This document shows, one piece after another, positions 1 through 52,976 of a stretch of 52,976 bases of DNA. Made by a program: the position numbers and the translations under genes. This stretch comes from a phage. The notes below the pieces were generated by a model. It did not search any database. It saw only the letters and a list, made by a program, of their open reading frames with translations, and was not told where the DNA came from. Each line of letters starts with the position of its first letter. Positions within the stretch are counted from its first letter, which is position 1. The stretch lies in sequence record PZ049337.1; one strand, given 5' to 3'.

Positions 1-665
1 ATAAGCAATTGATGCAGGAAGAATTTAGGGCCATTACCTTTAACTTCTTTCTTCTTCGACTTGCCATTGTCCTTGATGATTAATTTGAGTTCACCATAAT
101 CTTTAGGGATTACGATTTTCTCACCAATACCCTGGGTTTCACGTTCCCATTGGTAATGTTTGATTACTGGACCAACACCACCGTTCTGCCCGATTTGTCG
201 CAAGTCTTTGTCCAGCGACGCAATCCAGACTTCATCATATGTGCAAGGACCAATACGCTTGAGGCTCTTAATCTCATTACGTTTACCCATTGTTGCTTCG
301 TATTCATGACGAGCGAATACAGCCAGAAGGTCATCTGCTTCCAGACCTTTCATCCACATTCCGTTCCATGCAACCATGAGATGTGCTTTCGCATTCTTAA
401 GGTTTTCTGGACGCCATACGGTATCACGGTTGCCCTTGTAGTCAGGAGCAAAGACATGTCTCATAGTTTCAGACGGGGATACAAAACTCATAATCTCCGT
501 GGCGCCAGAACGCTTGGCAAGGAACTCCATCTTTGAGTCTATGGACATTTGAATCTTGGCGAAGTTTATATCTCCTGGCTCTTTCCCATATTCTTCTGCC
601 GCGCAGTGGGAAAATGCAATCATATCTGCATCAACGAGAAGCAGGACGCGCTTCTTACTTACCAT
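1..665 (-). CDS. 5'-3' exonuclease / flap endonuclease (T7 gp6-like); C-terminus runs off the window start
   Basis: Minus-strand frame open from ATG at 665 to the window edge (absent from ORF track because truncated). Hand translation MVSKKRVLLLVDADMIAFSH...PDYKGNRD...EADDLLA shows FEN/PIN-type acidic motifs. Sits in the replication module. Confidence 0.55.
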   Translation of the reverse strand, partial: MVSKKRVLLLVDADMIAFSHCAAEEYGKEPGDINFAKIQMSIDSKMEFLAKRSGATEIMSFVSPSETMRHVFAPDYKGNRDTVWRPENLKNAKAHLMVAWNGMWMKGLEADDLLAVFARHEYEATMGKRNEIKSLKRIGPCTYDEVWIASLDKDLRQIGQNGGVGPVIKHYQWERETQGIGEKIVIPKDYGELKLIIKDNGKSKKKEVKGNGPKFFLHQLL

Positions 666-1083
666 TAAGTCCTTCTCCATTCTTGGTGTGCCACTGCTTG
701 TGGTGGAAGTTGCACAACCACCTTACATCCAGAGGCTTGGAATAGTCGTCGTGGTGAGCTACTGAATTAGTATCTCCACAACATTCGCAAGCACCTTTTA
801 CAAGTCTGTGCTCTCTAAGAGCTATTTGGACTGCAACATGTGCTGCACGTTTTATTGGGTTTGAGTTTCTGTACAAAGAAGTTTGCTCTCGAACTTTGTC
901 GATATTAGCTTTCTTATACTTACGGTTTGCTCGAAGTTTGGCCTCTGGGTTCTTGCTTATGCTGCTGTTGTTTTGTTTGTTTACACAAAACTTGCAGCTT
1001 GCTCGATGCCCATCTTTACCCAACTTCCATTTATAGAATTCAGATAAAGGCTTTGGTGTTTTACATGAACTACAAACTTTCAT
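655..1083 (-). CDS. HNH endonuclease with N-terminal zinc-finger (homing-endonuclease-like)
   Basis: CxxC...CxxC cysteines plus AHHDDYSKPLDVRWLCNFHHKQWH HNH core; paralog of ORF 4243..4632. Confidence 0.6.
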   Translation of the reverse strand: MKVCSSCKTPKPLSEFYKWKLGKDGHRASCKFCVNKQNNSSISKNPEAKLRANRKYKKANIDKVREQTSLYRNSNPIKRAAHVAVQIALREHRLVKGACECCGDTNSVAHHDDYSKPLDVRWLCNFHHKQWHTKNGEGLNGK

Positions 1084-1124
1084 TTGAATTCCAAATTAAA
1101 GGCTCCCGAAGGAGCCAATTATGA

Positions 1125-1991
1125 TTAAAAGGGCATACCTGTGCCGCCAGCAGCACCACCTTCAGCTTCACGCTGTGCTTTCGCAGCAGCCTGTGCTTCC
1201 AGTTCAGCTTTCATAGCTGCATCAACTTCTTCATCAGAAGCCTGATTCGGTACAGCACCAGCATCGGCAGGTTTGCCACCTAACAGAGCAGACAGCTTGG
1301 TCTTGTAGAAATCAACACCGGAAGTAATACGGTTCTTGATTGCATACGGAGATTCGCCACCAGGCAGCTTGTTGAATACTTCCAGGTCTGGTTCAGACAT
1401 GTCGAAGAAGACAGTCGGGTTCACCAGAGCTTTGGCTTCTTTCTTCTCTTTGGACTTCATTGGAGAGAAGGTAGCAACCTTGTTCGCAACCTGACCAGCA
1501 TTCTTGCCGGACTGCTTGGTATATTGAACAATGCCAACAACCAGAGGTTCGGTCAACCAATCTGGTAGGTTCTTGGCAGGATGGCCCTGAATACCTTGTT
1601 CCAGGTTAGGTTTAACTTCCAGAGCATCAATCGCTTTAGCGAATTTGTAGATGTGGGAGTTGTCACCCATGAAGCCATCGGCATTGTAGGTAAACTCAAA
1701 GTCAAACCAACGTGGCTTGTCTTCAAGATTCTTCGCCATCATGATGCCGTCATCTTCGTCTGGGTCTTGAACCATGACCATTTTACCTTCACTGTCAACT
1801 TCTTTCATGTACTCGTCGAGCAGTTCGAAAGTCACCAGAAGTTTCAGGGACGGAGTAGGATATTTAGCAGAACCCGGCTGTAAGCCCAGGTCGATAATAC
1901 GGCAAACACGAGCAGGATAACCCCCCGCTTCCAGTAATGGTGCAGCAGAAGGAGTCTTGTTCGAGGCCAGGGTAGGAGCAGCAAATGCCAT
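1125..1991 (-). CDS. hypothetical protein, possible gp2.5-like ssDNA-binding/annealing protein
   Basis: 288 aa; ATG at 1991 with AGG Shine-Dalgarno; acidic/Ala-rich C-terminal tail ending GMPF; located between polymerase and exonuclease. Function is inferred from position and tail only. Confidence 0.4.
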   Translation of the reverse strand: MAFAAPTLASNKTPSAAPLLEAGGYPARVCRIIDLGLQPGSAKYPTPSLKLLVTFELLDEYMKEVDSEGKMVMVQDPDEDDGIMMAKNLEDKPRWFDFEFTYNADGFMGDNSHIYKFAKAIDALEVKPNLEQGIQGHPAKNLPDWLTEPLVVGIVQYTKQSGKNAGQVANKVATFSPMKSKEKKEAKALVNPTVFFDMSEPDLEVFNKLPGGESPYAIKNRITSGVDFYKTKLSALLGGKPADAGAVPNQASDEEVDAAMKAELEAQAAAKAQREAEGGAAGGTGMPF

Positions 1992-2022
1992 TTTGAGTAC
2001 CTTTAAATTTCAGTTTTGGGAG

Positions 2023-2295
2023 TTAATCAACTTGCAACATTGCAAGCTGGAAGTCATATCCAACTAATACTTCGGACAGCTCTTCAATTGAAGTCGTTGC
2101 CGAGATTAAAGTTTGGAGGTTTTTGAATGTCTCATCGTTAAATGCTTGAGACTGTGTGTCGGACGAATAGAATACTTTGTCCTTAATCTTTTCAAGGAAC
2201 GCCATTACGGCGTCTTTTGCGAGAACTTCGGAATCAGTAGCAAACATATGATGCTCTAACTCCTGCATATCGAAAATAGAATATACAATTTTCAT
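2023..2295 (-). CDS. hypothetical protein (90 aa)
   Basis: Minus-strand ORF packed between DNA polymerase and the 288-aa gene; no recognisable motif. Confidence 0.45.
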   Translation of the reverse strand: MKIVYSIFDMQELEHHMFATDSEVLAKDAVMAFLEKIKDKVFYSSDTQSQAFNDETFKNLQTLISATTSIEELSEVLVGYDFQLAMLQVD

Positions 2296-4250
2296 TAGTG
2301 AATCTCTGCGTAGTTATCACCGAACTGTACATCACATGCACAATCACGGTTAAGTTTAAGTTCTTTGTTGGTTCGGTCCATTGCCTCATTAAGTAAGTCT
2401 GTCCACAAATCACGGAAACCTTTCTTAACTTGGAGAATCAATTCATCATGGAATTGTCCAGACAGAAGCGGGTCACAGCCCCAACGTTCGTTACAAATTG
2501 CAATAATGTTATTACACCAAATATCAAACACATATGCGCCAGTACCCTGACACAATGTGGAGAAGCGGTCTTTCTCTGTACGCAATGAATACCAGAATTT
2601 GTTTACTGGATTCTGTTGCCACATCTGACCATCAACTGTGATAACTTTAGTGTTAGCAGCAATTTCTTTGATAGACCAGTTCAAGTCCCAATATGCTTTA
2701 TGCAGTCGTGCAGCAGTATTCTGGTCGCAACCAGCAGAACGGGCTACAGTTGGTACACCAGCACCATACTGACAAGCATAGTTTGTGGTCTTAAACATTG
2801 GACGTTGTTTACACTTCTTAATTCCGTCCTTATGGTCCTGAGATTCTTGTTCGGTGATAAATCCACCAATTACGCCGATTGCAAGGTGAGCATCATAGTC
2901 TGGTGCCAACTGCTTCTTAACGTATTCAGGGTCATACATCCACTGGAAGTGGTGCTTACAGCGGTCTTCCAGTGAACACAAGTCAGAGCCTAACTGCTCG
3001 TAGTCTTCGCGCCACGCTTCCAACATTGAACGAAGCTCTTCACCGCCAAATACGCGAATAGAAGGGAGGTTAACAAGTTCGCGGTGTTTAAGACGTAAAG
3101 TATTGGTAAGACCACCGCATCTTGCAGTAAGGAATCCATCTTCATCGACGTCGCGAAGGAAGCCATTAACAACAGACAGACGGTGTTTATACACGCCCAT
3201 ACCAATAAGGTGTTGAATACCGGAGTCGGGGTTTCTTTCTGCCAGCTTATGCAAGCTCGGACAGATTTCAGGATTTCCATCTTCATCCTTCACAGTGATT
3301 TGCGGAATCTGGCGAGTTTCACCTGTTTCCTTGTTACGGTCAAACTTAAAGGTTTCCGGTTCCCAACCTAGGCTGAACAACCAATCTTTGATTTGAACAT
3401 GTGAACCAGCATTAGGCTTCTTATAACCTTTAAGAACCTTGATAGCCAGGTCTGGGTCTTTCCAGTCCAAACCGTTTGCATCACAAATAGCCTTCCACTT
3501 AATTCCAGTGGCAGACAGTTGCCCGTTCATTTTGTGGCATTTAGTTGGACGGGTTTTGATAACATATTCCGGAACACGCGGCATTGATGCTTCCAATGCG
3601 TCCGTCTTCTCTTTAATCATTGGTTCCAGCTTGGCCTTAAACGCCAATGCCTTCTCAATGTTCAGCTTCCAGCGAGTACGTTGTTGAATAACTTGTTGAC
3701 GAGCTTTTGTCATCAGGTATTCAACGAAGCGTTTAACTTCGCTAGGAGATTTATAAATCTTCAAGAGTTGGATGTATTGCTGTTCCCACAGCTTCAACTG
3801 AATCTTGCAGTCTTCCATCACACGATGGTTGTACTCTTCTTGAGTTTGATTTTCCCAATCTTCAATGACTGGTTTTGGCACACCAAACTCTTCGCCGTAA
3901 CCTTCTAAGCCGTGCTTAACACGACGAGGTTGCAGATACCAACTGATAAACAAAGTATCAATTAGTGTACATTTTGAAACGTCGTAGCCCAGGAACCTCA
4001 GTGCCTCAAAGTCGAAGGTTGCGCCATTGTGAGTACAAAATGTTGGACCAGTATCTAGGAAGTCCTGAATAGCCTTTCTTTCAGTCCATTCAAACACCTT
4101 CTCTTCACGAGAAACAACATCAATGATTCCCATGTTGTGCAAGCGCGGTGCTTCTTGCTTCTTCATTTGGTCCAGTAAGCCAGTGGTTTCAATATCCATA
4201 GCATACATATTGGAGTAAGGATACAACATTTCAGGCTCCGAACTATTCAA
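2295..4250 (-). CDS. DNA polymerase, family A, with 3'-5' exonuclease domain
   Basis: Exo I motif DIETTGL near N-terminus; Pol A motif B RPMFKTTNYACQYG (R-x3-K-x7-YG); motif C FHDEL. Confidence 0.8.
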   Translation of the reverse strand: MNSSEPEMLYPYSNMYAMDIETTGLLDQMKKQEAPRLHNMGIIDVVSREEKVFEWTERKAIQDFLDTGPTFCTHNGATFDFEALRFLGYDVSKCTLIDTLFISWYLQPRRVKHGLEGYGEEFGVPKPVIEDWENQTQEEYNHRVMEDCKIQLKLWEQQYIQLLKIYKSPSEVKRFVEYLMTKARQQVIQQRTRWKLNIEKALAFKAKLEPMIKEKTDALEASMPRVPEYVIKTRPTKCHKMNGQLSATGIKWKAICDANGLDWKDPDLAIKVLKGYKKPNAGSHVQIKDWLFSLGWEPETFKFDRNKETGETRQIPQITVKDEDGNPEICPSLHKLAERNPDSGIQHLIGMGVYKHRLSVVNGFLRDVDEDGFLTARCGGLTNTLRLKHRELVNLPSIRVFGGEELRSMLEAWREDYEQLGSDLCSLEDRCKHHFQWMYDPEYVKKQLAPDYDAHLAIGVIGGFITEQESQDHKDGIKKCKQRPMFKTTNYACQYGAGVPTVARSAGCDQNTAARLHKAYWDLNWSIKEIAANTKVITVDGQMWQQNPVNKFWYSLRTEKDRFSTLCQGTGAYVFDIWCNNIIAICNERWGCDPLLSGQFHDELILQVKKGFRDLWTDLLNEAMDRTNKELKLNRDCACDVQFGDNYAEIH

Positions 4251-4632
4251 TAGGTGTATTATTCATATGCCACAGGGTGTGACATTCTTTGCAAAGCCAA
4301 CGAACAACCTTTGGCTTATTGTAGTCGTCGTGATGTGCCTCAAGTTTCTTATCTTGGCAACATCCCATACAACGTGCAGGAGGAATCATCCCACGTACCG
4401 CGACTCTGGCAGCACGCTTCTTAGGATTTAACTCTGCATGTTTCTTAGACCTTGCCTTATTGAGTTCCCGCTCTCGTCCGATATTACGAACAGGCTTCTC
4501 TGGTAATGGTGCAGATTTGTACTCTGCGCGATACTTCAATTTCTTGCAAAGCTTACACCAAGATGAACTCTTGTGAAAGTTTGCTTCATCTTGAGGTACT
4601 TTGCACTTAGAACAAATTTTCATCATTTCCAA
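4243..4632 (-). CDS. HNH endonuclease with N-terminal zinc-finger
   Basis: CSKCK...CKLCK zinc knuckles and EAHHDDYNKPKVVRWLCKECHTLWH; overlaps the DNA polymerase start by 8 nt; paralog of 655..1083. Confidence 0.6.
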   Translation of the reverse strand: MEMMKICSKCKVPQDEANFHKSSSWCKLCKKLKYRAEYKSAPLPEKPVRNIGRERELNKARSKKHAELNPKKRAARVAVRGMIPPARCMGCCQDKKLEAHHDDYNKPKVVRWLCKECHTLWHMNNTPIE

Positions 4633-4687
4633 CTATTGTAAAGTGAGGTCTACGCTGGTGGGCGAACCATGCAGCGTAGAAGCTCTG

Positions 4688-6454
4688 TTATTGATGCGGA
4701 CCGTTCTTCTTAGTAAGTTGAACAATCTCTTTGGTTTCGAACAAGGAGTCGTCCCAAGAACGTTGAATGATTCGACCAGAGTCTGTGTCATAGTACGTCT
4801 TGAAGCCCTCTGTTTTACCACTCTTACGAGCTTTGATGGAACGAATAATAGAACAGTTTGGGTCTACTGCCTGACTATTACGCTCAAAACCAAACATACC
4901 ATGAGAATATTTAGCAGCAGCACGAGAGCCAGTAAAGTCTGACTTCTTAATACGTCCACCATCTTCATGAGGTCGCTGACCTTTTGCCACAGGGTTAAGG
5001 TGTGACAAGATATTAACATGGAACTGATATTGGTCTGCCAGCTTGGTAATGTCTGCATACAGCTTACCTAAGAAGTCGTTCTTCTCTGAGGCAGAAATCC
5101 CTTCTGATAAGTAGGTTAAGTTATCAAGAACAAACATATCAATGTCTGGACCAATCTGACGAAGAATCGTCTTTAACCCATCCCAAGTTTCATAAGGGTC
5201 TTCTCCAGCTTGCTTGCGGTCCCAAATCTCCATGTTACGAAGCATCTTCGCAGCAGTTTGACGGAACTTAGCTTCATCATATCGAGGGTCTTCACGAGTA
5301 AACGCGGGTTCCCAATATGGCAAGTTGTCGTTAAGGCCAGCCATTCGGCGTAATGTTTCCGCAGGAGTTTCCTCCATGTATGCAGTAAACACTCCCCAAT
5401 CATGCTGAACAATGTTGTGATGCACAATCTGTCGAGACAGTGTAGTCTTACCACCACCTTCTGCACCACCGATTGAGATAACTTCGGCACGACGTTGACC
5501 GAACATTAAGTCAGTCAGTTTGGGCCAAGGGTAGTCCACACCCTGTTCAACTTCGTCATCAAGCTCTTCCATAAGAAGTTCTTTGTTGACAAGTGCTGTA
5601 GGTAGAGGACGGGCAGCACGGAACACAACAGCAGATTGAGTAGCTTTAAGCAAGCCACGTTTCAAACAGTCGTTGGCATCGTTGGCAGGAAGTGTGGCAA
5701 TCATTGCACCAGGCAACAATCGACACGCTTCTTTTGCAGCTTTACGACCAGGTTCATCATCATCAAATACGATAACAACCTGCTCCCAACGTTGCTTAAT
5801 TTCTTCTGCAACTGGTGACAAACATTTGTGTACGGAATCACTTCCATCACTCAAACTAATTACAGCAAAATCCAAATCTTCATATGCACCACCACGGTTC
5901 ATAGTCTTGAGGATTTGACGCAATGCGATACAGTCTTCTTCACCTTCAGTGATGAACAATGTCTTACCGCCAATTGCTTTTGCAGCCAACCAATTGTAGG
6001 GTTCGTTGCCTTGAGTATCACCAACAGACCACATAACTTTCTTGTTCAGAAGTTTAATCTTCCAACGAACAAGTTTACCATTTTTGGTGTAGCCATGCGC
6101 CAAAGCATTTGGAGTCTTGCCATCAAACTCTGAATACAGAAGTCGGACACCAGCAGCTTTCCAAAATTCTGGTTCAATGCTGCGATGGTCTAAATCAAAC
6201 GGAGGACACGAGGTTACTTCGTCAATTTCTTCCTGAATTTCTTCTGGAGTCTTGACCTTAATTTCCGGAATATTCTCCGGATTATTGCCGTACGGATTCG
6301 GAACGAGAACGCCACATGCAAAGCAGTAACCAGAGAAGTTCTTATTACCAGCTTCATCGACATTCAACCAAACCTGTAAAGACTTGCCAGATGTGGATTT
6401 ACAGTCTGGTACATCGTGCTTAATCTTGGCAACACATTGCTTAACGTTCATCAT
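4688..6454 (-). CDS. bifunctional DNA primase/helicase (T7 gp4-like)
   Basis: N-terminal Cys4 zinc ribbon (CKSTSG...CFACG), central TOPRIM-like acidic region, Walker A GGAEGGGKTT of DnaB-type helicase. Confidence 0.8.
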   Translation of the reverse strand: MMNVKQCVAKIKHDVPDCKSTSGKSLQVWLNVDEAGNKNFSGYCFACGVLVPNPYGNNPENIPEIKVKTPEEIQEEIDEVTSCPPFDLDHRSIEPEFWKAAGVRLLYSEFDGKTPNALAHGYTKNGKLVRWKIKLLNKKVMWSVGDTQGNEPYNWLAAKAIGGKTLFITEGEEDCIALRQILKTMNRGGAYEDLDFAVISLSDGSDSVHKCLSPVAEEIKQRWEQVVIVFDDDEPGRKAAKEACRLLPGAMIATLPANDANDCLKRGLLKATQSAVVFRAARPLPTALVNKELLMEELDDEVEQGVDYPWPKLTDLMFGQRRAEVISIGGAEGGGKTTLSRQIVHHNIVQHDWGVFTAYMEETPAETLRRMAGLNDNLPYWEPAFTREDPRYDEAKFRQTAAKMLRNMEIWDRKQAGEDPYETWDGLKTILRQIGPDIDMFVLDNLTYLSEGISASEKNDFLGKLYADITKLADQYQFHVNILSHLNPVAKGQRPHEDGGRIKKSDFTGSRAAAKYSHGMFGFERNSQAVDPNCSIIRSIKARKSGKTEGFKTYYDTDSGRIIQRSWDDSLFETKEIVQLTKKNGPHQ

Positions 6455-7105
6455 TTATTCCTGTTTAATGAGTGCCTCCCAGCAAACAGGAAACAACTCT
6501 GACATAATTTTATTAACTTCTTCTGCAAACAAACGTGCCTCATATTGGGCGTGCTCTGTAGAGCGTTGCTTGTACATATTAGCCCAGCCCAGTAAAGAGC
6601 CAGTCCAAATCCATGTAGTCATCATGGATTGTGGCAACACCATTCGGGCTTGCTCTGGAGCAATCCCCAAACCAATTAACGTTTCATACTCTGCAATGCA
6701 AGCCTTGTTGTGGATTTCCATGCGATAGTGAATATCGTCAGCAAAATCCTGTGGCAATGGTTGTGCAGTCTGAGTCATCAACTTTTCAGGACGACCAAAC
6801 ACCACATCAGGTACAAAGCATTCAATTTCGATTGCTTCGCCATCTTTGTAACGACGGCTAACTTCGTTCCAACGAAAGCCCACCTGGTGCTTACCCAGCT
6901 GCCGCGCAATAAAGATTGGTGCTGTACAACGTAGTGTTACATACGCGTGGGCAAAAGGTGTATTGTGCTTATGCTTTGCGAGAAATTCAATCAGCTTCTC
7001 GTCGCGCAATGTCATCTCGTGGGACTCTGCACCATAAGAGGCTCGTGCAGCATTAACAGTTGTGAGGTCGCTGCCCATGTGGTCAACGAGTGTTGCAGTA
7101 ATCAT
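6455..7105 (-). CDS. thyX: flavin-dependent thymidylate synthase ThyX-like
   Basis: 216 aa; MGSDLTTVNAARASY...HNTPFAHAYVTL...APIFIARQLGKHQVGFRWNEVSRRY aligns with the ThyX signature region (from memory), but canonical RHR is KHQ here. Confidence 0.65.
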   Translation of the reverse strand: MITATLVDHMGSDLTTVNAARASYGAESHEMTLRDEKLIEFLAKHKHNTPFAHAYVTLRCTAPIFIARQLGKHQVGFRWNEVSRRYKDGEAIEIECFVPDVVFGRPEKLMTQTAQPLPQDFADDIHYRMEIHNKACIAEYETLIGLGIAPEQARMVLPQSMMTTWIWTGSLLGWANMYKQRSTEHAQYEARLFAEEVNKIMSELFPVCWEALIKQE

Positions 7106-7161
7106 TTGCTCTCCGGTTCATATGGTGGGAGATTAATTAGCTCCGCACCATAACAATGGTA

Positions 7162-7383
7162 TTATTTTAATGACGCCTGTAAAGACGCATTTAGTACACA
7201 ACGCTTCTCATATTCGCGATGGTTGTACGTGTTTGTCAGTGCTTCCGCAGCTTCTATTGACAAGATTGCAAAACCACCAAAGGCATTGCGAACTTCTTCA
7301 ATATCCATGTGCAGGACTTCACTTGTGATTTGGTTGGCTATTACGGCCTTATAAATCTCTTCGGCAATTTCAGCAGTTTTCAT
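7162..7383 (-). CDS. hypothetical protein (73 aa)
   Basis: Minus-strand ORF directly upstream of thyX; no motif recognised. Confidence 0.4.
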   Translation of the reverse strand: MKTAEIAEEIYKAVIANQITSEVLHMDIEEVRNAFGGFAILSIEAAEALTNTYNHREYEKRCVLNASLQASLK

Positions 7384-7794
7384 GTTTCTCTCCAGTTAAA
7401 ATTTAAGTAAGTGCCCTGACGTGGACTATTACGAACATTACAATACATTGGCTTAAATGATGTTTCCACTGCGGCCAAGACACTTATTAAATTTGATTCG
7501 AACCGCCCAAGTGAATCAGCCTTGTTTATGGGGACCATCGGGGAAAAGTATAAACCCGCTTAATGCTCGCATCATGTTTGAACATTAAGAACCCTTGACT
7601 TGCATATTTCATGTGAATAGGGGCATAGTCTATGTTTAATAGCTAACACCGGACAAGGAGGATTCCAGCTTAGAGCCTGAACTCAGTTCCCGACACATCA
7701 CAATCAGCGCAACTAAGCCGTATCGCTACGGTATGCCAGACGCTAACTTGAGCCTTTTGTACAGAGGCATAACTGTTTGGAAAGTGGCGGGCAC

Positions 7795-7863
7795 GTGACT
7801 GACATTTTGCACATTATGGAAGACGTTTTGCAACACATCTCCTAGTGACTGACATTTGCACTA
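7795..7863. repeat. direct repeat pair GTGACTGACATT(T)TGCAC
   Basis: Two near-identical 19-nt copies at 7795-7813 and 7845-7863 inside an ORF-free block. Confidence 0.5.
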
Positions 7864-7961
7864 GCCCATTGATTTGGTGGATTCGGTGAACCCTACGTTC
7901 ACAATTACACAGTCGGCCTCGGATGCTTCATCCCTATCCCATCGTGCAGGTTTCATTAACT

Positions 7962-8168
7962 CTACGAATCCATTGATTCTTTGTCAGGTTCTGACAGCAA
8001 ATTGCGGAGGAATGTATCCTCAGCGTTATAAAGAAATGCGTAGTAGAGTTGTTTAGCCTTGTTCCGGCTACATCCAAGAACTTGCATAATTTCTACATAC
8101 TGATACTGACGCACTCTATTATTAATGATTGCGTTACGAATGATTGCACGAATGCTAATTTTGTCCAT
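7962..8168 (-). CDS. hypothetical small protein, possible helix-turn-helix regulator
   Basis: 68 aa, basic; segment VRQYQYVEIMQVLGCSRNKAKQLYYAF resembles an HTH; flanked by ORF-free sequence. Confidence 0.3.
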   Translation of the reverse strand: MDKISIRAIIRNAIINNRVRQYQYVEIMQVLGCSRNKAKQLYYAFLYNAEDTFLRNLLSEPDKESMDS

Positions 8169-8594
8169 AGAAGACTACCTTATGTGATTGAGGTTGCGGC
8201 CTTTACGCGGCCAACGTGCCATTAATGCTGGCAAGACAGAGCTAACGTTCTCAAGCACTTTTGTCTAGGTCTGTTCCCGGCCACTGTTCTAGGAAGTGAC
8301 TACCTGAACTTTCTCGCGTTCAATACGAGGCAGCAATTTCAATTGTTATGCCCAGAGCAACTTGCAGGTTTGTTTGAGTTGGAGTCCTGCTTCCAAACGC
8401 ATGGAATTACACCACCAATACTACGAAGTAGCTAGAGTCTCGTTATTTAAAGTCGCGCACTCCCTCGACTGTGATATACGTGTGTTTAAAGTCCCGTACC
8501 GGACTGCCAAATGAAATGCGATGGCGAGCATTTGTTTGGCTGTCGTCACCTTGGTCAGTCTTTTACACCACCAACTAGCTAGGCCATGTTCAAC

Positions 8595-8804
8595 TCACTG
8601 TCGGGTAAGTTGAGAACACTTTTGTGCCCACGTTTCGTTGTGGACTAAAATCTGTGTTTTGGTTTCGCGTGATAAGATTTTAACTTCTGCAACATCCAAA
8701 TAGATTGGTTGTGCAATTAAGCAATAATCACTTACGAACCCACTTTGAGAGCAACTCACTATCGACATTGCTATCAGAACTGCTAGACACTTCTTTCTGA
8801 ACAT
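8595..8804 (-). CDS. outer-membrane lipoprotein, o-spanin (Rz1)-like
   Basis: Lipoprotein signal MFRKKCLAVLIAMSIVS|C with lipobox IVSC; start embedded out of frame in the 3' end of ORF 8728..8964. Confidence 0.45.
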   Translation of the reverse strand: MFRKKCLAVLIAMSIVSCSQSGFVSDYCLIAQPIYLDVAEVKILSRETKTQILVHNETWAQKCSQLTRQ

Positions 8805-8964
8805 GCGATTTAATCTCGATAGATTCTTTTAATGAATCCAGTTGCTTCTCTTTGGCTTCCTGACGCTCCTCGGCTTTGCCTGAGCTTTTGCCTTTGAGGA
8901 ACACTGCAATGAGAATGCCCAATGCAGTCAAGACGCCAAGAAATATTGACTTAAGCTGTTGCAT
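8728..8964 (-). CDS. inner-membrane spanin (Rz)-like protein
   Basis: 78 aa; N-terminal transmembrane helix IFLGVLTALGILIAVFL followed by charged coiled-coil-like segment; overlaps the lipoprotein ORF. Confidence 0.45.
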   Translation of the reverse strand: MQQLKSIFLGVLTALGILIAVFLKGKSSGKAEERQEAKEKQLDSLKESIEIKSHVQKEVSSSSDSNVDSELLSKWVRK

Positions 8965-8972
8965 GAATCACC

Positions 8973-9113
8973 TTAGATGGCGCACGCACCACTTGAACAG
9001 TCGTTATCGCCAGCACCAGGAACGATTGCTTCTTCGTCCTGCTTCTTCTTGAGTTCTTCAATTGCTTCTTCGGCAGCACCGAAGTCCAAATTGTCTAGTG
9101 CATCAATGTCCAT
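8973..9113 (-). CDS. small acidic protein (46 aa)
   Basis: Below the ORF-track cutoff; hand-translated MDIDALDNLDFGAAEEAIEELKKKQDEEAIVPGAGDNDCSSGACAI; GGAG Shine-Dalgarno 6 nt upstream of ATG at 9113. Confidence 0.3.
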   Translation of the reverse strand: MDIDALDNLDFGAAEEAIEELKKKQDEEAIVPGAGDNDCSSGACAI

Positions 9114-9140
9114 GAGGACTCCATGTTATTGTTGAAAGTG

Positions 9141-9235
9141 GGTGGACGAGGTTGGATTCGAACCAACGACACATCTGTCGAACAGATTGCTCTACCTGAC
9201 TAAGCTCTGGAGCAGACCTTCTGAGCTACTCGTCC
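9141..9235 (-). tRNA. tRNA-like gene with expanded D-arm; possible tRNA-Arg(UCG), isotype very uncertain
   Basis: Minus-strand read GGACGAG-TA-GCTCAG...GGTAGAGC...ATCTGTTCGACAGAT...GTTGG-TTCGAAT-CCAAC-CTCGTCC-A: perfect 7-bp acceptor stem, canonical T-arm, classic D-arm halves, but about 22 extra nt inside the D-loop; CCA not encoded. Confidence 0.4.
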
Positions 9236-10393
9236 AAAATTGGGTGGGTTTTGGTAACGCAGGTTTTCCCGAACTGCGAGGCTTGTAGAATCTGTGAGTC
9301 ATCTACTGTGTTTTGACATAACGTGGGATTGATGGTCCCGACTCACTTCATCTCAGGTACAAGGCACTACTTTGCGAGTGCAAGCAGGTGTTGAACCCAA
9401 GTACCAACAGGCAACCTGATTTAATCTACCTTTGTAGATACCATCGGTTATGAGCAGTTTATTTCCATGCTCAGGGCAACTCACTTTAGGGTGAATTAGG
9501 TTACGCAGTGCAGCTTCGAAGTCGCTGCCACAGGTTTGAGATTCCTGTGTGGAGGGAAATCCAGAGGAGCACTTCCCCAAGGAGTTACGTTTCAAATTGG
9601 CATAGCTTCTCACACTAAGCCAATTGAAGACATTCCAGTGTGCTCGTCCGTCCTCTAGAAATATCCAACTGCATAATTAAGTTTGTACTCTGTCACATCT
9701 CCACGCGCACTGGAAGACTTAAGCCTGCATTGCATCGCAGAATACAAATTAATTATTGCTCCGATTTATTAATCACATCTCGAAGCCACAATGCGCCAAA
9801 TTTGGTTACATGGGATTGGAAGACCACGGAGAGAACTTAAATTTAATTAAGCTGCAACTCGCATTTCAGAATCATTTGCATTTATTTTAAATGAATAAAA
9901 CAGTCGCAATAACTTCAGGCAGTTTAGACCCGTCGTAAGACTCAGAAAACTACTTCAATATGGACTCTGGCATTCAACCAGACTCGACTACTTTTCAAGG
10001 CACTACCCTCTACTTTTTCATCACCCGTACTGGATATACTTTCACTGGTGCCCTTCCGCAAAGATTTCTTAAAGCGTTTCCAGGATGTTTCGCGGTAGTG
10101 AATCGCTACTACTTCCAGGGTCTCCACCAATACTTTCTAGTGAGCACGTCCTTCCAGCTAATTGTCTTCTCTTATCGGAGAAGGGTTCGTCCATTGCACA
10201 TCCATATTGAAATAACTTCAATGAACACTCTTGTCTGGGCCATGAGCTTGGGCATCGGCCTACCTCCCAACTCTAATCACAAGAATGCTCATTGAAGCCC
10301 ACTCACTCTGGAATGGGTTCAAGGCAGCACCGGAAAACTTCCAGTGCATGCCAGATCGATTTAGCTTAGTCTCTCAAGTTTGCCATCGGCAAC

Positions 10394-10732
10394 TTAGAAT
10401 ACCGGAGCTTCTTCAACAGCAGCTTCGGCAGCTTCTTCAACAACTGCGTCAGCAACTTTAGCTTCTTTCGGGGTATCGAACTTAGTACGCTCAACTTCCG
10501 GCTCACCAGCTTCAACCCACGGCAGATAGAATGCCAGGAACTGCTCGACGGTGTTCTTCTGCATGGAGCGAGAACGGTCGATAGCGCCAACGGTGTTCAG
10601 GTACGCTTCGGCAGCTTTCTCAATTTTAGCACCGTTTTCCAGTTTGAAGTCATGTGCATTACACTCTGCTTCGGTCAGGAACAGGGAACCATCGTTAGCT
10701 TCGTACTGAGTTACGGTTACAATCTTAGCCAT
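10394..10732 (-). CDS. hypothetical acidic protein with C-terminal ...EEAPVF tail
   Basis: Track ORF 10394..10816; I prefer ATG at 10732 (MAKIVTV...) with AGG Shine-Dalgarno, because the recurring 17-nt motif lies in the upstream extension. Confidence 0.5.
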   Translation of the reverse strand: MAKIVTVTQYEANDGSLFLTEAECNAHDFKLENGAKIEKAAEAYLNTVGAIDRSRSMQKNTVEQFLAFYLPWVEAGEPEVERTKFDTPKEAKVADAVVEEAAEAAVEEAPVF

Positions 10733-10810
10733 TTGTATATACCTTATATTGAATAGTTTTTGCACGCCACGGTGACGCGACTTAGATAAAATTAAAGAGC
10801 CTTTCTCTTT

Positions 10811-10827
10811 CCACATCCAATTAATGT
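10811..10827 (-). promoter_or_regulatory. copy of recurring 17-nt motif (minus strand ACATTAATTGGATGTGG)
   Basis: About 80 nt upstream of ATG 10732. Confidence 0.35.
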
Positions 10828-10856
10828 GTCAGGACTGCTCTGATTTAACAAACAAC

Positions 10857-11531
10857 TCAATACATATTGAATCGTTCGATTGTTTTGATTACCAAATCCT
10901 TTGTCTCAGCGACAGTGAGTTCAGTGATGATTGATTCGTCATAACCCTCAATCTGGATTGCTACAAAACGCCCAACACCTGTTACGGTAAGTCGGTTGGT
11001 TCTGTCACGAACAACTACACCAGCTTCTTGCGCGACTGCTCGCAACAATTTCCAGCGTAAAGTTCGGTTTGGTACAGTAAAGCCCTTTGTCAAGAACAAC
11101 TCTTTCATGAGTTCTCCAAGGCAAACAGCTTCAATGTTTTTTCCTCTTCCAACTAATTCTTGCAACAGGCACAGCGTCAACATTTCTAAATTGTTGAAGT
11201 GACCAGCGCGCTCCAAATTAAAGAACTCTGGAGGAACAGTTGAACGAGATTTAACAGCTTGCTTATATGCACGTTCTTCTTCCTGTGCAGCAAGCATTAG
11301 CATCTCTGGCTTAATGTATTTCATAGCAGAGAAGCCAGCGCGTGTGGCTTTAATTATGCGACAAGCCTCTTTCATCTTGTAGCGTTGCCACTCACCGCGC
11401 TTCGATTCTGGATTAAAATGGACCCACATAATGATAACATCTTCCTTGGCAAGATAGACGGCATCATTATCATTGAGCCATTGCTTGCACGTTGATAGTG
11501 CAATCTCTTTGTCATCATCATGATAAGACAT
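10857..11531 (-). CDS. hypothetical protein (about 224 aa)
   Basis: Track ORF 10857..11588; ATG at 11531 (MSYHDDD...) has AGG Shine-Dalgarno and sits 1 nt after the upstream stop. Confidence 0.45.
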   Translation of the reverse strand: MSYHDDDKEIALSTCKQWLNDNDAVYLAKEDVIIMWVHFNPESKRGEWQRYKMKEACRIIKATRAGFSAMKYIKPEMLMLAAQEEERAYKQAVKSRSTVPPEFFNLERAGHFNNLEMLTLCLLQELVGRGKNIEAVCLGELMKELFLTKGFTVPNRTLRWKLLRAVAQEAGVVVRDRTNRLTVTGVGRFVAIQIEGYDESIITELTVAETKDLVIKTIERFNMY

Positions 11532-11532
11532 T

Positions 11533-11823
11533 TTAGTGGCCTTGTAGGATACGTTTGTTCGCAGTTTCTGCGTCGATTCCCAAATCAACTAATGTAACCA
11601 AGCACTGCGAAATCCGCTCTTGCGCAGCTTTCTCCAGAATTTGGTATTTTTCGTCGTTAACGCCTAACACATTCTTGGCATGAATGAGTGTAGCCATTAG
11701 GCCATGACCCAAAGCAACAGCTTGCATTGCCTGGAGTTCGAAGTTGATTGTGATGCCAGCAAGTTCGTGCTCTTTCTGGATAATCTCAATCAACTCTTCT
11801 TTGGATTTGTCTTGTAAGTTCAA
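11533..11823 (-). CDS. hypothetical protein (96 aa)
   Basis: Minus-strand ORF, 4-nt overlap with the upstream gene. Confidence 0.45.
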   Translation of the reverse strand: MNLQDKSKEELIEIIQKEHELAGITINFELQAMQAVALGHGLMATLIHAKNVLGVNDEKYQILEKAAQERISQCLVTLVDLGIDAETANKRILQGH

Positions 11824-12140
11824 AATGGGACTCCGTAAATTGGTTGGTTAGTTGTCCACTCGCGAGTTGCGATTTGCATGGACTTGTTTGGGCCGTGGTA
11901 GAAGTATTTCTTGACTTCCTCAAGTGTGTATTTAGCACTGCTTTCGAGAATATCTTTGAAAGTGTGCTTCCAGAACCCATCTTTCTCCGAAATTCCTACG
12001 GTAAAGTCGTTGGTGCCGTTGTACCACCAACGTCCACCAACCAGGACGAAGTGGATTGTTTCTTCCCCATCTTCCCCACTTAGAACAGACGTTAGTACAT
12101 TTCTTAATGTCAAAACTTTAGCAGAATGCTTGCGAATCAT
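11820..12140 (-). CDS. hypothetical protein (106 aa) ending ...GVPF
   Basis: ATG at 12140 with GGAGAG Shine-Dalgarno; C-terminal VPF tip. Confidence 0.5.
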   Translation of the reverse strand: MIRKHSAKVLTLRNVLTSVLSGEDGEETIHFVLVGGRWWYNGTNDFTVGISEKDGFWKHTFKDILESSAKYTLEEVKKYFYHGPNKSMQIATREWTTNQPIYGVPF

Positions 12141-12783
12141 AGGAACTCTCCAATTTTCGATTCAGTGTTTGTGACTTCTCTCTTCTCATCTTTTGGCCTC
12201 ATGAAACAGGCCACAGGGTTGCGAAAATAGCCCTATTTTAGGACTATAGCCAACCGTTTGTGTCAATTCTGGATAACTGCATTGGTGAAGGGTTACTCTC
12301 GTTAGGGTGCGATACGCTAATCACATGAGTGTCGTCGCCTTGCGGCTCAGGCGTGTCACAAAGGCTTTGCAACCCTTCCCAATACATTCACCCAAATCCC
12401 AGCGTTGGCGTAGCTGGTGGCTTGGTTTTGTGCGGATTATGCCACTCTAAGCCCTGTTTGTCCGACTTCCTCGGAGCACCAGCGGCTTGTGGCACAAACC
12501 TATTTTCGAATGACTAACATAAGCATGAGGCACAACCCTCTAATTATTCAGCCCTAACAGCTTGCTTATTTAGTACCAATTCATCCCAATACATCGACCT
12601 ATAACAAGTGAATAGCGTTTCTGCGAAGAAGTATTCTGGCCCTTTGGCCTATGTTAAAAGATAAGTGTATTTGATGGAAACATTCCATCGAAAATAACTT
12701 TGTAGAATGAGTCGAACATTCTCACACGTCTAGCGGCCGCAACGGTCTACCGAGTTACAAAGTTATTATCTGATGTTGTTTCT

Positions 12784-12800
12784 TCAATTCCAACTAATGT
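12784..12800 (-). promoter_or_regulatory. copy of recurring 17-nt motif (minus strand ACATTAGTTGGAATTGA)
   Basis: In ORF-free region 12150-13010. Confidence 0.3.
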
Positions 12801-12864
12801 TTCAGAATTATTCCAATATTCCAAACAAAAAGAATAATAAGAATAAATTAAAATAAATGAAGAA

Positions 12865-12900
12865 AGTGCTTGACACCCATTTGGCGATAAGTGTATAATG
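12865..12900 (+). promoter_or_regulatory. sigma70-type promoter on the plus (antisense) strand
   Basis: TTGACA (12870-12875), 18-nt spacer ending TG, TATAAT (12894-12899): consensus -35, extended -10; points opposite to all genes. Confidence 0.4.
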
Positions 12901-12924
12901 CATTTCTTCCCTAAGAGGTCAGAA

Positions 12925-12941
12925 TCAAATCCCACTAATGC
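12925..12941 (-). promoter_or_regulatory. copy of recurring motif, degenerate (minus strand GCATTAGTGGGATTTGA)
   Basis: Adjacent to hairpin 12949-12995. Confidence 0.25.
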
Positions 12942-13011
12942 TTCAGACGAAGTGCCGAAGGCCAATGCGAGTACAAAACCCGCTTGGCACTTCGAAGAAA
13001 CCCGCCTGGAA

Positions 13012-13248
13012 CTATAGTGCTTTCCAATCTGAATCAAACAGTTTCTTTGGTCTTGAATAAATTATCGAATTAATTCCCAAGAAAGTATGATTTCCATACT
13101 TCTTAACTTCCTGGTAAGCAAAACCATCTACCCAATCTCCGGAGTGGGTTTTAATCTTTGTAGCAAACAGGATTCGATAGTAGTGGCCGCGTGGCTGGTG
13201 GAAGAGTATATCTTCTGGCTTGATTGAGCTAATATTTAAATCACGCAT
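13012..13248 (-). CDS. hypothetical protein (78 aa)
   Basis: Minus-strand ORF, tightly packed early-gene block. Confidence 0.4.
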   Translation of the reverse strand: MRDLNISSIKPEDILFHQPRGHYYRILFATKIKTHSGDWVDGFAYQEVKKYGNHTFLGINSIIYSRPKKLFDSDWKAL

Positions 13249-13789
13249 TTAAGAACAATACTCCTTCGGAGAAGATGTAGTCGCTTCCATAATCTTTTGC
13301 AACTGCATCCCAATCAATGTATGGACGAAGATGGTCTGGAACTTCTATCCCATCATAGTTTTTGAAGTAGTCTGCAATTGAGTCGCAACGAGTGATGAAC
13401 ATGTCATTCAAATCATTCACAGTGAAAATATCAATCTCACCACTACGGAATGCAGCAAGAATTACAAACAAATCAGTGTCATTTAAAAGTTCATTGAATT
13501 TGTCATACTTGCGTAGGCTGAACAGGCCATCAACAAAGCAAACTTCCGTAACATCCTCATCTCTTGATTCGAGAATGTCGTAAGTCCCTGTTTCTGGGTA
13601 CTCGATACCATATTCTTCGTGTAAATATTCTGACATGTTGAAGTCATAGAGCCGCCACGCCAGACCATCAATCCAAGCATCTTCATGCTCGGAATTGTTT
13701 TCGCCTGTGTAGAAACGAACCAATAAGGTTTCATCTCTACGCCAGGACTTAAGCTGTGATACTGCTTGAGTAATGTTATCGTTTTGCAT
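13241..13789 (-). CDS. ArdA-like antirestriction protein (DNA mimic)
   Basis: 182 aa, strongly acidic; C-terminal PYIDWDAVAKDYGSDYIFSEGVLF resembles my recollection of the ArdA C-terminal motif (YIDYQAYGRDL...GIFEI). Confidence 0.45.
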   Translation of the reverse strand: MQNDNITQAVSQLKSWRRDETLLVRFYTGENNSEHEDAWIDGLAWRLYDFNMSEYLHEEYGIEYPETGTYDILESRDEDVTEVCFVDGLFSLRKYDKFNELLNDTDLFVILAAFRSGEIDIFTVNDLNDMFITRCDSIADYFKNYDGIEVPDHLRPYIDWDAVAKDYGSDYIFSEGVLFLNA

Positions 13790-14066
13790 TTAGTTTCTCC
13801 CAAGTGCCTCTCAATTCTGTGTCCAGAATCTTAAGTTGATTGATTCGCTCATTTCCACCTTTGATAAGTGCACTGAGGATAGCAACCTTCTCGTTGTAAC
13901 TGACAGTGTAGACTACATCGTCAAGTTCCATAGTGTACTGCATCTTCTTTTCATCACCTACGTTAATTGATAGGTGCTGGTGGAGAATATTCTCTGCACG
14001 GATGGTTCTTGACTCTAGTGCATTCAACTCTCTTGGAATATCTTCGTAATTCATCGGATGCTCCAT
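13776..14066 (-). CDS. hypothetical protein (96 aa)
   Basis: Minus-strand ORF. Confidence 0.4.
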   Translation of the reverse strand: MEHPMNYEDIPRELNALESRTIRAENILHQHLSINVGDEKKMQYTMELDDVVYTVSYNEKVAILSALIKGGNERINQLKILDTELRGTWEKLNAKR

Positions 14067-14074
14067 TGATGAAG

Positions 14075-14470
14075 TTATGCTGGAAGTTCGAAGTGTGGTG
14101 CGTCTAGGAATTTAGCCCATTTCACCGGCTTAGTGAATGAACGCTCCCATGTTCCGCCCCAACGAATGACAATTCCAAGCTCTTCTGCGGCTTTGAACAT
14201 GTGTTCAGCTACAATTTGGAATCGTTCGAGGTCATTCCAGTCAATTGGATATGGTGCAATGTCCAAAGCGTTGCCTGACATGTGTCGGCTAACTGAAACT
14301 TTGGTTGCACCCTGTTTTAACAGCTCTTGTTGACGTTCATAAGAGCGTAAACCTTCCAAAACAGTTACATCAAAAGGCATGGTTTCACATGCCCGTTTGA
14401 AAACTGCAACTAATGAAGGATTTACTCCCTTAAGTCGGTCTAAAGAACGCTGACCGAGCTTAACATTCAT
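14075..14470 (-). CDS. peptidoglycan L-alanyl-D-glutamate peptidase, M15 family (T5-type endolysin)
   Basis: 131 aa; SRHMSGNALDIAPY...IDWNDLERF...ELGIVIRWGGTW...DAPHFE gives the H-x6-D...H zinc-binding pattern; no signal peptide. Confidence 0.7.
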   Translation of the reverse strand: MNVKLGQRSLDRLKGVNPSLVAVFKRACETMPFDVTVLEGLRSYERQQELLKQGATKVSVSRHMSGNALDIAPYPIDWNDLERFQIVAEHMFKAAEELGIVIRWGGTWERSFTKPVKWAKFLDAPHFELPA

Positions 14471-14745
14471 TATTTACCCTTTAATGCGTCGTTTAAGGTG
14501 TTGTTTAACAACGTGTTGAGGTTATTAAGCTCGTCAAATGCTACCTGAGCTTTGTTAACTTCGTCAACAAGCAATGCCCGAAGGACTGCATGCTCAACAA
14601 GCACCCATCCGTCGATACAGTCGATGAAAACTTTGACTTTATCAACTGGAGCGTTTAAATCAAAGGCTGACAAGTCGGATTTGGCATTGTCCAACTTACC
14701 TTTTGCCTTGCTTAGTTCAACTGGAACTTGGTCTATCGAAATCAT
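14470..14745 (-). CDS. hypothetical protein (91 aa)
   Basis: Minus-strand ORF. Confidence 0.4.
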   Translation of the reverse strand: MISIDQVPVELSKAKGKLDNAKSDLSAFDLNAPVDKVKVFIDCIDGWVLVEHAVLRALLVDEVNKAQVAFDELNNLNTLLNNTLNDALKGK

Positions 14746-14975
14746 TGAAATTTATTCCCACTAGGGTGAATGGTTAATTTGAAAGGCACTAATTCTTTAT
14801 TGATTGAGGTTGTTCCAAGAACTGTTGCCTCAAACAGCATAGATTTAGCTGTTTCCTTACCAACACGTTCCAAGTATTTTACAACTCGGTCGTGAATTAC
14901 TGCCCAATGGCGATATTCGCAATCGGATTCCAGCAGGTATTGAACTCCATCAATGATAAATTCGGTTGAAGTCAT
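14742..14975 (-). CDS. hypothetical protein (77 aa)
   Basis: Minus-strand ORF. Confidence 0.4.
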   Translation of the reverse strand: MTSTEFIIDGVQYLLESDCEYRHWAVIHDRVVKYLERVGKETAKSMLFEATVLGTTSINKELVPFKLTIHPSGNKFQ

Positions 14976-15331
14976 TTCTTCTCCGTACAGCTGGTGGATA
15001 AAACAGGATAGTTTGCTTTGAGGAAATCTCCATCACGGAAAATCTGAAGTACAAGTTTGTCTTCATGATTTATAAACAGTGCAGCAAACCTGCTATCTTT
15101 AATGTTGTAAAACAAAACTGTTGCAGGATTTGGTTCATCGCTTGGAACCTCCATCCAAACACCAGCTTCAGGAATTATTGACGCAATCAGAGGTTGGCTG
15201 TCTCCAATATTATCAATTACAAGAGCATACGCTCCGCATTTGAAGTTCTTTGTTGACGCTTTGGACTCAAAGCTGAAGAACGCCAAAACAATTAATGCTA
15301 AAGTATAAATGATGATGTACTTAAGTTTCAT
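14972..15331 (-). CDS. secreted/periplasmic hypothetical protein
   Basis: N-terminal signal-peptide-like MKLKYIIIYTLALIVLAFFSFESKAS. Confidence 0.45.
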   Translation of the reverse strand: MKLKYIIIYTLALIVLAFFSFESKASTKNFKCGAYALVIDNIGDSQPLIASIIPEAGVWMEVPSDEPNPATVLFYNIKDSRFAALFINHEDKLVLQIFRDGDFLKANYPVLSTSCTEKK

Positions 15332-15383
15332 AATTCCTCCAATAATTAATCGAGGCCACTCGAAGTGGAATGGCCTCTGTTAA

Positions 15384-16088
15384 TTACAGCTTCTTGATAA
15401 GCTCTGCGGATTTGCTTGCAGCAACTTTCATTTCATCGCGTGCGGCTTTGGTGATTGATGCCTTATCCACGCGAATGTTACAGTTGCCGATTGCAATCTT
15501 GCCATCTTCTGTTGGTGCAAGTTGCTGTAAGTCGAGCATTTGCTCCAGCTTTTGCAGAAGAATACGTTGTGCTTCGATTGCATTTTGAATATTTAAAGTT
15601 TCCATTACTGCTCTTACCTTTCTTGAATAAGTTTCAAATAATGATAGGCGCACTTGCAAACCTTTTACGCCATCACAGTCAAAATTGACTTTGTTGAATG
15701 GTGAATTTGGATGCTTATATACATTTGTAACAGTTTTCCAATTACCCTTATGCAAGATAACATCACCAACTTCCACATCAGCGCCTTTAACATCCTCTTC
15801 ATCTGAGAATGGTTTCACTGCTTCACCATAAGGGAGAAACACTGGTGTTATCTGTGTGCTGAATGTCGCTGTTGGAGTCCCCAAAGCTGGTGGCCTGTCG
15901 AGCACTTTGACTATGCGGCCAAATTCAAAATTGTAGTACCCACCAGAATATTGCAACTGAACTGCATCACTAAACCGGAGGATGTTTTCAATCCGGTATT
16001 CCCTGTTGCCGTAAACCAATACATCACCAGGCTTTACCAAATTGGCAGGTATTTCGACAAATTTAGTTCCCATTATGGTATTCCTCAC
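15384..16088 (-). CDS. hypothetical protein (about 230 aa)
   Basis: Largest early-region ORF; no motif recognised. Confidence 0.45.
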   Translation of the reverse strand: MRNTIMGTKFVEIPANLVKPGDVLVYGNREYRIENILRFSDAVQLQYSGGYYNFEFGRIVKVLDRPPALGTPTATFSTQITPVFLPYGEAVKPFSDEEDVKGADVEVGDVILHKGNWKTVTNVYKHPNSPFNKVNFDCDGVKGLQVRLSLFETYSRKVRAVMETLNIQNAIEAQRILLQKLEQMLDLQQLAPTEDGKIAIGNCNIRVDKASITKAARDEMKVAASKSAELIKKL

Positions 16089-16197
16089 GCATTGCTGAAC
16101 AGTGCTTACACACCCAAAAGGTTACATAATCGTTTTCATGTGAAATTTCCCAATTATGTAGCCCTATAAAACATAAAATTTTCATAGGGCATCCCAA

Positions 16198-16551
16198 TTA
16201 GAATGGAATATCGTCGTCGAAGTCTTTCGGCTCGTTCGGATTGTAATTGCTCTGCTGTTGCTGAGCAGAAGGTTGCTGACGTTGCTGTCGCTGTTGAGCA
16301 GCGGCTTGAGGTTGAGCTTTGGCTTTAGCTTTCTCTTCACGCTTACGCATCATTTCATCAACCTGTTCTTGGGTCATGATGGTCAATGCAAGTGAGGTAA
16401 ATTCATTACCATTTGCTTGCTTGTTCCAGCCAGATACCCAATACCAGATTCCGTCAACGTTAATACGTCCACGAACGTCGGGATGTTTTGGGTCTTTCTT
16501 GAAGCCATTGGAACCGATGATGCCAGTGTTTACGTCTGAATATTGTGCCAT
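16198..16551 (-). CDS. small protein carrying a host-SSB-like C-terminal tip (DFDDDIPF)
   Basis: 117 aa; ATG at 16551 with Shine-Dalgarno; Gln/Ala-rich linker then NEPKDFDDDIPF, matching the E. coli SSB tip as I recall it; N-terminal domain about 70 aa, too short for a canonical OB fold. Confidence 0.55.
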   Translation of the reverse strand: MAQYSDVNTGIIGSNGFKKDPKHPDVRGRINVDGIWYWVSGWNKQANGNEFTSLALTIMTQEQVDEMMRKREEKAKAKAQPQAAAQQRQQRQQPSAQQQQSNYNPNEPKDFDDDIPF

Positions 16552-16623
16552 GATTAAGATTCTCTTAAGTTAATTACAGTTTAAGTTTCAGTGACATTGC
16601 TAACCACGGAATAGCTTTGTCTC

Positions 16624-16640
16624 TCACATCCAACTAATGT
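16624..16640 (-). promoter_or_regulatory. copy of recurring 17-nt motif (minus strand ACATTAGTTGGATGTGA)
   Basis: 73 nt upstream of ATG 16551; identical 17-mer at 20704-20720. Confidence 0.4.
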
Positions 16641-16680
16641 TGAATTAATCAGGAACACTCAATGAATGCTCCTTGTTAAT

Positions 16681-16968
16681 TTACATCGACTTGGAAATAG
16701 GAATCGGGTCAATGTTTGATTCAGGTTTATACCAGCTTACTTCACCAGAATCTTTCACAAGCTCCCACAAATTGGAGAATGTACGATAGAGTAGAACTTT
16801 GTTATCATCAATAACGACAAAACCCAAAGGAGATTGAATATACGCACCCAATGTACCACTGTTTCGAGGAACTCCGTCACCACGACCTGCGACGATTTTG
16901 TACTTCTTGCCTTTGGTGAAGCTGGAATTAGTTTCACCAACATATTTAACGATTGAATTCTTGTTCAT
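16681..16968 (-). CDS. hypothetical protein (95 aa)
   Basis: Minus-strand ORF. Confidence 0.4.
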   Translation of the reverse strand: MNKNSIVKYVGETNSSFTKGKKYKIVAGRGDGVPRNSGTLGAYIQSPLGFVVIDDNKVLLYRTFSNLWELVKDSGEVSWYKPESNIDPIPISKSM

Positions 16969-17198
16969 TGCTTTAGTTTCTCCAAAGCGGATAATACGGA
17001 ATCACCAGAACCACTAATTACAAGCGTTTCCCCTGGAAGATTGTAGGATATATAAGAGAACGTCCATTTTACAACAGTTCTCTGATATGAGGAGCTGTAT
17101 TTATCAGACAGCTCTATATCTTGCCTTGCATCGTTTAGTAAGAACTCCTGCCCATCAATAGTCAGTTGCTTAAACATTTCGATATGACTCTTACCCAC
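16965..17198 (-). CDS. hypothetical protein (77 aa)
   Basis: Minus-strand ORF. Confidence 0.4.
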   Translation of the reverse strand: MGKSHIEMFKQLTIDGQEFLLNDARQDIELSDKYSSSYQRTVVKWTFSYISYNLPGETLVISGSGDSVLSALEKLKQ

Positions 17199-17481
17199 GC
17201 TTCACCTTCTCCCATTTAGATAAACCACCCTCAAGACTGAATACGCGGTTACAACCAGATTCATCTTTAATGACGAATTGAGTTCCGGTTAACTGAACTG
17301 GCTCAAGTGCACCAAACAACACTTTAGGTTTTGACAAGCTGGTGGCAAGAACTTTGTATGCTTTGCTTGGGCAAATGTCAAAAGCAAAGTCACGAGTGTA
17401 AACTAAGTCACCAACCTTCAAATATGCTGGTAACAAGCGACCTGTGGCTGGGTCACGTTGTAAACGAGTACGTTGTTTCAT
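17191..17481 (-). CDS. hypothetical protein (96 aa)
   Basis: Minus-strand ORF. Confidence 0.4.
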   Translation of the reverse strand: MKQRTRLQRDPATGRLLPAYLKVGDLVYTRDFAFDICPSKAYKVLATSLSKPKVLFGALEPVQLTGTQFVIKDESGCNRVFSLEGGLSKWEKVKRG

Positions 17482-17544
17482 AAATGCTCCAAGTTAATTA
17501 ATAATATTCAGCAACCACTCTCATTATGAGAATGGTTGAGGAAA

Positions 17545-17796
17545 TTATTTAACTTCTTCCCAGGACCAGACACTGCCTTTTAGCGGAACGCTTTCACCAG
17601 CATTCCAGTAAGGTTTTCCATCAACATCCTTGTGGTCACTATCTTTCAAAAGGTTTATGCGAGCTTCCACACCGTATTCTCGCTGAACATGTACAAGTTC
17701 TCCCTCAAGCACGACACCAACCTGCGGAGAATACTCCCCAGAAGATGTTGATTTTACACATTTAAACTTTGTCATTGTAATACACCTTGTTCGCAA
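17545..17796 (-). CDS. hypothetical protein (83 aa), tandem paralog of 17772..17999
   Basis: Shares N-terminal M(T)KFKCV.S...VG...EGE.V pattern with the neighbour. Confidence 0.4.
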   Translation of the reverse strand: MRTRCITMTKFKCVKSTSSGEYSPQVGVVLEGELVHVQREYGVEARINLLKDSDHKDVDGKPYWNAGESVPLKGSVWSWEEVK

Positions 17797-17999
17797 ATAT
17801 CTGCAAACTCTGCACGATGGTCACGCTGCCATGTCCAGAATGCACCATTCATAGGAACAACAGCGCCTTTACGAAATGCTGGAGAAATACTCTCAGCAGA
17901 TTTGGTAACTTTAAATTCTAAAGGTGAAACAGCTTCACCCTCGATGATTAGGCCAACTGGGACGTAGTCTTTGTTGGAAGCAACACATTTAAATTTCAT
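17772..17999 (-). CDS. hypothetical protein (75 aa), tandem paralog of 17545..17796
   Basis: MKFKCVASNKDYVPVGLIIEGEAV... Confidence 0.4.
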   Translation of the reverse strand: MKFKCVASNKDYVPVGLIIEGEAVSPLEFKVTKSAESISPAFRKGAVVPMNGAFWTWQRDHRAEFADICEQGVLQ

Positions 18000-18001
18000 G
18001 G

Positions 18002-18184
18002 TTATCCTCTTGGTGGAATATTTCCACTATTATCTATAAGTTTACCGCGATAAATATTTAAACCACAATCTGCACAGAATGCGTTATCCAGAACTACGGG
18101 ACCATACATTCCCACAGCTTCATGAGCCACATGGTCTACATTATTGCTGCCACACTTTGGGCAAACAACATCATCCTCATTCAT
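18002..18184 (-). CDS. zinc-ribbon small protein
   Basis: CPKCGS...CADCG double CxxC. Confidence 0.4.
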   Translation of the reverse strand: MNEDDVVCPKCGSNNVDHVAHEAVGMYGPVVLDNAFCADCGLNIYRGKLIDNSGNIPPRG

Positions 18185-18488
18185 GGTATAAAACTCCCAA
18201 TTCAGATTCTAATTTAAATTCACGGAAGAAATCCATTGTTACAAATCGGACTTTACCTTCGTCATCAACTACGTTACAGGAAATGTCGGAGTGGACCATC
18301 CTGCCTAGCTTCAGAGCAACTTCTGAAAGATTCGCTTCGCCAGTCCCTGAGATTACACGGTAGATGCGATACGGTGTAAAGCCGCTTAAAGAGTTATTAC
18401 GGCTTGGGACAATCATCATGCCTGTTCTAGTAGCCATAATAACTCCAATATTAAAAGTACATGAATGCGCCAATAGTAAGTAGCACAA
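18177..18488 (-). CDS. hypothetical protein (103 aa)
   Basis: Minus-strand ORF. Confidence 0.4.
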   Translation of the reverse strand: MCYLLLAHSCTFNIGVIMATRTGMMIVPSRNNSLSGFTPYRIYRVISGTGEANLSEVALKLGRMVHSDISCNVVDDEGKVRFVTMDFFREFKLESELGVLYHE

Positions 18489-18709
18489 GTGGAAACATCA
18501 GAATGCAGAATACTAATTTCTTAACAATGTCCATTATTTCACCAGGAAGTAGAGAACAATAGCAACACCAACACATGCAATGATTGTTGGCATATAATTA
18601 TCAATTTTACGATATTGACGTTCGACTGGCTTCTTGCCTTTAATAGCATCCATCAATTCTTGATGATTAATCTGCTGCATGAATGTGTTAAATTGCTGGT
18701 CGTTCATTA

Positions 18710-18958
18710 TCACATACCTTTGTAGGACATAAAGTTGTTAATCAAACTGTCCATGATTCGGTCAGTCATAACATCTTTATTGAATTGTCTTTTTGTGATT
18801 TCGATGCCGAAATCGTTTTTAACTTCCTTAACTACATCACTTACTGGAAGGTGTATCCAATTATTAAAGTTGACAACAAGACGCTCCTGGATGAACTCAA
18901 TCTTTTCTTCATAAGAGGCCAACTCGATTAAGTCAGCCTTCAATTTAAACTGTGTCAT
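18710..18958 (-). CDS. hypothetical protein (82 aa)
   Basis: Minus-strand ORF. Confidence 0.4.
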   Translation of the reverse strand: MTQFKLKADLIELASYEEKIEFIQERLVVNFNNWIHLPVSDVVKEVKNDFGIEITKRQFNKDVMTDRIMDSLINNFMSYKGM

Positions 18959-19143
18959 TTAGCCTCCAGAATTTGGCTTAATGAACTGAACACGATTTCC
19001 TCATGTTCATCAGGTGTACATGCGTTGATGTATTCAAAGTCATACCCAACAAACTTCTCCGCCCACTCCTGTAAACGAAGTAAAGAATTGAAGTACAAAC
19101 GTTGCTCTACGCCATTTAACTTAAAGTAGACGATGAAGTCCAT
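18955..19143 (-). CDS. hypothetical protein (62 aa)
   Basis: Minus-strand ORF. Confidence 0.35.
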   Translation of the reverse strand: MDFIVYFKLNGVEQRLYFNSLLRLQEWAEKFVGYDFEYINACTPDEHEEIVFSSLSQILEAK

Positions 19144-19145
19144 GA

Positions 19146-19448
19146 TTAACCTCTTACTTTCAGGAAATCTGGATGTGCGGCAGTTGCCACAACTTTGTGA
19201 TGTTTGTCATTCTGGATTGCTTGCCAAACATATTCAGGATATGCGGCATTATTCCACACCAGCTTGTTTTCGTAAATTGATGTATAAGATATTAAGTCTG
19301 CCAACATTATTGCTCTGGTTTTAGTATTAACCAAAGCATGAGAAACAACACCATCACGATTGATATATTGATACAGTGCGTAATCCATTTCAGAATCCTT
19401 TAGTGTACCCAACAGTTTTGCGCAGAATGATTTCATCATTTGAATCAT
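19146..19448 (-). CDS. hypothetical protein (100 aa)
   Basis: Minus-strand ORF. Confidence 0.4.
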   Translation of the reverse strand: MIQMMKSFCAKLLGTLKDSEMDYALYQYINRDGVVSHALVNTKTRAIMLADLISYTSIYENKLVWNNAAYPEYVWQAIQNDKHHKVVATAAHPDFLKVRG

Positions 19449-19638
19449 CTGGCTCTAATTCGATTTCAATATTGACAACAATATTGTCACTAAAAGTACA
19501 TGCCTTACTTGAATCAAAGAACTTTACAGCATTATACTTATCTGACTCATTTACTTTAACCCACTTCACAGAACGAACAGTAAAGATTTGTCCATCTTGC
19601 AGGTCTTTAAAGTAAGCCGCTTTAGTAACAGTATCCAT
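19390..19638 (-). CDS. hypothetical protein (82 aa), first gene after the 1.1-kb repeat region
   Basis: Minus-strand ORF; start may be downstream of the listed one. Confidence 0.4.
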   Translation of the reverse strand: MDTVTKAAYFKDLQDGQIFTVRSVKWVKVNESDKYNAVKFFDSSKACTFSDNIVVNIEIELEPDDSNDEIILRKTVGYTKGF

Positions 19639-19832
19639 TTTATTCTCCTAAGTTAAAAGAAAACTCCCGTCATAACGATTGTGGAGGTCTTGTGTTACCT
19701 TAATCCACCTTAAAGAATCAGGGAGTATGTGACACAACAAGTGCCGAAAACTACAATGATTAGCTTGGAGACATAATCTCTCTAAAATCTGTCACACAAT
19801 TTCAGCAGAATTTACAGAGATTTGGTCTTATT

Positions 19833-19849
19833 CACATGCAACTAATGAT
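19833..19849 (-). promoter_or_regulatory. copy of recurring motif (minus strand TCATTAGTTGCATGTGA)
   Basis: 195 nt upstream of gene start 19638. Confidence 0.3.
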
Positions 19850-20039
19850 AAATGAACATGCTTAATTGCAACCAATTCATCTGCCAAATAGACGAATTTA
19901 GTCACAATCAAACATGCATCATTAATTACAGGTTTACTCCCACCTTGAATGTATTTGGCACATTAAGATTGGAGCAAGCAGGTACGGAAAACCGACCATG
20001 TACAGCATAATAAAACTAATTAAATAAAGGGTTTTATCC

Positions 20040-20312
20040 CAATATTGTCACAATATTTACATGCGATGATAAAGCCTTCGCTTGGCTGGAAGCCAGTATT
20101 CATGCGGGTTGCAAGAATATTGGGTGAATATTGATACATTTATTACATGCGAAATTGGCACAAATATTGTTACAAAATTAACATGCCGGATTGGTAGACA
20201 ATTGTATCTTCGAGGTGATTAGTCCTCTAACAATTCTGCCACATTCTAACATGCCAATTTGTAGCAATATTTACATGCCATACTGTGACGCAATTGTCAC
20301 AATATTTGTTGC
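20040..20312. repeat. iteron-like array of about 25-nt direct repeats (AATATTGnnACAnnATTTACATGC)
   Basis: Copies at 20040-20065, 20126-20151, 20162-20187, 20231-20255, 20256-20279, partial 20291-20312; further isolated ACATGC boxes across 19835-20660. Confidence 0.55.
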
Positions 20313-20703
20313 TCAAAATCGGGGCGGGCTACGGGATTAGTTTCGCGGCTTTGCTCCGACTCTTCTCTTCTTTCGAATTCTGATTGAAAGAAAGAAGCAT
20401 GTCCAAAAGTTCCAATATTACCAAAGTTATCTCCCGGCTTGTGGGTGGGCCTTTATAATAGGAGATGTGGCTCAATTGTCGCTAATAGACATGCTATAGG
20501 TGAAGAACAGTTTCGAATAATATTCCTACTTCACACATGGTTGCTGGAACTTTGTCCGGCCAAAGACAGGGAGTTCAATGATTGCCACATCATTACAACA
20601 CTGTATGTTTAGTTGACATGCTGAAATGTTTCTAGAATGATTTCAACATGACATGCGGAAACCCACGAACAACGTGAGTAATACTTCTCCGTATTCTGTT
20701 ACT

Positions 20704-20720
20704 TCACATCCAACTAATGT
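20704..20720 (-). promoter_or_regulatory. copy of recurring 17-nt motif (identical to 16624-16640)
   Basis: Exact 17-mer TCACATCCAACTAATGT on plus strand. Confidence 0.35.
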
Positions 20721-20794
20721 TACAGATGGCTACAATATTGAAGCCAGCTCTAAGATTAATTGAAACAAGAAAAGGGAGCCGAAGCTCCCAAATA

Positions 20795-21031
20795 TCAGAA
20801 CGGTATCTCTGTATCAAAGTATCCAGAATTGTGTAAGAATGCGTGCAATAATACATGCGACTCTTGTTTATATTCTGCTAACAACTCTAAGAAGTCTTTA
20901 GTCTCATTCACTGTGGGACGAGATAAGTTGCTCATGTCACAGGTGTGGTGAGGATTGAAACAGTTTTCGATTTGATTGATTTGTTGAGTATTCATTGTAG
21001 TCTCCAATTTGTTATAGTCATCCTTGACCAA
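20795..21031 (-). CDS. hypothetical protein (78 aa) ending ...FDTEIPF
   Basis: Immediately downstream of the RNA polymerase gene; SSB-tip-like C-terminus. Confidence 0.45.
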   Translation of the reverse strand: MVKDDYNKLETTMNTQQINQIENCFNPHHTCDMSNLSRPTVNETKDFLELLAEYKQESHVLLHAFLHNSGYFDTEIPF

Positions 21032-21041
21032 TTAATCCTAA

Positions 21042-22982
21042 TTATTGACAGAAGTAGTAAGCGTGTTCGCTCATCAGAAGCTCTTCAGTTACGATATTCT
21101 CATGATACATCTGAATGCCACCGAGTTGCTTAGACAGATTCTCGAATTGATTGTTGGTTACGAAGATTTCAACATATGCTGCACGAATAACTTCCATCAT
21201 ACGTGGAGCATCAGCTAAGCAGCAACGGAAACAGTCATGGATTGAAGTGAAACCACGAAGACCAGCTTCTTTAGCCTTAACTGCAACAGTACGAGCAACC
21301 AACGCGTCAATACCTTGAATGTAGTTAACAACGAAGGTACGCTTGAACTCTTCTTTAGTTGGGTTGGACTCACGAATGGTCCAAGGCTTATTCTCCTGAA
21401 TCTGACCAAAGATAACACGAGTTTGAGAGTCAACACGAATGCTGAATGCCTCACAGATTTCACGAGATGGGAAGCAAGGCTTCATTACAACCTGACCATC
21501 AGTGTGCTTATAGGTGATGTACTCTTTGTTGAGTTCAACACAACGAGCAAATGCAGCATCAGCAGCTTTCTCAATGAACATGTTAATCTTAGCACCCAAT
21601 GCGTTATGGATTGCTTCTACACACAGTTCAGCAAATGCCTCAGCTTTCTCCATAGGAATCTGAAGAGATGCAGTCATGTAGGAGATAAAGTCAGAAGAAC
21701 CAGTTAATGCTGCTTTACCACCACCATATTGGATAGCCATGTATGGAGTTTTGATAAACTTACGACCAGCTTTCGGATTCAAGAATTCATCCATAATTTC
21801 AGGAGATGGTTTCATTGAAGAACGGTCTAATAACTTTAACAGTTCACGAAGAGATAACTGGTATGGGTCAGATGCTTTAGTCTCAGAATCAACCAGACCT
21901 GTTGCACGAGCCATCTCCATGTTACCAGCAATGAATGCCAGATATTGAGTACCAGAACATTTAGCATCTAAGCCAAAGCCTACACGAGAATCACACTCAC
22001 CTGTAGTCTCAAACTTGAACCAATCCAGAGCCAGACGAACATAAGTGAATGGCTTAGAAGGACGTTCAGCTTTAGGCATGTTCATCATGCGAGCAAGTGA
22101 ACCAGCTGGATTCTGAGCAACATAGGTCAAACGTTTAGCACTGCACCATTCACCACCAGAAATATCTTCCAGCTCAGCCATGAACATGTTGTATGCAATG
22201 GTAGTAGAACCATCTTCGTTAAACTTCTTAACGATGTTCTCAACATTGTGAGAATACAGGCAACGAGCAAAGTCAGATGATTGTGGGTTAGGACCAGCAC
22301 ATGCTACATGATACAGGCGACCACGGTTATCAGCAAAGTAGTCAGAATAGAGTGTATCCTGAGTCATCATTGCTACAGCATTGTTCCAAACATGGAGTTC
22401 AGTCTGGATTGCTTCTGGCATCTGCAAACCACCGTAGGTACGTTGTTCAATCATGGACTGAATGATGCGAACCATTTCAGTCTCCACATGGTACTCAGTA
22501 TCTTGCAGGAATTCGATTGCAGCTTTCAGAGTCTTGGATGGCTTAACTTTGCCACCTTTAACGAAAGGCTTGCGACGAGATTCAGATGTAACACGCTCAG
22601 TGAATGGCACTGCTGTGTCTTTGGTTGTAACCAGCTCAACCCATGTATCAGTTTGTTGGAATGACTTGTCTTCGTTCATGGTGATGAAGCCAAAGTGTTT
22701 AGCTAAACCAATGAGGTTGATAGCTGGGTCAACATAGTGCATTGATTTCAAGTCGTTGTTATAGCGGTTGGCATCAGCAATAGAAGAAGAAGCCAGTTCA
22801 ACCATTGCAATGGCTGGGACAACATCATCACGAGTGAATGACGTCATCATCTTGAAGATTGCAAGAGCAGCAATAGCACAGGTCTGAGGCTGCATATAGT
22901 TCTGTTTCTCTTTGGCACGATATACCAGAGCCGTGATAGCAGGGACAACGGATTTGATAGTTTGAGTGGTGATAGTAGTCAT
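21042..22982 (-). CDS. single-subunit DNA-directed RNA polymerase (T7-like), N-terminally short (646 aa)
   Basis: DNRGRLYHV...NPQ matches T7 DWRGRVYAV...NPQ; CSGTQY versus T7 CSGIQH; motif B RKFIKTPYMAIQYG (R-x3-K-x3-M-x3-YG); motif C IHDCF; GGAG Shine-Dalgarno before ATG 22982. T7 comparisons are from memory. Confidence 0.8.
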   Translation of the reverse strand: MTTITTQTIKSVVPAITALVYRAKEKQNYMQPQTCAIAALAIFKMMTSFTRDDVVPAIAMVELASSSIADANRYNNDLKSMHYVDPAINLIGLAKHFGFITMNEDKSFQQTDTWVELVTTKDTAVPFTERVTSESRRKPFVKGGKVKPSKTLKAAIEFLQDTEYHVETEMVRIIQSMIEQRTYGGLQMPEAIQTELHVWNNAVAMMTQDTLYSDYFADNRGRLYHVACAGPNPQSSDFARCLYSHNVENIVKKFNEDGSTTIAYNMFMAELEDISGGEWCSAKRLTYVAQNPAGSLARMMNMPKAERPSKPFTYVRLALDWFKFETTGECDSRVGFGLDAKCSGTQYLAFIAGNMEMARATGLVDSETKASDPYQLSLRELLKLLDRSSMKPSPEIMDEFLNPKAGRKFIKTPYMAIQYGGGKAALTGSSDFISYMTASLQIPMEKAEAFAELCVEAIHNALGAKINMFIEKAADAAFARCVELNKEYITYKHTDGQVVMKPCFPSREICEAFSIRVDSQTRVIFGQIQENKPWTIRESNPTKEEFKRTFVVNYIQGIDALVARTVAVKAKEAGLRGFTSIHDCFRCCLADAPRMMEVIRAAYVEIFVTNNQFENLSKQLGGIQMYHENIVTEELLMSEHAYYFCQ

Positions 22983-23049
22983 TTGTAAGTCTCCAAGATT
23001 GTGTATGATTTAACTGAAACGGATTATAATAGCGTAGCCATTACACAAT

Positions 23050-23066
23050 TCACTTCCAACTAATAT
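23050..23066 (-). promoter_or_regulatory. copy of recurring 17-nt motif (minus strand ATATTAGTTGGAAGTGA)
   Basis: 68 nt upstream of the RNA polymerase ATG; a TATAAT-like hexamer lies about 25 nt downstream of it. Confidence 0.35.
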
Positions 23067-23170
23067 CACAAACCTGTGCCATTGTTAGCACAGCACGGAG
23101 ACTTTGACCTTGACTCATAAGCGAAGCGCCTAACTTGGTGTTATCATTAAGCCGATAGGCTGTAGAAAAA

Positions 23171-23229
23171 GTTGGGGTAGGGACCGTATTTTAAGTCCGA
23201 TAGGACGTTGGGCTTCCCCTCCCCGCGAC
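23171..23229 (-). terminator. possible intrinsic terminator after the late/nrdB transcription unit
   Basis: Minus strand GGGGAGGGG...CCCTACCCC stem (one mismatch, one G-U) followed by AACTTTTTC; loop is long, so uncertain. Confidence 0.3.
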
Positions 23230-23242
23230 CTCAAAAATAAAA

Positions 23243-23470
23243 ATTAATATTGCCACAATTCGAGTCTCATTAATATTGAAACAATTTGAGTCTCATTAAT
23301 TTTGTAGCAATATTAAAATAAAAAAAAATTATAAAAAAAAAATTATTTCATAGTCAGACAACTGTTCGAAAAAATTTCGGCGAGATACAGCTGACCGACC
23401 ATGTACCATTTGGTTTTGAACTTTACGCATTCCTAATATTACTCTTAATATTGTAGCAATATTGGGAATA
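23243..23470. repeat. AT-rich repeat region (24-nt direct repeat, A-tracts, TGTAGCAATATT boxes)
   Basis: CACAATTCGAGTCTCATTAATATT (23254-23277) and AACAATTTGAGTCTCATTAATTTT (23280-23303); poly-A runs 23318-23345; TGTAGCAATATT at 23298 and 23452, related to the 20040-20312 array. Confidence 0.5.
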
Positions 23471-23552
23471 AATAAATATTTAATTTACTTGTTTTATTCT
23501 AGCTCAAAGAGAAACGACGCTAACGCATCGAATCTCTTCTCACATATAATCG

Positions 23553-24671
23553 TTAAAGCTCAAATCCGCCCAGAGCATTGGTGTCAACTTCGGAGTCAAT
23601 CTGCCCGACAAGGTACGAACTAATCTCCGTTTCTTGTGGAGCAACCTGTACAGCATCCGAGTTCAGCCATGCGTTAATCCAAGGAATCGGGTTAGTTGCA
23701 CCTTTGAATGGGGCATCTAATCCAACTGCTTGCATACGAATATTCGTAATATATTCCACATATCCGCACAGAATTTGCTTGTTTAAGCCAATCATGGAGC
23801 CATCTTTGAACAAATAATCGGCCCAATCTTTCTCTTGTTGGGCAGCATCTTCGAACAATTTCTGGCATTCTTCACGACATTCTTGAGCAATTTCTCCCAT
23901 TTCTGGGTCATCTTTACCACTCGCAAGAATATTCAACATGTGCTGAGTTCCGGTCAAATGGAGTGCTTCATCTCGTGCAATCAGTCGAATAATCTTGGCA
24001 TTTCCTTCCATTAACTTGCGTTCAGCGAAGGCAAATGAGCAAGCAAAACTAACATAAAAGCGGATTGCTTCTAGTGCATTGATAGACATGAGGCATAAAT
24101 AGAGCTTCTTCTTCAACTCACGCAGACTAATTTCGTGACCAGCATGGTTCCCTTCTCCGAACAACTGCCATAATGCAGTGAGTTGTTGAAGTTCGTCATA
24201 ATACTGGGAGATGCCAATTGCTCGTGCTTTGATATGTTCGTTAGTTACGATTTCATCAAAGATAATGCTTGGGTCTGTAACGATGTTTCGAATAATGTGG
24301 GTGTAAGAACGTGAATGGATAGTCTCAGAGAAAGACCAAGTTTCAATCCAAGTTTCAAGCTCAGGAATGCTCACGATTGGAAGCAAAACTGTGTTAGGTC
24401 CACGTCCCTGAATGGAGTCCAGAAGGATTTGATAGCGCAAATTACTGGTGAAAATGTGCTGCTCATTTGGTGGGAGCTTCTGGTAATCAATACGGTCTTG
24501 TGAAACATCTACCTCCTCCGGTCGCCAGAAGAATGACAATTGTTTCTCAATCAACTTCTCGAATATGCCATACTTCTGTTGGTCATAGCGAGCAACGTTG
24601 ACGTTCTGACCAAAGAACATTGGTTCTAATAGTTGGTTATTCTTGGTTTGTGAAAAGGTAGTGTAAGACAT
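23553..24671 (-). CDS. nrdB: ribonucleotide reductase class Ia small subunit
   Basis: 372 aa; N-terminus [34 protein letters not shown]... closely resembles E. coli NrdB as I recall it; [17 protein letters not shown] (radical Tyr) and RDEALH iron ligands present. Confidence 0.9.
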
Positions 24672-24673
24672 TA

Positions 24674-25234
24674 TTATTTATTTCCTAAATACTTATAAAA
24701 TTTATGTCCACCACAGGCTCCTCTTCCAACAACTCTTTTGAAATTACATTTCTCTGTAGCTGTGCAGAAGTGGGTGGCATCGGTTACATCTGGAGCATCC
24801 AACAATGCGAAGTTAATTGCTACATTCATGGTGTCCCAAACCTGTTTTGATTCAGTCTTCCAATTTGTTTTAACTATATTCTTCCATTGAGCATTCTTCT
24901 TCTTTGCTTCTCTTGTCCAAGCAAACTGGTTGCGTTGATATACTACATCGCAAACGGTGTTAGCGAATGGCTTCCCGAATTTGATTCGATTACGGACGAC
25001 ATTAGCTACCAGAATCTTTCCATGCTTGCTTTCTCCACGAGCCTCAAACCAAATTACTTTGGCATAGCATTCTATATCTTTGCGTTGAGAAATAGATAGT
25101 TTCGGATTTCCATTTAAATAAGATTGACTTGCAAATTCTGTAATAGTGGCGTTCACTGCCCCAGCCGAAGCTGGGACATTTGCGTGAAACAGACTCACCA
25201 ACAGAAATGCAAGAACTTGTGCTGAGGGCATCAT
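24674..25234 (-). CDS. secreted SleB-like cell-wall hydrolase (candidate endolysin)
   Basis: N-terminal signal/SAR-like [26 protein letters not shown]; [24 protein letters not shown] resembles Hydrolase_2/SleB; adjacent to holin. Confidence 0.55.
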
Positions 25235-25249
25235 AGTTCCTTGTTTGCA

Positions 25250-25591
25250 TTATTTGGCCTTCTTAAACCAATTGAGTGGGTTGAGTTGTTTGATTGCAGC
25301 AGTGAAGCAATCTCGAATTGTGGTAATGATTAGGTTAGCCCCAATCAAACCAATCACCATTGCGGCGATTGTGGCATAGCGCGGTTCATTTTTGAATATG
25401 TCTACGAAGCCTGGGAGGGAGAAAACGAACGTACCAATAACCACACAAAGCAGGGCATCAAAAATAGCTTTCAGCAAGCCTTCCTTTTCATATGCCCCAC
25501 GAATGAGTGCAGTCAATCCAGCAAGAAGTCCATGCAGGACTCCATACTGGTGCATTGCTTCCCATACCATCTGGAAAGTTTGTCTATCCAT
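25250..25591 (-). CDS. holin (three predicted transmembrane helices)
   Basis: 113 aa; hydrophobic segments YGVLHGLLAGLTALI, LLCVVIGTFVFSLPGFV, ATIAAMVIGLIGANLIITTI; charged C-terminus; next to the hydrolase. Confidence 0.6.
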   Translation of the reverse strand: MDRQTFQMVWEAMHQYGVLHGLLAGLTALIRGAYEKEGLLKAIFDALLCVVIGTFVFSLPGFVDIFKNEPRYATIAAMVIGLIGANLIITTIRDCFTAAIKQLNPLNWFKKAK

Positions 25592-26133
25592 TAGATTTCA
25601 TTCCAGTCAATTACTTCGGTTAAGTCGAGTTGAGAAAGTTTGATACGCTTCTTCTTAAGTTCAATCAACATTTCGTTGTCAGACTTCTTAGCCATACCAA
25701 GCTCAGCCACGTCAGTGAGAATACCGATTTCTTCGGACAGTGGTGCAAGTTTCTTCTTACGCATAAACTCGTTATATTTCACACGGTTTTCTTTATGCTC
25801 AACAAACTTCTCACCATCAAACTTCCAGAAGTGTCTGTTTTCTTCAACACCATCTGGTAGGGCATCCAATTCAACTATGTTTCCACCTAGCGGCGTAGCC
25901 ACAGTGTCACCAGGTCCAAAGTCGATATGACGAATAGAGCCATCATTCTCATACACGACCTTGGCAGTTCCATCTTTAAGACCCTTTCGAATCTTATACC
26001 AGCATGTTCCATTCTCATCACAACCGAAGAGAATCTTGTGCTCGTCCCTGAGCACTTGCTGTTTTTCAGTTAGGTCTGTGTTCTCAACAAACCTTTTATA
26101 GTTACACAGAATAGCAGTCATACCATTCTCCAT
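25591..26133 (-). CDS. hypothetical protein, possible tail-fibre assembly/accessory protein
   Basis: 180 aa, downstream of the three fibre genes; assignment by position only. Confidence 0.3.
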   Translation of the reverse strand: MENGMTAILCNYKRFVENTDLTEKQQVLRDEHKILFGCDENGTCWYKIRKGLKDGTAKVVYENDGSIRHIDFGPGDTVATPLGGNIVELDALPDGVEENRHFWKFDGEKFVEHKENRVKYNEFMRKKKLAPLSEEIGILTDVAELGMAKKSDNEMLIELKKKRIKLSQLDLTEVIDWNEI

Positions 26134-27454
26134 TCACATATTTCTGCAATTTACGACGACCAATGTAGTCGATAATTTCGTCAGCAGTTTGGTTGACTAC
26201 AGCGGTGATTACCCAACCAGATTCATCTCGATACCCATAGCCATGCCATGTGGTAGTCTCTTGGTAAGACCCTAAACGAATGTCCCTCAGGAATGAGGAG
26301 TTGGCCCAATTCTCTCGTGCAAATCGGAAAGGGCCACCGTTGCCAGTGTAATCAATGTTGCCGTCATTCTGGAATACCCATCTGTGTACATTACCATCAT
26401 CACCTCGGCGAGAGATTACAGGATTTGAGAAGTCGGATGTTTTGGAGTAAGCGCCAAAGGAAATCCAAGTACCATACCCATAACCAGCCGTAGTTGTGTT
26501 AAGTGTTAAAATAGGGACCCAAGCATCTGGACCAACCTCACAATTATAAACACCGTATGGAACAGTGCCGTCTGCTTCCTGACCCCAACCCCGACCCCAA
26601 GTCAATCCACGATAATGCCCTTCTAAGAACAGCTTGAAGTCTGTGCCAGTACCACGTATGGCAAGTTGGTTGTGGCCCTCTGCGATAAGACGTGCAGTAT
26701 AATCCAAACCAGAGTTAGCATGGTGGAAGTCGATGTATGGAATATTGTTATACAACTCTATTGCACCAACTTCTGTGGTGCGGTCACGCTGATTCACTCG
26801 CGCAAGCTCTTTCCAACTGACCCAGTTCTGAGAGGCATCCAGTGTACGACTGCGAACCCAAACGTTACCGTAGATTGATGTGTAGCGTTGTTGAACACCA
26901 TATGCAGTCGGGAGAACTTCCAGTGTACCAGCATGTGATGCTGGATAGCCACCAGCAGAGCCAGCAACAGCATCAGACTCTTGGTAGTAAACACCAACAT
27001 CTGACGCACCTGTAAGCAGGTTAATGTTGAAGTTTGAGGCATTTTTGCAAGTCATCACAGCATGTGCTGTATACGACCTGCCGCCAGATGGACCTTGCGA
27101 GTAGTACATAATTGGCGGCCGTGCTGCCTGACTATGTGATACCAAGATTGACGCATTGCTGATATCAGACACGCCAAGAACAGTAATGATTACATACGCA
27201 CCGCTTACAGAAGAGAGGTCCCACTTCTGTAACTCTGGAGGAACGTTGACAGCAGAGTTCATCTCAACATACAGAACCTCACCATTTACAAAAGTGTAGG
27301 TATTGAAGTTGAAGTTTCTTACAAATGCTGTGGTTGGAATCTGGGCATTCTTTTGTCCAACAGTGATTACTTCACCACGAGCAGTACCTGCATTTAAGAA
27401 TGCAGCAGACTTTAAGGCGGCAACTAAGCCGCCAAATGACCAACCTTTAGCCAT
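26102..27454 (-). CDS. tail fibre / receptor-binding protein (third fibre gene)
   Basis: 450 aa, Gly/Ser/Thr/Tyr-rich, in the fibre block; unrelated to the two upstream fibres. Confidence 0.45.
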   Translation of the reverse strand: MAKGWSFGGLVAALKSAAFLNAGTARGEVITVGQKNAQIPTTAFVRNFNFNTYTFVNGEVLYVEMNSAVNVPPELQKWDLSSVSGAYVIITVLGVSDISNASILVSHSQAARPPIMYYSQGPSGGRSYTAHAVMTCKNASNFNINLLTGASDVGVYYQESDAVAGSAGGYPASHAGTLEVLPTAYGVQQRYTSIYGNVWVRSRTLDASQNWVSWKELARVNQRDRTTEVGAIELYNNIPYIDFHHANSGLDYTARLIAEGHNQLAIRGTGTDFKLFLEGHYRGLTWGRGWGQEADGTVPYGVYNCEVGPDAWVPILTLNTTTAGYGYGTWISFGAYSKTSDFSNPVISRRGDDGNVHRWVFQNDGNIDYTGNGGPFRFARENWANSSFLRDIRLGSYQETTTWHGYGYRDESGWVITAVVNQTADEIIDYIGRRKLQKYVNGEWYDCYSV

Positions 27455-27463
27455 TACATTACC

Positions 27464-28855
27464 TTATAAAGTGGATATTTGGTTTGGAGTCATTTTGAAA
27501 TCCCAAACTCGGAAGTTGCGAACCGCATAGTTTCTTGATGTTGGATAGAAGTGAATCTGCGGATACCTGCCAACACATGCAGCAGCAACGTTCTGTGATG
27601 TATCCGCTGCCACACGCACACCATCAACATAGATTTCAAGGCCAGCGGTCGTGCTTAATGTTGCAGCTATACGATACCACTTATTAACCTGCCTAGGAAG
27701 GATGTAGTAAATCCAGTCAGAACCAGCAGCAGAGCTTCGGACAACACTGAGTTGTCCTTTGTTCTTCAAAAAGAGGTCTATGTTCTCGCCACCAACACCA
27801 TTAAGCGAGAAGTAGATGCCAACACTATCGTCGCTATCTGGTGCACGAGGTGTGTTAGAAAGAACATCAACACAGATTGTGCAATCCGTAAATCCGTACC
27901 CATTACCTTCGTACAAAGTTTCTCGAACATCCTGGCCAGCAGTTCTGTACAGAGCACCACCATAAGCATTGTTAAAATACAAATTGTCGGAGGCGTTAAT
28001 TGCACCCTTACCGTAGTAAATATTAAAGTCACCAATCAGATGCTGACAGAAGTTTGGTTCTGGTACTGAATACTTAGGTTCTTCACGAGCCTTAACTTCT
28101 GCGAATGTTGCATCAGTAATGATTCGAGAGTTGGTGTTTGTTGAAGCCTTGCCAACAACTGGAACACCACTGGCATCCAGACCAATACGTGTATCACCAG
28201 ACTGCATGTAGAAGCCAGCAGGACCGAATGACAACTTTGTGGTTCCACTTGCATCAAACAACATACCTTGCTGGAATGTAACAGGTCCGGTATAAGTGCC
28301 GCCAGCTACAGGAACAGCACCTGCCTGGGCAGCAGTTACTTTATGTGGATTGTTTCGGTCGTTGGCGTGACTTGCAACAAGGGCATTATATTGAGCAATC
28401 AACGAATCAATTTGTGCTTTGTTGTATGCACCAATCGTGTTGGCTGTTAGTCTGTGCGGGTTAGAAGTAACATCTGCAATGTGTGCAGAAATCTTACTAA
28501 CAATATCGTCGTAGTCATAACGAGATACTTGAATCGCACTTGCAGCCCACTGCCCTAAGTTCTGACTAGGGCGTAGGGTACGACTAGGGGAGCCAACAGT
28601 TGCAACATAAACAGTTCGAGTTGCATCATCCCACACAAGGGAACCAAGTCCGTACTGAACATCAGTTCCCCATTCGAAGACACCACGCTCAGCTAATGCC
28701 AGAAGAGTAGTGTCAACCTTATATTGCAAGTAGTTAAGAACCTGGAAGGTTGGGATTTCTGCAATCCACCCTTGAAGATACTTAGCATCCCCAGGGTCAC
28801 GCCGTAAGTTGGCGTTGTTCGAAGTCCAGACTCTATTAAGTTTTGGTCTTAACAT
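27464..28855 (-). CDS. tail fibre protein (paralog of 28855..30054)
   Basis: 463 aa; shares N-terminal domain, NPHK(V/D)T, GGTYTGPVTF and C-terminal NQIS(T/M)L with its neighbour. Confidence 0.55.
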   Translation of the reverse strand: MLRPKLNRVWTSNNANLRRDPGDAKYLQGWIAEIPTFQVLNYLQYKVDTTLLALAERGVFEWGTDVQYGLGSLVWDDATRTVYVATVGSPSRTLRPSQNLGQWAASAIQVSRYDYDDIVSKISAHIADVTSNPHRLTANTIGAYNKAQIDSLIAQYNALVASHANDRNNPHKVTAAQAGAVPVAGGTYTGPVTFQQGMLFDASGTTKLSFGPAGFYMQSGDTRIGLDASGVPVVGKASTNTNSRIITDATFAEVKAREEPKYSVPEPNFCQHLIGDFNIYYGKGAINASDNLYFNNAYGGALYRTAGQDVRETLYEGNGYGFTDCTICVDVLSNTPRAPDSDDSVGIYFSLNGVGGENIDLFLKNKGQLSVVRSSAAGSDWIYYILPRQVNKWYRIAATLSTTAGLEIYVDGVRVAADTSQNVAAACVGRYPQIHFYPTSRNYAVRNFRVWDFKMTPNQISTL

Positions 28856-30054
28856 TATCGTCTCGCAAGCATAGAGATTTGGTTGGCAGAAAGCCTCGGA
28901 TATACGGCAAAGAATCTTAGAGCCATAACAGTCTTGTCTGCAAATAAGTTATTATCAATGTAGTCTTTCAAATCGAGTCCGTCAGGAAAGTTGAAAGAAT
29001 CCCCATTGGCAGTTCGCATGACCACGTCAACTTCATCGGTAGTAACCACAACAACCACAGTAGTAGGTATGTTCAGAATCGGACCAAAGAATTTCAACCC
29101 ATTGTTGGAGATTTTAAATCCACCATACCAAAACTCTGGGTCAATGGTTGTCTCGACAGTCCATAAACCAACAGACTCTGCGTCATTAATATCTTCATGG
29201 AAGTTGGCACGGAGCATTGGAACAGGAAGTGCAAACTGATTGCCATACTTAATGTTGAAGTTGTTATAGTTTGCTTCTGTAATGATTTCAAAAGCACCAG
29301 CAGAGTTGATGAACCACGCGTGTCCACCACTGTCTACACCTATTGCAGTGGTTCCATTGACCAACTCAAATACACCAGTCGAATCATTTCGATGTGCATA
29401 TTGTGAAACACCGCTACCAGCATATGCTTCTTCGATGAAAGTTATTGGCCCTGTGAAAGTTCCGCCAAATGTTGGAAGTGTTCCGAGTTGTTTCGGAATT
29501 ACCCTGTGAACAGATGCACCAGTTCTGGAGATATGATACGGGATTGTTGTAACTCGTTCGTCACTGGCGAACCTGTCATACACATAATCTTGAAGGTATG
29601 TCCCATCAACAATTGTGTCTACAGTATCTTTGTGTGGGTTCTGTTCTGCCATGTGGGCATTGAACGTGTTCTTGAGATATTGGACCTTTTCATTATACTG
29701 AGCAAGGTTGGTCTCAAGAACTTCTTGCCATCCACTTCCAGAAGTTGAAGGATTTATATTCCCAGGAATCTCTTCCCGCTTCTGATAAATCTTACCATCA
29801 ACTAATGCAAAAGCGCCAAGCGAATATGTTACAGTGTCGCACCATTGAAGTATTCCACCAAGCAACATCTCTCGAATCTTGACGTCAGTGATTTGAGTTA
29901 AGAAGTTCTGCCACTGTTCAGGAGGCTTTTCAGCCTCCCAACCAACAGTGGCATATCGGTCTGGAGTATAGGATGGTGCAGTTGTATCCAAGTCGGGGTC
30001 AAGTGCTTTGCCATCCTGCGCCCAATATTCTGGGTAATTCAAACGATTTGTCAT
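28855..30054 (-). CDS. tail fibre protein (paralog of 27464..28855)
   Basis: 399 aa; shared motifs NPHKDT, FGGTFTGPITF, C-terminal NQISML. Confidence 0.55.
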   Translation of the reverse strand: MTNRLNYPEYWAQDGKALDPDLDTTAPSYTPDRYATVGWEAEKPPEQWQNFLTQITDVKIREMLLGGILQWCDTVTYSLGAFALVDGKIYQKREEIPGNINPSTSGSGWQEVLETNLAQYNEKVQYLKNTFNAHMAEQNPHKDTVDTIVDGTYLQDYVYDRFASDERVTTIPYHISRTGASVHRVIPKQLGTLPTFGGTFTGPITFIEEAYAGSGVSQYAHRNDSTGVFELVNGTTAIGVDSGGHAWFINSAGAFEIITEANYNNFNIKYGNQFALPVPMLRANFHEDINDAESVGLWTVETTIDPEFWYGGFKISNNGLKFFGPILNIPTTVVVVVTTDEVDVVMRTANGDSFNFPDGLDLKDYIDNNLFADKTVMALRFFAVYPRLSANQISMLARR

Positions 30055-30695
30055 TGGTTCTCCGGTGGATAAACTTTAGAGACATATGGAAGTTCAATAG
30101 CACCACCATTGTCCGAAAGAGTTATGGAGATGCCAACAGGCTTAAAGTCTGGCAGCATGTAAGCTAACAAGACTTTCTCAGCAACTGACAATGTGTTATG
30201 TACTTGGTATTGTAGTGTCTGGAATCCTTCAACAATTTCAAGATTCAAGTTACGGCCAAGAACAAGGTCTACATAAACAATCAGTTCTTCGATTGTACAT
30301 CTTCCGACAATCTTACGAATACGGGCACGTATCGCATCTTTAAGCTGAGTGTCGGTACGAACAAAGTCACCAGAGTCTCGGTCGCCATCTGACTTCAAGA
30401 CACCACCAACGCCAGGATTATTATCATCTCCAGCAGGGAATGCACTTGGGTCAGAATAGAAGCCGAAGTACCCAAGTGGTGCAGCACCATAGATAGTACG
30501 GCTGGCACCAATGAGATATGCAATATCATCAACCATGACGCCGAATGAATCAGCAAGGTAGCGATATTTAACAGACTCTTCTTGAGCATTTTGGACGAGC
30601 TTTAACTCGTCCAAGAAAATCTGGATATATGCCCGTAAGTTTGGAGAATCGCTATACTGCATTAGCAGCATATCTAAACCAGATTTACCAGCCAT
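30051..30695 (-). CDS. baseplate protein (P2 gpI / Mu gp48-like by position)
   Basis: 214 aa directly after the J-like gene. Confidence 0.45.
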   Translation of the reverse strand: MAGKSGLDMLLMQYSDSPNLRAYIQIFLDELKLVQNAQEESVKYRYLADSFGVMVDDIAYLIGASRTIYGAAPLGYFGFYSDPSAFPAGDDNNPGVGGVLKSDGDRDSGDFVRTDTQLKDAIRARIRKIVGRCTIEELIVYVDLVLGRNLNLEIVEGFQTLQYQVHNTLSVAEKVLLAYMLPDFKPVGISITLSDNGGAIELPYVSKVYPPENQ

Positions 30696-30703
30696 GATTA
30701 ACC

Positions 30704-31858
30704 TTATAGTGTTTCAGTGAAAATTACAGATGCAGTTGTAGCTTCCGCTTTCTTATCAATGTCCAGTTCGATTGTAGCAATGCCAGTAGGACTTGCAGAA
30801 GTACCAATGAACAATGAATCAACCTGAACACCATTAGTGGCATCCATGATAGGCTTGAAACACTCTGACCAGATAACAGAATCACCTGGGTTCAGGGAGT
30901 TGATATAATCCATCATAGCCGTTTGCAACTGGCGTGCAGCATCGTTGGAACTAATGTTAGAACCAGGACGACGCTTGAATTTACCAGTTACATAAATGAT
31001 TTCATCTTTTGGGCGGCTAAACTTAACTTCGTGTGGATAACCTTTACTGTCATAAATAGACACAGATGTAGTCCCATGAGTTGGGACACCGCCCGTTTTG
31101 GAAGAGTAGATTCGACGAGCAATTTCGTCTTCTGTTCCACCCTCTACGACAACAAAGACTGTGCCCGAAGGCTGAGTCCCAATAGGAGCGCCGGTATCAT
31201 TATCACGAATACGAAGGTAAGATAGATTAAGGTCAGCGAGTGCAGCGTAAATAGCTTCAACAAAGGCCGAGCCGCTGTGTGCAGTAGTCCTGTCACGGCG
31301 AGTACGAAGTGCTGGGTCAGACTCATAATCCACACCTGTTTGACCAATCTCTGGGTTGTTAACTGATTCCCAACCTGCGACTGGTGTATTGATTTTATTA
31401 ACAGTGTTGGCAGCAATATAATATTCACCAGTTTCTGTGGCTACTGCCGTAACAGTTCCTGGAATAATGCAGTCATATTGCGTCTTGAAATCCATTGTTC
31501 CATCACTGACAATAGAGCCAGCAGGAACAAGAGTGCCAGCCTGACCAGCACAACGGACACCAACACGAGAAGGCCAGTTGACCAATCGTTTAGTGAAGGT
31601 CAGTTCACAGATGTTGTCCAGACCAATCTTCTGCATTGCACCAGGACGATAGGCATTGAATACCATTTCAGCCTGTTGCCAGCACTTAGAGATTTCTTCT
31701 GAAATGATTCCAATAACCTGGCCATCTGGGCCTTCTGGACTAATGTCAAAGTTGGCACCAAACACGCTAAGGAATCTGCTATTAATGTGCGACACGATTT
31801 CTTGAACAGGCTTCTGTACGAACCCGTTTTCAGTCACGCCATACTGGATTGTTGCCAT
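30704..31858 (-). CDS. baseplate J-like protein (Mu gp47 / P2 gpJ family)
   Basis: 384 aa, position between W-like and I-like genes. Confidence 0.55.
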   Translation of the reverse strand: MATIQYGVTENGFVQKPVQEIVSHINSRFLSVFGANFDISPEGPDGQVIGIISEEISKCWQQAEMVFNAYRPGAMQKIGLDNICELTFTKRLVNWPSRVGVRCAGQAGTLVPAGSIVSDGTMDFKTQYDCIIPGTVTAVATETGEYYIAANTVNKINTPVAGWESVNNPEIGQTGVDYESDPALRTRRDRTTAHSGSAFVEAIYAALADLNLSYLRIRDNDTGAPIGTQPSGTVFVVVEGGTEDEIARRIYSSKTGGVPTHGTTSVSIYDSKGYPHEVKFSRPKDEIIYVTGKFKRRPGSNISSNDAARQLQTAMMDYINSLNPGDSVIWSECFKPIMDATNGVQVDSLFIGTSASPTGIATIELDIDKKAEATTASVIFTETL

Positions 31859-32205
31859 GTTAAGTAATCCTCAAGATTCCCGTAATCGGAGATAGCAATG
31901 AAAGAAACTCTCACTTCACGCTCACGGAAATCAGCATCAATGTTTATGGAGATAAGTTGTTGAACACCAGGAGTGCTTCGAATGATGTTGGCGATAGCCG
32001 CCTCAATGTCAGCAGTTCGAACAGTTTTAGTGAAGATTCCTTCAAACCAAGGAAGGCCAGTGGTCGGGTCATGTTTCCATTCTCCGAACACCGTCAGTAA
32101 TCTGCACTTAACTATTTGAGCAACTTCTTCTGCACCACCAACCCTGGTTGCACCACGACCAATAATAATATCGTGGTTAGAATCTAATAATAAGTTTCCA
32201 GCCAT
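31834..32205 (-). CDS. baseplate wedge protein (gp25 / GPW-like)
   Basis: 123 aa, position between spike and J. Confidence 0.45.
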   Translation of the reverse strand: MAGNLLLDSNHDIIIGRGATRVGGAEEVAQIVKCRLLTVFGEWKHDPTTGLPWFEGIFTKTVRTADIEAAIANIIRSTPGVQQLISINIDADFREREVRVSFIAISDYGNLEDYLTWQQSSMA

Positions 32206-32996
32206 TATTTCATCGGCCCTACATCGCCGCCTTCTGGGTTAGTGTGGGTGTGTTCGTTAACCGTGACTCCGTTAATGGTGAACGTACCTTGTTGAACCAT
32301 GTCGCCTGTGATTGCCATAGTTCCACCACTGCCTCCGGATACTGACATTCCACCGAGGACTGTGAGTGATTTGGTAACTGTTGTGTCGCCATCCAGAAGG
32401 ATTTGCGGCGAGATAACAGACGCTTTCTCTGTCGCTTCAATTACTATCTCCGAATCTTTCGTGATTGTAATCTTTGCAGCACCAGTGATAAGTTCTACCT
32501 TTCCGTCACCATGAAGAGTCAGACGTTGGTCACGACTTGCATTTCGGAGTTCAGTAACTCCGGCATTAAATCCTGGTATTGCACCTGGAATTGGCTGTGT
32601 CCCAATAATGCACACAGCAGAGTTGTGAGAGAACAACTGACTGAATGCTGGGGCAGGTCTTCCGCCAATCATGCCAGCAGAGTCTTTATTCTCTGCCAGC
32701 CAATGTTCGATTCCTCGTTGTGCAAAATGGACATAGCAAGGAGTACCATCTGGAACTGGATGTGTTAAACTCCAGCCACCACCCTGAATGAATTGTACGG
32801 GAACATTTCTGAGCCGCTTCTTCTTCTCCAGGGTGTAGGCATTGGTGTAGCCTGTGAATAGGTTTTCGATTGCAAGCTGTACCTCACATGTTTGAGTTAC
32901 AGCATCGAAGTTATAAATATGGCCTGGGTATCCTGTGTTAACAGTTGCAGACTTTACATCGTTGTTATGACTCGCCACGTTCAAGCACACTCGCAT
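32205..32996 (-). CDS. baseplate central spike (gpV / Mu gp45-like)
   Basis: 263 aa; C-terminal Gly-rich beta-like repeats ending HTHTNPEGGDVGPMK. Confidence 0.45.
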   Translation of the reverse strand: MRVCLNVASHNNDVKSATVNTGYPGHIYNFDAVTQTCEVQLAIENLFTGYTNAYTLEKKKRLRNVPVQFIQGGGWSLTHPVPDGTPCYVHFAQRGIEHWLAENKDSAGMIGGRPAPAFSQLFSHNSAVCIIGTQPIPGAIPGFNAGVTELRNASRDQRLTLHGDGKVELITGAAKITITKDSEIVIEATEKASVISPQILLDGDTTVTKSLTVLGGMSVSGGSGGTMAITGDMVQQGTFTINGVTVNEHTHTNPEGGDVGPMK

Positions 32997-33327
32997 CTAC
33001 AATGAAGAGGAACATTTGTCGCCAAGTGTAAACCTCTTCTCCTGGGCTTACAGTATTTGTAACGTACATGTTAGGCAGTGGTGTACTGTATTGTTTAAGA
33101 ATATCAATACCACCACGAATTGGGATTCCGTAAATCTTTTCAGATGCACCCCAAGCAAGGTCAAACATGTAACAGTTTAAATACTCGTTTAAATACAATG
33201 CAGACATTTTGACTGTGATTCCACGAAACTCAAAAGATACATCCTTTGAAATATCATATGGAACAGTCTTCACATATCCTGGAGGGAGTAGTGATAATAT
33301 TTCTTGCAGTGCTTGTTGTTCTGTCAT
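32965..33327 (-). CDS. hypothetical baseplate-module protein
   Basis: 120 aa within the baseplate cluster. Confidence 0.4.
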   Translation of the reverse strand: MTEQQALQEILSLLPPGYVKTVPYDISKDVSFEFRGITVKMSALYLNEYLNCYMFDLAWGASEKIYGIPIRGGIDILKQYSTPLPNMYVTNTVSPGEEVYTWRQMFLFIVDASVLERGES

Positions 33328-34226
33328 TTGAACAGCCTTCCTTTAACCGAGGACAGTGGTGAATCAAGCTTGGCTAACTTATCTTTCAAAGTTCCAAGTT
33401 GACTTACAGCAGTTGCACCAACAGCACCCAATCCAGGAAGAGAAATGCCAGCACCACCAAGAGCACCTATTCCAGCACTCTGTGCAATCTTTGCAAACTC
33501 TGAATAGTCTGTCATTGATTGCATTGCTTTTCGAGCTTCAATTGCGAGCGTATCTTCTCCGATAACTTGCAACTCTTCGACTGTGATTTCAACAGCCAAT
33601 ATTGCAGAAGTCATCTTGTCGGTTTTGGTTCGAATGCCTGTAACCACGCAATTCAAATAAGGCCCAACAATTGTGGAAATGTACAGCTTGGTTCCGTTTG
33701 CCCGAAAGCCATTAAACAATTCATAGGTAGATTGGATTCGGTTGCTTGTTTCGAACGCAGAAGCAACAGCACCAGCGGCAGAGCCTAAGATTGGTATGAT
33801 TGGGTTATTAAAGATTGCACCAGTTGCAACAGACAACCCTTGTACTGAGGCAGTCCACATGGCAGAGTTCTGCATGTTGGAAGCAACAGCAGTTAACTTA
33901 AGGACTCTGTTATGCTTGATGATGTGGTCACTGACTAAGAAGCCAGAGCTTACAGGGAACTTAGTAACTGTAGACTGCGCATCATGCTCTTCACTAACCA
34001 TTGCATCAAACTTGAAAGAGTTAAAACTCTCCGGTGCATCTGTGGTGACAAGTGATTCCATTGCCTTGGCTATTCCACCAAAGGCTTTGCCAAATAACCC
34101 TTCATCTTCCTTCTGTGCAACTGGCCCATTAGACCACATAATTACGGACGGGTTGTGTCCATAACTAAAAGCCTTTGTTAGCGTGGAGATTCCATCGCCC
34201 AACAAACTTGTATCAATTAATGCCAT
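33324..34226 (-). CDS. tail/baseplate protein (Mu gpP/hub-like by position)
   Basis: 300 aa in baseplate cluster. Confidence 0.4.
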   Translation of the reverse strand: MALIDTSLLGDGISTLTKAFSYGHNPSVIMWSNGPVAQKEDEGLFGKAFGGIAKAMESLVTTDAPESFNSFKFDAMVSEEHDAQSTVTKFPVSSGFLVSDHIIKHNRVLKLTAVASNMQNSAMWTASVQGLSVATGAIFNNPIIPILGSAAGAVASAFETSNRIQSTYELFNGFRANGTKLYISTIVGPYLNCVVTGIRTKTDKMTSAILAVEITVEELQVIGEDTLAIEARKAMQSMTDYSEFAKIAQSAGIGALGGAGISLPGLGAVGATAVSQLGTLKDKLAKLDSPLSSVKGRLFK

Positions 34227-35332
34227 TAGAAAGACTCCATCGCCATTCCACTGTTTAAATACATTTGCTGCCAGGCAGCTTCTTTACCACCCATAGCAGT
34301 ATTGCCACCAAGCATTGCTGTGATGGTAGTCTGGAAGACAGTTTCATGGGTTGAGCCATGATGAACAACTTCTGTAATGAAGTATTTATCTTCCATAGCC
34401 CAGCGGAATACACTTTGGTCAGTGTTAAGAACAACACCCTTTCCTGTAACAGACGTTACACCATTTGCAAGCAGTTGCTCTCCCAACAATGGAGACACAT
34501 CAAGAATCATCCCTGGTTGATAACTTGCATTCAGGAATGTATTCAATGAATATGTTGCAATGCCAGCAATCGGGTTGCCTATAACTTGGTTGGCATCCAG
34601 CTTGATTGGTTCACGGTCTTTCGACATTCTGTCTACGGCATCTTTATTCCCGTAGGTATCTGGGAAGATTTGAATCTCACCAGTGGTTACAGAGAACAGA
34701 AGGTTGTATTCACCAAGGAGGGTTCTGAACTCTTCCAAGAATGTGTCATGAAATACACGACCAAGTTTAAGAACAGATTTGAAAACAGATTCATCAACAC
34801 CAAAAGAAGAAATGGTTGAGAACCCATAGTCAGCACACATTGAACGAATCGCATCCTCAAGAGTTGCACCATTTGGAATGTCATTCATTTGAGTGAATTC
34901 GGTTGATGCACCATACGCTTTGGAAATGCAAAACAGTTGTGTTACATGTTCTGGTGGACGTCTGAATCCAACTGCGTTTGTAACTATGCCAGAAAAGATT
35001 GTTGGGAGCTTAGGACCAATTTCAATCCTTACTTCTGAATCCGCCTGTTCTGGACTTTGGTACTTACTATGACCAGCGCTGACTCCACGCTCGTCTTCGA
35101 AATATCCTGCACGAATTTCAATATACATATCACCATAGGTTTTGTCTTGAAGGAACTTCACTTCATCAACACCAAGGTTGTATAGAGTAATGTCGGCAGT
35201 GTCAGCAGGCCAACCAACAGTTGACCGGATGGTGAAATCAATCTTGTGTGCTTTAAACACAGACTTTGTTTCAGGGTCATCCTTACGAGAGACAACTATC
35301 TCTATACCACGCATCCACGGCATGTTATACAC
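34226..35332 (-). CDS. tail protein immediately after the tape measure gene (Mu gp43-like position)
   Basis: 368 aa; assignment by position. Confidence 0.4.
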   Translation of the reverse strand: MYNMPWMRGIEIVVSRKDDPETKSVFKAHKIDFTIRSTVGWPADTADITLYNLGVDEVKFLQDKTYGDMYIEIRAGYFEDERGVSAGHSKYQSPEQADSEVRIEIGPKLPTIFSGIVTNAVGFRRPPEHVTQLFCISKAYGASTEFTQMNDIPNGATLEDAIRSMCADYGFSTISSFGVDESVFKSVLKLGRVFHDTFLEEFRTLLGEYNLLFSVTTGEIQIFPDTYGNKDAVDRMSKDREPIKLDANQVIGNPIAGIATYSLNTFLNASYQPGMILDVSPLLGEQLLANGVTSVTGKGVVLNTDQSVFRWAMEDKYFITEVVHHGSTHETVFQTTITAMLGGNTAMGGKEAAWQQMYLNSGMAMESF

Positions 35333-35346
35333 CTATTGAAATTAAT

Positions 35347-35363
35347 ACATGTTCAACTAATAT
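35347..35363 (-). promoter_or_regulatory. copy of recurring motif, degenerate (minus strand ATATTAGTTGAACATGT)
   Basis: 15 nt upstream of gene start 35332, just after a hairpin. Confidence 0.3.
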
Positions 35364-35367
35364 TAAA

Positions 35368-35398
35368 GAGGAATGCCGAGACGAATCCCGGCACTTTC
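35368..35398 (-). terminator. possible partial intrinsic terminator after the tape measure gene
   Basis: Minus strand TGCCGGG-ATTCGT-CTCGGCA hairpin followed by TTCCTCTTT, directly after the stop at 35399. Confidence 0.3.
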
Positions 35399-38300
35399 TT
35401 ATCTACGTTCCATTGCACCATTACCCATGTTGATTGTTTGGGTAACAGTTTGACCGTTCGGAGTTGACACGGTTGCAGACGCTTGCTTGTTGTTCACAGT
35501 AGCTTTGACTTCAACGTTAACTACAGTAGCCTGTGTCTGACCATAAGATAGTCCATTTCTGGTGAAGCCGGTTGCACCTTCTGCAATAGAATCGCCCTGA
35601 GAAGCCCATTCGCGGTACTTCTTGACGCGGTTCTGTGCCTGTAGAGGAACAGCATTGAGCCAGTCGGTTCCGTGTTTGTTGATAGCATCATCAACAGTTC
35701 CAGCACCATCCGTATACGCCGCCATAGCCTTCTCAGCGTCACCATTATAACGCTTGAGCATTGCATCATAGTAGTCACGACCAACGCGAGCACGTTCTTC
35801 CAGTGAGTTATCACGGGCAGGTTTAACGCCGAATCCTGGGTCACGGGAAGTTGAATCAAGAACCTGCATACGACCTTTGGCACCAGTCGGAGATGTAACC
35901 ACCGAACCATCTGCGTTCAAATCGCGGTTCCCTGACTCTTCTCCTGCGATAAAGTCGTAAACATTACGTGCTGCATCGGCTGCACCGTTGGAGGTCATAC
36001 GCATCACTCTGGCTGCGTCACCGCCTGCCTCAATAAAGGTGCTGCCGTATGAGATTGCAGCTTGCGGAACAGCGTAACCAGGCAATACCCCAGCACGCTC
36101 CGTCTGCGCAATTCCTAGCTGTGCAACGCCTTCGGCATAGTTTGAGTCAGCCCCACGCTGAACGTTCGCCTCAGCCTCGCCCATGCTGTATTCTGTGCGG
36201 TCATAGGCACGAGCCATACCGTCCAGTCCAGCCATTTGCATAGCACCAGCGATACGCGCCTGACTCCAGCCTCGTTCCTGACCACGTTCGCGCATTACCC
36301 GCGCTAAGGCTACAGGGTCGCCCTGTGCCTGCCTAATGTCGCCAATGGTGATAAGACCACGGGTTCCCTGAACAATGCTCACAGCGCCGCTGGGGTCGCC
36401 ATTTAGGAGGGTGTTATAGGCACTATGTGTGGTTTGATTCAGTCGGCTGGCTTGCTGGGAATTAAGTCCTAACATCTCCATGCCCTGAGTCATGGAAGAG
36501 TATTCGTTAGGGTTATTTACACCAGCATCTAACGAGTTTCCGTAGAAGTCATTCAGACCTTCCAGAGCTTCGTTGCCAATTTGGGTAGCACCAATAGCCA
36601 TACCAGCGACACGACCCCACGGAGTCATCATCATGGCATTCATTGCACCAGTGGATAAAGAGCCAATACTGCCGCCAGCTACGCCAGCAGCTAATGCCCC
36701 ACCCATACGACCGAAGTCATCACCAAAACTGCCACCAGCTTGCCACCCACGACGTCCACCACCGCCACCAGAACCACCACCGCTAATACCATAGCTACTA
36801 GCATCAATGTTGTCCCAGAAGCCGCCTGAGCGCCCACCGTCGCCACCACCGAAATCTGCATCCTGACCACGGAGCTTGTTCTCTTCCTGTGCTGCGAGGA
36901 TACCTTTCTTAACTGACACAGCCATCAGGTCATTGCCAGTTGTGCTATCAGCGCCCACAGCAGAGGCTGTAGCAGCACCAATTCCAGCATCGGTACGGTT
37001 TCTTAAGAACGGGTCATCATCAGTGCCAGCAGCAGCACTGTATCTTGCCATTCCACGCTTGCCAGCCGTGTATCCTTCGCCTTCCCTGTGGTCACGAGTC
37101 TGGTATCCCCAGATGCCACCACCAGACATAACTTCACGAGTTGCATTAATAAGGTCTTTGCCTTCAAGGTCAGAGCTTTCCATAAACTCACGACCAGCAT
37201 TCATGCGTGCTTGTGAAGATGCAATCTTATTCTTGTTACGTTCGAACCACGTTGGGTCAGCATCAACCCACTGGCTACGAGATTCTTCGCCAACAGTTTG
37301 AGTAAATAGGGTACGACTACGACCACTCAAATGCATACCAAGTTGCATCTGGTCCATGTAGTTCGGAGTAGATTCCAAATCTTTAAAGTCGTTTGGAGCC
37401 TTATGTTCCCACAGAGCATCATCACCAATTAATCCATCTGGCGAGTACATCATGCCAGGATAGTTATCGTTAGTGATTGCACCAGTTTCTGTTATCTCAA
37501 CCCCATACTTCTCGCCAACTCTCGGCCTGGCCCATGCCTCTAATCTGTGACCACGCTCAAAGTTCTCACGCGCTCGTGGAGAATCCTTTCTTACTGTGAG
37601 GCCAATCTTCTCGCCCATTGTATGTATTGGACTATTATTGGTTGCGGGGTTGTGGCCCAGATAATCACCAATAGTAGAGCCAGTAATATCGTACTGCTTA
37701 CGAAAATCAAGCCACTCCTGCGTACCTTGTTCGAGCGCATTGTGGTATTTAACCGAACTAGGCTGTCCAGCACCAGCACTATCGAGATTTGCAATAGCAA
37801 TAGCTTCTCTTCTATCCCTTGCAGAATTCCAACTTGTCGGTTCATTCAGATTTGCCGTAAACTCTCTGGATGTACTAAGTTCAGTAGGTCCAGTATTTCT
37901 TAAACGTTCAGCAGGGTCGAAAGTTCTGCTTACTTCTGCTTCATTATATTGGTGGGCATTCTCAAGTACACCACGAATAGATGCACCAGAGTAACGAGGG
38001 TCATCACCAATATCTTTCTTGAGGTTGTCATAACCAGAACGAGCATCTGCAAGGTCTATATAACGAGATGCAGAATCAAGAATTAAATCTCGGTCAGAAG
38101 ATTGAGTGCGATAAGCATTCATCCCTCGTTCTGAGCCACCAGCATATACCTGAGCAGCAGATTTAACTACGCCAGATACATCTTGATATAAAGATTTACT
38201 TGCATCAGACCAACCTGGAGAGCCAGATAGTGATGCAGATAAAGAGTATTCAGCCTTAATGCCAGAACCCATAGAGCCTAGAGGTAGGCCAGATGCGTTA

Positions 38301-39088
38301 AGAGGTTGGCGAGGATGTTGAATATCACCAACAATAGACTCGGAACCAAGTTGAGGAAGAGAATCCATGTATGAAACTCTTGGCCCCGACTTATTACCTA
38401 CATTCATTGCAGATACGGCAGCAACTTCACGGAAGTTTTGCGGCAATTCTGATTCTAAACGTTTGGCTACACGATAAACATCTCGTGCATAGCGGTCTGG
38501 GTCGTCATATTGTTGACGGTCAACATACATATGAGCTAGGTAGCCCATAGATTTGGCAATATCTCCACGGTTTGTGGAATATTCACCCATAATATCGCCA
38601 GTGTAATGCCCAGGAAGTTCCGGCATTATATCTTGATGACCTGCCAGCGTATCACGCATGTACGCATTAAGCATTCCCCAATGGCCTTCTGGCTTGTTTG
38701 TGTTTGCTTTAGGCATGTGCATCCACACATCATCGGTGGATACACCTAATTTCTCCATGTAGGCATGAACAGCTTCTACATGGTGACTTGGACCGTTCAT
38801 TGCAGCATGGAATGTTTCAGTCAGCCCAGCACCAGAAATCATCTGTGCAATGTGAGCTGAATCTGAAATCATGTCGGAAGTACCATAAGAGATGCCATCA
38901 TCTTCTGTGTAGGTTTCTTCCATAAGCTGTGAATTTGTTTCCATCCAACCAGAGGCAGCACTTGATTCAAGTTGCTGTGCCATATCTCGTTTGCGCATAC
39001 CTGGATTGAATGACAGACCATATTGAGCGCCTAAGCCAATCAATTCGGCTTCGGACATTCTCATCAAATCTTTTATGTTATTAGCCAT
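35399..39088 (-). CDS. tail tape measure protein with lytic transglycosylase (SLT) domain
   Basis: 1229 aa; long Gly-rich tract; SLT-like AGEESGNRDLNADGSVVTSPTGAKGRMQV and following YYDAMLKRYNG...AYTDGAG. Confidence 0.75.
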   Translation of the reverse strand: MANNIKDLMRMSEAELIGLGAQYGLSFNPGMRKRDMAQQLESSAASGWMETNSQLMEETYTEDDGISYGTSDMISDSAHIAQMISGAGLTETFHAAMNGPSHHVEAVHAYMEKLGVSTDDVWMHMPKANTNKPEGHWGMLNAYMRDTLAGHQDIMPELPGHYTGDIMGEYSTNRGDIAKSMGYLAHMYVDRQQYDDPDRYARDVYRVAKRLESELPQNFREVAAVSAMNVGNKSGPRVSYMDSLPQLGSESIVGDIQHPRQPLNASGLPLGSMGSGIKAEYSLSASLSGSPGWSDASKSLYQDVSGVVKSAAQVYAGGSERGMNAYRTQSSDRDLILDSASRYIDLADARSGYDNLKKDIGDDPRYSGASIRGVLENAHQYNEAEVSRTFDPAERLRNTGPTELSTSREFTANLNEPTSWNSARDRREAIAIANLDSAGAGQPSSVKYHNALEQGTQEWLDFRKQYDITGSTIGDYLGHNPATNNSPIHTMGEKIGLTVRKDSPRARENFERGHRLEAWARPRVGEKYGVEITETGAITNDNYPGMMYSPDGLIGDDALWEHKAPNDFKDLESTPNYMDQMQLGMHLSGRSRTLFTQTVGEESRSQWVDADPTWFERNKNKIASSQARMNAGREFMESSDLEGKDLINATREVMSGGGIWGYQTRDHREGEGYTAGKRGMARYSAAAGTDDDPFLRNRTDAGIGAATASAVGADSTTGNDLMAVSVKKGILAAQEENKLRGQDADFGGGDGGRSGGFWDNIDASSYGISGGGSGGGGGRRGWQAGGSFGDDFGRMGGALAAGVAGGSIGSLSTGAMNAMMMTPWGRVAGMAIGATQIGNEALEGLNDFYGNSLDAGVNNPNEYSSMTQGMEMLGLNSQQASRLNQTTHSAYNTLLNGDPSGAVSIVQGTRGLITIGDIRQAQGDPVALARVMRERGQERGWSQARIAGAMQMAGLDGMARAYDRTEYSMGEAEANVQRGADSNYAEGVAQLGIAQTERAGVLPGYAVPQAAISYGSTFIEAGGDAARVMRMTSNGAADAARNVYDFIAGEESGNRDLNADGSVVTSPTGAKGRMQVLDSTSRDPGFGVKPARDNSLEERARVGRDYYDAMLKRYNGDAEKAMAAYTDGAGTVDDAINKHGTDWLNAVPLQAQNRVKKYREWASQGDSIAEGATGFTRNGLSYGQTQATVVNVEVKATVNNKQASATVSTPNGQTVTQTINMGNGAMERR

Positions 39089-39359
39089 TGTCTTCTTCTT
39101 TAGGTTTTAATTCGTTACGCAAATCGAGTATTGCGTGGAAGGTCAACAAATCCATAATAGAGTAGGTCCCATCTTGTAACTCTTTAAGAGAACAGAGTGA
39201 ACTGTCCTCTATTACAGGACGGTGCAAGAAGTATTTTATTTCCGGGAACTTTGCAGTTAAATCGTTTCCGGACTCGAATTCTTCTGCTCGGCCATCTTGG
39301 ATGCTTCCACCGCCTCCAATCGTCTGCGTTCGTTGAGTTCGAGCCCTTGCTTGAAAAAA
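39081..39359 (-). CDS. -1 frameshift extension of the tail assembly chaperone (G-T type)
   Basis: Slippery heptamer T_TTT_TTC at 39353-39359 (codons D119-F120-F121); the -1 frame is closed by TGA immediately before it and then open for 92 codons to a TAA overlapping the tape measure ATG. Confidence 0.5.
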   Translation of the reverse strand, partial: FFQARARTQRTQTIGGGGSIQDGRAEEFESGNDLTAKFPEIKYFLHRPVIEDSSLCSLKELQDGTYSIMDLLTFHAILDLRNELKPKEEDNG

Positions 39360-39715
39360 TCAAGGAAGTTCGATTCCAAAACAAATGCAAACACATGGTG
39401 CATGAGCATCAAGTTGCCGTTGTATTTCATTTGCATAGTGCGTGGAGTAACTTCGACACCATCAATGGTTGCCATGCACACTACACGTTTAATTAATTCT
39501 GTTACTTCGTTACTCGTCCCACCTTGCTGCATTAAATAAATAATGTCTGCAAAGTTATATTTATTCTCAACGAACGGGAAGATTGAAGTTCCGAGTTTCT
39601 GAACAAGCTCGACTTGAAGGTCAAGAGCTTGGCTGGCACCCAATTGACGAGTACCAACCAAGACAACATCACCAGAGTCGGCTTGTAACTCGCGTTGACG
39701 AAGTTCACAAGCCAT
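39257..39715 (-). CDS. tail assembly chaperone
   Basis: 152 aa between tube and tape measure; contains the slippery site. Confidence 0.55.
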   Translation of the reverse strand: MACELRQRELQADSGDVVLVGTRQLGASQALDLQVELVQKLGTSIFPFVENKYNFADIIYLMQQGGTSNEVTELIKRVVCMATIDGVEVTPRTMQMKYNGNLMLMHHVFAFVLESNFLDFFKQGLELNERRRLEAVEASKMAEQKNSSPETI

Positions 39716-39730
39716 GCTCTTACCTTAATG

Positions 39731-40186
39731 TTATACGCCGATTTCTGGATACTGACCAGTTACGATGGTGAGGCGCTCTACAAAGATAGCCCACATGTTG
39801 GATGTAAAGGTTACACCACGAACAATAGCAGGCTGTTGTAGGATTGCACCGTTAACACCGTTAACCAGAACGTCACCCATCTTATCCACCAACTGAATCT
39901 GCAAAGGTTCCCACAGAGATTTGTTACCAGACAGGCCAGTTGCACGAGTAAGCTGTGCACGTTGATACAGAATTTCGTTCCAGTCTGCCGTTTGCAGCAG
40001 GGGGAAAGTAATAACCCCCGACTGGTCAGCAGTGGTTGCTACAGCAAGTTTACCGTAAGCATCCATTACAGGAACATGTTGTGGCACGTTGTAGCGTGCC
40101 GTAATTACAGATTGCCCTGCCTGAAAACCGTCTACACGAGCACCGTCAATCAGGAGGTCTGTATTATAAAACGAATATTGCTTCAC
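39731..40186 (-). CDS. tail tube protein
   Basis: 151 aa immediately downstream of the sheath gene. Confidence 0.55.
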   Translation of the reverse strand: MKQYSFYNTDLLIDGARVDGFQAGQSVITARYNVPQHVPVMDAYGKLAVATTADQSGVITFPLLQTADWNEILYQRAQLTRATGLSGNKSLWEPLQIQLVDKMGDVLVNGVNGAILQQPAIVRGVTFTSNMWAIFVERLTIVTGQYPEIGV

Positions 40187-40195
40187 TGTTCACCC

Positions 40196-41644
40196 TTACT
40201 GAATGAAGTTGCCAGAGATTACAGCACCCTGGATTGCACCGGAACCGATAGCAATAAAGGAAGTACCTTCCCAAATACGTTCACCCTTCTGCGACTGCAA
40301 GAGTTCTAACGGGGTGGAGATAACTTTGTAGCCTTCTGGGTAGAAGACGCCTTCGTTATCGTAGCCAGGGGCAATGAGGCCGTTAGTCTTGGCGAGTTCG
40401 AGCGCCAGGGTTACTTGTTGGTTAACCATCGCTACACCAGTGTCCGTCCAAGGAATCTTAGTATTGGAGGTGTAGAACAAGTTGAACACATTCAGTCGAA
40501 CTTTCTGGGTAAGCCATTCAACACCCTGTACGGAGTCGAACCATGTGCCATCAGCCATACGACCGTTGTAGAACATCACGTTGCCAGCAACAGAAATGAA
40601 TGCGTTACCACCACAAGAAAGCAGTGCACTTAACTGGCCAGAAGACAGGTCAGCAGTGGAAATACCTGGACCTTTCTTGTATGCCAGAATAAGAACAGAG
40701 TTTGCAACGTTAAAGTTGACAGTTGATGCACGACCCAGGATAGAAATTTCCGGATATTCGTCACCATTTGCAGAAGCATCGTAAACACACAGAGTGTTAC
40801 GCAGGTTCTGGTTCTTAGCACGACGGAAGCTGTTATCAGTACCGTTGATAAGAATGTTCTTGTCGTTATCGCCCCAGCCAAATACTTTGCTGGATGCTTC
40901 ACACCACTTCGCCACAGACATTTGGTTGTCTACTGGAGCAGACTTGCCACGATACTTGCGGTCAAGACCTACATAGAAGAAGTTAAATGGGGCATCTACA
41001 ATAGCAGCCAGGTCAGAGGAAATAGACAACTCGTTCTTGCCACCAACAATGACTGCACTGTCGGAAGATTGCAGCTTCAACACTTCCCCAACTTTACCAC
41101 CAACGTTGCTGATAGTTGCGTTAGCGCCAGTTGCAGAAGTAGTCAGCTTAAACTTGCCAGCATCTTGAGTAACAGTTACGCCAGCACCAGCAGAAGACAG
41201 TGCAGTAGTTACCAGAGTTGCAACTTCTTCAAAGTCTCCAGCAGAGGAGAAGTTAATCGGGTCAGTGACATACTGAACACCACTAACACTCAGCTGTAGG
41301 GTTGCAGCAGTTTCCAGCTTAATCGTTGACAGTACACCAGCAGATGCAGCAGTGACAGTGGCAGGAGTTGCTGGAGTCATTGTATCATTCTTGATAGCGC
41401 CGACCAGGAAAGTCTTCGGAGTTGGCTTCTGCGAGTACCAAGTGGTAGCAGCTTTAGCAATCTCACCACCAGGGAAGTCTGCAAGAACTTCTTTCAAGCT
41501 GGTGTAAGAGCGAACCGGATATACATCAACGGTTGGTACAAACTCTTTGCTCAGGAAGAGCAACGGCCCAAAACCATCAGTCGCAATGGCGTTCGGGGAG
41601 ATTGCGATATCAACCTGAACTAAGTCAGAAATTGGGATTGACAT
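40196..41644 (-). CDS. contractile tail sheath protein
   Basis: 482 aa, Ala/Thr/Ser-rich; sheath-tube-chaperone-tape measure order. Confidence 0.65.
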   Translation of the reverse strand: MSIPISDLVQVDIAISPNAIATDGFGPLLFLSKEFVPTVDVYPVRSYTSLKEVLADFPGGEIAKAATTWYSQKPTPKTFLVGAIKNDTMTPATPATVTAASAGVLSTIKLETAATLQLSVSGVQYVTDPINFSSAGDFEEVATLVTTALSSAGAGVTVTQDAGKFKLTTSATGANATISNVGGKVGEVLKLQSSDSAVIVGGKNELSISSDLAAIVDAPFNFFYVGLDRKYRGKSAPVDNQMSVAKWCEASSKVFGWGDNDKNILINGTDNSFRRAKNQNLRNTLCVYDASANGDEYPEISILGRASTVNFNVANSVLILAYKKGPGISTADLSSGQLSALLSCGGNAFISVAGNVMFYNGRMADGTWFDSVQGVEWLTQKVRLNVFNLFYTSNTKIPWTDTGVAMVNQQVTLALELAKTNGLIAPGYDNEGVFYPEGYKVISTPLELLQSQKGERIWEGTSFIAIGSGAIQGAVISGNFIQ

Positions 41645-41646
41645 TA

Positions 41647-42165
41647 TTAAACCTTTTTGGTTGTGATAAGTGTATTACCATCATAGAAGTTGCCACCAAC
41701 ATATGCGCCAGACATGACTCCGACAGGACTCAAATCTTCACGAATGATATTGAATTGCATTTTAACCGCTTGGCGAACTTCCCAATTGGTTTCCATTTGT
41801 ATGGTGGCAAGATTTAAAGGTTCTTTACCAAGAGCAGCAAACTTTTCCTGCTTCAATTTGGCTTGAACATCGGGACGGTAAAACGAATTATCAAACTTGA
41901 TAAATTCATCACCCTCACGAGAAAACATTATTGCAAATGTCAGAATACGAACACCACGAGTACGGAATACCTCTTCGCCATTAATGGTTACTATCCTGTT
42001 CTCGTCAAAGCCTGGGTTGGTGCTTGATAAACATTTGATTGCAGCATACTCACCATGGGGTCGGGGAGCGTTAATCTGCATGTTGTAGGTAAACTTTGGA
42101 ATACCTACACACACATCTACAATCTCTTTCATGGATTGTAGTTCTTCGAGTCGAATATCCATCAC
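41647..42165 (-). CDS. tail completion / sheath-initiation protein (by position)
   Basis: 172 aa directly upstream of sheath. Confidence 0.35.
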   Translation of the reverse strand: MMDIRLEELQSMKEIVDVCVGIPKFTYNMQINAPRPHGEYAAIKCLSSTNPGFDENRIVTINGEEVFRTRGVRILTFAIMFSREGDEFIKFDNSFYRPDVQAKLKQEKFAALGKEPLNLATIQMETNWEVRQAVKMQFNIIREDLSPVGVMSGAYVGGNFYDGNTLITTKKV

Positions 42166-42578
42166 TTCTCCAATACGCGAGCGGCAATTACAGAGAAGAA
42201 TCCGGCATCTTCATAGTCGTTTATTGCTATAACTTTATACTGAATGCCATAAACAGTGATGATTGATTTCATCGGCATCTCAGTACGACTATGAATCTTC
42301 ATGAATGATGGTTGACGCTCTCCAACATCCGTTGCTTTAAGCTGTTGACCAGCTACACCCGAATCCCTGTCTCCATATGCAATGGGAGTACAGCGGAACT
42401 TCTTCGGGGGTTCCCAAGAGTCTTCCACCCAATTATTAAGATTGTCATAATGACCTTCTACATATACTGCAAGGGTAGGACGACTAGTGGTTGTGTATTT
42501 GTTGAAAGCTAAGCGTTGATTAATCAAAACTGGGACCCAGGACTTACCCTCGGCCCAGCAAATGCCATGCGCCGCCAT
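42162..42578 (-). CDS. head-tail connector / neck protein (by position)
   Basis: 138 aa in connector block. Confidence 0.35.
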   Translation of the reverse strand: MAAHGICWAEGKSWVPVLINQRLAFNKYTTTSRPTLAVYVEGHYDNLNNWVEDSWEPPKKFRCTPIAYGDRDSGVAGQQLKATDVGERQPSFMKIHSRTEMPMKSIITVYGIQYKVIAINDYEDAGFFSVIAARVLEK

Positions 42579-42913
42579 TGCAAATAACGTTGACCGTACA
42601 CGGTTGACATGAAATCAGCTTCGATATATGGAATAGTCGAAATGATTCGGTCGCTAAACTCTACCTGCACATCGTCCACATCGGTACGACTTACAGGCAT
42701 AGCTGGCATTGCGGCATCACCAGGCATTATGTCATCAATTGTTGAAGACCAATGCGCGACAAGTGATGCCATAGCTGGGTCATAAAACCCACACCAACGC
42801 GATTCGATTGTACCCATAACAAGTTTTGCATCTTCAACTAAGATATCAAAACGGCCTTGGGTCATGTCAGCCATAGCCGGATAACGTTTCACCAAATCGG
42901 TCAGTGTAATCAT
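42524..42913 (-). CDS. head-tail adaptor protein (by position)
   Basis: 129 aa in connector block. Confidence 0.35.
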   Translation of the reverse strand: MITLTDLVKRYPAMADMTQGRFDILVEDAKLVMGTIESRWCGFYDPAMASLVAHWSSTIDDIMPGDAAMPAMPVSRTDVDDVQVEFSDRIISTIPYIEADFMSTVYGQRYLQWRRMAFAGPRVSPGSQF

Positions 42914-43353
42914 TATGCCAACTTATCGTAGAGAGCCAGTTTAACGTCTTCCGGCATACCCTTAATATCAATACCATTCTTAGTCAGAATAGCATCAATG
43001 TCAGGCATACCAACTTTCACACGTTCAACAATGGTAAGAGAACCAGCTTTGATTGCTTCTTTAACCAGGTTGACTTTGCGAGTTTTACCAGTGCTGTAAT
43101 ACTCCTTGATAACCAGAGCTTCTTTACCAGTCTTAACAGAAGCACCGATATTCTCGTCATCAAGTTGAACCACTTCTTCGCGCAGTTCTTCAACTTCCGT
43201 CATGGACTCTGTAAGGGACTTGTAAACTTCGTCATCAATTTCTACAGTTGCGCCACCAGGAATGTGAACAAAGTCTAGTTCAGATTTGCCAGACTTCCCT
43301 TTCTTATAGAAGAAGAATTGAAGGTTGCGGGATTCGTTGTTCTTAATCTGCAT
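42913..43353 (-). CDS. hypothetical structural protein downstream of the capsid gene
   Basis: 146 aa. Confidence 0.35.
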   Translation of the reverse strand: MQIKNNESRNLQFFFYKKGKSGKSELDFVHIPGGATVEIDDEVYKSLTESMTEVEELREEVVQLDDENIGASVKTGKEALVIKEYYSTGKTRKVNLVKEAIKAGSLTIVERVKVGMPDIDAILTKNGIDIKGMPEDVKLALYDKLA

Positions 43354-43400
43354 TACTATTTCTCTTAAGTTGTGGGCGAGAATAGTCCCGCCCTGTTTTA

Positions 43401-44408
43401 TTAGATGCCGGAGTTGATGGAGATTGCTGCCGGATACATCACCTGGAAGCCGGCGAAACGACCACGGCCAGGTACTTCATAAATCAGGCCATGAAGCTGT
43501 ACTGGTTGCCAGGTCAGTGGCAGAGGCTCACGCAGACGGAAGGTACGGTTGCCCATTGCATTGCGGCAAACAACAACGAAGCAATCAGAGCCAGAATTGC
43601 CATGACCTTTGATTGCGTTCAGACCCTTGATTTTATCGCGGGAGTTGATGAACTGGTTGTTGTCAATGAAGAACTGACCAATCGTCTTATCAGACTGCTC
43701 AGAACGTGCAGTGTTGAAGATGTACTGCTCATGCTCAACAGGCATCCAGATTTCATCAGGGCGCATGATTTTCAGAGTAGAGGCATACATTGCAGACACA
43801 GCAGCAGTCAGGTCGGCAATAACTTCGGTCGGAGTCTTCTCGGCCCACTTGGTAGACTTGCCAGCACCCTGAGCAACAGTTGCTTTGGTAATGTCTGGGT
43901 TTTCGAAGAAGCCAACAAAGCCGTTAGCTTTATCACCGTACCATGCAGCAGAGTTGACATACTGCTCGTAACCACGGATAGCAGCATTTGCTTTACGGGT
44001 TTCCAGCGGGAGGCCAGTAACAGCAGCAGACGCTACTTCATCAATGTCGTAATCGAATGCAGTACCAACTGATTTAACAGGGATGCTGTATTCTTTGCCA
44101 GAAATGCTGGACTTCGGAAGGTCGGTTGCACGGGCGTTAATCACCTGAGCTTTACCAACATGGTTGTAAGAACGGTAGGTCAGGGTGTTTACGCCAGCGC
44201 CGCCAGTGGTGTCCACGCCGAAAGCAGCACGCGCTTCCAGTTCAGGGTACAGGGTGTCGTAAGTTTGAGCTTCAATGAACTCAAGCTGACGTTGAAAGAA
44301 CACTGCGTCGTCGTCATTCAAAACAACGGTGCCAGAGTCCTGGATACGGGTGATGGCATCATTCAGTTCAAATTCAGAACCGTCGGCCAGTTTAATCATC
44401 TTTGGCAT
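43401..44408 (-). CDS. major capsid protein
   Basis: 335 aa after protease/scaffold and a small structural protein; assignment by size and gene order. Confidence 0.6.
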   Translation of the reverse strand: MPKMIKLADGSEFELNDAITRIQDSGTVVLNDDDAVFFQRQLEFIEAQTYDTLYPELEARAAFGVDTTGGAGVNTLTYRSYNHVGKAQVINARATDLPKSSISGKEYSIPVKSVGTAFDYDIDEVASAAVTGLPLETRKANAAIRGYEQYVNSAAWYGDKANGFVGFFENPDITKATVAQGAGKSTKWAEKTPTEVIADLTAAVSAMYASTLKIMRPDEIWMPVEHEQYIFNTARSEQSDKTIGQFFIDNNQFINSRDKIKGLNAIKGHGNSGSDCFVVVCRNAMGNRTFRLREPLPLTWQPVQLHGLIYEVPGRGRFAGFQVMYPAAISINSGI

Positions 44409-44572
44409 TAAATTTATTCCATTAGGCGCAGATTATTCTACGCCAATTAAACTTAAGGGTGCGTAATGGTGATTGCTTTAGTAGCAGTTACACCAGATGC
44501 AGTCTTATGTAAACAGTTTATCAACAGTCACAGCCGCCGCTACCGCAGTAACGGTCGGTGCTGGAGGTGGCG

Positions 44573-45046
44573 TTACGACTTTGGGACTACGTTAATCATG
44601 ACTGGGACAACATCACCAGCGGAAGCCGGATAACGCAGGGCAGTCAGGTTGGTTGCCTTAGTATACCCAGAACCAACGCCACCAAATTCACCTTTAGGGG
44701 ATACGCCAATGTTCTTGTCGGTGATTGCGGTTTTCAGTTTGACCATGATTGGGCCAGACAGCATAACACCCAGAGGCCAGCCAGCTTTAATTGCAACAGT
44801 GCCGTCACCAGGACGAGTTGCGGATTCGATGTTAATCTGGCGCATAGTGATGCCCAGAACAGTACCGTCGACACCAATACCAGGCTTAACCTGATTGGAA
44901 GCAGTACCCTGAACAACAGCTAAACCAAAGTTAGCCATTTCAGTTTCAGCATTGAAAGTCAGGCGCTGAGAGTTGGTGGTAGCCAGGCCATATTGCTCGC
45001 CCGCATATGCTTCACCAGTATTAATAGACCAATCTTGCTTTGGCAT
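44573..45046 (-). CDS. head structural/decoration-like protein
   Basis: 157 aa Gly/Thr-rich, between scaffold and capsid genes. Confidence 0.4.
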   Translation of the reverse strand: MPKQDWSINTGEAYAGEQYGLATTNSQRLTFNAETEMANFGLAVVQGTASNQVKPGIGVDGTVLGITMRQINIESATRPGDGTVAIKAGWPLGVMLSGPIMVKLKTAITDKNIGVSPKGEFGGVGSGYTKATNLTALRYPASAGDVVPVMINVVPKS

Positions 45047-45055
45047 TGTCTTACC

Positions 45056-46006
45056 TTATAAAGAGTTGAAGCGTTCTAAACGACGTTTGTTAGCTTCTTC
45101 GGAAATAGAAACTTTAGGCTTACGAGCTTCTGAATCTTTCTTAGCAGTGAATTGCATAGATTGGTTCAGGGCATCACCCAAAGTAATGGAATCACAATCT
45201 TCAAGTGCTGCATCGAAACGAGCGGAGATATAATCTTCACTCTTATCGCTGAAATCCTTGTCATGCAATTTATTAACTACAGCCAACTTAACTTCTGAAT
45301 CGGACTTGCCGGAGAAATCAAGACTGGAGAACTCGTCGCCAAGACGGGCCACATCAATGAGCAATGCTGTACGAGCAACAACACGTTTGTCTACCTCAGC
45401 CTGAATGGCTTCATCGGATAGTCGTGCAGTTTCTGCATCAGCAAGTTTCTGCTCAAGGGTGGTAATCTTGTCGAGCGCTGCATCACGCTCTGCTTCAACA
45501 ACATCAAAGGTTGCTTTATCAACAATGGAAATCTCTTCACCAGAGTCACCAATGCGAGTAGTCTGAGCACGACCACGAACAACAATTGCAGCATGGTTAG
45601 GGATAATACGAACTTTGTCGAAGTCTGCATCAGCATCTTCTGCAACAGCCAGTTCGGCATTATGGCCCAGAGAGATTTGGTCAACGCCAGAATCAACTAA
45701 TCGAATGGCTTGCTCGTCATTCAAAACGATTGATGCAGCCAAGAAAGAGCCGTCTGCAATTGGACGACCTTCGATAAACCCTTTCTGGAGTTCTTTGTTG
45801 TTCTTGATATTGACGTCATCTTTTGGATGACCGATAGTAACCGGAATTGAGCGACAACCTTCAATGGTTGCTTCATCAAATAATACTTCCGGCTTGGTGC
45901 GAACACGGCAAATAGATTCTGGGTCCAGATGTTTTGCAATGTCACCAAGTTCTTTCGCTTTGTACAGCATAATGCCAGTACGAGCGATGGTGCATTCTGC
46001 AATCAT
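45056..46006 (-). CDS. prohead protease / scaffolding protein
   Basis: Track ORF 45056..46297 overlaps the portal by about 200 nt; I prefer ATG at 46006 (MIAECTIARTG...). Acidic coiled-coil C-terminal half suggests scaffold. Start and function uncertain. Confidence 0.45.
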   Translation of the reverse strand: MIAECTIARTGIMLYKAKELGDIAKHLDPESICRVRTKPEVLFDEATIEGCRSIPVTIGHPKDDVNIKNNKELQKGFIEGRPIADGSFLAASIVLNDEQAIRLVDSGVDQISLGHNAELAVAEDADADFDKVRIIPNHAAIVVRGRAQTTRIGDSGEEISIVDKATFDVVEAERDAALDKITTLEQKLADAETARLSDEAIQAEVDKRVVARTALLIDVARLGDEFSSLDFSGKSDSEVKLAVVNKLHDKDFSDKSEDYISARFDAALEDCDSITLGDALNQSMQFTAKKDSEARKPKVSISEEANKRRLERFNSL

Positions 46007-46088
46007 TTCGCCAGAGTCACGTAAACGACGGGTCGTCAGAGTAGCCTTGTCGGTTAACAAAACTACTTCATTCACGGTATCTTCGTCG

Positions 46089-47408
46089 TTAAGCTGAACC
46101 AGGTTTTGGTTTTGCTTCACTTGCGTTACCCTTTTGGATGTTAGGAGGTTTAGGATTCGGCTTACCGAGGTCACAAGTTCCGAACACGCCCGAATGGAAC
46201 ATGACTTCGTTTGCAACTTGTGTGGTAATAGTTCCGTTGTTAACCAGCAGGTCAACAGCGAATGCCAAATCTTTAGCTCGCTTCGCTTTCTCAACATTGG
46301 ATTCAGGGAAGATATCTAACCATTCATAGTCATATTCTTCAATGCCAAAGTGCGCTTGGACAATCTTGTCTACCACATCTAAACGAGGGTCGAACACAGA
46401 AGTCTGCAAGCCAGTCAACAAGTCGATATAGTTTACGAGGTCAGATTCGCCCGTAGCATTCATACCGTCTGGAGATGCAGAAAGGAAACGTGTAGCCGGA
46501 ATACCAACTGCGGCAGCAACTATCTTCAAATATTCCCAAATCAAATCTTTCACACCAGATAGTGCAATTGACTTGGTATCATACTTCTCAGTGTTATCGA
46601 GAATTAAGACGTTGTAAATGCTTTTAGCCAGCTTCATCAGTTTGAAACGCTTCATCACAGCAGCTTCACCTTCCGGTGATGTAAGCAGGGATTGTAAGCC
46701 TTCCACAGTTACCACATCAATAGTGGCTTCCTGTGCTAAACTGGCAGCAGCAGCAGCGGTTGTATAAAATTGGTCAATCGTTTTCAGCAGTGGAATAAGT
46801 ACCGAATCAGAATACCACATGTTACGTTGGAATTCGAACAGTGGCAGTTCAGTACCCTCGAACCGAAGGAAACGAGTGTAGTGGATATAGCCGGGATACC
46901 CCGCCAAAGTGTAAAACTCTGGCAAACCGTAGTGAGGACTCAAAGGGTCCAGCACCATAGTTCCTGCGGCAAATAAGCGTGAGCGGTCAATAACTCTCAT
47001 GGATTTAATACATCCAGTCTTCAAGTTATCCAGTCGCAATGGTGTATCAAGTTTGCCCGTACCTTTCAGGTCGAGCAGAACAAATGAAGTGCCATACAAT
47101 CTGGCCCATTGATATGCCTCACGGAACAGCTTGCGAATACGAAGTTTCTTATCCGCCTTGCGTCCCTCTTCACTATCAATATGCCGCCACTTACGCGTCA
47201 TATCTTGAGGAATGACGGTACACACTTTCTGTGCAACCCAGTCCTCACGGAAGCGGTTCATAAGTTCGCGATAGTTCGCGTTCTTGTTTGAGAAAGTCCA
47301 CTGGTTAAAAGTAGACTTATCTGCTTGACCGCCTAACCCCGTTACAAGGTTTTCTAACCCATCTGCAACTTTAACAGAGAGATTGTTTTTCTTCTTCTTG
47401 GAAGTCAT
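46089..47408 (-). CDS. portal protein
   Basis: 439 aa between terminase and protease/scaffold. Confidence 0.65.
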   Translation of the reverse strand: MTSKKKKNNLSVKVADGLENLVTGLGGQADKSTFNQWTFSNKNANYRELMNRFREDWVAQKVCTVIPQDMTRKWRHIDSEEGRKADKKLRIRKLFREAYQWARLYGTSFVLLDLKGTGKLDTPLRLDNLKTGCIKSMRVIDRSRLFAAGTMVLDPLSPHYGLPEFYTLAGYPGYIHYTRFLRFEGTELPLFEFQRNMWYSDSVLIPLLKTIDQFYTTAAAAASLAQEATIDVVTVEGLQSLLTSPEGEAAVMKRFKLMKLAKSIYNVLILDNTEKYDTKSIALSGVKDLIWEYLKIVAAAVGIPATRFLSASPDGMNATGESDLVNYIDLLTGLQTSVFDPRLDVVDKIVQAHFGIEEYDYEWLDIFPESNVEKAKRAKDLAFAVDLLVNNGTITTQVANEVMFHSGVFGTCDLGKPNPKPPNIQKGNASEAKPKPGSA

Positions 47409-47620
47409 TATTTCTTCCTTAGAATAGTTCCATTACCCTTAACAATTTGAATGTTGTCGGAGGTGTGGAGTCGCAGATTTGACTCGTGCTTTAACTTAAC
47501 ACAGTCGCTCTCTGTGGTAGAAACTGCCTCAATCACACATAAAATGTTTCCTTCCAAATCTTGAATCTGGAAGGAGTTGTTCTTGCGTGAGCGGGCATCT
47601 AATCGAGTGATTACCGCCAT
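47408..47620 (-). CDS. hypothetical small protein (about 70 aa)
   Basis: ATG at 47620 is 1 nt after the terminase stop; upstream part of track ORF 47408..47770 overlaps terminase. Confidence 0.35.
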   Translation of the reverse strand: MAVITRLDARSRKNNSFQIQDLEGNILCVIEAVSTTESDCVKLKHESNLRLHTSDNIQIVKGNGTILRKK

Positions 47621-47621
47621 A

Positions 47622-49640
47622 TTACATCCATGCCGAGTAGTTGGCACTTGGGCCGGAGAATTCGATTGCAACCATATCTGAAACGTTATCGACACAATCG
47701 TCGTGTCCAGTACCACTACCCAAAGAAGTGAATCCAAGTATTTCACGTCTAACGTGGTCAATGTGTTCATGACCAGCAGGGAAGAATATCCTCTTTTGGG
47801 AGAAATATGGGATTGCGTTAAGGAATCGAGTTACCTTGTCATTACCATTAATCCCATCACGAGGTAATGGTAAAACTCGGACACTCCCATCTCTGATAAA
47901 TTGTTGGTTCAAGAATTGCCCAGCAGACTTGTCTTCCATGTACAGTGCACGAGGAATACAACCTACACACTTCAAGTCCAACCTGTTGCATTTGTTCCAG
48001 AAGTCGATAATAGCAGTCTTGAGTTCTGGAGTTTCAAACTTACCAAGCATAATATCTAAACAATAAACATCACGCTCTTTAGTCACGCCCCAATGCTTAA
48101 GGACCGAATAATCAGAATAGGACTTGGCAGTTGATGCTGTATCCGCTGTAATAAAACTTCTGACTACGCGACTTCTGTCGAAAACGTCTGGTTCATACTC
48201 TTGCCACCAATCTTCTTTGATAAGGCCGTGGCCTTGTGCAGATGGGTCGCCAGCATACTGTGAATTGTATGTGTATGGGTTAGACTCTTTCATTGCCTCC
48301 AGAGATTCTAAACTCTTACGTGAAGGCCATAATGCAGACTTCTCTTCCTTCCTGTTCAAATTATACAGAATGGGAATAGCATGAGTGTAGTTCTGCTTCT
48401 TGATTAGTTTATCATACCATTCAGCACTCCCAACACCTTTCTCAATAATCGCTGGGATATTGAGATAATGGTATTTGTCAGAAGAGCCACCACGGAGTAT
48501 GTAACCAACTAAATCCTGGTCATGAACTCGCTGCATGATGATAACCATTGGAGTACGAGAGCACTTAATTTGGTTTCCACGGGAATCGGTTATGCACCCA
48601 TCATTGGCAAGACGTGACATAAAGGTGTTATCAAATCGGTCGTTGATTTCTGCTCGAACTGTATCCGAGTAGGCATCTTTTGGTTTGATAACGTCATCCA
48701 CCACAAAACAGCCGGAGTAGTTTGCGACAAGAAGTCCAGCACCTTTACCAGTTAGCTTACCACCAGTAGGTACTGCGTGCATAACTCCAGCTTTGGTCGT
48801 ACCCCAGCGTTCAAGTGAACGTTTGTTAGGGTCGATTCTCACCTTCGGGAATATGCGTTGGAACAGCGGGTCCAACATTACTGCACGGATGTAACCACTA
48901 GATTCCAATACAACGTCTTCTGCATAGGAGGTGATAATGTTGTGGCTAGATTCATTGTGGCAAAATGAATACAGTGGCAGTGCAATACTCATAAGCTGGG
49001 TCTTAGAGTGTCGTGGTGGAATGGTCACTATTAAGCGGTCAATCTCACCGTCAACAACCTTCTGGCCAACACTGAATATTACATCGTGAAAGTCTTGTGC
49101 TTGAAATGGAAATCCCATCTGAATATGGAACTGCCATTTACCAAAGGCTTCGAAACTTTTCATCAAGATTTTGCGAACACGTTCTGCAACCTTGGCAGGG
49201 ATTACAGTTGGGTCCACGTTATGTGGGTCATGCAGAATCTTGTCTACAAGTTCGTCGGTGTTATCATGCTCAGAGTTTGGCTCCTCCAATGTGGAACCTG
49301 CAATACGGTCAGTAACACCTGCTTGAATACCTTTCTTCAACTCATCTGCATAGGCAGTCGAGTCTTTCTTGTCGCCAGAGCGAAGACGCTCAAGTTGTGC
49401 TCTGAAAACGGAACGCAATACAGCATCGTTTTCCAGACCCTGGCCTTCTAACTCTGCTTGAATTTGTTCTTCATAGCTGTCAACTATTGCAGTGTTTTCT
49501 GAAATATATCGACGGAGCAATGGCAAAGATAGAATACAGAATCTTTCTCTTGAGACTTTTAATACGTCACCGTAGTGTTTGGCAAGATACGAGGCTACTG
49601 TATCATTAAACTCCGGTCCGAGGTCATCAGTCTTTGACAT
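47622..49640 (-). CDS. terminase large subunit
   Basis: ATPase region (TIPPRHSKT, Walker-B-like FVVDDV) and C-terminal nuclease-like GHDDCVDNVSD; ATG 49640 preferred over the listed GTG start at 49667. Confidence 0.75.
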   Translation of the reverse strand: MSKTDDLGPEFNDTVASYLAKHYGDVLKVSRERFCILSLPLLRRYISENTAIVDSYEEQIQAELEGQGLENDAVLRSVFRAQLERLRSGDKKDSTAYADELKKGIQAGVTDRIAGSTLEEPNSEHDNTDELVDKILHDPHNVDPTVIPAKVAERVRKILMKSFEAFGKWQFHIQMGFPFQAQDFHDVIFSVGQKVVDGEIDRLIVTIPPRHSKTQLMSIALPLYSFCHNESSHNIITSYAEDVVLESSGYIRAVMLDPLFQRIFPKVRIDPNKRSLERWGTTKAGVMHAVPTGGKLTGKGAGLLVANYSGCFVVDDVIKPKDAYSDTVRAEINDRFDNTFMSRLANDGCITDSRGNQIKCSRTPMVIIMQRVHDQDLVGYILRGGSSDKYHYLNIPAIIEKGVGSAEWYDKLIKKQNYTHAIPILYNLNRKEEKSALWPSRKSLESLEAMKESNPYTYNSQYAGDPSAQGHGLIKEDWWQEYEPDVFDRSRVVRSFITADTASTAKSYSDYSVLKHWGVTKERDVYCLDIMLGKFETPELKTAIIDFWNKCNRLDLKCVGCIPRALYMEDKSAGQFLNQQFIRDGSVRVLPLPRDGINGNDKVTRFLNAIPYFSQKRIFFPAGHEHIDHVRREILGFTSLGSGTGHDDCVDNVSDMVAIEFSGPSANYSAWM

Positions 49641-49659
49641 TGATTCGTTCTCTTTGTTT

Positions 49660-49845
49660 TTAATCACAATCCACTAATGGCTGAGTTTGCACAGGATTGA
49701 TGCGAATGATGTTGCCCAAACTAGAATCAGCTTTTAAAATCAGTCGATTTAGTGGCATGAATGAATCACAGATAGGACATTGTTGGGTGATGAAATCATC
49801 CTCTGCCACCTCATAATGGCAGTTAGGACATTGTATTGTGCGCAT
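49660..49845 (-). CDS. zinc-ribbon small protein
   Basis: CPNCH...CPICD double CxxC; directly upstream of terminase. Confidence 0.4.
   Translation of the reverse strand: MRTIQCPNCHYEVAEDDFITQQCPICDSFMPLNRLILKADSSLGNIIRINPVQTQPLVDCD
49664..49680 (-). promoter_or_regulatory. copy of recurring motif (minus strand CCATTAGTGGATTGTGA)
   Basis: 24 nt upstream of terminase ATG 49640. Confidence 0.3.
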
Positions 49846-49900
49846 AAGCGACTCCGAATAAGATAGGAGGCCAGATAGCCTCCCTAATTACGCGTGTCGC

Positions 49901-50230
49901 TTAATATTTAATATCGCTCCAGGCCATATCTTTATAGAAATCTTCAAGATATGCTTGGGTAGAACCAACAACCACCACAATCTTAAATGGCAGTATCAGC
50001 GGCTTAACAGCCGACATTAAATCTTCGCGCCCACGCTTGATACGTTCGACGTTCTTGATTGTGTTTTCACCACGAGGGAGCATGAAAACGATAACATCCG
50101 CACCTGTTTCATTACGAACTGCAAGTGCACGGGTGAGATAAGTACCACCGCCAGTTGAAGTGACGGTGGATTTCAAATATGCAAACTTGACTTTGCGGTT
50201 ATTTACAACAACAGGTGAGGACAGTTTCAT
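49901..50230 (-). CDS. hypothetical protein (109 aa)
   Basis: Minus-strand ORF between dUTPase and terminase; no motif recognised. Confidence 0.4.
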   Translation of the reverse strand: MKLSSPVVVNNRKVKFAYLKSTVTSTGGGTYLTRALAVRNETGADVIVFMLPRGENTIKNVERIKRGREDLMSAVKPLILPFKIVVVVGSTQAYLEDFYKDMAWSDIKY

Positions 50231-50260
50231 TTCAGATAGGTTCCAATTAGTTACTAATTA

Positions 50261-50713
50261 CTAAACTCGTCCAGTTGAACCAAGCCCGCCTTCACCACGA
50301 ACAGTGGAATTTAAGTGGTCAACTTCAACGAAATGGTGTTGAGTAGCTTTACTAACTTGCACCTGACAAACACGTTCGCCTGGTTGAATAACAAAGGCTG
50401 TGTCCGAGTCGTTGTGCAGCTTAACCATAAGATTACCGCGATAGTCGGAATCCAGAATGCCTGTGCAGTTTGCAAGGCGAATACCAGACTTAAAGCCGTG
50501 ACCAGAACGGCTATGCACTTTGAGTTCGTATCCAATTGGTACTTCGAACTGGAGGCCAGTATCGACAACAACAGAAGAGCCGGGATTGATAACAACAGTG
50601 GTATCGGATACAGTACAAACATCAGCAGCAGCAGCGCCAGCTGTAGCGTACACAGGTAATTTCGCATTAGGATGTACTCGTTTAACTGCAACAACTTGGG
50701 TAATACAAGACAT
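50261..50713 (-). CDS. dut: dUTP diphosphatase
   Basis: All dUTPase motifs: YATAGAAAADV, HSRSGHG, GILDSDYRGNLMV, IQPGERVCQV, RGEGGLGSTGR. Confidence 0.85.
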   Translation of the reverse strand: MSCITQVVAVKRVHPNAKLPVYATAGAAAADVCTVSDTTVVINPGSSVVVDTGLQFEVPIGYELKVHSRSGHGFKSGIRLANCTGILDSDYRGNLMVKLHNDSDTAFVIQPGERVCQVQVSKATQHHFVEVDHLNSTVRGEGGLGSTGRV

Positions 50714-50715
50714 GA

Positions 50716-51342
50716 TTATTTCTCTACTTGATAAGTTACGCGTTCAATCCAGTTGAACACTTTAAATACGGAATCATCCACCTTACCATCAATTAGATGT
50801 TCATCCACTGTTACGCGGGTAGGTGTATTTGGGAGGTTGATGTATCTGCGAGAATCGCCCGTGAAATCAAAACCATCACGATGCAAACGCACAATGATGA
50901 CGAAATCATAAGCAGACTCAACGGCAACGACTTCATCGCCAAAACCGCCATCGGGATAAATGACATTAACAACGCCACCCATACGCCCCGCGAGTTCTTT
51001 AACACGAGCAGCTTCAACCTTACCGAAGTAGTCTTGTCCGTGGCGAGGTTTATACACGTCTTCGCTAACGTGAATAAGAGCCTGACGAGGTGTTCTGCCA
51101 CCAAGACCTGCAAGGGAGATAGAGTCTTTGAGGTCACGGTCCGAAGCGTAGTGAATAAACTTGTCCACATCAACTTGAAAGTGTTTGGCAGTATGCTCAT
51201 ACAGTGCATCCTTAAACTGGTGTTTAATGAATTTGCGCTTACCAAGAAAGTATGATTCCTCGGCAGCAACAATCTTATTTACGATGGTGTCTTTACCGCA
51301 GCCTGGAGGTCCGTTGAGAATAACAGCTAGTCGCTTAATCAA
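50716..51342 (-). CDS. P-loop nucleotide kinase, putative dNMP/dTMP kinase
   Basis: Walker A GPPGCGKDT near N-terminus; probable TTG start at 51342 with GAGGAA Shine-Dalgarno, overlapping the ligase stop. Confidence 0.5.
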   Translation of the reverse strand: MIKRLAVILNGPPGCGKDTIVNKIVAAEESYFLGKRKFIKHQFKDALYEHTAKHFQVDVDKFIHYASDRDLKDSISLAGLGGRTPRQALIHVSEDVYKPRHGQDYFGKVEAARVKELAGRMGGVVNVIYPDGGFGDEVVAVESAYDFVIIVRLHRDGFDFTGDSRRYINLPNTPTRVTVDEHLIDGKVDDSVFKVFNWIERVTYQVEK

Positions 51343-52090
51343 AACTTTCCTCACTTTTGTCTGCACGTAAACGAACGAGTGACGGGAACCGGAACTTACC
51401 AGCTTCTGTCTTCTCACGATATCGAACTTGCATAATCGAACCAATTAGCTCGTGGCGATGTTCCCACAACCACTTACGAATCAACGGGTTAGATTCTGGA
51501 ACGCCGTGGTCTGCCAGACAATCTTTCACCATTGAGCCAGCACTGCCGTAGTTCGAGGAAATAGAACCACACATACCTTTGAGAGCACCAGTACCTTCTT
51601 TCATACCAGTAATCTTCACATCGGCATATTTGTATGGTACAATCTTCCACCACTTACTTTTTGCATCACGGACAATGATACCTTCATGACCAAGCGCCAG
51701 ATATTTATCCATCAATGCCTTAAGGTTTTCATTGCTTGGGTCTTTGCACCAGCCGATGTACAAGCGTGGGTCAACAGCACCATCACTCAACTCATACACA
51801 TTGTCCTGGGTTAGAGGGATGCTTGGCGGGTCAATACGTCCGAGGATGCTAGAAGTCTCATTCCAACTATTACGGAATATCTCAGCATCTCTGAACTGTA
51901 AGTGGTCCAAATGAGGTAGGGGTTTGGAATTACGACTCCAGACACTACCTGATTTATTACGGATAGCTCGAATTCCGTCAATCTTGATGAAGAGTTCACA
52001 GCGCCCTTTGATTCGGCAGTCTGGGTCTTCCCAATCATGTGCGTGAGCCTTTGTGTATCTTGTACCATCATCGAGGAGCTTAATAGACAT
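51335..52090 (-). CDS. ATP-dependent ligase of the nucleotidyltransferase superfamily, probably a minimal DNA ligase
   Basis: 251 aa; motif I FIKIDGIRA (KxDGxR), motif IV-like EGIIVRD. Confidence 0.55.
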   Translation of the reverse strand: MSIKLLDDGTRYTKAHAHDWEDPDCRIKGRCELFIKIDGIRAIRNKSGSVWSRNSKPLPHLDHLQFRDAEIFRNSWNETSSILGRIDPPSIPLTQDNVYELSDGAVDPRLYIGWCKDPSNENLKALMDKYLALGHEGIIVRDAKSKWWKIVPYKYADVKITGMKEGTGALKGMCGSISSNYGSAGSMVKDCLADHGVPESNPLIRKWLWEHRHELIGSIMQVRYREKTEAGKFRFPSLVRLRADKSEESFD

Positions 52091-52604
52091 TAAGATTCTT
52101 TCTCAGGTATTCTCGAACAGCATTCTTGCGTCCGATTTTGGTTTTAGGAACTGGCCCTATTTTAGCAAGATTGCACTTGGCAACTTGCTCTTCGTCAGAT
52201 AATTTGGCAAATGCAATACACTTCTTCTCAATGACTGCATCACGTCGTGATACACCATATCGTTCCATGTATGTGATAATGCCGTGACAATCTTTACACA
52301 GCAATTCCAAATCTTCTGGCTGAACCAGTAGAAGGTTGTCCACAAAGCGGTGCAGGTCTTCCAACTTAAGGAGGCCACCAACTTGAACTTTGTGGTTTAC
52401 TTCAATATCTTTGAGCTTATACAACTTCTTGCAATGGTAACACTGAATGTGGAAGATTGGTTTCTTTGAGTCACCGACCTTCAATGCAATGCGTCGAGAT
52501 TGTATCAGCGCGAGTTTGCTTGGGTGTTTAGACCAAACACTTCGAATAGCAGATTGGAGCCAAGATACAAACTTGGCTTCCGTTCCACAATAACCGTAAG
52601 CCAT
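52080..52604 (-). CDS. HNH endonuclease
   Basis: CYHCKK...EVNHKV...GG...LLCKDCHG pattern. Confidence 0.5.
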   Translation of the reverse strand: MAYGYCGTEAKFVSWLQSAIRSVWSKHPSKLALIQSRRIALKVGDSKKPIFHIQCYHCKKLYKLKDIEVNHKVQVGGLLKLEDLHRFVDNLLLVQPEDLELLCKDCHGIITYMERYGVSRRDAVIEKKCIAFAKLSDEEQVAKCNLAKIGPVPKTKIGRKNAVREYLRKNLNVY

Positions 52605-52615
52605 TTCAACTCCAA

Positions 52616-52976
52616 TTATTTCTGGAGGTACTCTTCTTGAGTGAGGATACGATTCTCTTTAAGGTCAAAGTATTCGTTAATGTTCTTGTAATGCCACAAG
52701 CGAACACAATTTCCCTTTTCAACTTGATGGTGCATGTAAACAAGACGACCCACTTTGAGCAGTTCCTGTTCCCAACCATCTCCGAAGCGCATAATAAATG
52801 CACCAATAACTTTCTTCAAACCTTCTGCATAGGAGGTTGTGCCGTCCAGCATCTCGAATGAAGCAACTGCACCAACGCCATCACGACGGAAATAAGTTTC
52901 TCCGGCTTTGGCACCAGTTTTATAAATCTTTTCTTCAAGAACTCCGCAACCCATAACGTTATCCGTTGAGTCGCCA
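52616..52976 (-). CDS. hypothetical protein, probably N-terminally truncated by the window end
   Basis: Track ORF 52616..52954; frame stays open upstream of ATG 52954 to the window edge. Confidence 0.35.
   Translation of the reverse strand, partial: GDSTDNVMGCGVLEEKIYKTGAKAGETYFRRDGVGAVASFEMLDGTTSYAEGLKKVIGAFIMRFGDGWEQELLKVGRLVYMHHQVEKGNCVRLWHYKNINEYFDLKENRILTQEEYLQK

Follow-up and report, generated by a model that had tools for sequence, protein, structure and literature searches.

The thyX gene analyzed here lies on the minus strand of a stretch of phage DNA (6455..7105; the window, by which we mean the whole stretch analyzed, comprises 52,976 bp with 43.8% G+C), and it raises the question of whether a ThyX protein whose RHR triad reads KHQ still serves thymidylate synthesis or has taken on another role. 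Our collective results suggest that the gene very probably encodes a functional ThyX (EC 2.1.1.148), the dTMP synthase of a Carltongylesvirus-like myophage (Chaseviridae). We infer that the protein is enzymatically active and that the substitutions remodel only the surroundings of the FAD pyrophosphate and of the dUMP phosphate.

Gene and genome context

The coding sequence (216 aa plus stop) is delimited by the ORF list and supported by Pfam Thy1, TIGR02170, an AF2 model and Foldseek. Its TAA stop (6455-6457, minus strand) abuts the ATG (6452-6454, minus strand) of a T7 gp4-like DNA primase/helicase gene (4688..6454, minus strand), which was recognized from the ORF and from the orthologue annotation in phages Mangalitsa and EcoM1; this gene lies directly downstream of thyX in the same transcription direction, as part of the replication module. 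A likely ribosome-binding site, GGAGAG (7109..7114, minus strand), was read from the sequence 3 nt 5' of the thyX ATG, and in Mangalitsa such a site is annotated at the equivalent place.

Comparison of 1.6 kb around the gene (6000-7600 of the window) revealed 95% identity to Escherichia phages EcoM1 and TH53 and 88-90% identity to flopper and Mangalitsa (Chaseviridae, genus Carltongylesvirus), and in these phages the orthologue is annotated as thymidylate synthase or flavin-dependent thymidylate synthase. With respect to Mangalitsa (12446..13096 there), thyX is 79.5% identical in nucleotides and 82% in amino acids, the surrounding 1.6 kb being 88.6% identical overall, and the ThyX protein is 100% identical to that of TH53; the greater divergence of thyX relative to its surroundings, along with the identity to TH53, suggests that Chaseviridae have exchanged the gene in mosaic fashion. 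Located between the genes for primase/helicase and DNA polymerase, a 129-aa ORF (4243..4632, minus strand) with Cys clusters and a HHDDYNKP...CH..H motif looks like an HNH homing endonuclease, and it appears to be a mobile insertion, since Mangalitsa has a mere 66-bp gap at this place. In phage PYps3T, a homing endonuclease directly follows thyX instead.

The window also encodes a T7-like RNA polymerase (21042..22982), common to these myophages, as well as a dUTPase (50261..50713, minus strand; Pfam dUTPase, E 2.9e-23) and a dNMP kinase-like protein (50716..51444, minus strand; phrog_139, deoxynucleoside monophosphate kinase, E 3e-38). The start codon of the kinase-like ORF is uncertain (242 aa in the mechanical ORF vs 208 aa in the Mangalitsa orthologue), and its relatives are annotated as hypothetical. 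dUTPase makes dUMP, the substrate of ThyX, and the dNMP kinase could phosphorylate the dTMP product.

Family assignment and fold

The first-pass annotation had described the protein as a ThyX homologue over its length, and our searches bear this out. The Pfam profile Thy1 (PF02511) is matched from position 1 to 191 of 191 (E 1.4e-41; 142.8 bits vs a cutoff of 24.8), the thyX equivalog TIGR02170 gives 127.8 bits vs a cutoff of 87.9, and phmmer against the PDB aligned the query in full length to ThyX of T. maritima (Tm; 1kq4) with an E value of about 1e-27. The AF2 model, a monomer built from an alignment of 94 sequences, reached a pLDDT of 95.4 and a pTM of 0.90 (a single-sequence model with a pLDDT of 44 was discarded); ThyX is a homotetramer, each active site of which is built by three subunits. 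Compared by Foldseek with about 50 T. maritima ThyX chains, the model gave TM scores of 0.79-0.83; against T. maritima ThyX complexes, the TM score was 0.82, with 34% identity. Among the BFVD matches with E values of 0.001 or lower, those with a functional name are all viral ThyX proteins, the others being unnamed or uncharacterized. By profile thresholds and predicted fold, the ORF is assigned to the ThyX/Thy1 family (EC 2.1.1.148). Alignment with characterized ThyX enzymes and a structure model, both called for by the first-pass annotation, thus returned a ThyX fold in which RHR is not conserved.

The signature motif

According to the passage of PMC2826268 that cites Myllykallio (2002), RHRX7S is the signature motif of ThyX. 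The query keeps the His and the Ser of this motif, and has Lys (a conservative change) for the first Arg and Gln for the third. The triad K72-H73-Q74 (AAG CAC CAG; 6884..6892, minus strand) falls on Tm R78-H79-R80 in the same register in three independent alignments, i.e., phmmer to PDB 1kq4, MAFFT with 150 representatives and hmmalign to the family profile, which confirms that KHQ stands in place of RHR, as had been noticed at first pass. In the phmmer pairing, "arqlgKHQvgfrwnevSrRY" stands over "arqwfRHRia-syne lSgRY" of T. maritima, and a one-residue insertion makes the spacing K-H-Q-X8-S instead of X7; the X8 spacing is also seen in canonical RHR enzymes of actinophages.

The first-pass annotation had further pointed to an Arg shifted downstream of the triad. 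This residue, query R78 in the string FRWNEVSRRY (codon 6872..6874, minus strand), is indeed present four residues after Q74, but the compensation it seemed to offer is not conserved: FRW occurs in 9 of 120 close homologues, most of which have FSW (Ser), and in the wider variant clade the position is occupied by V, S, T or A. Judged from these alignments, query R78 is a lineage-specific residue and no conserved replacement, and as a compensating Arg it was rejected.

Conservation of the active site and selection

All the residues expected to bind dUMP and folate or to take part in catalysis are present: H47, Q69, E81, S83, R85 and Y86 of the query correspond to Tm H53, Q75, E86, S88, R90 and Y91, and E151, R154 and R181 to Tm E144, R147 and R174. 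At these nine positions, neither the RHR clade nor the variant clade shows appreciable variation. The codon of R154 (Tm R147, M. tuberculosis (Mtb) R172), the residue of the dUMP phosphate salt bridge, lies at 6644..6646 (minus strand), with conservation in 149/150 representatives. R181 (Tm R174, Mtb R199; codon 6563..6565, minus strand), to which recognition of the uracil ring is ascribed, is Arg in 150/150 representatives, in 252/255 variant-clade sequences (the other three have gaps) and in 166/166 RHR-clade sequences.

The premise that the RHR arginines normally bind the dUMP phosphate, from which the first-pass annotation had reasoned, proved only partly right. In M. tuberculosis ThyX, R87 and R172 form the salt bridges to this phosphate and the RHR triad takes no part in them, its first Arg lining the ribose 3'-OH pocket (PMC12004180); R172 corresponds to the conserved R154, and the triad mainly contacts FAD. 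Nevertheless, Basta et al. count Tm R78 and R80 as residues with hydrogen bonds to dUMP (PMC3498832), and to this extent the premise stands.

Pairwise dN/dS among five Chaseviridae thyX genes ranges from 0.09 to 0.21, i.e., thyX is under purifying selection. The loss of two residues of the textbook signature motif could be taken as a mark of an inactive relic, or of a ThyX-fold protein with a non-enzymatic role, but we consider this extremely improbable in view of the dN/dS values, the near-invariance of the catalytic residues over hundreds of diverged sequences, the confident AF2 model, and the inteins found within the motif region of some members, an insertion site typical of essential active sites.

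Residues that change along with the motif

Covariation was analyzed in 421 distinct ThyX sequences, comprising cluster representatives and IMG/VR loci seeded with six ThyX types. Arg at both Tm R80 and Tm R165, with a residue other than Arg at the position of Tm G89, was found in 157 of them; the opposite state, in which R80 and R165 are both replaced and the G89 position is Arg, in 231; and other combinations in 33. The three positions are closely associated. R80 and R165 are lost together in 231+22 of the 421 sequences and both kept in 157+3. A separate small group outside the main clade (KHV/KHI, SGRY, Q or L at 165) exhibits the same joint loss, which argues that the two positions are functionally coupled. 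In the query, the position of Tm R165 (Mtb R190), an Arg that contacts the FAD phosphates, is occupied by L172 (codon 6590..6592, minus strand), and this position is non-Arg throughout the variant clade. The equivalence of Tm R165 and Mtb R190 is drawn from an ungapped phmmer alignment of query residues 144-206 to residues 162-224 of the 3gwc chain, in which L172 pairs with R190, R154 with R172 and R181 with R199.

The gained Arg lies within S83-R84-R85-Y86 (6848..6859, minus strand), where S83, R85 and Y86 correspond to Tm S88, R90 and Y91 and R84 takes the position of Tm G89; Arg is found here in 139/150 representatives (SRRY vs SGRY). Given the covariation, and since residue 89 of PBCV-1 ThyX (Gln89) can reach or occupy the dUMP phosphate pocket (PMC3498832), R84, which is situated between the catalytic Ser and Arg, is plausibly the compensating residue.

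In the known structures, Mtb S71, Mtb R190 and the residues of the RHR triad form hydrogen bonds to the AMP phosphate, the FMN phosphate and the ribityl of FAD, the first Arg of the triad touching the flavin and the dUMP nucleoside as well (PMC6514825). Devoid of R80 and R165, the subfamily has hence lost both Arg clamps on the FAD phosphates together. Among the FAD-contact residues of the query, H73 (Tm H79) and T49 (Tm T55, Mtb S71) are unchanged, K72 is a conservative substitution, and Q74 and L172 replace arginines; the surroundings of the ADP moiety (Tm E58, N163, R165, N169, L173 and H178) are variable within the subfamily. With two FAD-contacting arginines missing, the affinity for FAD or the kinetics could differ. 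It is therefore conceivable, and we would give it a minor but real share of our confidence, that the same dUMP to dTMP chemistry proceeds with the cofactor handled differently, FAD being bound more loosely or in another pose, or FMN being used instead, and with Arg84 taking over part of the phosphate binding. This would be a refinement of the explanation that we prefer, rather than a true alternative to it. The coupled loss of R80 and R165, its repetition in the KHV/KHI group, the variability around the ADP moiety and the reach of position 89 in PBCV-1 all point this way; yet the FAD contacts His73 and Thr49 are retained, and the association comes mostly from one clade, so that it represents few independent events.

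Distribution of KHQ-type ThyX

Of the 120 database proteins nearest to the query (identity of 68% or more, Chaseviridae), 119 carry KHQ and one KHS. Searched exhaustively with HMMER, a set of 1.84 billion cluster representatives yielded 7,051 relatives, and the best 150 of these, i.e., the nearest 50%-identity cluster representatives (39-59% identity), include 72 sequences with KHQ, 24 with KHK, 9 with KHT and 3 with RHR. When 115 representatives (<55% identity) were placed in an NJ tree with midpoint rooting, 96/99 of those without Arg as the third motif residue fell into one 102-tip clade, within which viral and bacterial sequences are interleaved. Cultured phages with KHQ comprise Chaseviridae, Gordonclarkvirinae coliphages (Bas89), Aeromonas phage LAh_8 and the T5-like Vibrio phage Thalassa, while KHK is seen in the Rheinheimera Barba phages and RHR in actinophages and Thermus phage TMA. 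Searching 185,579 species genomes with a degenerate DNA pattern for KHQ..G..WNE.SRRY gave 45 loci, and 45/45 encode the same ThyX type.

Some of these genes are chromosomal. In two Spirochaetia assemblies, a KHQ-type thyX is situated on the chromosome in the conserved order SDR-thyX-pyrD, which points to a pyrimidine-metabolism neighborhood; two Chloroflexota MAGs share the order E2 acyltransferase-thyX-MFS, also with the KHQ type; and in Poribacteria and Nitrospinota, KHQ-type thyX lies among metabolic genes. The chromosomal KHQ-type ThyX passes the TIGR02170 cutoff. The locus in Phenylobacterium is prophage-like. The view that the subfamily is exclusive to phages was rejected on account of the chromosomal contexts with conserved synteny. 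On the sequences surveyed, KHQ is what a large subfamily of ThyX normally carries, with members in many phages and on some bacterial chromosomes. Since the deviation is common to a whole clade, including bacterial chromosomal thyX, a strict RHRX7S motif is too narrow as a definition of the family. The suggestion that substrate specificity or activity could be altered is thus not supported: the KHQ state prevails throughout a large clade with bacterial chromosomal members, the remaining residues for dUMP, folate and catalysis are intact, purifying selection acts on the gene, and the equivalog threshold is passed.

A number of further observations concern individual members. In both Spirochaetia assemblies, thyX lies divergently beside pyrD; on chromosome OZ251568.1 (3001..6164 of the locus), there is a pyrF/pyrE fusion in addition, and citrate synthase nearby. 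Several metagenomic ThyX sequences (P0134, P0264 and other long representatives) are interrupted by inteins within the ThyX motif, at the point that directly follows KHQxGF, and some of these inteins have HNH-like endonuclease domains. On S. aureus plasmid NZ_CP113048.1 (22..729 of the locus), thyX is located directly downstream of the trimethoprim-resistance gene dfrE; its product has K-Y-V and SRRY and a motif loop extended by a long insertion, and resembles ThyX of Bacillus phage Gemini.

DNA modification

A departure from RHR might also indicate neofunctionalization, in which the enzyme would release 5-hydroxymethyl-dUMP, or accept dCMP or UMP as a substrate, and so supply a non-canonical pyrimidine nucleotide as the first step of DNA modification. 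Besides the motif itself, the phage-encoded dNMP kinase beside the dUTPase fits such a role, as some modified-base phages likewise encode their own dNMP kinase. Known hypermodification pathways based on 5-hmdUMP employ a ThyA-fold dUMP hydroxymethylase along with kinases and transferases, and the resulting DNA is refractory to restriction; the enzyme studied here differs from them in having the ThyX fold, not the ThyA fold. Gordonclarkvirinae, which carry the nearest KHQ ThyX outside Chaseviridae (about 50% identity), withstand restriction-modification systems to a remarkable degree although they have no known modification pathway, and the BASEL-2 study speculates about covalent modification (PMC11990801); this resistance may be counted in favor of a modification role. 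The same study proposes dU-DNA (PMC11990801) and leaves the thymidylate synthase gene unmentioned; a KHQ-type thyX would fit that idea poorly.

Most of the evidence speaks against a modification role. Conservation extends to Y86, to the uracil-recognizing R181 and to the residues for folate and catalysis, and the same subfamily is chromosomal in bacteria, where it adjoins pyrimidine biosynthesis genes. DNA of Yersinia phage PYps23T, the ThyX of which is 79% identical to the query and likewise has KHQ, gave MbiI and NdeI patterns as predicted in silico, terminal repeats excepted (PMC8762354), which speaks against bulky modification of thymine in this phage family and is still compatible with a small one. 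Scanning of seven larger unannotated non-structural ORFs of the window against Pfam and PHROGs revealed no hypermodification enzyme (glycosyltransferase, aminoacyl-transferase or other). Moreover, relatives annotate an anti-restriction protein, the counterpart of which is weakly ArdA-like here, and this fits restrictable DNA. Finally, the homologue in PDB 4p5a, presumably PolB with its changed substrate, retains RHR. We therefore consider neofunctionalization very unlikely for the phage enzyme, and the window itself holds nothing that points to a modification pathway. There is a small possibility that some members of the KHQ clade, e.g., in Gordonclarkvirinae, feed such a pathway.

Proposed role and significance

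Returning to the reading that we prefer, the gene would act as follows. Placed in the replication module, upstream of the primase/helicase and DNA polymerase genes, ThyX most likely raises the supply of dTMP during infection. dUMP, derived in part from the phage dUTPase, would be methylated with CH2-H4folate and reduced flavin, NAD(P)H regenerating the flavin, and the resulting dTMP would be phosphorylated by the phage dNMP kinase or by host kinases; dUTPase, ThyX and dNMP kinase could together form a plain route from dUTP via dUMP and dTMP to dTDP. In the subfamily to which the enzyme belongs, Tm R165 (Mtb R190) is replaced jointly with the third Arg of RHR, the first Arg is changed to Lys, and an Arg is gained beside the catalytic Ser (S-R-R-Y). 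Our best reading of the alignments is that the protein belongs to a widespread subfamily, sparsely described in the literature searched, with a remodeled FAD-pyrophosphate pocket (KHQ, non-Arg at R165, SRRY). That this clade might constitute a distinct class of ThyX, with loose or exchangeable FAD, with FMN, or with a changed balance of oxidase and synthase activities, which in some phages feeds pyrimidine modification, is a doubtful proposition.

For the phage itself, these findings are of little consequence, since thyX is here a nucleotide-supply enzyme, the relatives of which are already annotated as thymidylate synthase. They matter more for the family: RHRX7S does not describe a large branch of ThyX that extends over phages of Gram-negative hosts, several bacterial phyla and many marine metagenome sequences, and motif-based filters, e.g., the one in PMC2826268, can under-count or mis-flag KHQ-type genes. 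ThyX is also an antibacterial drug target, the FAD and dUMP pockets being the targeted sites, and the structure and kinetics of a KHQ-type enzyme would reveal how far the ThyX pocket can vary.

Comparison with known ThyX enzymes

In the literature searched, we found no assay of a KHQ-type ThyX and no paper that mentions ThyX together with KHQ or KHK, and the PDB relatives of the query are all of the RHR type, with no KHQ-type structure among them. The Borrelia plasmid ThyX, which reportedly complements thyA, was considered as a characterized KHQ-type example and rejected, as it is of the RHR type.

The fold and the full-length alignment are shared with T. maritima ThyX (TM0449; 1kq4, 1o26), of which H53, Q75, E86, S88, R90, Y91, E144, R147, R174 and H178 are kept in the query, whereas R78 is replaced by K, R80 by Q, R165 by L, E58 by A and G89 by R, with one insertion in the motif (X8 vs X7). 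The best PDB match of the subfamily profile is 6j61 (E 1.5e-62 over the whole domain), which we take to be Thy1 of Thermus thermophilus, but that protein differs in having canonical RHR, SGRY, X7 spacing and an extra C-terminal region (270 aa). A more distant member of the ThyX fold family is 4p5a/4p5b (E 1.4e-16 to the query), presumably PolB, the UMP C5-methylase of polyoxin biosynthesis, a known ThyX homologue with a changed substrate. The change of substrate in PolB is attributed to loop insertions, and since 4p5a retains RHR, the triad did not set specificity in this case; evidence of a PolB-like substrate change was not found in the query.

Counterparts of the KHQ type are known from other phage families. 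ThyX proteins of Gordonclarkvirinae (e.g., KarlSchell_Bas89), LAh_8 and Thalassa share KHQ...WNE.S(R/M)RY and a non-Arg residue at the R165 position with the query at 44-51% identity, and their genes are annotated as thymidylate synthase within DNA replication or nucleotide metabolism modules. In Bas89 (1517..6645 of the locus), thyX is accompanied by genes for a dCTP deaminase, a thioredoxin-domain protein and a nucleotidyltransferase, whereas the phage studied here has dUTPase and dNMP kinase. The chromosomal KHQ-type genes (Spirochaetia, Chloroflexota, Poribacteria and Nitrospinota MAGs) likewise encode KHQ, SRRY and a non-Arg residue at 172, with 39-46% identity to the query, but they reside in a housekeeping context (pyrD, E2 acyltransferase or IspH), in contrast to the phage replication module that surrounds thyX here.

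Follow-up and report, generated by a model that had tools for sequence, protein, structure and literature searches.

The window analysed here, a stretch of 52,976 nucleotides (PZ049337.1), is the whole genome of a phiEcoM-GJ1-like E. coli phage of the Chaseviridae, in which every gene lies on the minus strand. Positions 7384-8594 had been described in an earlier note as poor in ORFs, and closer analysis agrees: the sole ORF of at least 60 aa is that of 68 aa at 7962-8168(-), while the shorter ORFs that are present are not conserved among relatives (e.g. in the 52-aa ORF at 7380-7538(-) the frame is lost to a deletion of 44 nt in JL1, Bp7 and ST32 and to one of 1 nt in GJ1). The genes and predicted RNA features of the stretch and its borders are the following:

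7384..7743, minus strand: left-block multi-hairpin RNA, immediately 5' of the 73-aa gene (7162-7383)
7785..7868, minus strand: repeat module of 84 nt, UGGGC-UA-[R1 GUGCAAAUGUCAGUCAC]-[hairpin P2]-[R2 GUGCAAAAUGUCAGUCAC]-GU-GCCC-G-CCA
7795..7812, minus strand: R2, the 3' repeat copy on the RNA strand (the first copy of the earlier note), with one extra A
7818..7842, minus strand: P2, terminal hairpin located between the two repeats, GGAGAUG / CGUCUUC, two of its pairs being G-U
7845..7861, minus strand: R1, the 5' repeat copy on the RNA strand (the second copy of the earlier note)
7875..7971, minus strand: module X, a tRNA-like three-way-junction RNA with a 7-bp acceptor-like stem, two arms and 3' ACCA
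7962..8168, minus strand: gene of the 68-aa accessory protein, overlapping the 5' end of module X with its final codons and stop
8246..8308, minus strand: module 'd', UUCAGGU...CUUCCUAGAACAG...ACAAAAGUGCUUGAGAACG, containing the CACTTTTGT box
8329..8360, minus strand: UUGCUCUGGGCAUAA and a small hairpin (CAAUU GAA AAUUG)
8438..8470, minus strand: hairpin AGUCG-AGGGAGUGCG-CGACU, then UUAAAUAACGAGA
8537..8586, minus strand: module Y, UGGCC-UAGCUAG-[UUGGU GGUGUAAAAGACUG ACCAA]-GGUGACGAC-AGCCA, containing the CACCACCAA box
8595..8804, minus strand: o-spanin gene (Rz1-like lipoprotein), the right border of the region, overlapping the i-spanin gene (8728-8964)

Comparison with related phages reveals an ORF-free gap of about 1 kb, between the small gene on the thyX side and the spanins, at the same place in five genera; an annotation-free gap of 0.9-1.5 kb occupies this position in GJ1, flopper, ST32, SKA49, Bp7, 4HA13, Faunus, PM1, Aioli and Berlingot. 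The gap is made of modules that are present, absent or exchanged from genome to genome, and individual ones are dispensable. Between genera its conserved islands are 74-97% identical, as against 67-72% for thyX, and the adjoining small genes are not alignable. Indels in the gap are not multiples of three, which fits non-coding sequence, and recoded stops or hidden genes were ruled out, as there is no conserved ORF and the best-conserved parts carry indels of 44, 1 and 2 nt. HNH endonuclease genes are inserted in the gap of 2KOFFS and DE15, and that of PM1 and Berlingot contains real or marginal tRNAs. In other genera modules move between ORF-poor blocks: modules of the window's tRNA-adjacent block sit in the first gap of Loessnervirus genomes. 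Blastn detected no paralogy between the window's own two ORF-poor blocks, and a host origin of the gap sequence was discarded, with no match among 5,426 E. coli genomes.

Searches of the window against Rfam release 15 gave no match at or above the gathering threshold; at E values up to 5 the segment 7100-10500 gave chance-level matches only, and the relatives tRNA matches only. The folding energy of the whole block is no better than that of shuffled sequences (z -1.0 to +0.3) and gives no support to a single large, highly structured RNA; many small modules are favoured. Inside the gap there is no excess of sigma-70 promoters or terminators. Promoters of a phage RNA polymerase were likewise rejected for the gap: the four copies of the GJ1-type motif ACATTAGTTGGATGTG all lie outside it, and the nearest phage promoter-like motif upstream is at 10810-10829(-).

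The best supported of the small modules is module X, which follows the order GGAUUCG - UAGAGUUAAUGAAACC - middle arm - AUU - GUGAAC GUAGG GUUCAC - CGAAUCC - A - CCA, ranges in size from 78 to 101 nt and is missing from three Carltongylesvirus genomes. In one alignment (A5) 98.7% of the cells pair and 8 of the 18 pairs change on both sides, with a covariation score reached by 0 of 500 shuffles, a control that overstates significance because the aligned sequences are related. In another alignment (A7, 12 sequences) the cells pair in 96.7% and 11 of the 18 pairs change on both sides; pairing in slid controls is 23-41% in A7 and 19-43% overall. The acceptor-like stem GGAUUCG/CGAAUCC, followed by A or G and CCA, pairs in 100% of the cells, with both-side changes at positions 2 and 4, and the middle arm is capped by a UUCG tetraloop in Berlingot and by a GAAA tetraloop in EaPF9. 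Seventeen G-U cells would be A-C mismatches if the RNA were read from the plus strand, so the G-U pairs fit the minus strand only. At the ends of the module, the base at -1 is U in 16 of the 17 distinct flank contexts and C in the remaining one; all of them have G at +1 and ACCA or GCCA. A covariance model recovered members beyond its training set (L154, L156 and L157) with the fold kept.

Module X is not recognized as a tRNA: ARAGORN finds 0 genes in the window, and RF00005 has no match in 7384-8594 at E values up to 5. The loop features of tRNA, i.e. the T-loop consensus, the D-arm and a 7-nt anticodon loop, were not found in it. The 3'-arm loop is freely variable (GUAGG, UUCGC, UAAC, CUUACUAUAAA, AGCGUAA), the position of the D-arm is taken by a conserved single strand, UAGAGUUAA, and the loops of the middle arm are AAG, UUCG or GAAA. 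A simple descriptor (acceptor stem plus adjacent hairpin) showed no enrichment over shuffles, so that it is the comparative data that carry the tRNA-like assignment. Generic scans for an acceptor stem with NCCA or with an adjacent hairpin were abandoned as being of no statistical use, the background equalling the signal.

Next to module X lie the direct repeats, two copies of GTGACTGACATTT(T)GCAC, to which the earlier note had drawn attention. They are indeed spaced 50 nt start to start (GTGACTGACATTTTGCAC at 7795-7812 and GTGACTGACATTTGCAC at 7845-7861) and share an exact core of 13 nt; the expected number of exact 13-mer repeat pairs in 1.2 kb is about 0.011, and the 12-mer core has no other occurrence in the 53-kb window. 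Their conservation in related genomes is also borne out, as they are invariant across genera but for one loop base each in PP101 and EaPF9. These repeats form the long sides of a single RNA module, between a closing stem (P1) and the terminal hairpin P2. In six lineages the minimum-energy fold of this module is a rod of -23 to -25 kcal/mol; a cloverleaf-like alternative is 0.6-1.3 kcal/mol worse in the window and GJ1, and the folding z of the module alone is -1.45 in the window, -1.9 in PM1 and +0.26 in Berlingot. One pair of P1 has changed on both sides, from G-C to C-G, in Loessnervirus, a covariation support that amounts to a single lineage event, and at the position of P2 four unrelated sequences each form a hairpin (window, PM1, Berlingot, EaPF9). 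The repeat-to-repeat pairing is invariant and R1/R2 pairing hence receives no covariation support; the strict sequence conservation of the 17/18-nt repeats suggests that a protein or another RNA recognizes them sequence-specifically.

The repeat module has U at -1, G at +1 and 3' RCCA in 10 of 10 contexts. It is gained or lost as one unit, with borders at CCRCCA...AAUGG junctions: among 16 Carltongylesvirus genomes it is present in 8, missing in 6 and replaced by other sequence in 2, and it is conserved in Berlingot, EaPF9 and, at another intergenic site, in PM1 and PP101. A mini-CRISPR array was considered and dropped, given a 17-nt repeat in two copies with no likeness to host repeats. A scan of metagenomes with a degenerate form of the two-repeat pattern gave at least 120 loci, and these were unrelated.

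The 68-aa gene is a real accessory gene, found as an insertion in three of the 16 aligned Carltongylesvirus genomes (the window, PYps3T and JL1). Its product matches PHROG 9565 (unknown function, E 6e-26) and has homologues in E. coli podophages of about 77 kb and Klebsiella phages of 40 kb. The label "HTH-like" earlier given to this protein found no backing in Pfam, where no match exceeded the threshold and the best was RepA_N (E 0.09). The suggestion that the repeats are its operators fails, since the gene is absent from most genomes that carry them: the repeat module occurs without the gene in GJ1, Mangalitsa, SA91KD, Bp7, flopper, SKA49, PM1, PP101, Berlingot and EaPF9, the gene occurs without the repeats in JL1, and the two are found together only in the window and PYps3T (gene in 3/16, repeats in 8/16); moreover, the genome has only two such sites. 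The other suggestion made for the repeats, i.e. that they belong to the same structured-RNA landscape as the tRNA-adjacent block, fares better: the helices covary, the G-U pairs fit the minus strand only, and the modules are shared in Loessnervirus.

The left block comprises, in its 5' part on the minus strand, GCGUCUGGCAUA, hairpin H1 (7718-7731), UUAGUUGCGCUGAUUGUG, hairpin H2 (7649-7668) with the loop AUCCUCCUUG, and H3 (7630-7642); then follow the core CACAUGAAAUAUGCAAG..GGGUU (7590-7615), H4 (7559-7589) and H5 (7539-7558), and in the 3' part GAUGGUC-C-CCA-UAA (7526-7539) and H6 (7494-7518). This order of motifs and hairpins is common to Carltongylesvirus, Faunusvirus, Sabourvirus, Suwonvirus and Loessnervirus. 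H1, H2, H4, H5 and H6 differ in sequence with pairing kept in every genus; RNAalifold recovered H4 and H6, with 10 of 12 predicted pairs kept via changes on both sides. Matches to the 21-mer of the core are confined to viral contigs of Chaseviridae size, with none in a bacterial genome. The left block is an RNA separate from the other modules; it may be a structured leader of the operon of replication genes, or a stable RNA. A leader peptide (MKYARQG...) in the core was rejected, as the 21 nt do not vary even at third codon positions, a Shine-Dalgarno sequence is lacking, and the length of the ORF is unstable (8 to 29 codons). The block was also rejected as the 3' piece of a split tmRNA, the pairing fitting Loessnervirus only.

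To the right of the 68-aa gene, the recurring boxes pointed out in the earlier note were recovered in part. CACCACCAA does recur, at 8410 and 8566, with three further copies inside genes elsewhere; the box near 10128 exists there as CTCCACCAA, one mismatch from CACCACCAA and not identical to it; and CACTTTTGT is present at 8256 and again at 8617, the latter copy lying beyond the right block, inside the o-spanin gene. The boxes at 8256 and 8566 fall within small conserved units. Module 'd' is conserved in Aioli, EaPF9, Faunus and 4HA13. The unit at 8329-8360 resembles the left-block motif of CUGGCAUA plus H1; in Faunus and 4HA13 it has about 94-95% identity over 37-38 nt. The hairpin at 8438-8470, 92-97% identical over 36-39 nt in Erwinia phages, has its stem changed to GGUCG/CGACC in Faunus; a similar unit lies at 8482-8505, and the pair appears as a direct repeat (D14). 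The stem of module Y is ACGGU/ACCGU in 4HA13 and PYps3T, i.e. two pairs have changed on both sides.

These comparisons establish the conservation, modularity and strand of the stretch, its helices with compensatory changes and the absence of coding. We read it, with a probability of about 0.6 and on the strength of sequence comparison, as a cluster of non-coding structured RNA modules on the minus strand, comprising putative tRNA-like small RNAs of RNase P type. The modules would probably be part of a long right-to-left transcript that includes the spanin genes and an odd tRNA at 9139-9235. Module X and the repeat module carry the signals of RNase P and tRNA 3'-end processing, i.e. a terminal helix that begins with G, a U at -1 and a 3' RCCA encoded in the sequence, and are most likely excised as discrete small RNAs of about 85-100 nt. 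As candidate functions, such RNAs could act as decoys of, or competitors for, tRNA-binding factors, or could serve as punctuation of a polycistronic RNA.

A possible, considerably less probable explanation is that the modules have no function as free RNAs and act in cis, as a structured leader and as processing or stability signals that divide the early/lysis part of a long transcript from the mRNA of the replication genes. The left block would be the regulatory 5' UTR of the operon of the 73-aa gene, thyX and primase, and its conserved CCUCC loop could mask a ribosome-binding site. This agrees with the position of the left block, which reaches up to the start codon of the 73-aa gene and occurs in every genus, with the conserved anti-Shine-Dalgarno-like loop of H2 (CUCCUCA or AUCCUCCUUG) on a stem that changes in sequence, and with the RNase P-type features in a gap that has no promoter- or terminator-like excess and whose nearest phage promoter-like motif is the upstream one at 10810-10829(-). 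The modules would then be comparable to the tRNA-like t-elements of plant mitochondria (PMC1920247) or to the RNase III sites of T7. A kilobase of diverse, swappable modules, however, far exceeds what processing sites need, modules are lost without replacement in some genomes, and the 17-nt repeat is conserved in sequence, beyond structure. This explanation overlaps with the preferred one, because processing belongs to both.

It is improbable that the gap is a decaying tRNA cluster, a graveyard of old tRNA genes and gene fragments under neutral drift, functionless today and reshuffled by recombination and homing endonucleases. Several features would suit this explanation: tRNA fragments with good T-arms (e.g. 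ACUGG UUCGAUU CCAGU in a 76-nt insert of flopper and PO103), the marginal tRNA matches in relatives, the odd tRNA at 9139-9235, the heavy presence/absence polymorphism, the insertions of HNH genes and, in Loessnervirus, a fragment similar to the 3' end of the o-spanin gene. Yet neutral drift would not keep helices via compensatory changes in five genera, nor stretches of 17-40 nt at 92-100% identity where thyX is at about 70%, and phage genomes of 53 kb rarely retain 2-3 kb of junk. Least of all do we favour a DNA-level element, with the repeats as origin iterons or protein operators and the hairpins incidental: a pair of identical 17-bp sites at a distance of 50 bp, whose sequence is kept across genera and which lie just upstream of replication genes, and a 68-aa protein weakly (sub-threshold) similar to a winged-helix replication initiator domain would suit it, but there are only two repeat copies and none elsewhere in the genome, the losses and replacements of the module in close relatives (6 and 2 of 16) and its other intergenic site in PM1 would be odd for an origin, the repeats and the 68-aa gene do not co-occur, promoter-like sites are not in excess, and the closing stem and inter-repeat hairpin are kept despite sequence change, with G-U pairs, which is relevant to RNA only.

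Returning to the preferred reading of a cluster of small RNA modules, the stretch can be likened, by analogy, to the accessory-rich RNA region around the tRNA genes of T4. There segB, an endonuclease gene, and the stable RNAs rnaC and rnaD lie among the tRNA genes, and the T-arm of rnaC adjoins its 3' end, yet the molecule is not a tRNA. The function of rnaC and rnaD has long been obscure. As in T4, the Chaseviridae modules are non-tRNA RNAs in a phage region of tRNA and homing-endonuclease genes: in both, small phage RNAs are encoded among tRNA genes in the same orientation, near a homing endonuclease and small ORFs. Homology to the T4 species 1/2 RNAs was not detected, as blastn-short between T4 70.8-71.3 kb and the three ORF-poor blocks gave only matches of 9-11 nt; the longest, of 11 nt, is T-loop-like. 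Module X lacks the T-loop consensus. The Chaseviridae modules differ further in being swappable cassettes with RCCA...AAUGG junctions, and the repeat module has no T4 counterpart.

With canonical phage tRNAs module X shares the 7-bp acceptor stem, the discriminator base, the encoded CCA, a hairpin abutting the 3' acceptor strand and its size (78-101 nt), and it differs from them in lacking the D-arm, the T-loop consensus, the 7-nt anticodon loop and any call by ARAGORN or Rfam. Non-decoding tRNA-shaped elements inside longer transcripts are described for plant mitochondrial t-elements (PMC1920247) and MALAT1 mascRNA (PMC8457004), which are recognized by tRNA end-processing enzymes; those are single eukaryotic or organellar elements at mRNA ends, whereas here a phage encodes an array of diverse modules with putative processing. 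The repeat module in turn resembles, in sequence features only, the non-tRNA substrates of bacterial RNase P (the 4.5S RNA precursor, the tmRNA precursor and model hairpins with 3' RCCA), being a rod hairpin with G at +1, U at -1 and 3' RCCA, although its closing stem gives way to an internal loop after only 4-5 bp. What the RCCA motif and residue N-1 contribute in such substrates is described in PMC12710915.

A tmRNA-like tag frame, ANDSEMRVAA, lies at 9847-9879 in block B (9756-10313). The variants of the tag are ANDSEMRVAA, ANDNEMRAVA and ANDSEMRMVA, and among the lineages with ANDSEMRVAA all nucleotide differences within it are synonymous, as expected from selection at the protein level. 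The frame has no start codon, begins with an Ala resume codon, has its stop codon in a hairpin and is followed by a pseudoknot, features that it shares with tmRNA; the frame upstream of the tag is not conserved, and GJ1 has an in-frame stop five codons upstream. Block B differs from tmRNA in that default ARAGORN makes no call and Rfam scores it at 15-21 bits, below gathering. Relaxed ARAGORN reports a permuted tmRNA with this tag, the position of its tRNA-like domain being inconsistent between genera, and no convincing tRNA-like domain was found for the element, also by a pairing search. Phage RNAs that imitate just the tRNA-like domain have been described, such as that of mycobacteriophage DS6A (PMC4131195). 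The modules of 7384-8594 show no similarity to tmRNA.

A broader, speculative and on balance doubtful proposal is that the two to three ORF-poor blocks of Cleopatravirinae (7384-8594, 9114-10393 and 12141-12747) form an RNA arsenal against the tRNA and ribosome-rescue machinery of the host. It would consist of the tmRNA-like tag template ANDSEMRVAA and of swappable mimics of the acceptor stem and RCCA end: module X, the repeat module and also the left block, in which a T-arm-like hairpin is followed by ...GUC-C-CCA. The mimics may be decoys or competitors for factors that inspect the 3' end of tRNA (e.g. RNase P, the CCA enzyme, SmpB, EF-Tu) or for defence toxins such as the toxSAS enzymes, which pyrophosphorylate the CCA end (10.1101/2024.07.05.602228). 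Alternatively, a split tmRNA may receive its missing tRNA-like part from one of the mimics.

Chaseviridae, a widely isolated group, serve as candidates for phage therapy against E. coli, Erwinia and Pectobacterium, yet in their genomes 4-5% of the sequence is annotated either as empty or as small "hypothetical proteins" that are spurious. That this space contains conserved structured RNAs, among them a multi-hairpin RNA present throughout the family and a well-supported group of tRNA-like RNAs whose ends are of RNase P type, corrects the annotation and supplies concrete candidate RNA genes. If these RNAs do act on tRNA-handling or ribosome-rescue factors, they would represent a new class of phage counter-measures. 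Small RNA modules appear to be swapped like cassettes between phage genera, even with T4-like phages: the element of module Y is also present in the tRNA region of the T4-like Serratia phage PS2.

The window is a nearly complete genome of a phiEcoM-GJ1-like myovirus (Chaseviridae, Cleopatravirinae, Carltongylesvirus) with every long ORF on the minus strand, and a 3.5-kb query around the gap at 7384-8594 is matched at 88-94% identity by some 40 Carltongylesvirus phages of E. coli and Yersinia. The gap is bounded by the following genes:

7162-7383, gene for a 73-aa protein (GJ1 gp32), followed by thyX and the primase/helicase gene, on one side
8595-8964, overlapping spanin genes, on the other side

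The scarcity of ORFs described in the earlier note is genuine; the sole ORF of at least 60 aa in the interval is 7962-8168 (minus strand). An annotation-free gap of 1 kb is common to GJ1, flopper, ST32, SKA49, PO103 and Bp7, and the same gap occurs in other genera, namely in 4HA13 (Sabourvirus), Faunus, PM1 and PP101 (Suwonvirus), and Aioli and Berlingot (Loessnervirus). Small ORFs annotated within it vary between genomes and can be on one strand or the other. Across genera, identity is 67-72% for thyX and reaches 74-97% in islands within the gap, and the small flanking genes cannot be aligned. As a feature, the gap is conserved in the subfamily.

An alignment of 16 genomes reveals a mosaic, in which blocks are present, absent or swapped as whole units. 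Within Carltongylesvirus the length of the gap ranges from 808 to 1,711 nt, its flanking genes being 91-100% identical, and its modules are dispensable. An HNH endonuclease gene sits in the gap of 2KOFFS and DE15, and several genomes have a 44-nt deletion that disrupts a 52-aa ORF overlapping the next start codon. The 68-aa gene is genuine: it gives a match to PHROG 9565, and homologues exist in E. coli podophages of 77 kb and in T7-like phages of Klebsiella. Of the 16 aligned genomes, the window, PYps3T and JL1 alone have its block. This gene, whose stop codon falls within the 5' end of module X (see below), is a cassette unrelated to the direct repeats, and the suggestion that these are operators for its product is not supported. 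The folding energy of whole blocks is unremarkable.

The two repeat copies themselves (R2, 7795-7812, and R1, 7845-7861) stand as reported; chance alone would give about 0.011 13-mer pairs of this kind in 1.2 kb, and the core has no further occurrence in the rest of the genome. Both lie within one 84-nt block, 7785-7868, with borders at short junction repeats (CCRCCA ... AAUGG). The block is missing from TH53, JL1, DE15, PO103, MLP1 and PYps16N and is replaced by other sequence in 2KOFFS and ST32; PM1 and PP101 carry it in another intergenic region, after the spanins, and it is also present in Berlingot-type Erwinia phages and EaPF9. None was found in the E. coli genomes searched. Read on the minus strand, it has the form UGGGC-UA-R1-hairpin-R2-GU-GCCC-(G/A)-CCA, in which the 17-mers R1 and R2 are nearly invariant, and the stretch between them has a different sequence in four lineages and forms a hairpin each time. 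In the closing stem, a G-C pair is changed to C-G in Loessnervirus and one pair is gained. The repeat ends are self-complementary, and the minimum-energy fold, at -23 to -25 kcal/mol across six lineages, is a rod with R1 paired antiparallel to R2. Compared with this rod, a cloverleaf-like fold is less favourable by 0.6 to 8.3 kcal/mol; the R1-R2 pairs show no variation, and therefore covariation cannot choose between these folds.

A second structured module is the following:

7971 to 7875, minus strand, 97 nt, module X, directly upstream of the repeat module on the RNA strand

Its terminal stem has 7 bp; inside it come a single-stranded stretch that is conserved (UAGAGUUAA..AAACC), the middle arm, AUU and a hairpin of 6 bp directly against the stem's 3' strand, after which the module ends in A-CCA. 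Thirteen of the 16 Carltongylesvirus genomes have module X, as do Faunus, Berlingot and EaPF9. When the sequences are aligned with MAFFT, pairing holds in 98.7% of cells and both-sided changes affect 8 of the 18 pairs, values reached by none of 500 shuffles; slid controls pair at 19-43%. A covariance model built on that alignment found new members outside its training set (Y2 and three other viral contigs); with these added, 96.7% of cells pair and both-sided changes affect 11 of 18 pairs, figures that are generous given the relatedness of the sequences and the fitting of the second alignment to the model. Entire stems are nevertheless exchanged (GCUGG/CCAGC or GUUGG/CCAAC in place of GUGAAC/GUUCAC), the middle arm ends in a UUCG or GAAA tetraloop in some lineages, and 17 G-U cells are compatible with the minus strand only.

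In every genome both the repeat module and module X are preceded by ...AAU or ...UAU (with the exception of one C), begin with G, and end in ACCA or GCCA. Bacterial RNase P is known to recognize its substrates by U at -1, G at +1 and a 3' RCCA. The RCCA motif and residue N-1 are among the subjects treated in PMC12710915. Since the modules carry these three features, we infer that they would be cut like tRNAs out of a long transcript. They would act like tRNA-shaped processing elements, yet they are not recognized as tRNAs: ARAGORN did not call module X, the Rfam tRNA model gave no call either, and Rfam has no matching family for the modules. The gap most closely resembles the tRNA region of T4, where rnaC and rnaD (stable RNAs that are not tRNAs) and the endonuclease gene segB are found; no sequence homology to it was detected in the gap modules.

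Promoter-like or terminator-like sequences show no excess within the gap. According to the ICTV profile (PMC12842549), promoters of Chaseviridae have so far not been identified. The window contains four copies of ACATTAGTTGGATGTG, annotated as "putative phage promoter" in the GJ1 record (10810-10829, 12783-12802, 16623-16642 and 20703-20722, all on the minus strand; about 0.01 expected by chance), of which the one nearest the gap, 10810-10829, lies upstream.

The left block (7384-7743) has an order of elements common to all genera, all on the minus strand:

1, GCGYCUGGCAUA, then hairpin H1
2, hairpin H2 (7649-7668 in the window), loop CUCCUCA or CCUCCUU
3, hairpin H3
4, 35-nt core (AUGUUCCUAAUCACAUGAAAUAUGCAAGGCAGGGUU)
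5, long variable hairpin H4
6, small hairpin H5 (CRGG...CCYG)
7, ...GUC(U)-C-CCA-UAA
8, hairpin H6, loop CUUGGNCGRUU

RNAalifold with eight sequences recovered H4 and H6, with 10 of 12 pairs kept via both-sided changes. The core 21-mer was found in seven viral contigs of Chaseviridae size and nowhere else; genomes of 185,579 bacterial species contain no copy. The conserved ATG of the core heads ORFs of 8 to 29 codons, in which third positions do not vary, and therefore the constraint is on the RNA. The pyrimidine loop of H2 is conserved (AUCCUCCUUG in the window, CUCCUCA elsewhere) and resembles the anti-Shine-Dalgarno end of 16S rRNA, while the stem sequence varies between genera; the loop might pair with GGAG of the downstream gene. 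The segment 7630-7700, covering the H2-H3 part, differs from all 15 other aligned Carltongylesvirus genomes, which are near-identical there; this suggests a recombinant segment.

The right block (8169-8594) contains more conserved units: module Y (8537-8586, minus), with the stem UUGGU/ACCAA changed to ACGGU/ACCGU in 4HA13 and PYps3T; two units of a hairpin with UUUAAA, one of which shares 92-97% of its sequence with Erwinia phages over 36-39 nt and has a compensated stem in Faunus; CUGGGCAUAA with a hairpin; and module d (8246-8308, minus). The boxes of the earlier note fall into two of these, CACCACCAA into module Y and CACTTTTGT into module d. CACCACCAA is found at 8410 and 8566, and its copy near 10128 carries a mismatch; CACTTTTGT does recur, its second copy lying within the o-spanin gene. 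The 40-nt hairpin of module Y (8541-8580) recurs in T4-like Serratia phages at about 90% identity; in PS2 (L029, 1501-1539) its place is the tRNA region, where a tRNA-Gly gene and gene 30.3 flank it. This recurrence suggests that small RNA modules are exchanged between unrelated phage families. The C-terminus (LTRQ) of the o-spanin in the window is encoded by GAAACUUACCCGACAA (~8598-8613), which stands free in mid-gap in Loessnervirus (L031, ~2900-2925, with homologues in L030 and L033) and may be a rearrangement relic or an RNA motif overlapping the gene end. Beside the position of module X, flopper (L022) and PO103 (L025) have a 76-nt insert in which the T-arm is perfect (ACUGG UUCGAUU CCAGU) and the 3' strand of an acceptor is present; the insert lacks a 5' half and is therefore a tRNA fragment. 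Aioli and EaPF9 contain a 47-nt mini tRNA-like element in which a 7-bp acceptor is combined with a small hairpin and GGG UUCGAUU CCC.

In block B, the neighbouring block (9756-10313), a frame devoid of a start codon, GCA AAU GAU UCU GAA AUG CGA GUU GCA GCU UAA (9879 to 9847, minus), lies within the conserved island 9756-9960 and encodes ANDSEMRVAA; the E. coli tmRNA tag is ANDENYALAA. The same peptide is encoded in GJ1, Mangalitsa, PYps3T, 4HA13 and Aioli, and all nucleotide differences among these lineages are synonymous. Variants are ANDNEMRAVA (Berlingot), ANDNEMRAAA (one viral contig) and ANDSEMRMVA (Faunus), the tags of Berlingot, UViG_31418 and Faunus differing at two or three residues. 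The sequence upstream is unconserved, with an in-frame stop 5 codons upstream in GJ1. A covarying hairpin contains the stop codon of the tag; next come a further hairpin (9809-9828) and a pseudoknot (9758-9796), and a CGACGGG motif at 9926-9945 resembles the 5' part of E. coli tmRNA. The frame and its surroundings have the anatomy of a putative tmRNA tag template. The search for its tRNA-like domain gave no convincing candidate, scores being under the ARAGORN and Rfam thresholds. A 2014 survey of 543 phage genomes found ssrA solely in mycobacteriophages and Bacillus phage G (PMC4131195).

An odd tRNA-like gene at 9139-9235 (minus) has a good acceptor stem and T-arm, about 20 extra nt resembling a duplicated D-arm, and the anticodon loop UUCGACA. 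ARAGORN missed it in the window, and its Rfam tRNA score is 27.9 bits against a threshold of 29; its homologues are called tRNA-Leu(CAG) in GJ1, ST32, DE15 and SKA49 and tRNA-Ser(GCT) in SA91KD by ARAGORN, and the GJ1 record has "tRNA-Arg, may contain an intron". A third ORF-poor gap, 12141-12747 (minus), contains a predicted 96-nt RNA (12283-12378; z -2.95) with a 10-bp terminal stem, a 3' ACCA and the GGCGACGAC motif found also in module Y, and a strong predicted hairpin (12420-12502; z -4.4). Modules of the tRNA-adjacent block 9114-10393 are found in the thyX-side gap of Loessnervirus genomes (L030, L031, L033), and thus modules move between the two gaps, e.g. 9246-9285 (AAGCCUCGCAGUU...CUGCGUUA) and 9451-9477 (CCCUGAGCAUGGAAAUAAACUGCUCA).

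Follow-up and report, generated by a model that had tools for sequence, protein, structure and literature searches.

A probable overlapped two-component spanin gene pair in the replication-gene block of a Carltongylesvirus genome

Introduction

The closest described counterpart of the gene pair considered here belongs to coliphage phiEcoM-GJ1 (GJ1); SpaninDB (Kongari et al. 2018, PMC6139136) places it among the two-component spanins of the overlapped class. The same survey defined the embedded, overlapped and separated architectures of two-component spanins, left the GJ1 i-spanin as a singleton family and grouped the GJ1 o-spanin with that of Pectobacterium phage PM1. According to its supplement, the GJ1 i-spanin gene lies at 14724–14961 (78 aa) and the o-spanin gene at 14884–15094 (69 aa), with an overlap of 77 nt. 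A coiled coil was predicted there for residues 26–58 of the GJ1 i-spanin, 35 of whose 55 periplasmic residues (64%) were assigned to helix; the GJ1 o-spanin was given 22 helical and nine β residues out of 52. At least one periplasmic cysteine is present in 507 of the 528 two-component systems (Kongari et al. 2018), and the commonest combination is no cysteine in the i-spanin and two in the o-spanin. O-spanins are very often left unannotated, with 196 cases in the survey (PMC6139136).

The DNA analysed here (the window) is the whole stretch of 52,976 nt of sequence record PZ049337.1. It represents a Carltongylesvirus (Chaseviridae, Cleopatravirinae) related to GJ1; the best records share about 91% nucleotide identity with the window over its first 25 kb. 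Compared with the GJ1 RefSeq entry, the window is reverse-complemented and circularly permuted, and all its genes are on the minus strand. The spanin locus matches 46 phage records with 90–99% identity, all of them phiEcoM-GJ1-like. The o-spanin is 100% identical to that of GJ1, and the i-spanin differs from its GJ1 orthologue by three substitutions, leaving 75 of 78 residues identical. Since the orthologous pair of GJ1 was catalogued by Kongari et al. 2018, the pair in the window is already known and its detection in an initial annotation, made from the sequence alone, is a rediscovery.

Architecture of the gene pair

The i-spanin gene occupies positions 8728..8964 of the minus strand, begins with ATG and encodes 78 aa. 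Its assignment draws on the ORF list, a match to phrog_1026, the annotation of GJ1 gp31, Kongari et al. 2018 and a cross-genus alignment. The o-spanin gene, at 8595..8804 (−), also begins with ATG and encodes a precursor of 69 aa; it was assigned by means of phrog_1275, the identity with GJ1, Kongari et al. 2018 and the signature of selection. The o-spanin ORF starts 160 nt inside the i-spanin ORF in a different frame and runs 133 nt beyond the i-spanin stop codon. As the ORF coordinates indicate, the 77 nt shared by the two genes (8728..8804, −) encode both the C-terminus of the i-spanin and the signal peptide of the o-spanin. The initial annotation had placed both ORFs correctly, with the transmembrane (TM) helix in one product and the lipobox IVSC in the other, but its description of the second gene as embedded does not hold: with 77 nt shared and 133 nt of the o-spanin gene past the i-spanin stop, the pair is overlapped. 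The gene order, i-spanin followed by o-spanin in the overlapped arrangement, is that expected of spanin genes by Kongari et al. 2018.

The upstream sequence of the i-spanin gene contains a strong Shine–Dalgarno sequence, AAGGTGA, at 8968..8974 (−), 3 nt before the ATG. It overlaps the stop codon of an upstream 46-aa ORF and is kept in nine of ten close relatives. The Shine–Dalgarno sequence of the o-spanin gene is weak, consisting of GAG located 8–10 nt upstream of the start.

Predicted features of the two proteins

The 78-aa protein has a single hydrophobic segment, residues 7–25 (8890..8946, −), with a mean hydropathy of 2.33 on the Kyte–Doolittle scale in a 19-residue window. Charged residues make up about 30% of the protein, and neither cysteine nor proline is present. 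One N-terminal TM domain followed by a charged hydrophilic remainder is the arrangement by which Kongari et al. 2018 recognise i-spanins. An N-in/C-out topology appears probable from the sequence; the charges flanking the TM segment, K5 on the N-terminal side and KGKSSGK on the C-terminal side, are a weak guide to it. The juxtamembrane KGKSSGK and a C-terminal VDxEL..W.R motif are conserved, and in the cross-genus alignment the TM domain, a juxtamembrane G-x-S(S/K) and a C-terminal D-x-x-L...W-x-R are retained. The protein matches phrog_1026, ‘Rz-like spanin’, over residues 1–78 of 78 (E = 1.2e-19), as well as two other PHROG i-spanin families more weakly (phrog_1327, E = 9e-4; phrog_2975, E = 0.015).

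The 69-aa protein begins with MFRKKCLAVLIAMSIVSC, and its n-region carries R3, K4 and K5. The lipoprotein rule of PROSITE (PS51257) is satisfied by AVLIAMSIVSC, ending at Cys18; the signal peptide MFRKKCLAVLIAMSIVS together with Cys18 (lipobox I-V-S-C) is encoded at 8751..8804 (−). The protein is thus predicted by this rule to be a lipoprotein, with a mature form of 52 aa starting from Cys18. The residue at position +2 is serine, not aspartate, and a lipobox cysteine lacking a +2 retention residue is expected of o-spanins in the scheme of Kongari et al. 2018. Beyond the lipobox, the protein contains two cysteines, C28 and C63, and it matches phrog_1275, ‘Rz-like spanin’, over residues 1–67 of 69 (E = 1.1e-17). 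There is a single proline in the 69 residues. The initial annotation had called the Rz1-like protein not proline-rich; low proline content is not disqualifying, however, and does not weaken the call as was then supposed.

With about 55 periplasmic residues in the i-spanin and 52 in the mature o-spanin, the total periplasmic length of the pair is about 107 residues, which is short (published spanin range, 62–300). Both periplasmic cysteines (C28 and C63) are in the mature o-spanin and none is in the i-spanin.

Neither protein matches any Pfam-A family at E values up to 1, the Rz and Rz1 families included, and no meaningful match to either was found in NCBIfam. Because these collections contain no matching model, the family label derives from PHROG annotation and the SpaninDB survey, both bioinformatic. 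In RefSeq, GJ1 gp31, the orthologue of the 78-aa ORF, is labelled ‘Rz-like spanin’, and in several relatives the 69-aa ORF is labelled ‘Rz1-like protein’ or ‘Rz-like spanin’; the GJ1 o-spanin, at 14885..15094 of NC_010106, is unannotated. A protein database search with the o-spanin gave only two near-identical entries, presumably because gene callers miss overlapped o-spanins. Records of relatives often lack the o-spanin or deprive it of its signal peptide by placing the start at an internal methionine or downstream of the i-spanin stop. The i-spanin of phages PYps23T and PO103-1 carries the erroneous label ‘endolysin’. The discovery value of the present analysis is small, the pair being in a published catalogue and already named ‘Rz-like spanin’ by RefSeq and in the records of several relatives. 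For annotation the analysis is of practical use: since the annotations of relatives are often wrong or absent, the o-spanin start at position 8804 is worth recording.

Lysis genes, transcription context and homologues in lysis cassettes

A gene for a putative holin/antiholin of 113 aa with at least two hydrophobic segments is located at 25250..25591 (−); the assignment is based on phrog_126 (E = 4.4e-19), a weak match to the lambda-holin model TIGR01594 and the annotation of GJ1 gp73. It adjoins a gene at 24674..25234 (−) for a SleB-like cell-wall hydrolase of 186 aa, a putative endolysin (phrog_938 endolysin, E = 1.3e-19; partial match to TIGR02869 SleB; GJ1 gp74 annotation). The two genes conclude the late structural block, with only nrdF following them. 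A second putative endolysin, an M15-like protein of 131 aa, is encoded in the early region at 14075..14470 (−), as judged from phrog_465 (E = 7.6e-55) and the annotation of GJ1 gp21. The N-terminus of the SleB-like enzyme (24674..25234) resembles a secretory signal or a signal-anchor-release segment, and the M15-like protein (14075..14470) is of the cytoplasmic type, so that endolysin-like enzymes of two export types may occur in one small genome.

The distance of about 16 kb between the spanin pair and the holin gene, given in the initial annotation, was measured as 16.3 kb. The accompanying statement that the pair is far from holin and hydrolase applies to the holin and the SleB-like hydrolase; the M15-like putative endolysin, though, is only 5.1 kb away. 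Proximity to holin or endolysin genes, a supportive and not obligatory criterion for spanins, is therefore absent in the window, but is found for the homologues in phages mEp390 and AF. No other lipobox ORF was found on the coding strand of the window. As only nrdF follows the holin–hydrolase pair and the coding strand contains no other lipoprotein candidate, the genome offers no spanin candidate besides the overlapped pair.

The nearest match to the phage promoter consensus upstream of the spanin genes is a phage-RNA-polymerase promoter-like site at 10810..10829 (−), homologous to GJ1 ‘promoter 7’ with two mismatches, and the next is at 2053..2072. Scans of positions 7000..11000 for sigma-70 promoters and intrinsic terminators gave counts at or below the shuffle expectation, and no terminator-like site was found on the coding strand in this interval. 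From the promoter-like motifs, we infer that the spanin genes are co-transcribed with genes of nucleotide metabolism and replication; the site at 10810..10829 would be the start of this transcription unit.

A tblastn search with the o-spanin returned 78 phage records. The homologue of the lambdoid phage mEp390 closes a cassette encoding two holins, a lysin, a TM-domain protein and the lipoprotein; that of Pseudomonas phage AF comes after genes for the endolysin and an ‘Rz-like’ TM-domain protein. In both phages, the homologue overlaps the upstream gene, whose TM-domain product can be aligned with the i-spanin of the window. Reading the frame from its first ATG recovers a signal peptide and a lipobox in both; they are omitted by the mEp390 annotation.

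The position of these homologues bears on whether a genuine inner-membrane protein and outer-membrane lipoprotein might serve some purpose other than lysis, for example superinfection exclusion or receptor masking; the early lipoprotein Llp of T5 and the lambdoid Cor proteins are suitable comparisons. Such a role would suit a pair located in the replication-gene block and flanked by the promoter-like site at 10810..10829 on one side and by the genes for thymidylate synthase and primase on the other, with the holin 16 kb away, and literature searches found no experimental test of lytic function for the family. The terminal position of the o-spanin homologues in the holin–endolysin cassettes of mEp390 and AF argues against it, as do the obligate pairing with an overlapping TM-domain protein, which is a spanin signature, the lack of another spanin candidate in the window and the spanins of T4, which are genuine though encoded apart from the other lysis genes. 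A superinfection-exclusion lipoprotein was rejected on these grounds, and a non-lysis role in general appears quite improbable.

Conservation and selection

As in the window, the spanin pair is located slightly upstream of the thymidylate synthase and primase/helicase genes in three further Chaseviridae genera, represented by Pectobacterium phage PM1 (Suwonvirus), 4HA13 (Sabourvirus) and Erwinia phage Faunus (Faunusvirus). [quoted passage not shown] Among six lineages with 30–43% identity, the o-spanin residues C18, C28, P33, I34, K49, H55, N56, W59 and C63 are invariant, and none of these lineages has aspartate at +2. The lipobox of FXie-2024a reads ITSC.

Selection was evaluated in ten close genomes, using for the o-frame the part of the o-spanin gene outside the overlap (the o-only region). 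The 26 variable sites of this region are distributed 16/6/4 over o-frame codon positions 3/1/2 (chi-square p = 0.0085). Pairwise codon differences have a ratio of synonymous to non-synonymous changes of 156:42 in the o-frame, compared with 86:142 and 25:203 in the other frames; since these pairwise counts are not independent, only the site-level chi-square is quoted as a p-value. The overlap is the least variable stretch of the locus, with 6 of 77 sites variable against 51 of 293 elsewhere (Fisher p = 0.049). This pattern of substitutions indicates that the o-frame is under purifying selection. The initial annotation had named absence of translation of the second frame as an outcome that would overturn its reading; mostly synonymous substitutions in a frame that stays open across lineages point instead to translation.

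These data also bear on the possibility that the spanin is dispensable or decaying, with the outer membrane broken by another factor, such as an unrecognised spanin-independent disrupting protein. Unusually short proteins encoded apart from the late lysis genes might be taken to suggest it, but both frames are under purifying selection and are conserved in four Chaseviridae genera, and no stretch is more conserved than the dual-coding overlap; this reading is highly improbable.

The window contains four ORFs satisfying the lipobox rule, compared with a mean of 1.6 in shuffled sequences, and among the four only 8595..8804 combines an ATG start with a position on the coding strand; the lipobox alone is not beyond chance, and the pair is beyond chance because of homology, synteny and selection. 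The least credible reading, that the 78-aa ORF is the sole gene and that both the open frame of 69 aa and its lipobox arose by chance, can draw on these roughly 1.6 lipobox-rule ORFs per shuffled window, the weak Shine–Dalgarno sequence, the two near-identical entries in a large protein database and the many GenBank records of relatives in which the ORF is omitted or begins downstream of the signal peptide (gaps explained by the common lack of o-spanin annotation reported by Kongari et al.), but it was rejected as largely refuted by a frame open in six lineages at 30–43% identity with its lipobox, two cysteines and HN..W motif, by the accumulation of variable sites on o-frame third codon positions, by the nearly non-overlapping gene of 4HA13 and Faunus and by the phrog_1275 match (E = 1.1e-17).

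The spanin interpretation of the initial annotation is thus supported by the PHROG families, the identity with GJ1, the 2018 catalogue, the homologues in lysis cassettes and the selection on the o-frame. Judged by these comparisons, the pair is very probably a two-component spanin.

Close relatives lose their homology to one another no more than a few bases from the o-spanin stop (8560..8600), which indicates a mosaic junction. An HNH endonuclease gene has been inserted at this point in phage DE15 and in Shigella phage 2KOFFS, where it replaces the final residues of the o-spanin, so that the protein ends in KCSKQ and not in KCSQLTRQ.

Neighbouring elements

The initial annotation had placed the pair beside a tRNA. 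A tRNA-like element does exist upstream at 9143..9235 (−), with canonical acceptor, anticodon (UCG, Arg) and T arms and about 21 nt extra inside the D-arm, but the firm label cannot be retained: ARAGORN reported no tRNA in the window, and Rfam at the gathering score gave nothing for the whole window. The element has a partial match to the Rfam tRNA model of 27.9 bits; it falls below the gathering score of 29 because of the insertion in the D-arm. The GJ1 copy scores 41.8 bits, contains a 23-nt insertion and is annotated as ‘tRNA-Arg, may contain an intron’; the ARAGORN call for this copy is tRNA-Leu(cag). Appreciable differences between the elements of the window and GJ1 are confined to the insertion. 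The element may be a functional tRNA, a pseudogene or a processing signal.

A non-coding motif (9248..9285, −) precedes the tRNA-like element by about 13 nt and consists of CAAGCCTCGCAG, a spacer of 8–11 nt and CTGCGTTAyCAAAAC, in which CGCAG and CTGCG form a small hairpin. The two parts of the motif, CAAGCCTCGCAG and CTGCGTTAyCAAAAC, are invariant in four Chaseviridae genera (represented by the window, PM1, 4HA13 and Faunus). Possible roles of the motif are RNA processing, pausing or termination of the phage polymerase, and regulation.

Between the tRNA-like element and the i-spanin gene, an ORF at 8973..9113 (−) encodes a very acidic product of 46 aa, MDIDALDNLDFGAAEEAIEELKKKQDEEAIVPGAGDNDCSSGACAI, and ends inside the ribosome-binding site of the i-spanin gene. 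Conservation of this ORF extends through the genus and to gp31 of Erwinia phage Faunus, the products having the C-terminal NDC..AC.I in common. The ORF is absent upstream of the spanin genes in PM1 and 4HA13, and its product has no family match.

The stretch downstream of the spanin genes is poor in ORFs. It contains an exact 12-nt repeat, TTGGTGGTGTAA, at 8563..8574 and 8407..8418 (−), the copies being 156 nt apart; apart from one additional base, the repeat is similar to the core of the consensus for phage promoters (TTAGTTGGATGTGAA). Between the two copies of TTGGTGGTGTAA lies another pair of repeats, GTRCGSGACTTTAAA. An Rfam scan of the ORF-poor region 7300..8650 by E-value gave only a chance-level snoRNA match.

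The conserved positions of these elements allow a wider, speculative reading, in which the spanin genes, the acidic ORF of 46 aa, the tRNA-like element with its interruption and the invariant CGCAG/CTGCG hairpin form a conserved module that is expressed throughout Cleopatravirinae together with replication genes. Through processing or attenuation, the RNA elements might set the dosage of spanins well before holin triggering, or the pre-loaded bridges might have a pre-lysis role, such as superinfection exclusion. This reading is considered unlikely.

Proposed mechanism of action

By analogy with lambda and T4, from whose paradigms the following scheme is drawn, the 78-aa i-spanin would use its N-terminal helix as an anchor in the inner membrane and would expose a periplasmic part of about 55 residues, mostly helical and charged. 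The o-spanin precursor would be lipid-modified at Cys18 and cleaved, yielding a 52-residue lipoprotein in the outer membrane. Lol sorting follows the general +2 rule, and the o-spanin would be directed to the outer membrane because its +2 residue is serine rather than aspartate. Binding between the C-terminal regions of the two proteins would then produce a complex that spans the periplasm through the peptidoglycan mesh. The o-spanin cysteines C28 and C63 probably form disulfides; as in T4 PseT.2, these bonds may begin as intramolecular and then become homotypic intermolecular ones.

The complexes are probably made ahead of lysis and inert, early production being probable because the pair sits in a transcription unit with replication genes. 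Early synthesis should be harmless, since the action of spanins awaits the removal of peptidoglycan. Once the holin (25250..25591) triggers and an endolysin removes the peptidoglycan, the freed spanins would fuse the inner and outer membranes and so complete lysis. A compact spanin family of this kind, with about 107 periplasmic residues, two conserved cysteines and no proline-rich region, could be suitable for minimal membrane-fusion studies.

Comparison with known systems

The pair of GJ1 is orthologous to that of the window and shares with it the lengths of 78 and 69 aa, the 77-nt overlap, the tRNA-like element upstream and the thymidylate synthase gene downstream; the window represents a different isolate or a species-level relative. 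More distant likeness is seen between the window o-spanin and two groups of Kongari et al. 2018, the PM1/GJ1 o-spanin group and the BcepNazgul o-spanin family (HK639, mEp390, AF and others), which have in common with it the motif C-x4-P-I-x14-K-x5-H-N-x2-W-x3-C. The lipobox, the overlapped architecture and a short i-spanin of about 80–90 aa are also shared, while the identity to the window o-spanin is only 30–43%. The pairs of mEp390 and AF are part of a lysis cassette, whereas that of the window is in the replication block.

As with lambda Rz/Rz1, a type II inner-membrane coiled-coil protein and an outer-membrane lipoprotein are encoded in two frames of one DNA stretch. The Rz1 gene, however, is fully embedded and its product has an essential penta-proline stretch, whereas the o-spanin gene of the window is overlapped and its product has a single proline. 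Lambda Rz has 153 aa, and the window i-spanin is half that size. The window pair has no match to the Rz and Rz1 sequence families (Pfam-A, E up to 1).

The T4 proteins PseT.3 and PseT.2 resemble the pair of the window in having no periplasmic cysteine in the i-spanin, two in the o-spanin and no proline-rich region in the o-spanin. Unlike those of the window, the T4 genes are separated and longer, encoding 117 and 83 aa. They are also located, as in the window, away from the holin and endolysin genes (t and e), and given this precedent the distance of the window pair from its holin and endolysin genes is no bar to the spanin assignment.

Follow-up and report, generated by a model that had tools for sequence, protein, structure and literature searches.

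Architecture and annotation of the tRNA-like gene

The window, that is the whole stretch of DNA analyzed here, is the phage sequence PZ049337.1 with a length of 52,976 nt. The 2.5 kb around the locus match 49 phage records with 90-98% identity. All 49 are phiEcoM-GJ1-like myoviruses of E. coli and Yersinia, and the window phage belongs to Carltongylesvirus (phiEcoM-GJ1 group; Chaseviridae, Cleopatravirinae). The genes of the window are transcribed on the minus strand. We read the tRNA-like gene on this strand from 9235 to 9141 and numbered the RNA from n1 to n95 (n = 9236 - window coordinate). In this direction the sequence is GGACGAG-TA-GCTC-AGAAGGTCTGCTCCAGAGCTTAGTCAGGTA-GAGC-A-ATCTG-TTCGA-CAGAT-GTGTC-GTTGG-TTCGAAT-CCAAC-CTCGTCC-A-CC. 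The features of the gene and a conserved neighboring element are given below.

9141..9235, minus strand: whole tRNA-like gene; the discriminator A is at 9143, followed by CC(C), not CCA
9229..9235, minus strand: 5' strand of the acceptor stem, GGACGAG (n1-7); 7/7 pairs with 9144-9150, invariant in the 13 distinct variants
9144..9150, minus strand: 3' strand of the acceptor stem, CTCGTCC (n86-92); pairs with GGACGAG
9221..9228, minus strand: U8 and A9, first D-stem strand GCTC, A14 and G15 (n8-15, TAGCTCAG); invariant
9193..9222, minus strand: enlarged D-loop (n14-43) of 30 nt instead of the normal 8-9, from the alignment to canonical tRNA-Phe/Ile
9202..9215, minus strand: variable core of the insertion (n21-34); 6/13 sites polymorphic, pi 0.165, similar to spacer
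9189..9192, minus strand: 3' strand of the D-stem, GAGC (n44-47); pairing in all variants
9173..9187, minus strand: "anticodon" arm ATCTG/CAGAT, 5 bp with the 5-nt loop TTCGA (loop 9178-9182); stem invariant
9168..9172, minus strand: variable loop GTGTC, corresponding to positions 44-48 in class I tRNAs; invariant
9151..9167, minus strand: T-arm GTTGG-TTCGAAT-CCAAC; invariant except for T/C at loop position 60 (n80)
9246..9288, minus strand: conserved 43-nt upstream element CTACAAGCCTCGCAGTTCGGGAAAACCTGCGTTACCAAAACCC; 2/43 polymorphic sites, neighboring context and a candidate only as part of the RNA

The feature is already known as an annotation, and its non-canonical nature is undescribed in the literature searched. 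Within the genus the records are annotated inconsistently, as tRNA-Arg, as tRNA-Leu, without a tRNA or with a spurious CDS. In the GenBank record of phiEcoM-GJ1 the homologous gene has 95 nt and the label "tRNA-Arg, may contain an intron"; for ST32 a tRNA-Arg of 95 bp "without an intron" was published (PMC6266442). The records of Ecp_YSF and Pel53 contain a tRNA-Arg of 71 nt, which starts inside the insertion and has an acceptor stem of 4/7; the Ecp_YSF record names tRNAscan-SE as the source of this call. Phage Mangalitsa was published with 0 tRNAs (PMC6753284), and in some GenBank records CDSs are drawn over the locus. Using ARAGORN, the GJ1 allele and one metagenome copy were called as tRNA-Leu(CAG) with a class II fold. 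A paper on Yersinia phages gives the tRNAs of the group as Arg or Leu and states that PYps3T, 4T and 16T "lack exactly the tRNA gene" (PMC8762354). Due to this inconsistency, codon-adaptation arguments that start from a "tRNA-Arg" are unsafe for these therapeutic-candidate phages.

The acceptor stem, the T-arm and both halves of a D-arm, which had been named in a preliminary description of the locus, are all present on the minus strand. The acceptor stem of 7 bp with its discriminator and the T-arm with a 5-bp stem and a 7-nt TΨC loop (TTCRANY) correspond to a canonical tRNA. As in a normal tRNA, n8-15 directly abuts the acceptor stem; its GCTC (n10-13) pairs with GAGC at 9189-9192 in 100% of the cells of the comparison, and the second half of the D-arm is GGTAGAGC (n40-47). 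Other parts deviate from the canonical form. A D-arm usually consists of a 3-4-bp stem and a loop of about 7-11 nt with GG, and here the stem and GG are found with a loop of 30 nt that holds two GG motifs (n18-19 and n40-41). Instead of a 5-bp stem with a 7-nt loop, the anticodon arm consists of 5 bp and 5 nt, and the anticodon is not conserved among the orthologues.

We compared the gene with the tRNA-Phe of Klebsiella phage NDO71 and the tRNA-Ile of Acinetobacter phage 133. The gene exceeds them by 21 nt in the D region and lacks 2 nt in the anticodon loop. The remainder is collinear, with an identity of about 80% across the acceptor stem, the D-arm, the variable loop and the T-arm; the variable loop GTGTC is identical to the aligned loop of a phage tRNA-Phe. 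After removal of the insert the identity to annotated phage tRNA-Phe, tRNA-Ile, tRNA-Asn and tRNA-Arg is 77-81%. The nucleotides of the tRNA core, U8, A9, A14, G15, GG, A21, A26 and G44-C48 (GUGUC), are all present and invariant. In tRNAs such nucleotides make the contacts U8-A14, A9-A23-U12, C13-G22-G46, G15-C48 and A26·G44, the interaction of GG with the T-loop, and T54-A58. In the fold of a class I tRNA, as judged from the sequence, every nucleotide that classically builds the core would thus be in place.

The search programs responded only in part. The tRNA model of Rfam (RF00005) matches n30-85, a segment spanning the second D-arm copy through the T-arm, with 27.9 bits (E = 0.0013 in a search of 701 nt) and needs a 2-nt deletion in the anticodon loop. 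The check with a covariance model that had been proposed for the locus therefore yielded a tRNA-like alignment, but one that covers n30-85 only and falls just below the gathering score of 29; at the gathering threshold Rfam gave no match in the window. The proposed relaxed run of ARAGORN called no tRNA in the window, lowered thresholds included. The Rfam alignment, the identity of about 80% after removal of the insert and the conservation in 29 related genomes together demonstrate that the resemblance to a tRNA exceeds chance. Like ordinary phage tRNA genes, the element has protein genes on both sides within a transcription unit of the phage. In contrast to them, it carries 21 additional nt in the D-loop, a 5-nt instead of a 7-nt anticodon loop and an unconserved "anticodon", and it stays below the Rfam gathering score and is missed by ARAGORN.

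Sequence variation among the related copies

For the comparison we used 29 copies, which fall into 13 distinct sequences; they came from phages in GenBank, from IMG/VR and from two metagenome contigs. In the 13 sequences the positions n1-20, n40-54, n59-79 and nearly all of n81-92 are invariant. Three isolated sites vary, all in a tRNA-compatible manner: T-loop position 60 (T/C), the pair n5:n88 (G-C to G-U, the sole change in the acceptor helix) and the discriminator, which is G73 in 7/29 copies and A in the window. In addition there are two variable blocks, the insertion core n21-34 and the loop positions n55-58. Polymorphic sites amount to 2/74 in the tRNA body, 31/141 (22%) in the downstream 46-aa ORF (Fisher p = 9e-5 versus the body), 9/10 in the 5' leader, 9/20 in the 3' trailer, 6/13 in the insertion core and 4/4 in n55-58. 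The body is therefore more constrained than the neighboring protein gene. Within these genomes the polymorphism of the adjacent ORF and the spacers is four- to twenty-fold that of the body, and the spacers are 45-90% polymorphic. All 312 pair cells (100%) contain standard pairs, and the substitutions in the helices (G-C to G-U) keep the pairing. Taken together, the tRNA body is under strong purifying selection across Carltongylesvirus, and the insert core and the "anticodon" evolve like spacer.

In the preliminary description the anticodon arm was drawn with a 4-bp stem and a 7-nt loop (ATCT-GTTCGAC-AGAT). The sequence has to be read differently: ATCTG and CAGAT form a perfect 5-bp stem with a 5-nt loop, and the 7-nt loop would mean opening a G-C pair. 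In either register the arm has 15 nt and not 17, so that the loop is 2 nt below the canonical length, and the alignment to tRNA-Phe, tRNA-Ile and tRNA-Arg has a gap of two columns in the anticodon loop. Folding indicated that the loop of the window can close further to a 6-bp stem with a triloop. Four versions of the loop occur in otherwise identical bodies. Most phages have TTCGA, which read as an anticodon gives UCG (Arg); TAAGA is found in PYps16N, TH26 and FXie (AAG, Leu), TTAGG in JL1 and Bp7 (UAG, Leu) and TCGAA in TH29 (CGA, Ser). A triplet other than UCG is present in 7/29 relatives. The T at n54 is invariant, and the last four positions, n55-58, are all polymorphic with a pi of 0.21, comparable with spacer. 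We saw no association of the loop variant with the insertion allele, the flank type or the host. The stem and loop also contain the heptamer ATCTGTT of T7 class II termination signals, which we treated as a coincidence. Four copies of it are present, all on the coding strand, compared with about 10.7 expected on both strands, which is no meaningful depletion on that strand; the seventh base of the heptamer varies in relatives.

An insertion of roughly 22 nt in the D-loop had been noted before. Additional nucleotides do lie between the two halves of the D-arm; their number is 21 in the window and 20 in the GJ1 allele, and the string that had been quoted as the insertion was 24 nt long. The insert can be placed equivalently as 21 nt between positions 9 and 10. 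Its borders are ambiguous because AGCTCAG (n9-15) is repeated imperfectly as AGCTTAG (n30-36); in GJ1 the repeat GCTCAG is perfect and exactly 20 nt apart. This direct repeat suggests that the 5' half of the D-arm was duplicated in part and that filler makes up the rest of the insert. The core exists in two divergent alleles. The window carries allele 1, CTGCTCCAGAGCTT, and the GJ1-type allele TTGCATT-GTGCTC is found in GJ1, ST32, SKA49, DE15 and Bp10. Further variants are a SNP in TH24 and a deletion of 6 nt in SA91KD.

With either GCTY copy as the partner of GAGC, every variant has its helices 100% paired, and consequently covariation cannot choose the strand of the D-stem. The first copy (n10-13) is favored, but not proven, to be this strand, since U8 and A9 directly precede it and since the deletion in SA91KD removes the loop of the second copy and keeps the rest. 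Constrained folding of allele 1, in which the first copy closes a large D-loop with an inner hairpin, points in the same direction, although the GJ1 allele prefers the second copy. Neither folding nor pair comparison revealed a structure common to both insertion alleles. A conserved hairpin within the insert was rejected as a candidate, because allele 1 folds into an interrupted hairpin of 7 bp (n16-34), whereas allele 2 cannot. The same applies to a mini-hairpin of 3 bp (n23-25/30-32): it shows one compensatory change (n25:n30, U-A to A-U), and a change of this kind arose by chance in 9-44% of the simulations. As the inner hairpin is unconserved and the compensatory pair is expected by chance, the insert is without demonstrated structure.

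Genomic context and distribution

A distance of 27 nt separates the tRNA-like gene from the start of the downstream 46-aa ORF; Rz/Rz1-like spanin genes come next. Among the neighboring genes, which are the 46-aa ORF and the Rz/Rz1 spanin genes, there is no tRNA-related enzyme. In GJ1 the gene lies 1.3 kb downstream of the annotated phage promoter 7 with no promoter in between, and a local search detected no sigma-70-like promoter. Because of this position inside a transcription unit, the RNA is most likely cut from a polycistronic transcript.

The 43-nt upstream element is even more conserved than the tRNA-like gene. It is unique in the window and is retained in phages without the gene. A function of this element as phage promoter was rejected, as it does not match the promoter consensus of GJ1 and contains no sigma-70-like site. 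We also discarded small ORFs over the locus on both strands: the ATG is absent in most relatives, and the indels in the leader are not multiples of three.

The slot occupied by the gene is plastic. It is empty in PYps3T, where the absence of the gene was confirmed by sequence comparison, it contains a hairpin with a T-run in BSBP01, and it harbors two tRNA-like genes in TH23. The absence from several relatives indicates that the gene is an accessory, dispensable element. In TH23, TH28 and TH33 a second, unrelated tRNA-like gene is present directly downstream. It has a perfect acceptor stem, D-arm and T-arm and a 6-bp stem with a 4-nt loop, and its cloverleaf fold reaches a z of -3.6; a mini-loop has thus arisen more than once in this place.

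Exact-pattern scans of IMG/VR, JGI metagenomes and GTDB genomes identified the gene only in Carltongylesvirus. The sole match outside the genus in these scans was a chance match of T-arm and acceptor stem to a Verticiella tRNA-Tyr, and an ancestor without the insertion was not found in the three collections. The closest sequences elsewhere are ordinary phage tRNAs with 75-81% identity, and E. coli genomes yielded only weak, marginal matches to a plasmid-borne tRNA-Asn.

Decoding and non-decoding interpretations

The sequence data indicate that the locus is derived from an ordinary class I tRNA with a Phe/Ile/Asn-like body and now encodes a non-canonical tRNA-like RNA. Among the options that had been considered initially, a tRNA with an unusual D-loop element fits as far as an expansion of about 21 nt separates the D-arm halves of a tRNA-derived gene, and a tRNA-like RNA with another role fits as well. 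The third option, a decayed tRNA, is contradicted by the selection on the body (2/74 versus 31/141 in the neighboring ORF, p = 9e-5). According to this explanation the gene would be a functionless pseudogene, conserved by recent common descent or hitch-hiking. Its loss or replacement in several relatives, the 6-nt deletion in SA91KD, the damaged anticodon loop, the insertion in the D-loop and the lack of an encoded CCA in the window would be in line with decay. However, the low polymorphism of the body relative to its immediate surroundings and the exclusively pairing-compatible changes in the helices argue against it. Two divergent insertion alleles within an otherwise identical body argue in addition for long persistence under constraint, and we regard a pseudogene as improbable.

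Two other proposals reinterpret the insertion itself. In a class II tRNA-Leu(CAG) the second D-arm copy would be the anticodon arm with the loop GUCAGGU, and ATCTG/CAGAT would be a long variable arm with a free loop. This fold is the ARAGORN output for the GJ1 allele and one metagenome copy, it would explain a variable 5-nt loop beside the invariant AGTCAGGTA, and the window has the A73 of Leu tRNAs. On the other hand, allele 1 is not called by ARAGORN, homology to canonical tRNAs identifies the supposed anticodon arm as a near-perfect D-arm, and the ARAGORN drawing lacks a paired D-stem and contains an A·A mismatch. Moreover, a conserved spacer of 5 nt precedes the T-stem, which a variable arm should abut directly; A26 and GUGUC would be meaningless spacers, yet they are invariant and the true spacers vary. 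Leu identity requires A73 (PMC9976931), and G73 in 7/29 copies speaks against it. On the basis of the D-arm homology and the conservation of GUGUC we rejected this fold as very unlikely. The removal of the additional 21 nt as an intron to leave a normal tRNA has still less in its favor, namely the note "may contain an intron" in the GenBank record of GJ1, and the authors of the ST32 paper state the opposite (PMC6266442). A self-splicing group I or II intron would have to be far longer than 20-21 nt, the two alleles have no structure in common, Rfam found no intron in the window, and the anticodon loop would have 5 nt even after removal of the insert. Bulge-helix-bulge introns need an archaeal or eukaryal endonuclease, which E. 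coli is not known to have. An intron was therefore rejected as having hardly any likelihood: it would be too short, without conserved structure and in a host without the splicing enzyme.

A more serious competitor, though in our view still an unlikely one, is a working if unusual tRNA that is charged by ArgRS in this phage and reads CGA/CGG. In such a tRNA the insert would bulge from the D-loop where it faces the solvent, opening of the G-C pair at the base of the anticodon loop would produce the 7-nt loop G-U-UCG-A-C on the ribosome, and relatives would have retargeted the same body to CUU, CUA or UCG. GenBank labels of close relatives as tRNA-Arg and the published reports of Arg or Leu tRNAs agree with a decoding role. 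All four loop variants keep T as the first base (equivalent to U33) and a purine as the last (equivalent to R37), which also argues against a non-decoding RNA. The variation at the three "anticodon" positions and R37 may also be seen as resembling an adaptive switching of anticodons: G at the R37 equivalent co-occurs with UAG, and real CUN-Leu tRNAs have G37 with UAG. In the phage 14% of the Arg codons are CGA and 23% of the Leu codons CTT. Both shares are above the usage of E. coli, and a reader of CGA or CUU could be useful to the phage. Finally, the purifying selection includes the anticodon stem and suggests that the full L-shape matters.

The details of the arm and of the identity elements are less favorable to decoding. 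An arm of 15 nt in any register would place the anticodon one stacking layer too near to the elbow. The identity set of bacterial ArgRS consists of A20, C35, U/G36 and A/G73, with A20 as the main determinant in E. coli (PMC9976931). If the closing G-C pair opens, the window provides UCG with C35 and G36, and the A/G polymorphism at position 73 fits the bacterial Arg identity (PMC9976931). The main determinant A20 is missing, however: the D-loop ends with GG-U-A (U20), where an aligned cyanophage tRNA-Arg has GG-A-U-A. The Leu and Ser variants are built on a class I body without a long variable arm, although large variable regions are typical of bacterial Leu and Ser tRNAs, and the AAG variants carry G73; these variants would either remain without an amino acid or receive a wrong one. 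Furthermore, the triplet can belong to Arg, Leu or Ser in an unaltered body; the anticodon, which should be the most conserved part of orthologous tRNAs, is here the least conserved; and ARAGORN and the Rfam gathering threshold reject the sequence. The original assignment as a UCG (Arg) anticodon was therefore not confirmed, as the triplet is unconserved in near-identical relatives, the loop is 2 nt short and U stands where A20 is needed.

Phage tRNA genes are usually read as helpers in codon usage or as spares against tRNA-cleaving defenses. A tRNA body under tight selection with a drifting anticodon throughout the genus points to a non-decoding use in RNA processing or mimicry. We prefer, at about even confidence, a tRNA-derived, probably non-decoding mimic matured by the tRNA-processing enzymes of the host; the gene shows the intact minihelix of acceptor stem and T-arm with the elbow, combined with a probably non-functional anticodon region, that such a mimic would have. 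The RNA would be transcribed by the T7-like polymerase of the phage within a long middle-gene transcript. Host RNase P and the 3' processing and CCA-adding enzymes would excise a stable RNA of about 93 nt, because the minihelix and the elbow are kept, and the mRNA would thereby also be cut shortly before the 46-aa ORF and the spanin genes. The RNA would act by its tRNA-shaped body and not by reading codons, either as a pure processing or punctuation signal or as a mimic or decoy for a tRNA-binding factor of the host or its defense. An argument against this interpretation is the conservation of the anticodon stem and the whole core, which exceeds the needs of recognition by RNase P or the CCA-adding enzyme alone.

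Precedents are known for such uses. T-elements and mascRNA are tRNA-shaped modules in longer transcripts, which RNase P and RNase Z use to make RNA ends. The t-elements of plant mitochondria (PMC1920247) and the mascRNA of MALAT1 (PMC8128908) are described as tRNA-like processing elements. They resemble the phage element by the kept acceptor/T-arm part and the defective anticodon region. They are eukaryotic or organellar, and cleavage of the phage element is only inferred; the class I core of the phage element is complete, although a signal for cleavage could do with less.

Species 1 and 2 of phage T4 (rnaC, rnaD), encoded in its tRNA cluster, and the bacterial tRNA-like Y RNAs of the YrlA type are likewise small, stable and matured by tRNA enzymes, and their acceptor and T domains resemble those of a tRNA. 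Neither is known to have a decoding role. They have no sequence relationship to the phage element and lack a full cloverleaf, and the Rfam search of the window detected no family of the T4 species 1/2 or YrlA type.

Phage tRNAs that counter tRNA-cleaving defenses are a further point of comparison. Examples are the tRNA-Lys of T5 against PARIS, the tRNA-Tyr of T5 against retron-Eco7 and mycobacteriophage tRNAs with altered anticodon loops. They share with the element an anticodon stem-loop that departs from that of the host, a patchy occurrence as accessory gene and a fast-changing anticodon region. In contrast to the element, in which the triplet changes and the loop is too short, they keep the 7-nt loop and the anticodon and still decode. 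A specialized form of the decoy idea, to which we give a low likelihood, is a decoy tRNA with a disabled anticodon, whose body would bind a tRNA-directed enzyme of a defense or toxin system and whose tight 5-nt loop could not be cleaved. The target would be an anticodon nuclease or else a modifying enzyme of the acceptor end, and an arms race against different alleles of the host would account for the variation of the loop and of the insert in the D-loop. The second mini-loop gene of TH23, TH28 and TH33 would then be another member of this class of decoys.

Conserved element upstream of the gene and content of its slot in relatives

Just upstream of the tRNA-like gene lies a conserved element which, among the 28 relatives compared, is polymorphic at just two sites and is retained in phages without the tRNA-like gene.

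Window 9246-9288, minus strand: conserved non-coding element of 43 nt, CTACAAGCCTCGCAGTTCGGGAAAACCTGCGTTACCAAAACCC

The element includes a 5-bp hairpin and occurs only once in the genome. Comparison with the phage-promoter consensus of the relative phiEcoM-GJ1, AACATTAGTTGGATGTGAA, revealed no resemblance. The slot of the tRNA-like gene is empty in PYps3T and holds a hairpin in BSBP01.

Escherichia phage BSBP01 (record L030), about 345-420: long GC-rich hairpin followed by ATTTTT, in the slot of the tRNA-like gene
Escherichia virus TH23 (record L024), 368-437: second tRNA-like gene of 70 nt, also present in TH28 and TH33

The BSBP01 hairpin with its T-rich end looks like an intrinsic terminator. 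The second tRNA-like gene, found in TH23, TH28 and TH33 only, is located immediately 3' of the first and is unrelated to it. It comprises a 7-bp acceptor stem, a D-arm, a T-arm (TTCGACT) and an "anticodon" arm of 6 bp with a 4-nt loop (GACG); ARAGORN labeled it tRNA-???, and the Rfam tRNA model gave no match to it.

Sequence motifs in the "anticodon" arm

Window 9181-9187 (n49-55 of the RNA), minus strand: heptamer ATCTGTT in the anticodon stem/loop

This heptamer corresponds to the class II pause/termination signal of T7 RNA polymerase. Its presence in the tRNA-like gene is probably a coincidence, because the last base differs among the relatives. Only four copies of ATCTGTT were counted in the window, every one on the coding strand, so that for this strand the count does not amount to a meaningful depletion. 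The T-loop and the "anticodon" loop both carry the hexamer GTTCGA (window 9158-9163 and 9178-9183, spacing 20 nt), and therefore the mini-loop of the majority variant has the T-loop pentanucleotide UUCGA. The other variants of the mini-loop do not retain this T-loop-like sequence.

Database annotation and base composition

In GenBank, hypothetical-protein CDSs are drawn over the tRNA-like gene on either strand in some records of relatives.

L008, 213-377: hypothetical-protein CDS
L013, 155-274: hypothetical-protein CDS
L027, 301-480: hypothetical-protein CDS

These CDSs are likely spurious, since the leader indels among relatives do not come in multiples of three, and most relatives lack the start codon. 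Record PP952070.1 (L010), entered as 'Staphylococcus phage Pel53' with Staphylococcus hyicus as its host, shares 96.5% identity with the coliphage region and falls within the Chaseviridae. Its Gram-positive host label looks doubtful, and contamination or mislabelling is possible.

Elsewhere in the window, at 36001-38000, the G+C content rises up to 0.51, compared with about 0.44 in the rest, and the GC skew is strongly negative (-0.15).

Follow-up and report, generated by a model that had tools for sequence, protein, structure and literature searches.

A probable descendant of the permuted tmRNA coding piece, lacking a tRNA-like domain of its own, in the non-coding block of a phiEcoM-GJ1-like phage

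The block at 9236-10393 of phage PZ049337.1 contains, on the minus strand at 9958-9752, an RNA that is very probably a descendant of the coding part of a permuted (two-piece) tmRNA. The window (the whole stretch of DNA analysed, 52,976 nt) is the near-complete genome of a phiEcoM-GJ1-like phage of Chaseviridae. The aminoacylatable tRNA-like domain (acceptor stem, T-arm and CCA) has been lost from the element. The block consists of this tmRNA-derived core of about 200 nt together with hairpin modules that were gained, lost and reordered between close relatives. A first-pass annotation had proposed a large structured RNA here. A conserved structured RNA does lie on the minus strand, but the block as a whole is no single ornate RNA. 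That annotation had named conservation and covariation in other phages as a test, and both are clearly present.

The block is a non-coding RNA region with no credible gene, as had been claimed for it. Its longest stop-to-stop frames are 107 codons (minus strand) and 118 codons (plus strand), and open frame is as scarce as this in about 11-12% of same-size windows of the genome. The two ORFs that had been pointed out, at 9353..9613 on the minus strand (GTG start, 86 aa) and at 9960..10295 on the plus strand (111 aa), are both present. Neither these nor four more ORFs of the block matched any family in a PHROG/Pfam search, in contrast to the genes flanking the block, which matched PHROGs at 1e-26 and 1e-64. 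Pairwise blastn among Chaseviridae showed that ORF-bearing segments were deleted, truncated or swapped in relatives. Segment 10291-9965 is missing from phiEcoM-GJ1, segments 10200-9976 and 9675-9502 are missing from SA91KD, and the homologue of 9960..10295 in Aeromonas phage phiA050 has single-base indels. On these grounds (no PHROG or Pfam match, deletions and 1-nt indels) a protein-coding reading of the block was rejected. Hypothetical proteins are annotated here in GenBank records of relatives, but the segment conserved across families holds only a 10-codon frame without a start codon, and it is most unlikely that missed small protein genes (the two ORFs and shorter frames) account for the conservation.

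The block had also been described as GC-richer than its flanks, and this was not found. Its GC content is 44.5% against 43.9% for the window, at the 58th percentile among same-size windows, and that of the conserved RNA core is only 36%. Running cmscan on the whole window at Rfam gathering thresholds gave no matches, and an Rfam scan of 7000-13100 at E <= 5 detected no GOLLD, ROOL, HEARO, OLE, raiA or group I intron, so that the proposed check against large phage RNA families and group I introns returned none of them. Like GOLLD/ROOL and group I introns, the block lies beside a phage tRNA-like gene in a long ORF-free stretch (about 0.7-1.1 kb), and its minus strand folds somewhat better than shuffles. 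Unlike them, it matches no Rfam family, its conserved unit is about 200 nt long and tmRNA-derived, and the remainder is modular and variable. With a GC content that is merely average and conservation beyond the family confined to those 200 nt, there is very little chance that the block is what high GC was taken to mark, one large ornate RNA (GOLLD/ROOL type) or a group I intron.

The core (9752..9958, minus strand) was identified by blastn, nhmmer, sub-threshold Rfam matches and covariation as a homologue of the permuted tmRNA coding piece without acceptor or T-arm. An nhmmer profile built from non-Chaseviridae copies only had a single match in the window, at 9901-9760 on the minus strand (E = 3.5e-18). 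Sub-threshold Rfam matches to tmRNA_permuted, alpha_tmRNA or beta_tmRNA were obtained at every locus scanned, the core in this window matching the first two. On the Rfam permuted tmRNA model, whose gathering score is 47 bits, the window scored 21.2 and the other class A loci 26-31. The 5′ motif AGUUUUC (9945..9951, minus strand), an analogue of the tmRNA D-loop (GGAUUCGA / AUGGUUUCGAC), was recognised from near-invariant columns of alignment A1 and was also compared with the Rfam RF04321 alignments of complete permuted tmRNAs. There the form is GGGNNNG followed by (A)UGGUUUCGAC; the element retains the D-loop analogue as AGUUUUCG. After the motif comes UCUUACGACGGG in this phage, which resembles E. 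coli UUCGACGGG. The 5′ GAAGUAG-UUUUCUGAGUCUUACGACGGG of this phage and GGGGCUG-AUUCUGGAUUCGACGGG of E. coli are colinear. Most lineages lack the acceptor 5′ strand, which is represented here by the non-complementary vestige GAAGUAG.

The secondary structure of the core is that of a hairpin (the helix 5 analogue) containing the stop codon, followed by pseudoknots, and helices 3-7 covary. The stop-codon hairpin (9831..9860, minus strand; GAG..CUUAA-loop-UUAAG..CUC) was read from the sequence and the predicted fold, and its equivalent in other lineages covaries between CUGG/CCAG and CUGA/UCAG (helices 3 and 4). In the PK2-like H-type pseudoknot (9796..9828, minus strand), S1 pairs CGUGG 9828-9824 with CCAUG 9813-9809 and S2 pairs CCAA 9819-9816 with UUGG 9799-9796. 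These stems (helices 5 and 6) had 99-100% of cells paired, S2 reaching 100%, with both-side changes in 3/5 and 3/4 pairs, and more compensatory changes were seen within Chaseviridae. The PK3-like pseudoknot (9758..9795, minus strand) has a conserved loop, AUUAAUAAA. Its S1 (helix 7), CGCAUU 9795-9790 with GAUGUG 9779-9774, was 99% paired and supported by covariation, the column pair 176/194 being CG in 18, GC in 6 and UA in 6. Its S2, GCUUCGA 9786-9780 with UCGGAGC 9764-9758, is variable in length and was judged by eye; the sequences differ among copies and are always complementary (GCCC/GGGC, GCCCUGA/UCAGGGC, GGCGGGAG/CUCCCGCC). Over all helices, 90.6% of cells were paired as opposed to 36-48% in slid controls, and there were 95 double-change cells as opposed to at most 14. 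A PK1 candidate (CUUUG/CAAAG and a small hairpin, helices 1-2) was 68-88% paired with little covariation and is missing from the Chaseviridae and Ounavirinae forms. The fold z-score of the core alone was -1.1, in a calculation that ignores pseudoknots.

Upstream of the pseudoknots, at 9847..9879 on the minus strand, the core encodes the tag ANDSEMRVAA (9879-9850), from the resume codon GCA (9879-9877) to the stop codon UAA (9849-9847). The frame reads GCA AAU GAU UCU GAA AUG CGA GUU GCA GCU UAA (9879-9847), an Ala codon and then a short frame ending in hydrophobic-Ala-Ala and a stop, as in tmRNA. In 118 copies that were anchored on PK3 and the 5′ motif only, without use of the tag, the Ala frame was exactly 10 codons long and then stopped in every case (118/118), and the two other frames of the same copies differed in length. 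Codons 1-3 varied at the third position only, and codon 10 was always Ala, through GCU, GCG, GCC and GCA. The resume codon was GCA or GCU and the stop UAA, UAG or UGA. The tag was identical or near-identical in other Chaseviridae genera. At the conserved codons (1-3 and 10) variation is restricted to third positions, so that the tag is evidently decoded, and its frame evolves as translated sequence does. Pairing of GCGACUUUGCGG with the resume region of the host tmRNA and an IRES-like start at the tag Ala codon were considered as possibilities, and neither was relied on.

The core is surrounded by modules that relatives share to differing extents. Next to it is a hairpin that we call the platform (9675..9754, minus strand; AAUUAAUUUGUAUUCUG ... 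CAGAGUACAAACUUAAUU, read from the sequence), with a variable tip. In other lineages this place is taken by the GGUAAGAGCAUUG/CAGUGCUCUUUCC hairpin, which shows copy-specific compensatory changes. It is followed by variable hairpin modules (9300..9674, minus strand), delimited by pairwise blastn among Chaseviridae; 9670-9497 is missing in SA91KD and 9479-9408 is common to Pectobacterium phage PM1. A conserved 3′ module (9248..9298, minus strand) was recognised from relatives and comprises UUCUACAAGCCU, a hairpin of CGCAG (9278-9274) and CUGCG (9262-9258), and UUACCAAAAC. It has 81-100% identity in phiA050, 4HA13 and Faunus and resembles the class A end, ..AAGCCGG-AGAUCAGCA-CCGGC-C-ACCA. We tentatively suggest from this resemblance that it may be a vestigial T-arm/ACCA end of the acceptor piece. 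On the other side of the core, module Y (9990..10213, minus strand) is a conserved structured cassette, recognised by comparison with phiA050, to which it is about 88% identical with 1-nt indels. The two differ by a compensatory change, CUUCUC/GAGAAG to CUCCUC/GAGGAG, and the module is missing in GJ1 and SA91KD. Module X (10201..10312, minus strand), identified from inverted repeat I1 and the predicted fold, is a long hairpin with 34-nt arms and a conserved tip, GGGAGGUAGGCCGAUGCCC...AUGGCCCAG. It lies upstream of the core here but downstream in 4HA13, Faunus and Fifi44.

No tRNA-like domain was recovered for the element by any of the searches. ARAGORN found no tmRNA and no tRNA in the whole window, and its one call among 130 copies was itself a genuine one-piece tmRNA. 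A scan for G3:U70 acceptors around every tag gave scattered chance matches only, and a regular expression for canonical acceptor pieces had no match at any class A locus. A whole-window scan for a partner of GAAGUAG followed by NCCA found none on the transcribed strand, the matches being mostly due to chance and in coding DNA. The window has a single T-arm (GGUUCGAAUCC-type) with an acceptor, that of the separate tRNA-like gene at 9235-9140. Three candidate ends were rejected. The ACCA past the terminal hairpin in Chaseviridae (9255-9252) is AUCA or AACA in relatives, the class A ACCA forms the middle of CACCACAAC, to which GUUGUGGUG is exactly complementary, and an acceptor-like terminal helix made of the platform arms is contradicted by copy-specific compensatory changes that show local pairing around each tip. 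In Mooglevirus the element occupies the stretch between a sigma-70-like promoter and a tRNA gene, reaching to 3 nt from the latter, so that a hidden acceptor domain would have no room. An own sigma-70-like promoter (TTGACA-17-TAGATT) was found in several lineages, and in several it stands where the tRNA-like domain would be expected.

The tRNA-like gene that had been reported next to the block does adjoin it (9140..9235, minus strand), though it is aberrant by its sequence and by its treatment in Rfam, ARAGORN and GenBank. It begins 16 nt downstream of the vestigial T-arm-like module and has a complete acceptor stem (GGACGAG/CUCGUCC, with A3:U70), a canonical T-arm and a 3′ ACCCA. It also has an insertion of about 21 nt ahead of the D arm, the anticodon-loop sequence UUCGACA and a C at position 37. 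With the Rfam tRNA model it scored 27.9 bits, short of the gathering score (29), and only positions 9-63 were covered. Three near-identical phages received different ARAGORN calls here (Leu in GJ1, Ser in SA91KD and no tRNA in the window), and the GenBank note at this gene reads “tRNA-Arg; may contain an intron”. Transcription of the block would start from a putative phage-RNA-polymerase promoter, ACACATTAATTGGATGTGGA (10810..10829, minus strand), which has two mismatches to “putative promoter 7” of phiEcoM-GJ1. No phage promoter of that type was found within 9236-10393, and the promoter probably drives the gene at 10732-10394 and then the entire non-coding block. The fold z-scores favour the minus strand for the RNA (-2.68 against -1.92 on the plus strand for 9236-9751, and -2.86 for 9959-10393 on the minus strand).

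By blastn, the core is 71-87% identical in Loessnervirus, Ackermannviridae, Ounavirinae, Queuovirinae-like siphoviruses and one Schitoviridae phage, where it lies beside or within tRNA clusters and on the tRNA strand. At least 485 phage records matched the Ounavirinae copy, and at least five lineages carry the element. Almost all of the 485 records have no annotation at the matched site. In every lineage examined a tRNA or tRNA-like gene was located downstream of the element. A pattern scan of genome contigs with PK3 gave mostly chance matches and five true elements, one of them in Rosenbergiella nectarea. Viral contigs carry sister elements that are complete permuted tmRNAs, with 101-154 bits on RF04321. 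Complete phage forms, in which the acceptor piece lies 50-190 nt upstream of the coding piece, score 101-165 bits, and the complete members on viral contigs share the resume region AUAAAUGCAAAYGA with the element.

The order of parts in the element is the same as in the coding piece of permuted tmRNA (RF04321; RF01850, beta_tmRNA): D-loop analogue, A-rich AUAAAU, Ala resume codon, tag, stop hairpin and GG-N-CC pseudoknot. The 10-codon tag form AN(D/E)...AA is also common to both. Unlike permuted tmRNA, the element has no acceptor piece (GGAC, T-arm, acceptor 3′ strand and CCA) and no functional acceptor 5′ strand, and it scores 21-31 bits where the gathering score is 47. With one-piece tmRNA (SsrA, RF00023) it has in common the stop-codon hairpin, pseudoknots past the tag and a tag chemistry as expected for ClpXP/SspB recognition, but it lacks the acceptor stem, G3:U70, T-arm, CCA and PK4, and for PK1 it has at most a weak hairpin. 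Phage tmRNAs are known from mycobacteriophage Bxz1 and relatives and from Bacillus phage G, and an RNA consisting of the tRNA-like domain only is known from mycobacteriophage DS6A (PMC4131195). The Bxz1-type and phage G tmRNAs are complete. DS6A shows that partial forms persist in phages, and whereas its RNA is the tRNA-like half, the element is the tag-plus-pseudoknot half only.

A 2014 survey of tmRNAs reported none in Felix O1-like, Vi1-like or phiEcoM-GJ1-like phages, which were already in RefSeq (PMC4131195). An ARAGORN “permuted tmRNA” was called in the Felix O1-like phages Moogle and Mushroom (PMC4319497, PMC4392139), and this is the same element, with the tag ANDNVFLAVA. In the Moogle call the tag is combined with the 5′ end of a bona fide tRNA-Lys, and also with a T-arm/CCA hairpin that lies 530 nt upstream with three tRNA genes in between. 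We judged it to be chimeric, its 5′ domain being tRNA-Lys, and did not accept it as proof of a tRNA-like domain. The permuted call was not reproduced by ARAGORN in Mushroom, Michonne, wV8, phiEa21-4 or this window, and the GenBank records of Moogle and Mushroom have no feature at the element site. In a literature search of incomplete coverage, no prior description of the element was found beyond these genome announcements and the 2014 tmRNA survey.

Taken as a whole, a non-coding block with a permuted-tmRNA-derived core and phage-specified tagging from it is the account that we favour with modest confidence. A minus-strand transcript from the promoter at about 10829 would cover the block and the aberrant tRNA-like gene. 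The core, derived from a permuted tmRNA gene, keeps the 5′ motif, the pre-resume sequence, the tag frame and two pseudoknots, and is followed by exchangeable hairpin modules and the vestigial T-arm-like hairpin down to about 9248, a unit of about 700 nt here. tRNA-processing enzymes would cut the RNA out of the transcript. During infection, it would act as the template from which nascent chains on stalled ribosomes receive a degradation tag specified by the phage. Candidates for the partner that would deliver it are the neighbouring tRNA-like RNA and host SmpB together with an acceptor RNA of some kind. The comparisons establish homology, structure, distribution and the translated-type evolution of the tag frame; the chances that the RNA functions in tagging are about even. 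Canonical trans-translation requires a charged tRNA-like domain physically joined to the tag template, and therefore the proposed function has a missing component. It is possible, if doubtful, that this is a tmRNA descendant without its own tRNA-like domain in which the tag is still decoded, through an acceptor in trans or through template switching. The former would be a new split tmRNA in which a host RNA or an aberrant tRNA-like RNA takes over the acceptor function; the latter, template switching onto stalled ribosomes, would need no covalently linked acceptor arm. By either route many lytic phages (Felix O1-like, Vi1-like, G7C-like and phiEcoM-GJ1-like) could re-specify the tag on stalled host or phage proteins.

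Other functions can be considered for the same RNA. It could be an untranslated decoy that titrates SmpB, S1, RNase R or the ribosomal mRNA channel and so damps host trans-translation. The absence of an aminoacylatable domain fits an RNA that is not decoded, and the D-loop-like motif and pseudoknots, which are protein-contact regions in tmRNA, are the best conserved parts. There is also a precedent for mimicry, since the tRNA-like-domain-only RNA of DS6A may titrate SmpB (PMC4131195). Mimicry, however, predicts neither third-position-only changes at the Ala, Asn and Asp codons nor a length held at 10 codons while the stop codons interchange, nor tags that differ from the host ANDENYALAA yet keep its chemistry, and we regard a decoy as unlikely. 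An unconventional two-piece tmRNA, in which a charged tRNA-like RNA from 9235-9140 is the acceptor and is tethered by pairing or as an uncleaved co-transcript, likewise seems improbable. Genuine two-piece phage tmRNAs exist, and the position of the tRNA-like gene just past the T-arm-like module, its being the only T-arm plus acceptor in the genome and the recurrence of such a gene after the element in all lineages examined are in its favour. In 4HA13 and Faunus, moreover, a different, oversized tRNA-like gene has a large loop, UCGCAGAC, with complementarity to GUCUGCGA, the 3′ strand of the hairpin before it, but the 4HA13 complementarity has no covariation support and none that is convincing was found between the tRNA-like and tag RNAs within the window. 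The tRNA-like RNA has a full acceptor stem of its own, with A3:U70 rather than the alanine determinant G3:U70, and the downstream partner varies by lineage (Arg-UCU, Leu, Ile and aberrant forms). A decaying relic, that is, a dead remnant of a phage tmRNA gene that was once complete, in a spacer hitch-hiking with tRNA genes, would account for the loss of the tRNA-like domain, the shuffling of neighbouring modules and two other ORF-free blocks without excess folding. This is very improbable for an element that hundreds of genomes and at least five unrelated phage lineages have kept, with compensatory changes in its base pairs, a perfectly kept reading frame and, in several lineages, its own promoter.

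tmRNA is defined by a chargeable tRNA-like domain joined with a tag template. Here a large family across well-studied enterobacterial phages and some prophages retains the template half alone. If the tag is used, viruses can reprogram ribosome rescue in ways that current models disallow, and the missing partner becomes a concrete and testable question. If it is not used, the family would be a natural inhibitor or mimic of trans-translation. In practice, hundreds of deposited phage genomes contain an unannotated RNA gene, often under spurious “hypothetical protein” calls, which standard tools miss (ARAGORN, Rfam thresholds) or mis-assemble (the Moogle call).

Three further ORF-free blocks had been described as similar to this one. 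All three exist, but they are heterogeneous in folding. Those at 7384-7961 and 8169-8594 folded no better than shuffles (z about 0), and the block at 12150-12750, a leader downstream of two phage promoters, had a fold z-score of -3.3 against shuffles.

Megablast placed the window among phiEcoM-GJ1-like myoviruses (Chaseviridae, Carltongylesvirus), as a nearly complete genome of 52,976 nt compared with 52,975 nt in phiEcoM-GJ1, and about 40 phages matched it at 92-95% identity and 84-92% coverage. The block at 9236-10393 had been proposed in the first-pass annotation as a GC-rich, ORF-free candidate for a single large structured RNA. It was ORF-poor, the longest stop-to-stop frames spanning 107 codons on the minus strand and 118 on the plus strand; as little was found in only 11-12% of windows of the same size. 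The higher GC content was not borne out: the block had 44.5%, vs 43.9% on average over the window, which put it at the 58th percentile. Both ORFs noticed in the block exist, but neither these nor four other block ORFs matched a PHROG or Pfam family. Flanking control genes matched PHROGs at 6e-26 and 1e-64. ORF-bearing segments of the block were deleted or replaced in close relatives, and the Aeromonas phage homologue of 9990-10213 differed by single-base indels.

The block does encode a structured and conserved RNA, though as a core with covarying helices, about 150 nt of which is widely conserved, rather than as one large molecule. The suggested comparison across phages, a distant blastn search with the block, recovered window positions 9757-9907 in several phage groups far outside Chaseviridae. 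Identity in this core was 83-87% in Erwinia Loessnervirus phages and 71-84% in Ackermannviridae (Klebsiella Magnus and E. coli PH4), among siphoviruses of 45-48 kb (from Klebsiella, Escherichia, Salmonella, Vibrio, Aeromonas and Acinetobacter) and in the Schitoviridae phage PGN829.1. Only a 35-nt piece was matched in Felix O1-like Ounavirinae. In every annotated record the match carried no annotation of its own; it was next to tRNA genes or within a tRNA cluster, in the same orientation as the tRNAs, and in phiEa21-4 the element occupied a 418-nt gap in the middle of a tRNA array. Its site in GenBank records was almost always blank or overlaid by hypothetical ORFs.

The Rfam scan that had been called for gave, with lenient settings, only weak matches to tmRNA_permuted and alpha_tmRNA at 9847-9954 (minus strand), and sub-threshold scores to the same families were obtained at every other element locus. 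A profile HMM built only from 26 non-Chaseviridae rows had a single match in the entire window, at 9901-9760 (minus strand, E = 3.5e-18), and also detected copies in five further Chaseviridae genera or isolates. On sequence evidence, the core is homologous to the coding piece of a permuted tmRNA. True copies were also found in bacterial assemblies, for example in Rosenbergiella nectarea (loci L223, L277, L278, L280 and L293), presumably in prophages. Their tags included ANDDYKLAAA, ANDDQFLAVA, ANDDVVLMAA and ANDDLMLQAA, and some began directly after a rho-independent terminator.

Within the core (9958-9752, minus strand), the minus strand reads AAAAUAAAU GCA AAU GAU UCU GAA AUG CGA GUU GCA GCU UAA, encoding the SsrA-type tag ANDSEMRVAA at 9879-9850. 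Tags at other loci included ANDDVVLMAA, ANEEVYLAVA, ANDAQFLAVA and ANDDVILMAA; two stop codons were frequent. Since our first scan had imposed the tag pattern, a second, tag-independent collection was anchored on the second pseudoknot only, and of its copies those with a 5′ GUUUUC motif were retained (n = 118). The alanine frame was exactly 10 codons followed by a stop in all 118, and stop positions in the remaining two frames were variable. Among 36 distinct ORF sequences, codon 10 was always alanine (GCU 13, GCC 15, GCG 7, GCA 1) and codons 1-3 changed at the third base only. The resume codon, the first alanine codon of the tag, was GCA or GCU, and the stop was UAA, UAG or UGA. The bases preceding the resume codon varied as in real tmRNAs (AAU, ACU, AUC, AAC, AGU), and the frame had no conserved start codon or Shine-Dalgarno sequence. 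This substitution pattern is the signature expected of a translated tmRNA tag and not of RNA-only conservation.

Thirty non-redundant copies, with the window as first row, were aligned for structural analysis. RNAalifold recovered two helices. A hand-built structure including pseudoknots was then scored against shuffles and against controls in which the partners were slid by 1-3 columns. Paired cells amounted to 90.6%, vs 36-48% in slid controls, and cells with changes on both sides numbered 95, vs at most 14; for four of five measures no shuffle matched the observed value. The alignment supported three elements: the analogue of helix 5, a hairpin in which the stop codon lies; an H-type pseudoknot (S1 alternating CG/UA, GC/AU and AU/GC/UA, S2 alternating GC/AU and AU/GC); and stem 1 of the second pseudoknot. 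Stem 2 of the latter differed in sequence and length between lineages and always kept its complementarity, and its loop UGAUUAAUAA was nearly invariant.

ARAGORN called only one of 130 element copies, and that one (L079) was an ordinary one-piece tmRNA. The copies fell into two classes. In class B, found on IMG/VR contigs (L017, L020, L029, L053, L098, L101 and L109), the 5′ end was canonical (GGGGNNG...GGUUUCGAC), an acceptor piece (GGAC, T-arm, CAGCUCC, ACCA) preceded the coding piece by 50-190 nt, and Rfam scores were 101-154 bits for tmRNA_permuted and 95-165 for beta_tmRNA. Complete permuted two-piece tmRNA genes therefore do exist on viral contigs. At these loci a protein gene began directly after PK2.

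Class A, which includes the window, aligned to the permuted-tmRNA model only from the D-loop analogue onward, with (A)UAGUUUUCG at the model position of AUGGUUUCGAC. Missing were the approximately 110 nt in which the model places the acceptor piece and, after an intervening segment, the acceptor 5′ strand; several lineages had a sigma-70-type promoter (TTGACA-17-TAGATT, TAAGAT or TAATCT) there instead. No canonical acceptor piece was found at any class A locus, and in Mooglevirus the element ended 3 nt before a tRNA-Arg gene. The window retained a colinear vestige, GAAGUAG-UUUUCUGAGUCUUACGACGGG, which we take to resemble E. coli GGGGCUG-AUUCUGGAUUCGACGGG; a complementary strand followed by NCCA was absent from the transcribed strand. 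The closest family is the permuted two-piece tmRNA (RF04321/RF01850), with which the element clearly shares ancestry and coding-piece layout, but it falls outside that family both in the defining tRNA-like domain and in score.

The published ARAGORN ‘ssrA’ of the Citrobacter phage Moogle (PMC4319497) is the same element. It was rejected as a source of a credible tRNA-like domain: on re-running, the call (622-1370) was a 749-nt ‘permuted’ construct, chimeric because its 5′ domain is that of tRNA-Lys. The Moogle gap between tRNA-Asp and tRNA-Lys held a T-arm/ACCCUUC-GCCA hairpin and, 4 nt on, its complement GAAGGGU with a D-arm-like segment, a unit that looks like a permuted tRNA-like one. In Escherichia phage PGN829.1 a gene-free stretch of about 1.9 kb (~880-2780) held, besides the element, several tRNA-like units (e.g. 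...UCUGGUUCGAGUCCAGACGCCGGAACCA) that have T-arms and CCA ends but were not called by ARAGORN. A 2014 survey recorded tmRNA among RefSeq phages in mycobacteriophages only, mentioned two further cases that were not part of its RefSeq dataset, Bacillus phage G and the TLD-only DS6A, and did not report the lineages carrying our element (PMC4131195). We found no prior description of a tmRNA derivative without a tRNA-like domain in the literature searched, the coverage of which was incomplete, and an earlier report is possible.

The sequences show the homology, a conserved pseudoknotted structure, a wide distribution next to tRNA genes and a tag that evolves as a coding sequence, and we infer that the RNA templates the addition of a phage-specified degron to the products of stalled ribosomes. 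Canonical trans-translation requires an alanyl-tRNA-like domain linked to the template, and our searches detected no such domain. This is an obstacle to tagging, and we therefore ranked the possible explanations. The best is that the element is a tag template acting with a partner. Ranked second is the more specific proposal that this partner is the neighbouring tRNA-like RNA. A decoy that is not decoded comes third and is disfavoured by the codon evidence of the tag, and a relic, in last place, is disfavoured by the conservation of the element.

The neighbouring gene (9140-9235, minus strand) is real but not a regular tRNA: ARAGORN called no tRNA in the window, and the Rfam tRNA model scored 27.9 bits, with the gathering score at 29, and covered no more than model positions 9-63. 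Its acceptor stem (GGACGAG/CUCGUCC) and T-arm were canonical. An insertion of about 21 nt between acceptor stem and D arm looks like a partial D-arm duplication, the anticodon loop was UUCGACA (C at position 37) and the 3′ end ACCCA. GenBank labels it ‘tRNA-Arg; may contain an intron’, and ARAGORN assigned its near-identical copies to Leu in phiEcoM-GJ1 but to Ser in SA91KD. A different tRNA-like sequence of about 115 nt occupied the same place in 4HA13 and Faunus.

Genes around the block run on the minus strand. Promoters of the phage RNA polymerase, with the core CATTAGTTGGA from the phiEcoM-GJ1 annotation, were located on that strand at 12943, 12802, 11161 and 10829, and a search with this core found none inside 9236-10393. 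The 10829 promoter probably drives co-transcription of the block, whose transcript would then be cut by tRNA-processing or RNase III-type enzymes. On either side of the core (9959-10393 and 9236-9751), the minus strand folded more stably than its shuffles (z = -2.9 and -2.7, respectively), and the plus strand stood out less (-1.7 and -1.9).

Three features lay downstream of the core in other lineages: a ‘platform’ hairpin (ACAACAGGUAAGAGCAUUG / CAGUGCUCUUUCCGUUGU) that is conserved but has hypervariable tips, some tRNA-like; a small hairpin, also conserved; and, at the end, a T-arm-like hairpin that leads into C-ACCA-CAAC. Compensatory changes specific to individual copies show local pairing of the platform arms. 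Window counterparts, which include variable modules, were a 17-18 bp platform hairpin (9754-9675, minus strand) and a conserved 3′ module of UUCUACAAGCCU, hairpin and UUACCAAAAC (9298-9248, minus strand). The ACCA of this module was rejected as a CCA end, as it reads AUCA or AACA in relatives. Upstream of the core, module Y (9990-10213, minus strand), a cassette of about 225 nt, matched Aeromonas phage phiA050 at ~88% identity, the differences including a compensatory change in a stem besides the 1-nt indels, was missing from phiEcoM-GJ1 and SA91KD, had no Rfam match, and appears to be an exchangeable structured RNA. Module X, a long hairpin upstream of the core in the window (10201-10312, minus strand), lay downstream of it in 4HA13, Faunus and Fifi44. 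With modules gained, lost and moved around the core, the proposed large RNA is thus a mosaic. At 1607-2038 in Escherichia phage 4HA13, core and module X were separated by an HNH endonuclease gene, which would agree with a contribution of homing-endonuclease traffic to the shuffling of modules here. In Klebsiella phage Magnus, a match to STnc100, a Salmonella sRNA candidate (1111-1325, minus strand; 52.9 bits vs gathering score 47), lay within 2.5 kb of consecutive tiny ‘hypothetical’ ORFs that separate the tRNA genes from the element.

Three further ORF-free blocks, supposed to be similar, were conserved only within Chaseviridae, and only one folded well. Two of the phage promoters, at 12943 and 12802, lie directly upstream of this block (12150-12750, minus strand; z = -3.3 vs shuffles). 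It was conserved throughout Carltongylesvirus, shared a 150-nt piece with phiA050, and is probably a structured 5′ leader. The blocks at 7384-7961 and 8169-8594 (minus strand) folded no better than shuffles (z = -0.3 and +0.3). Sub-blocks of these two were shared more widely than the whole blocks, which were confined to Chaseviridae: 7782-7881 was common to Pectobacterium and Erwinia phages, 8435-8473 was 95% identical in Erwinia phages, and 8541-8580 was 90-92% identical in the 167-kb Serratia phages PS2 and SP1.
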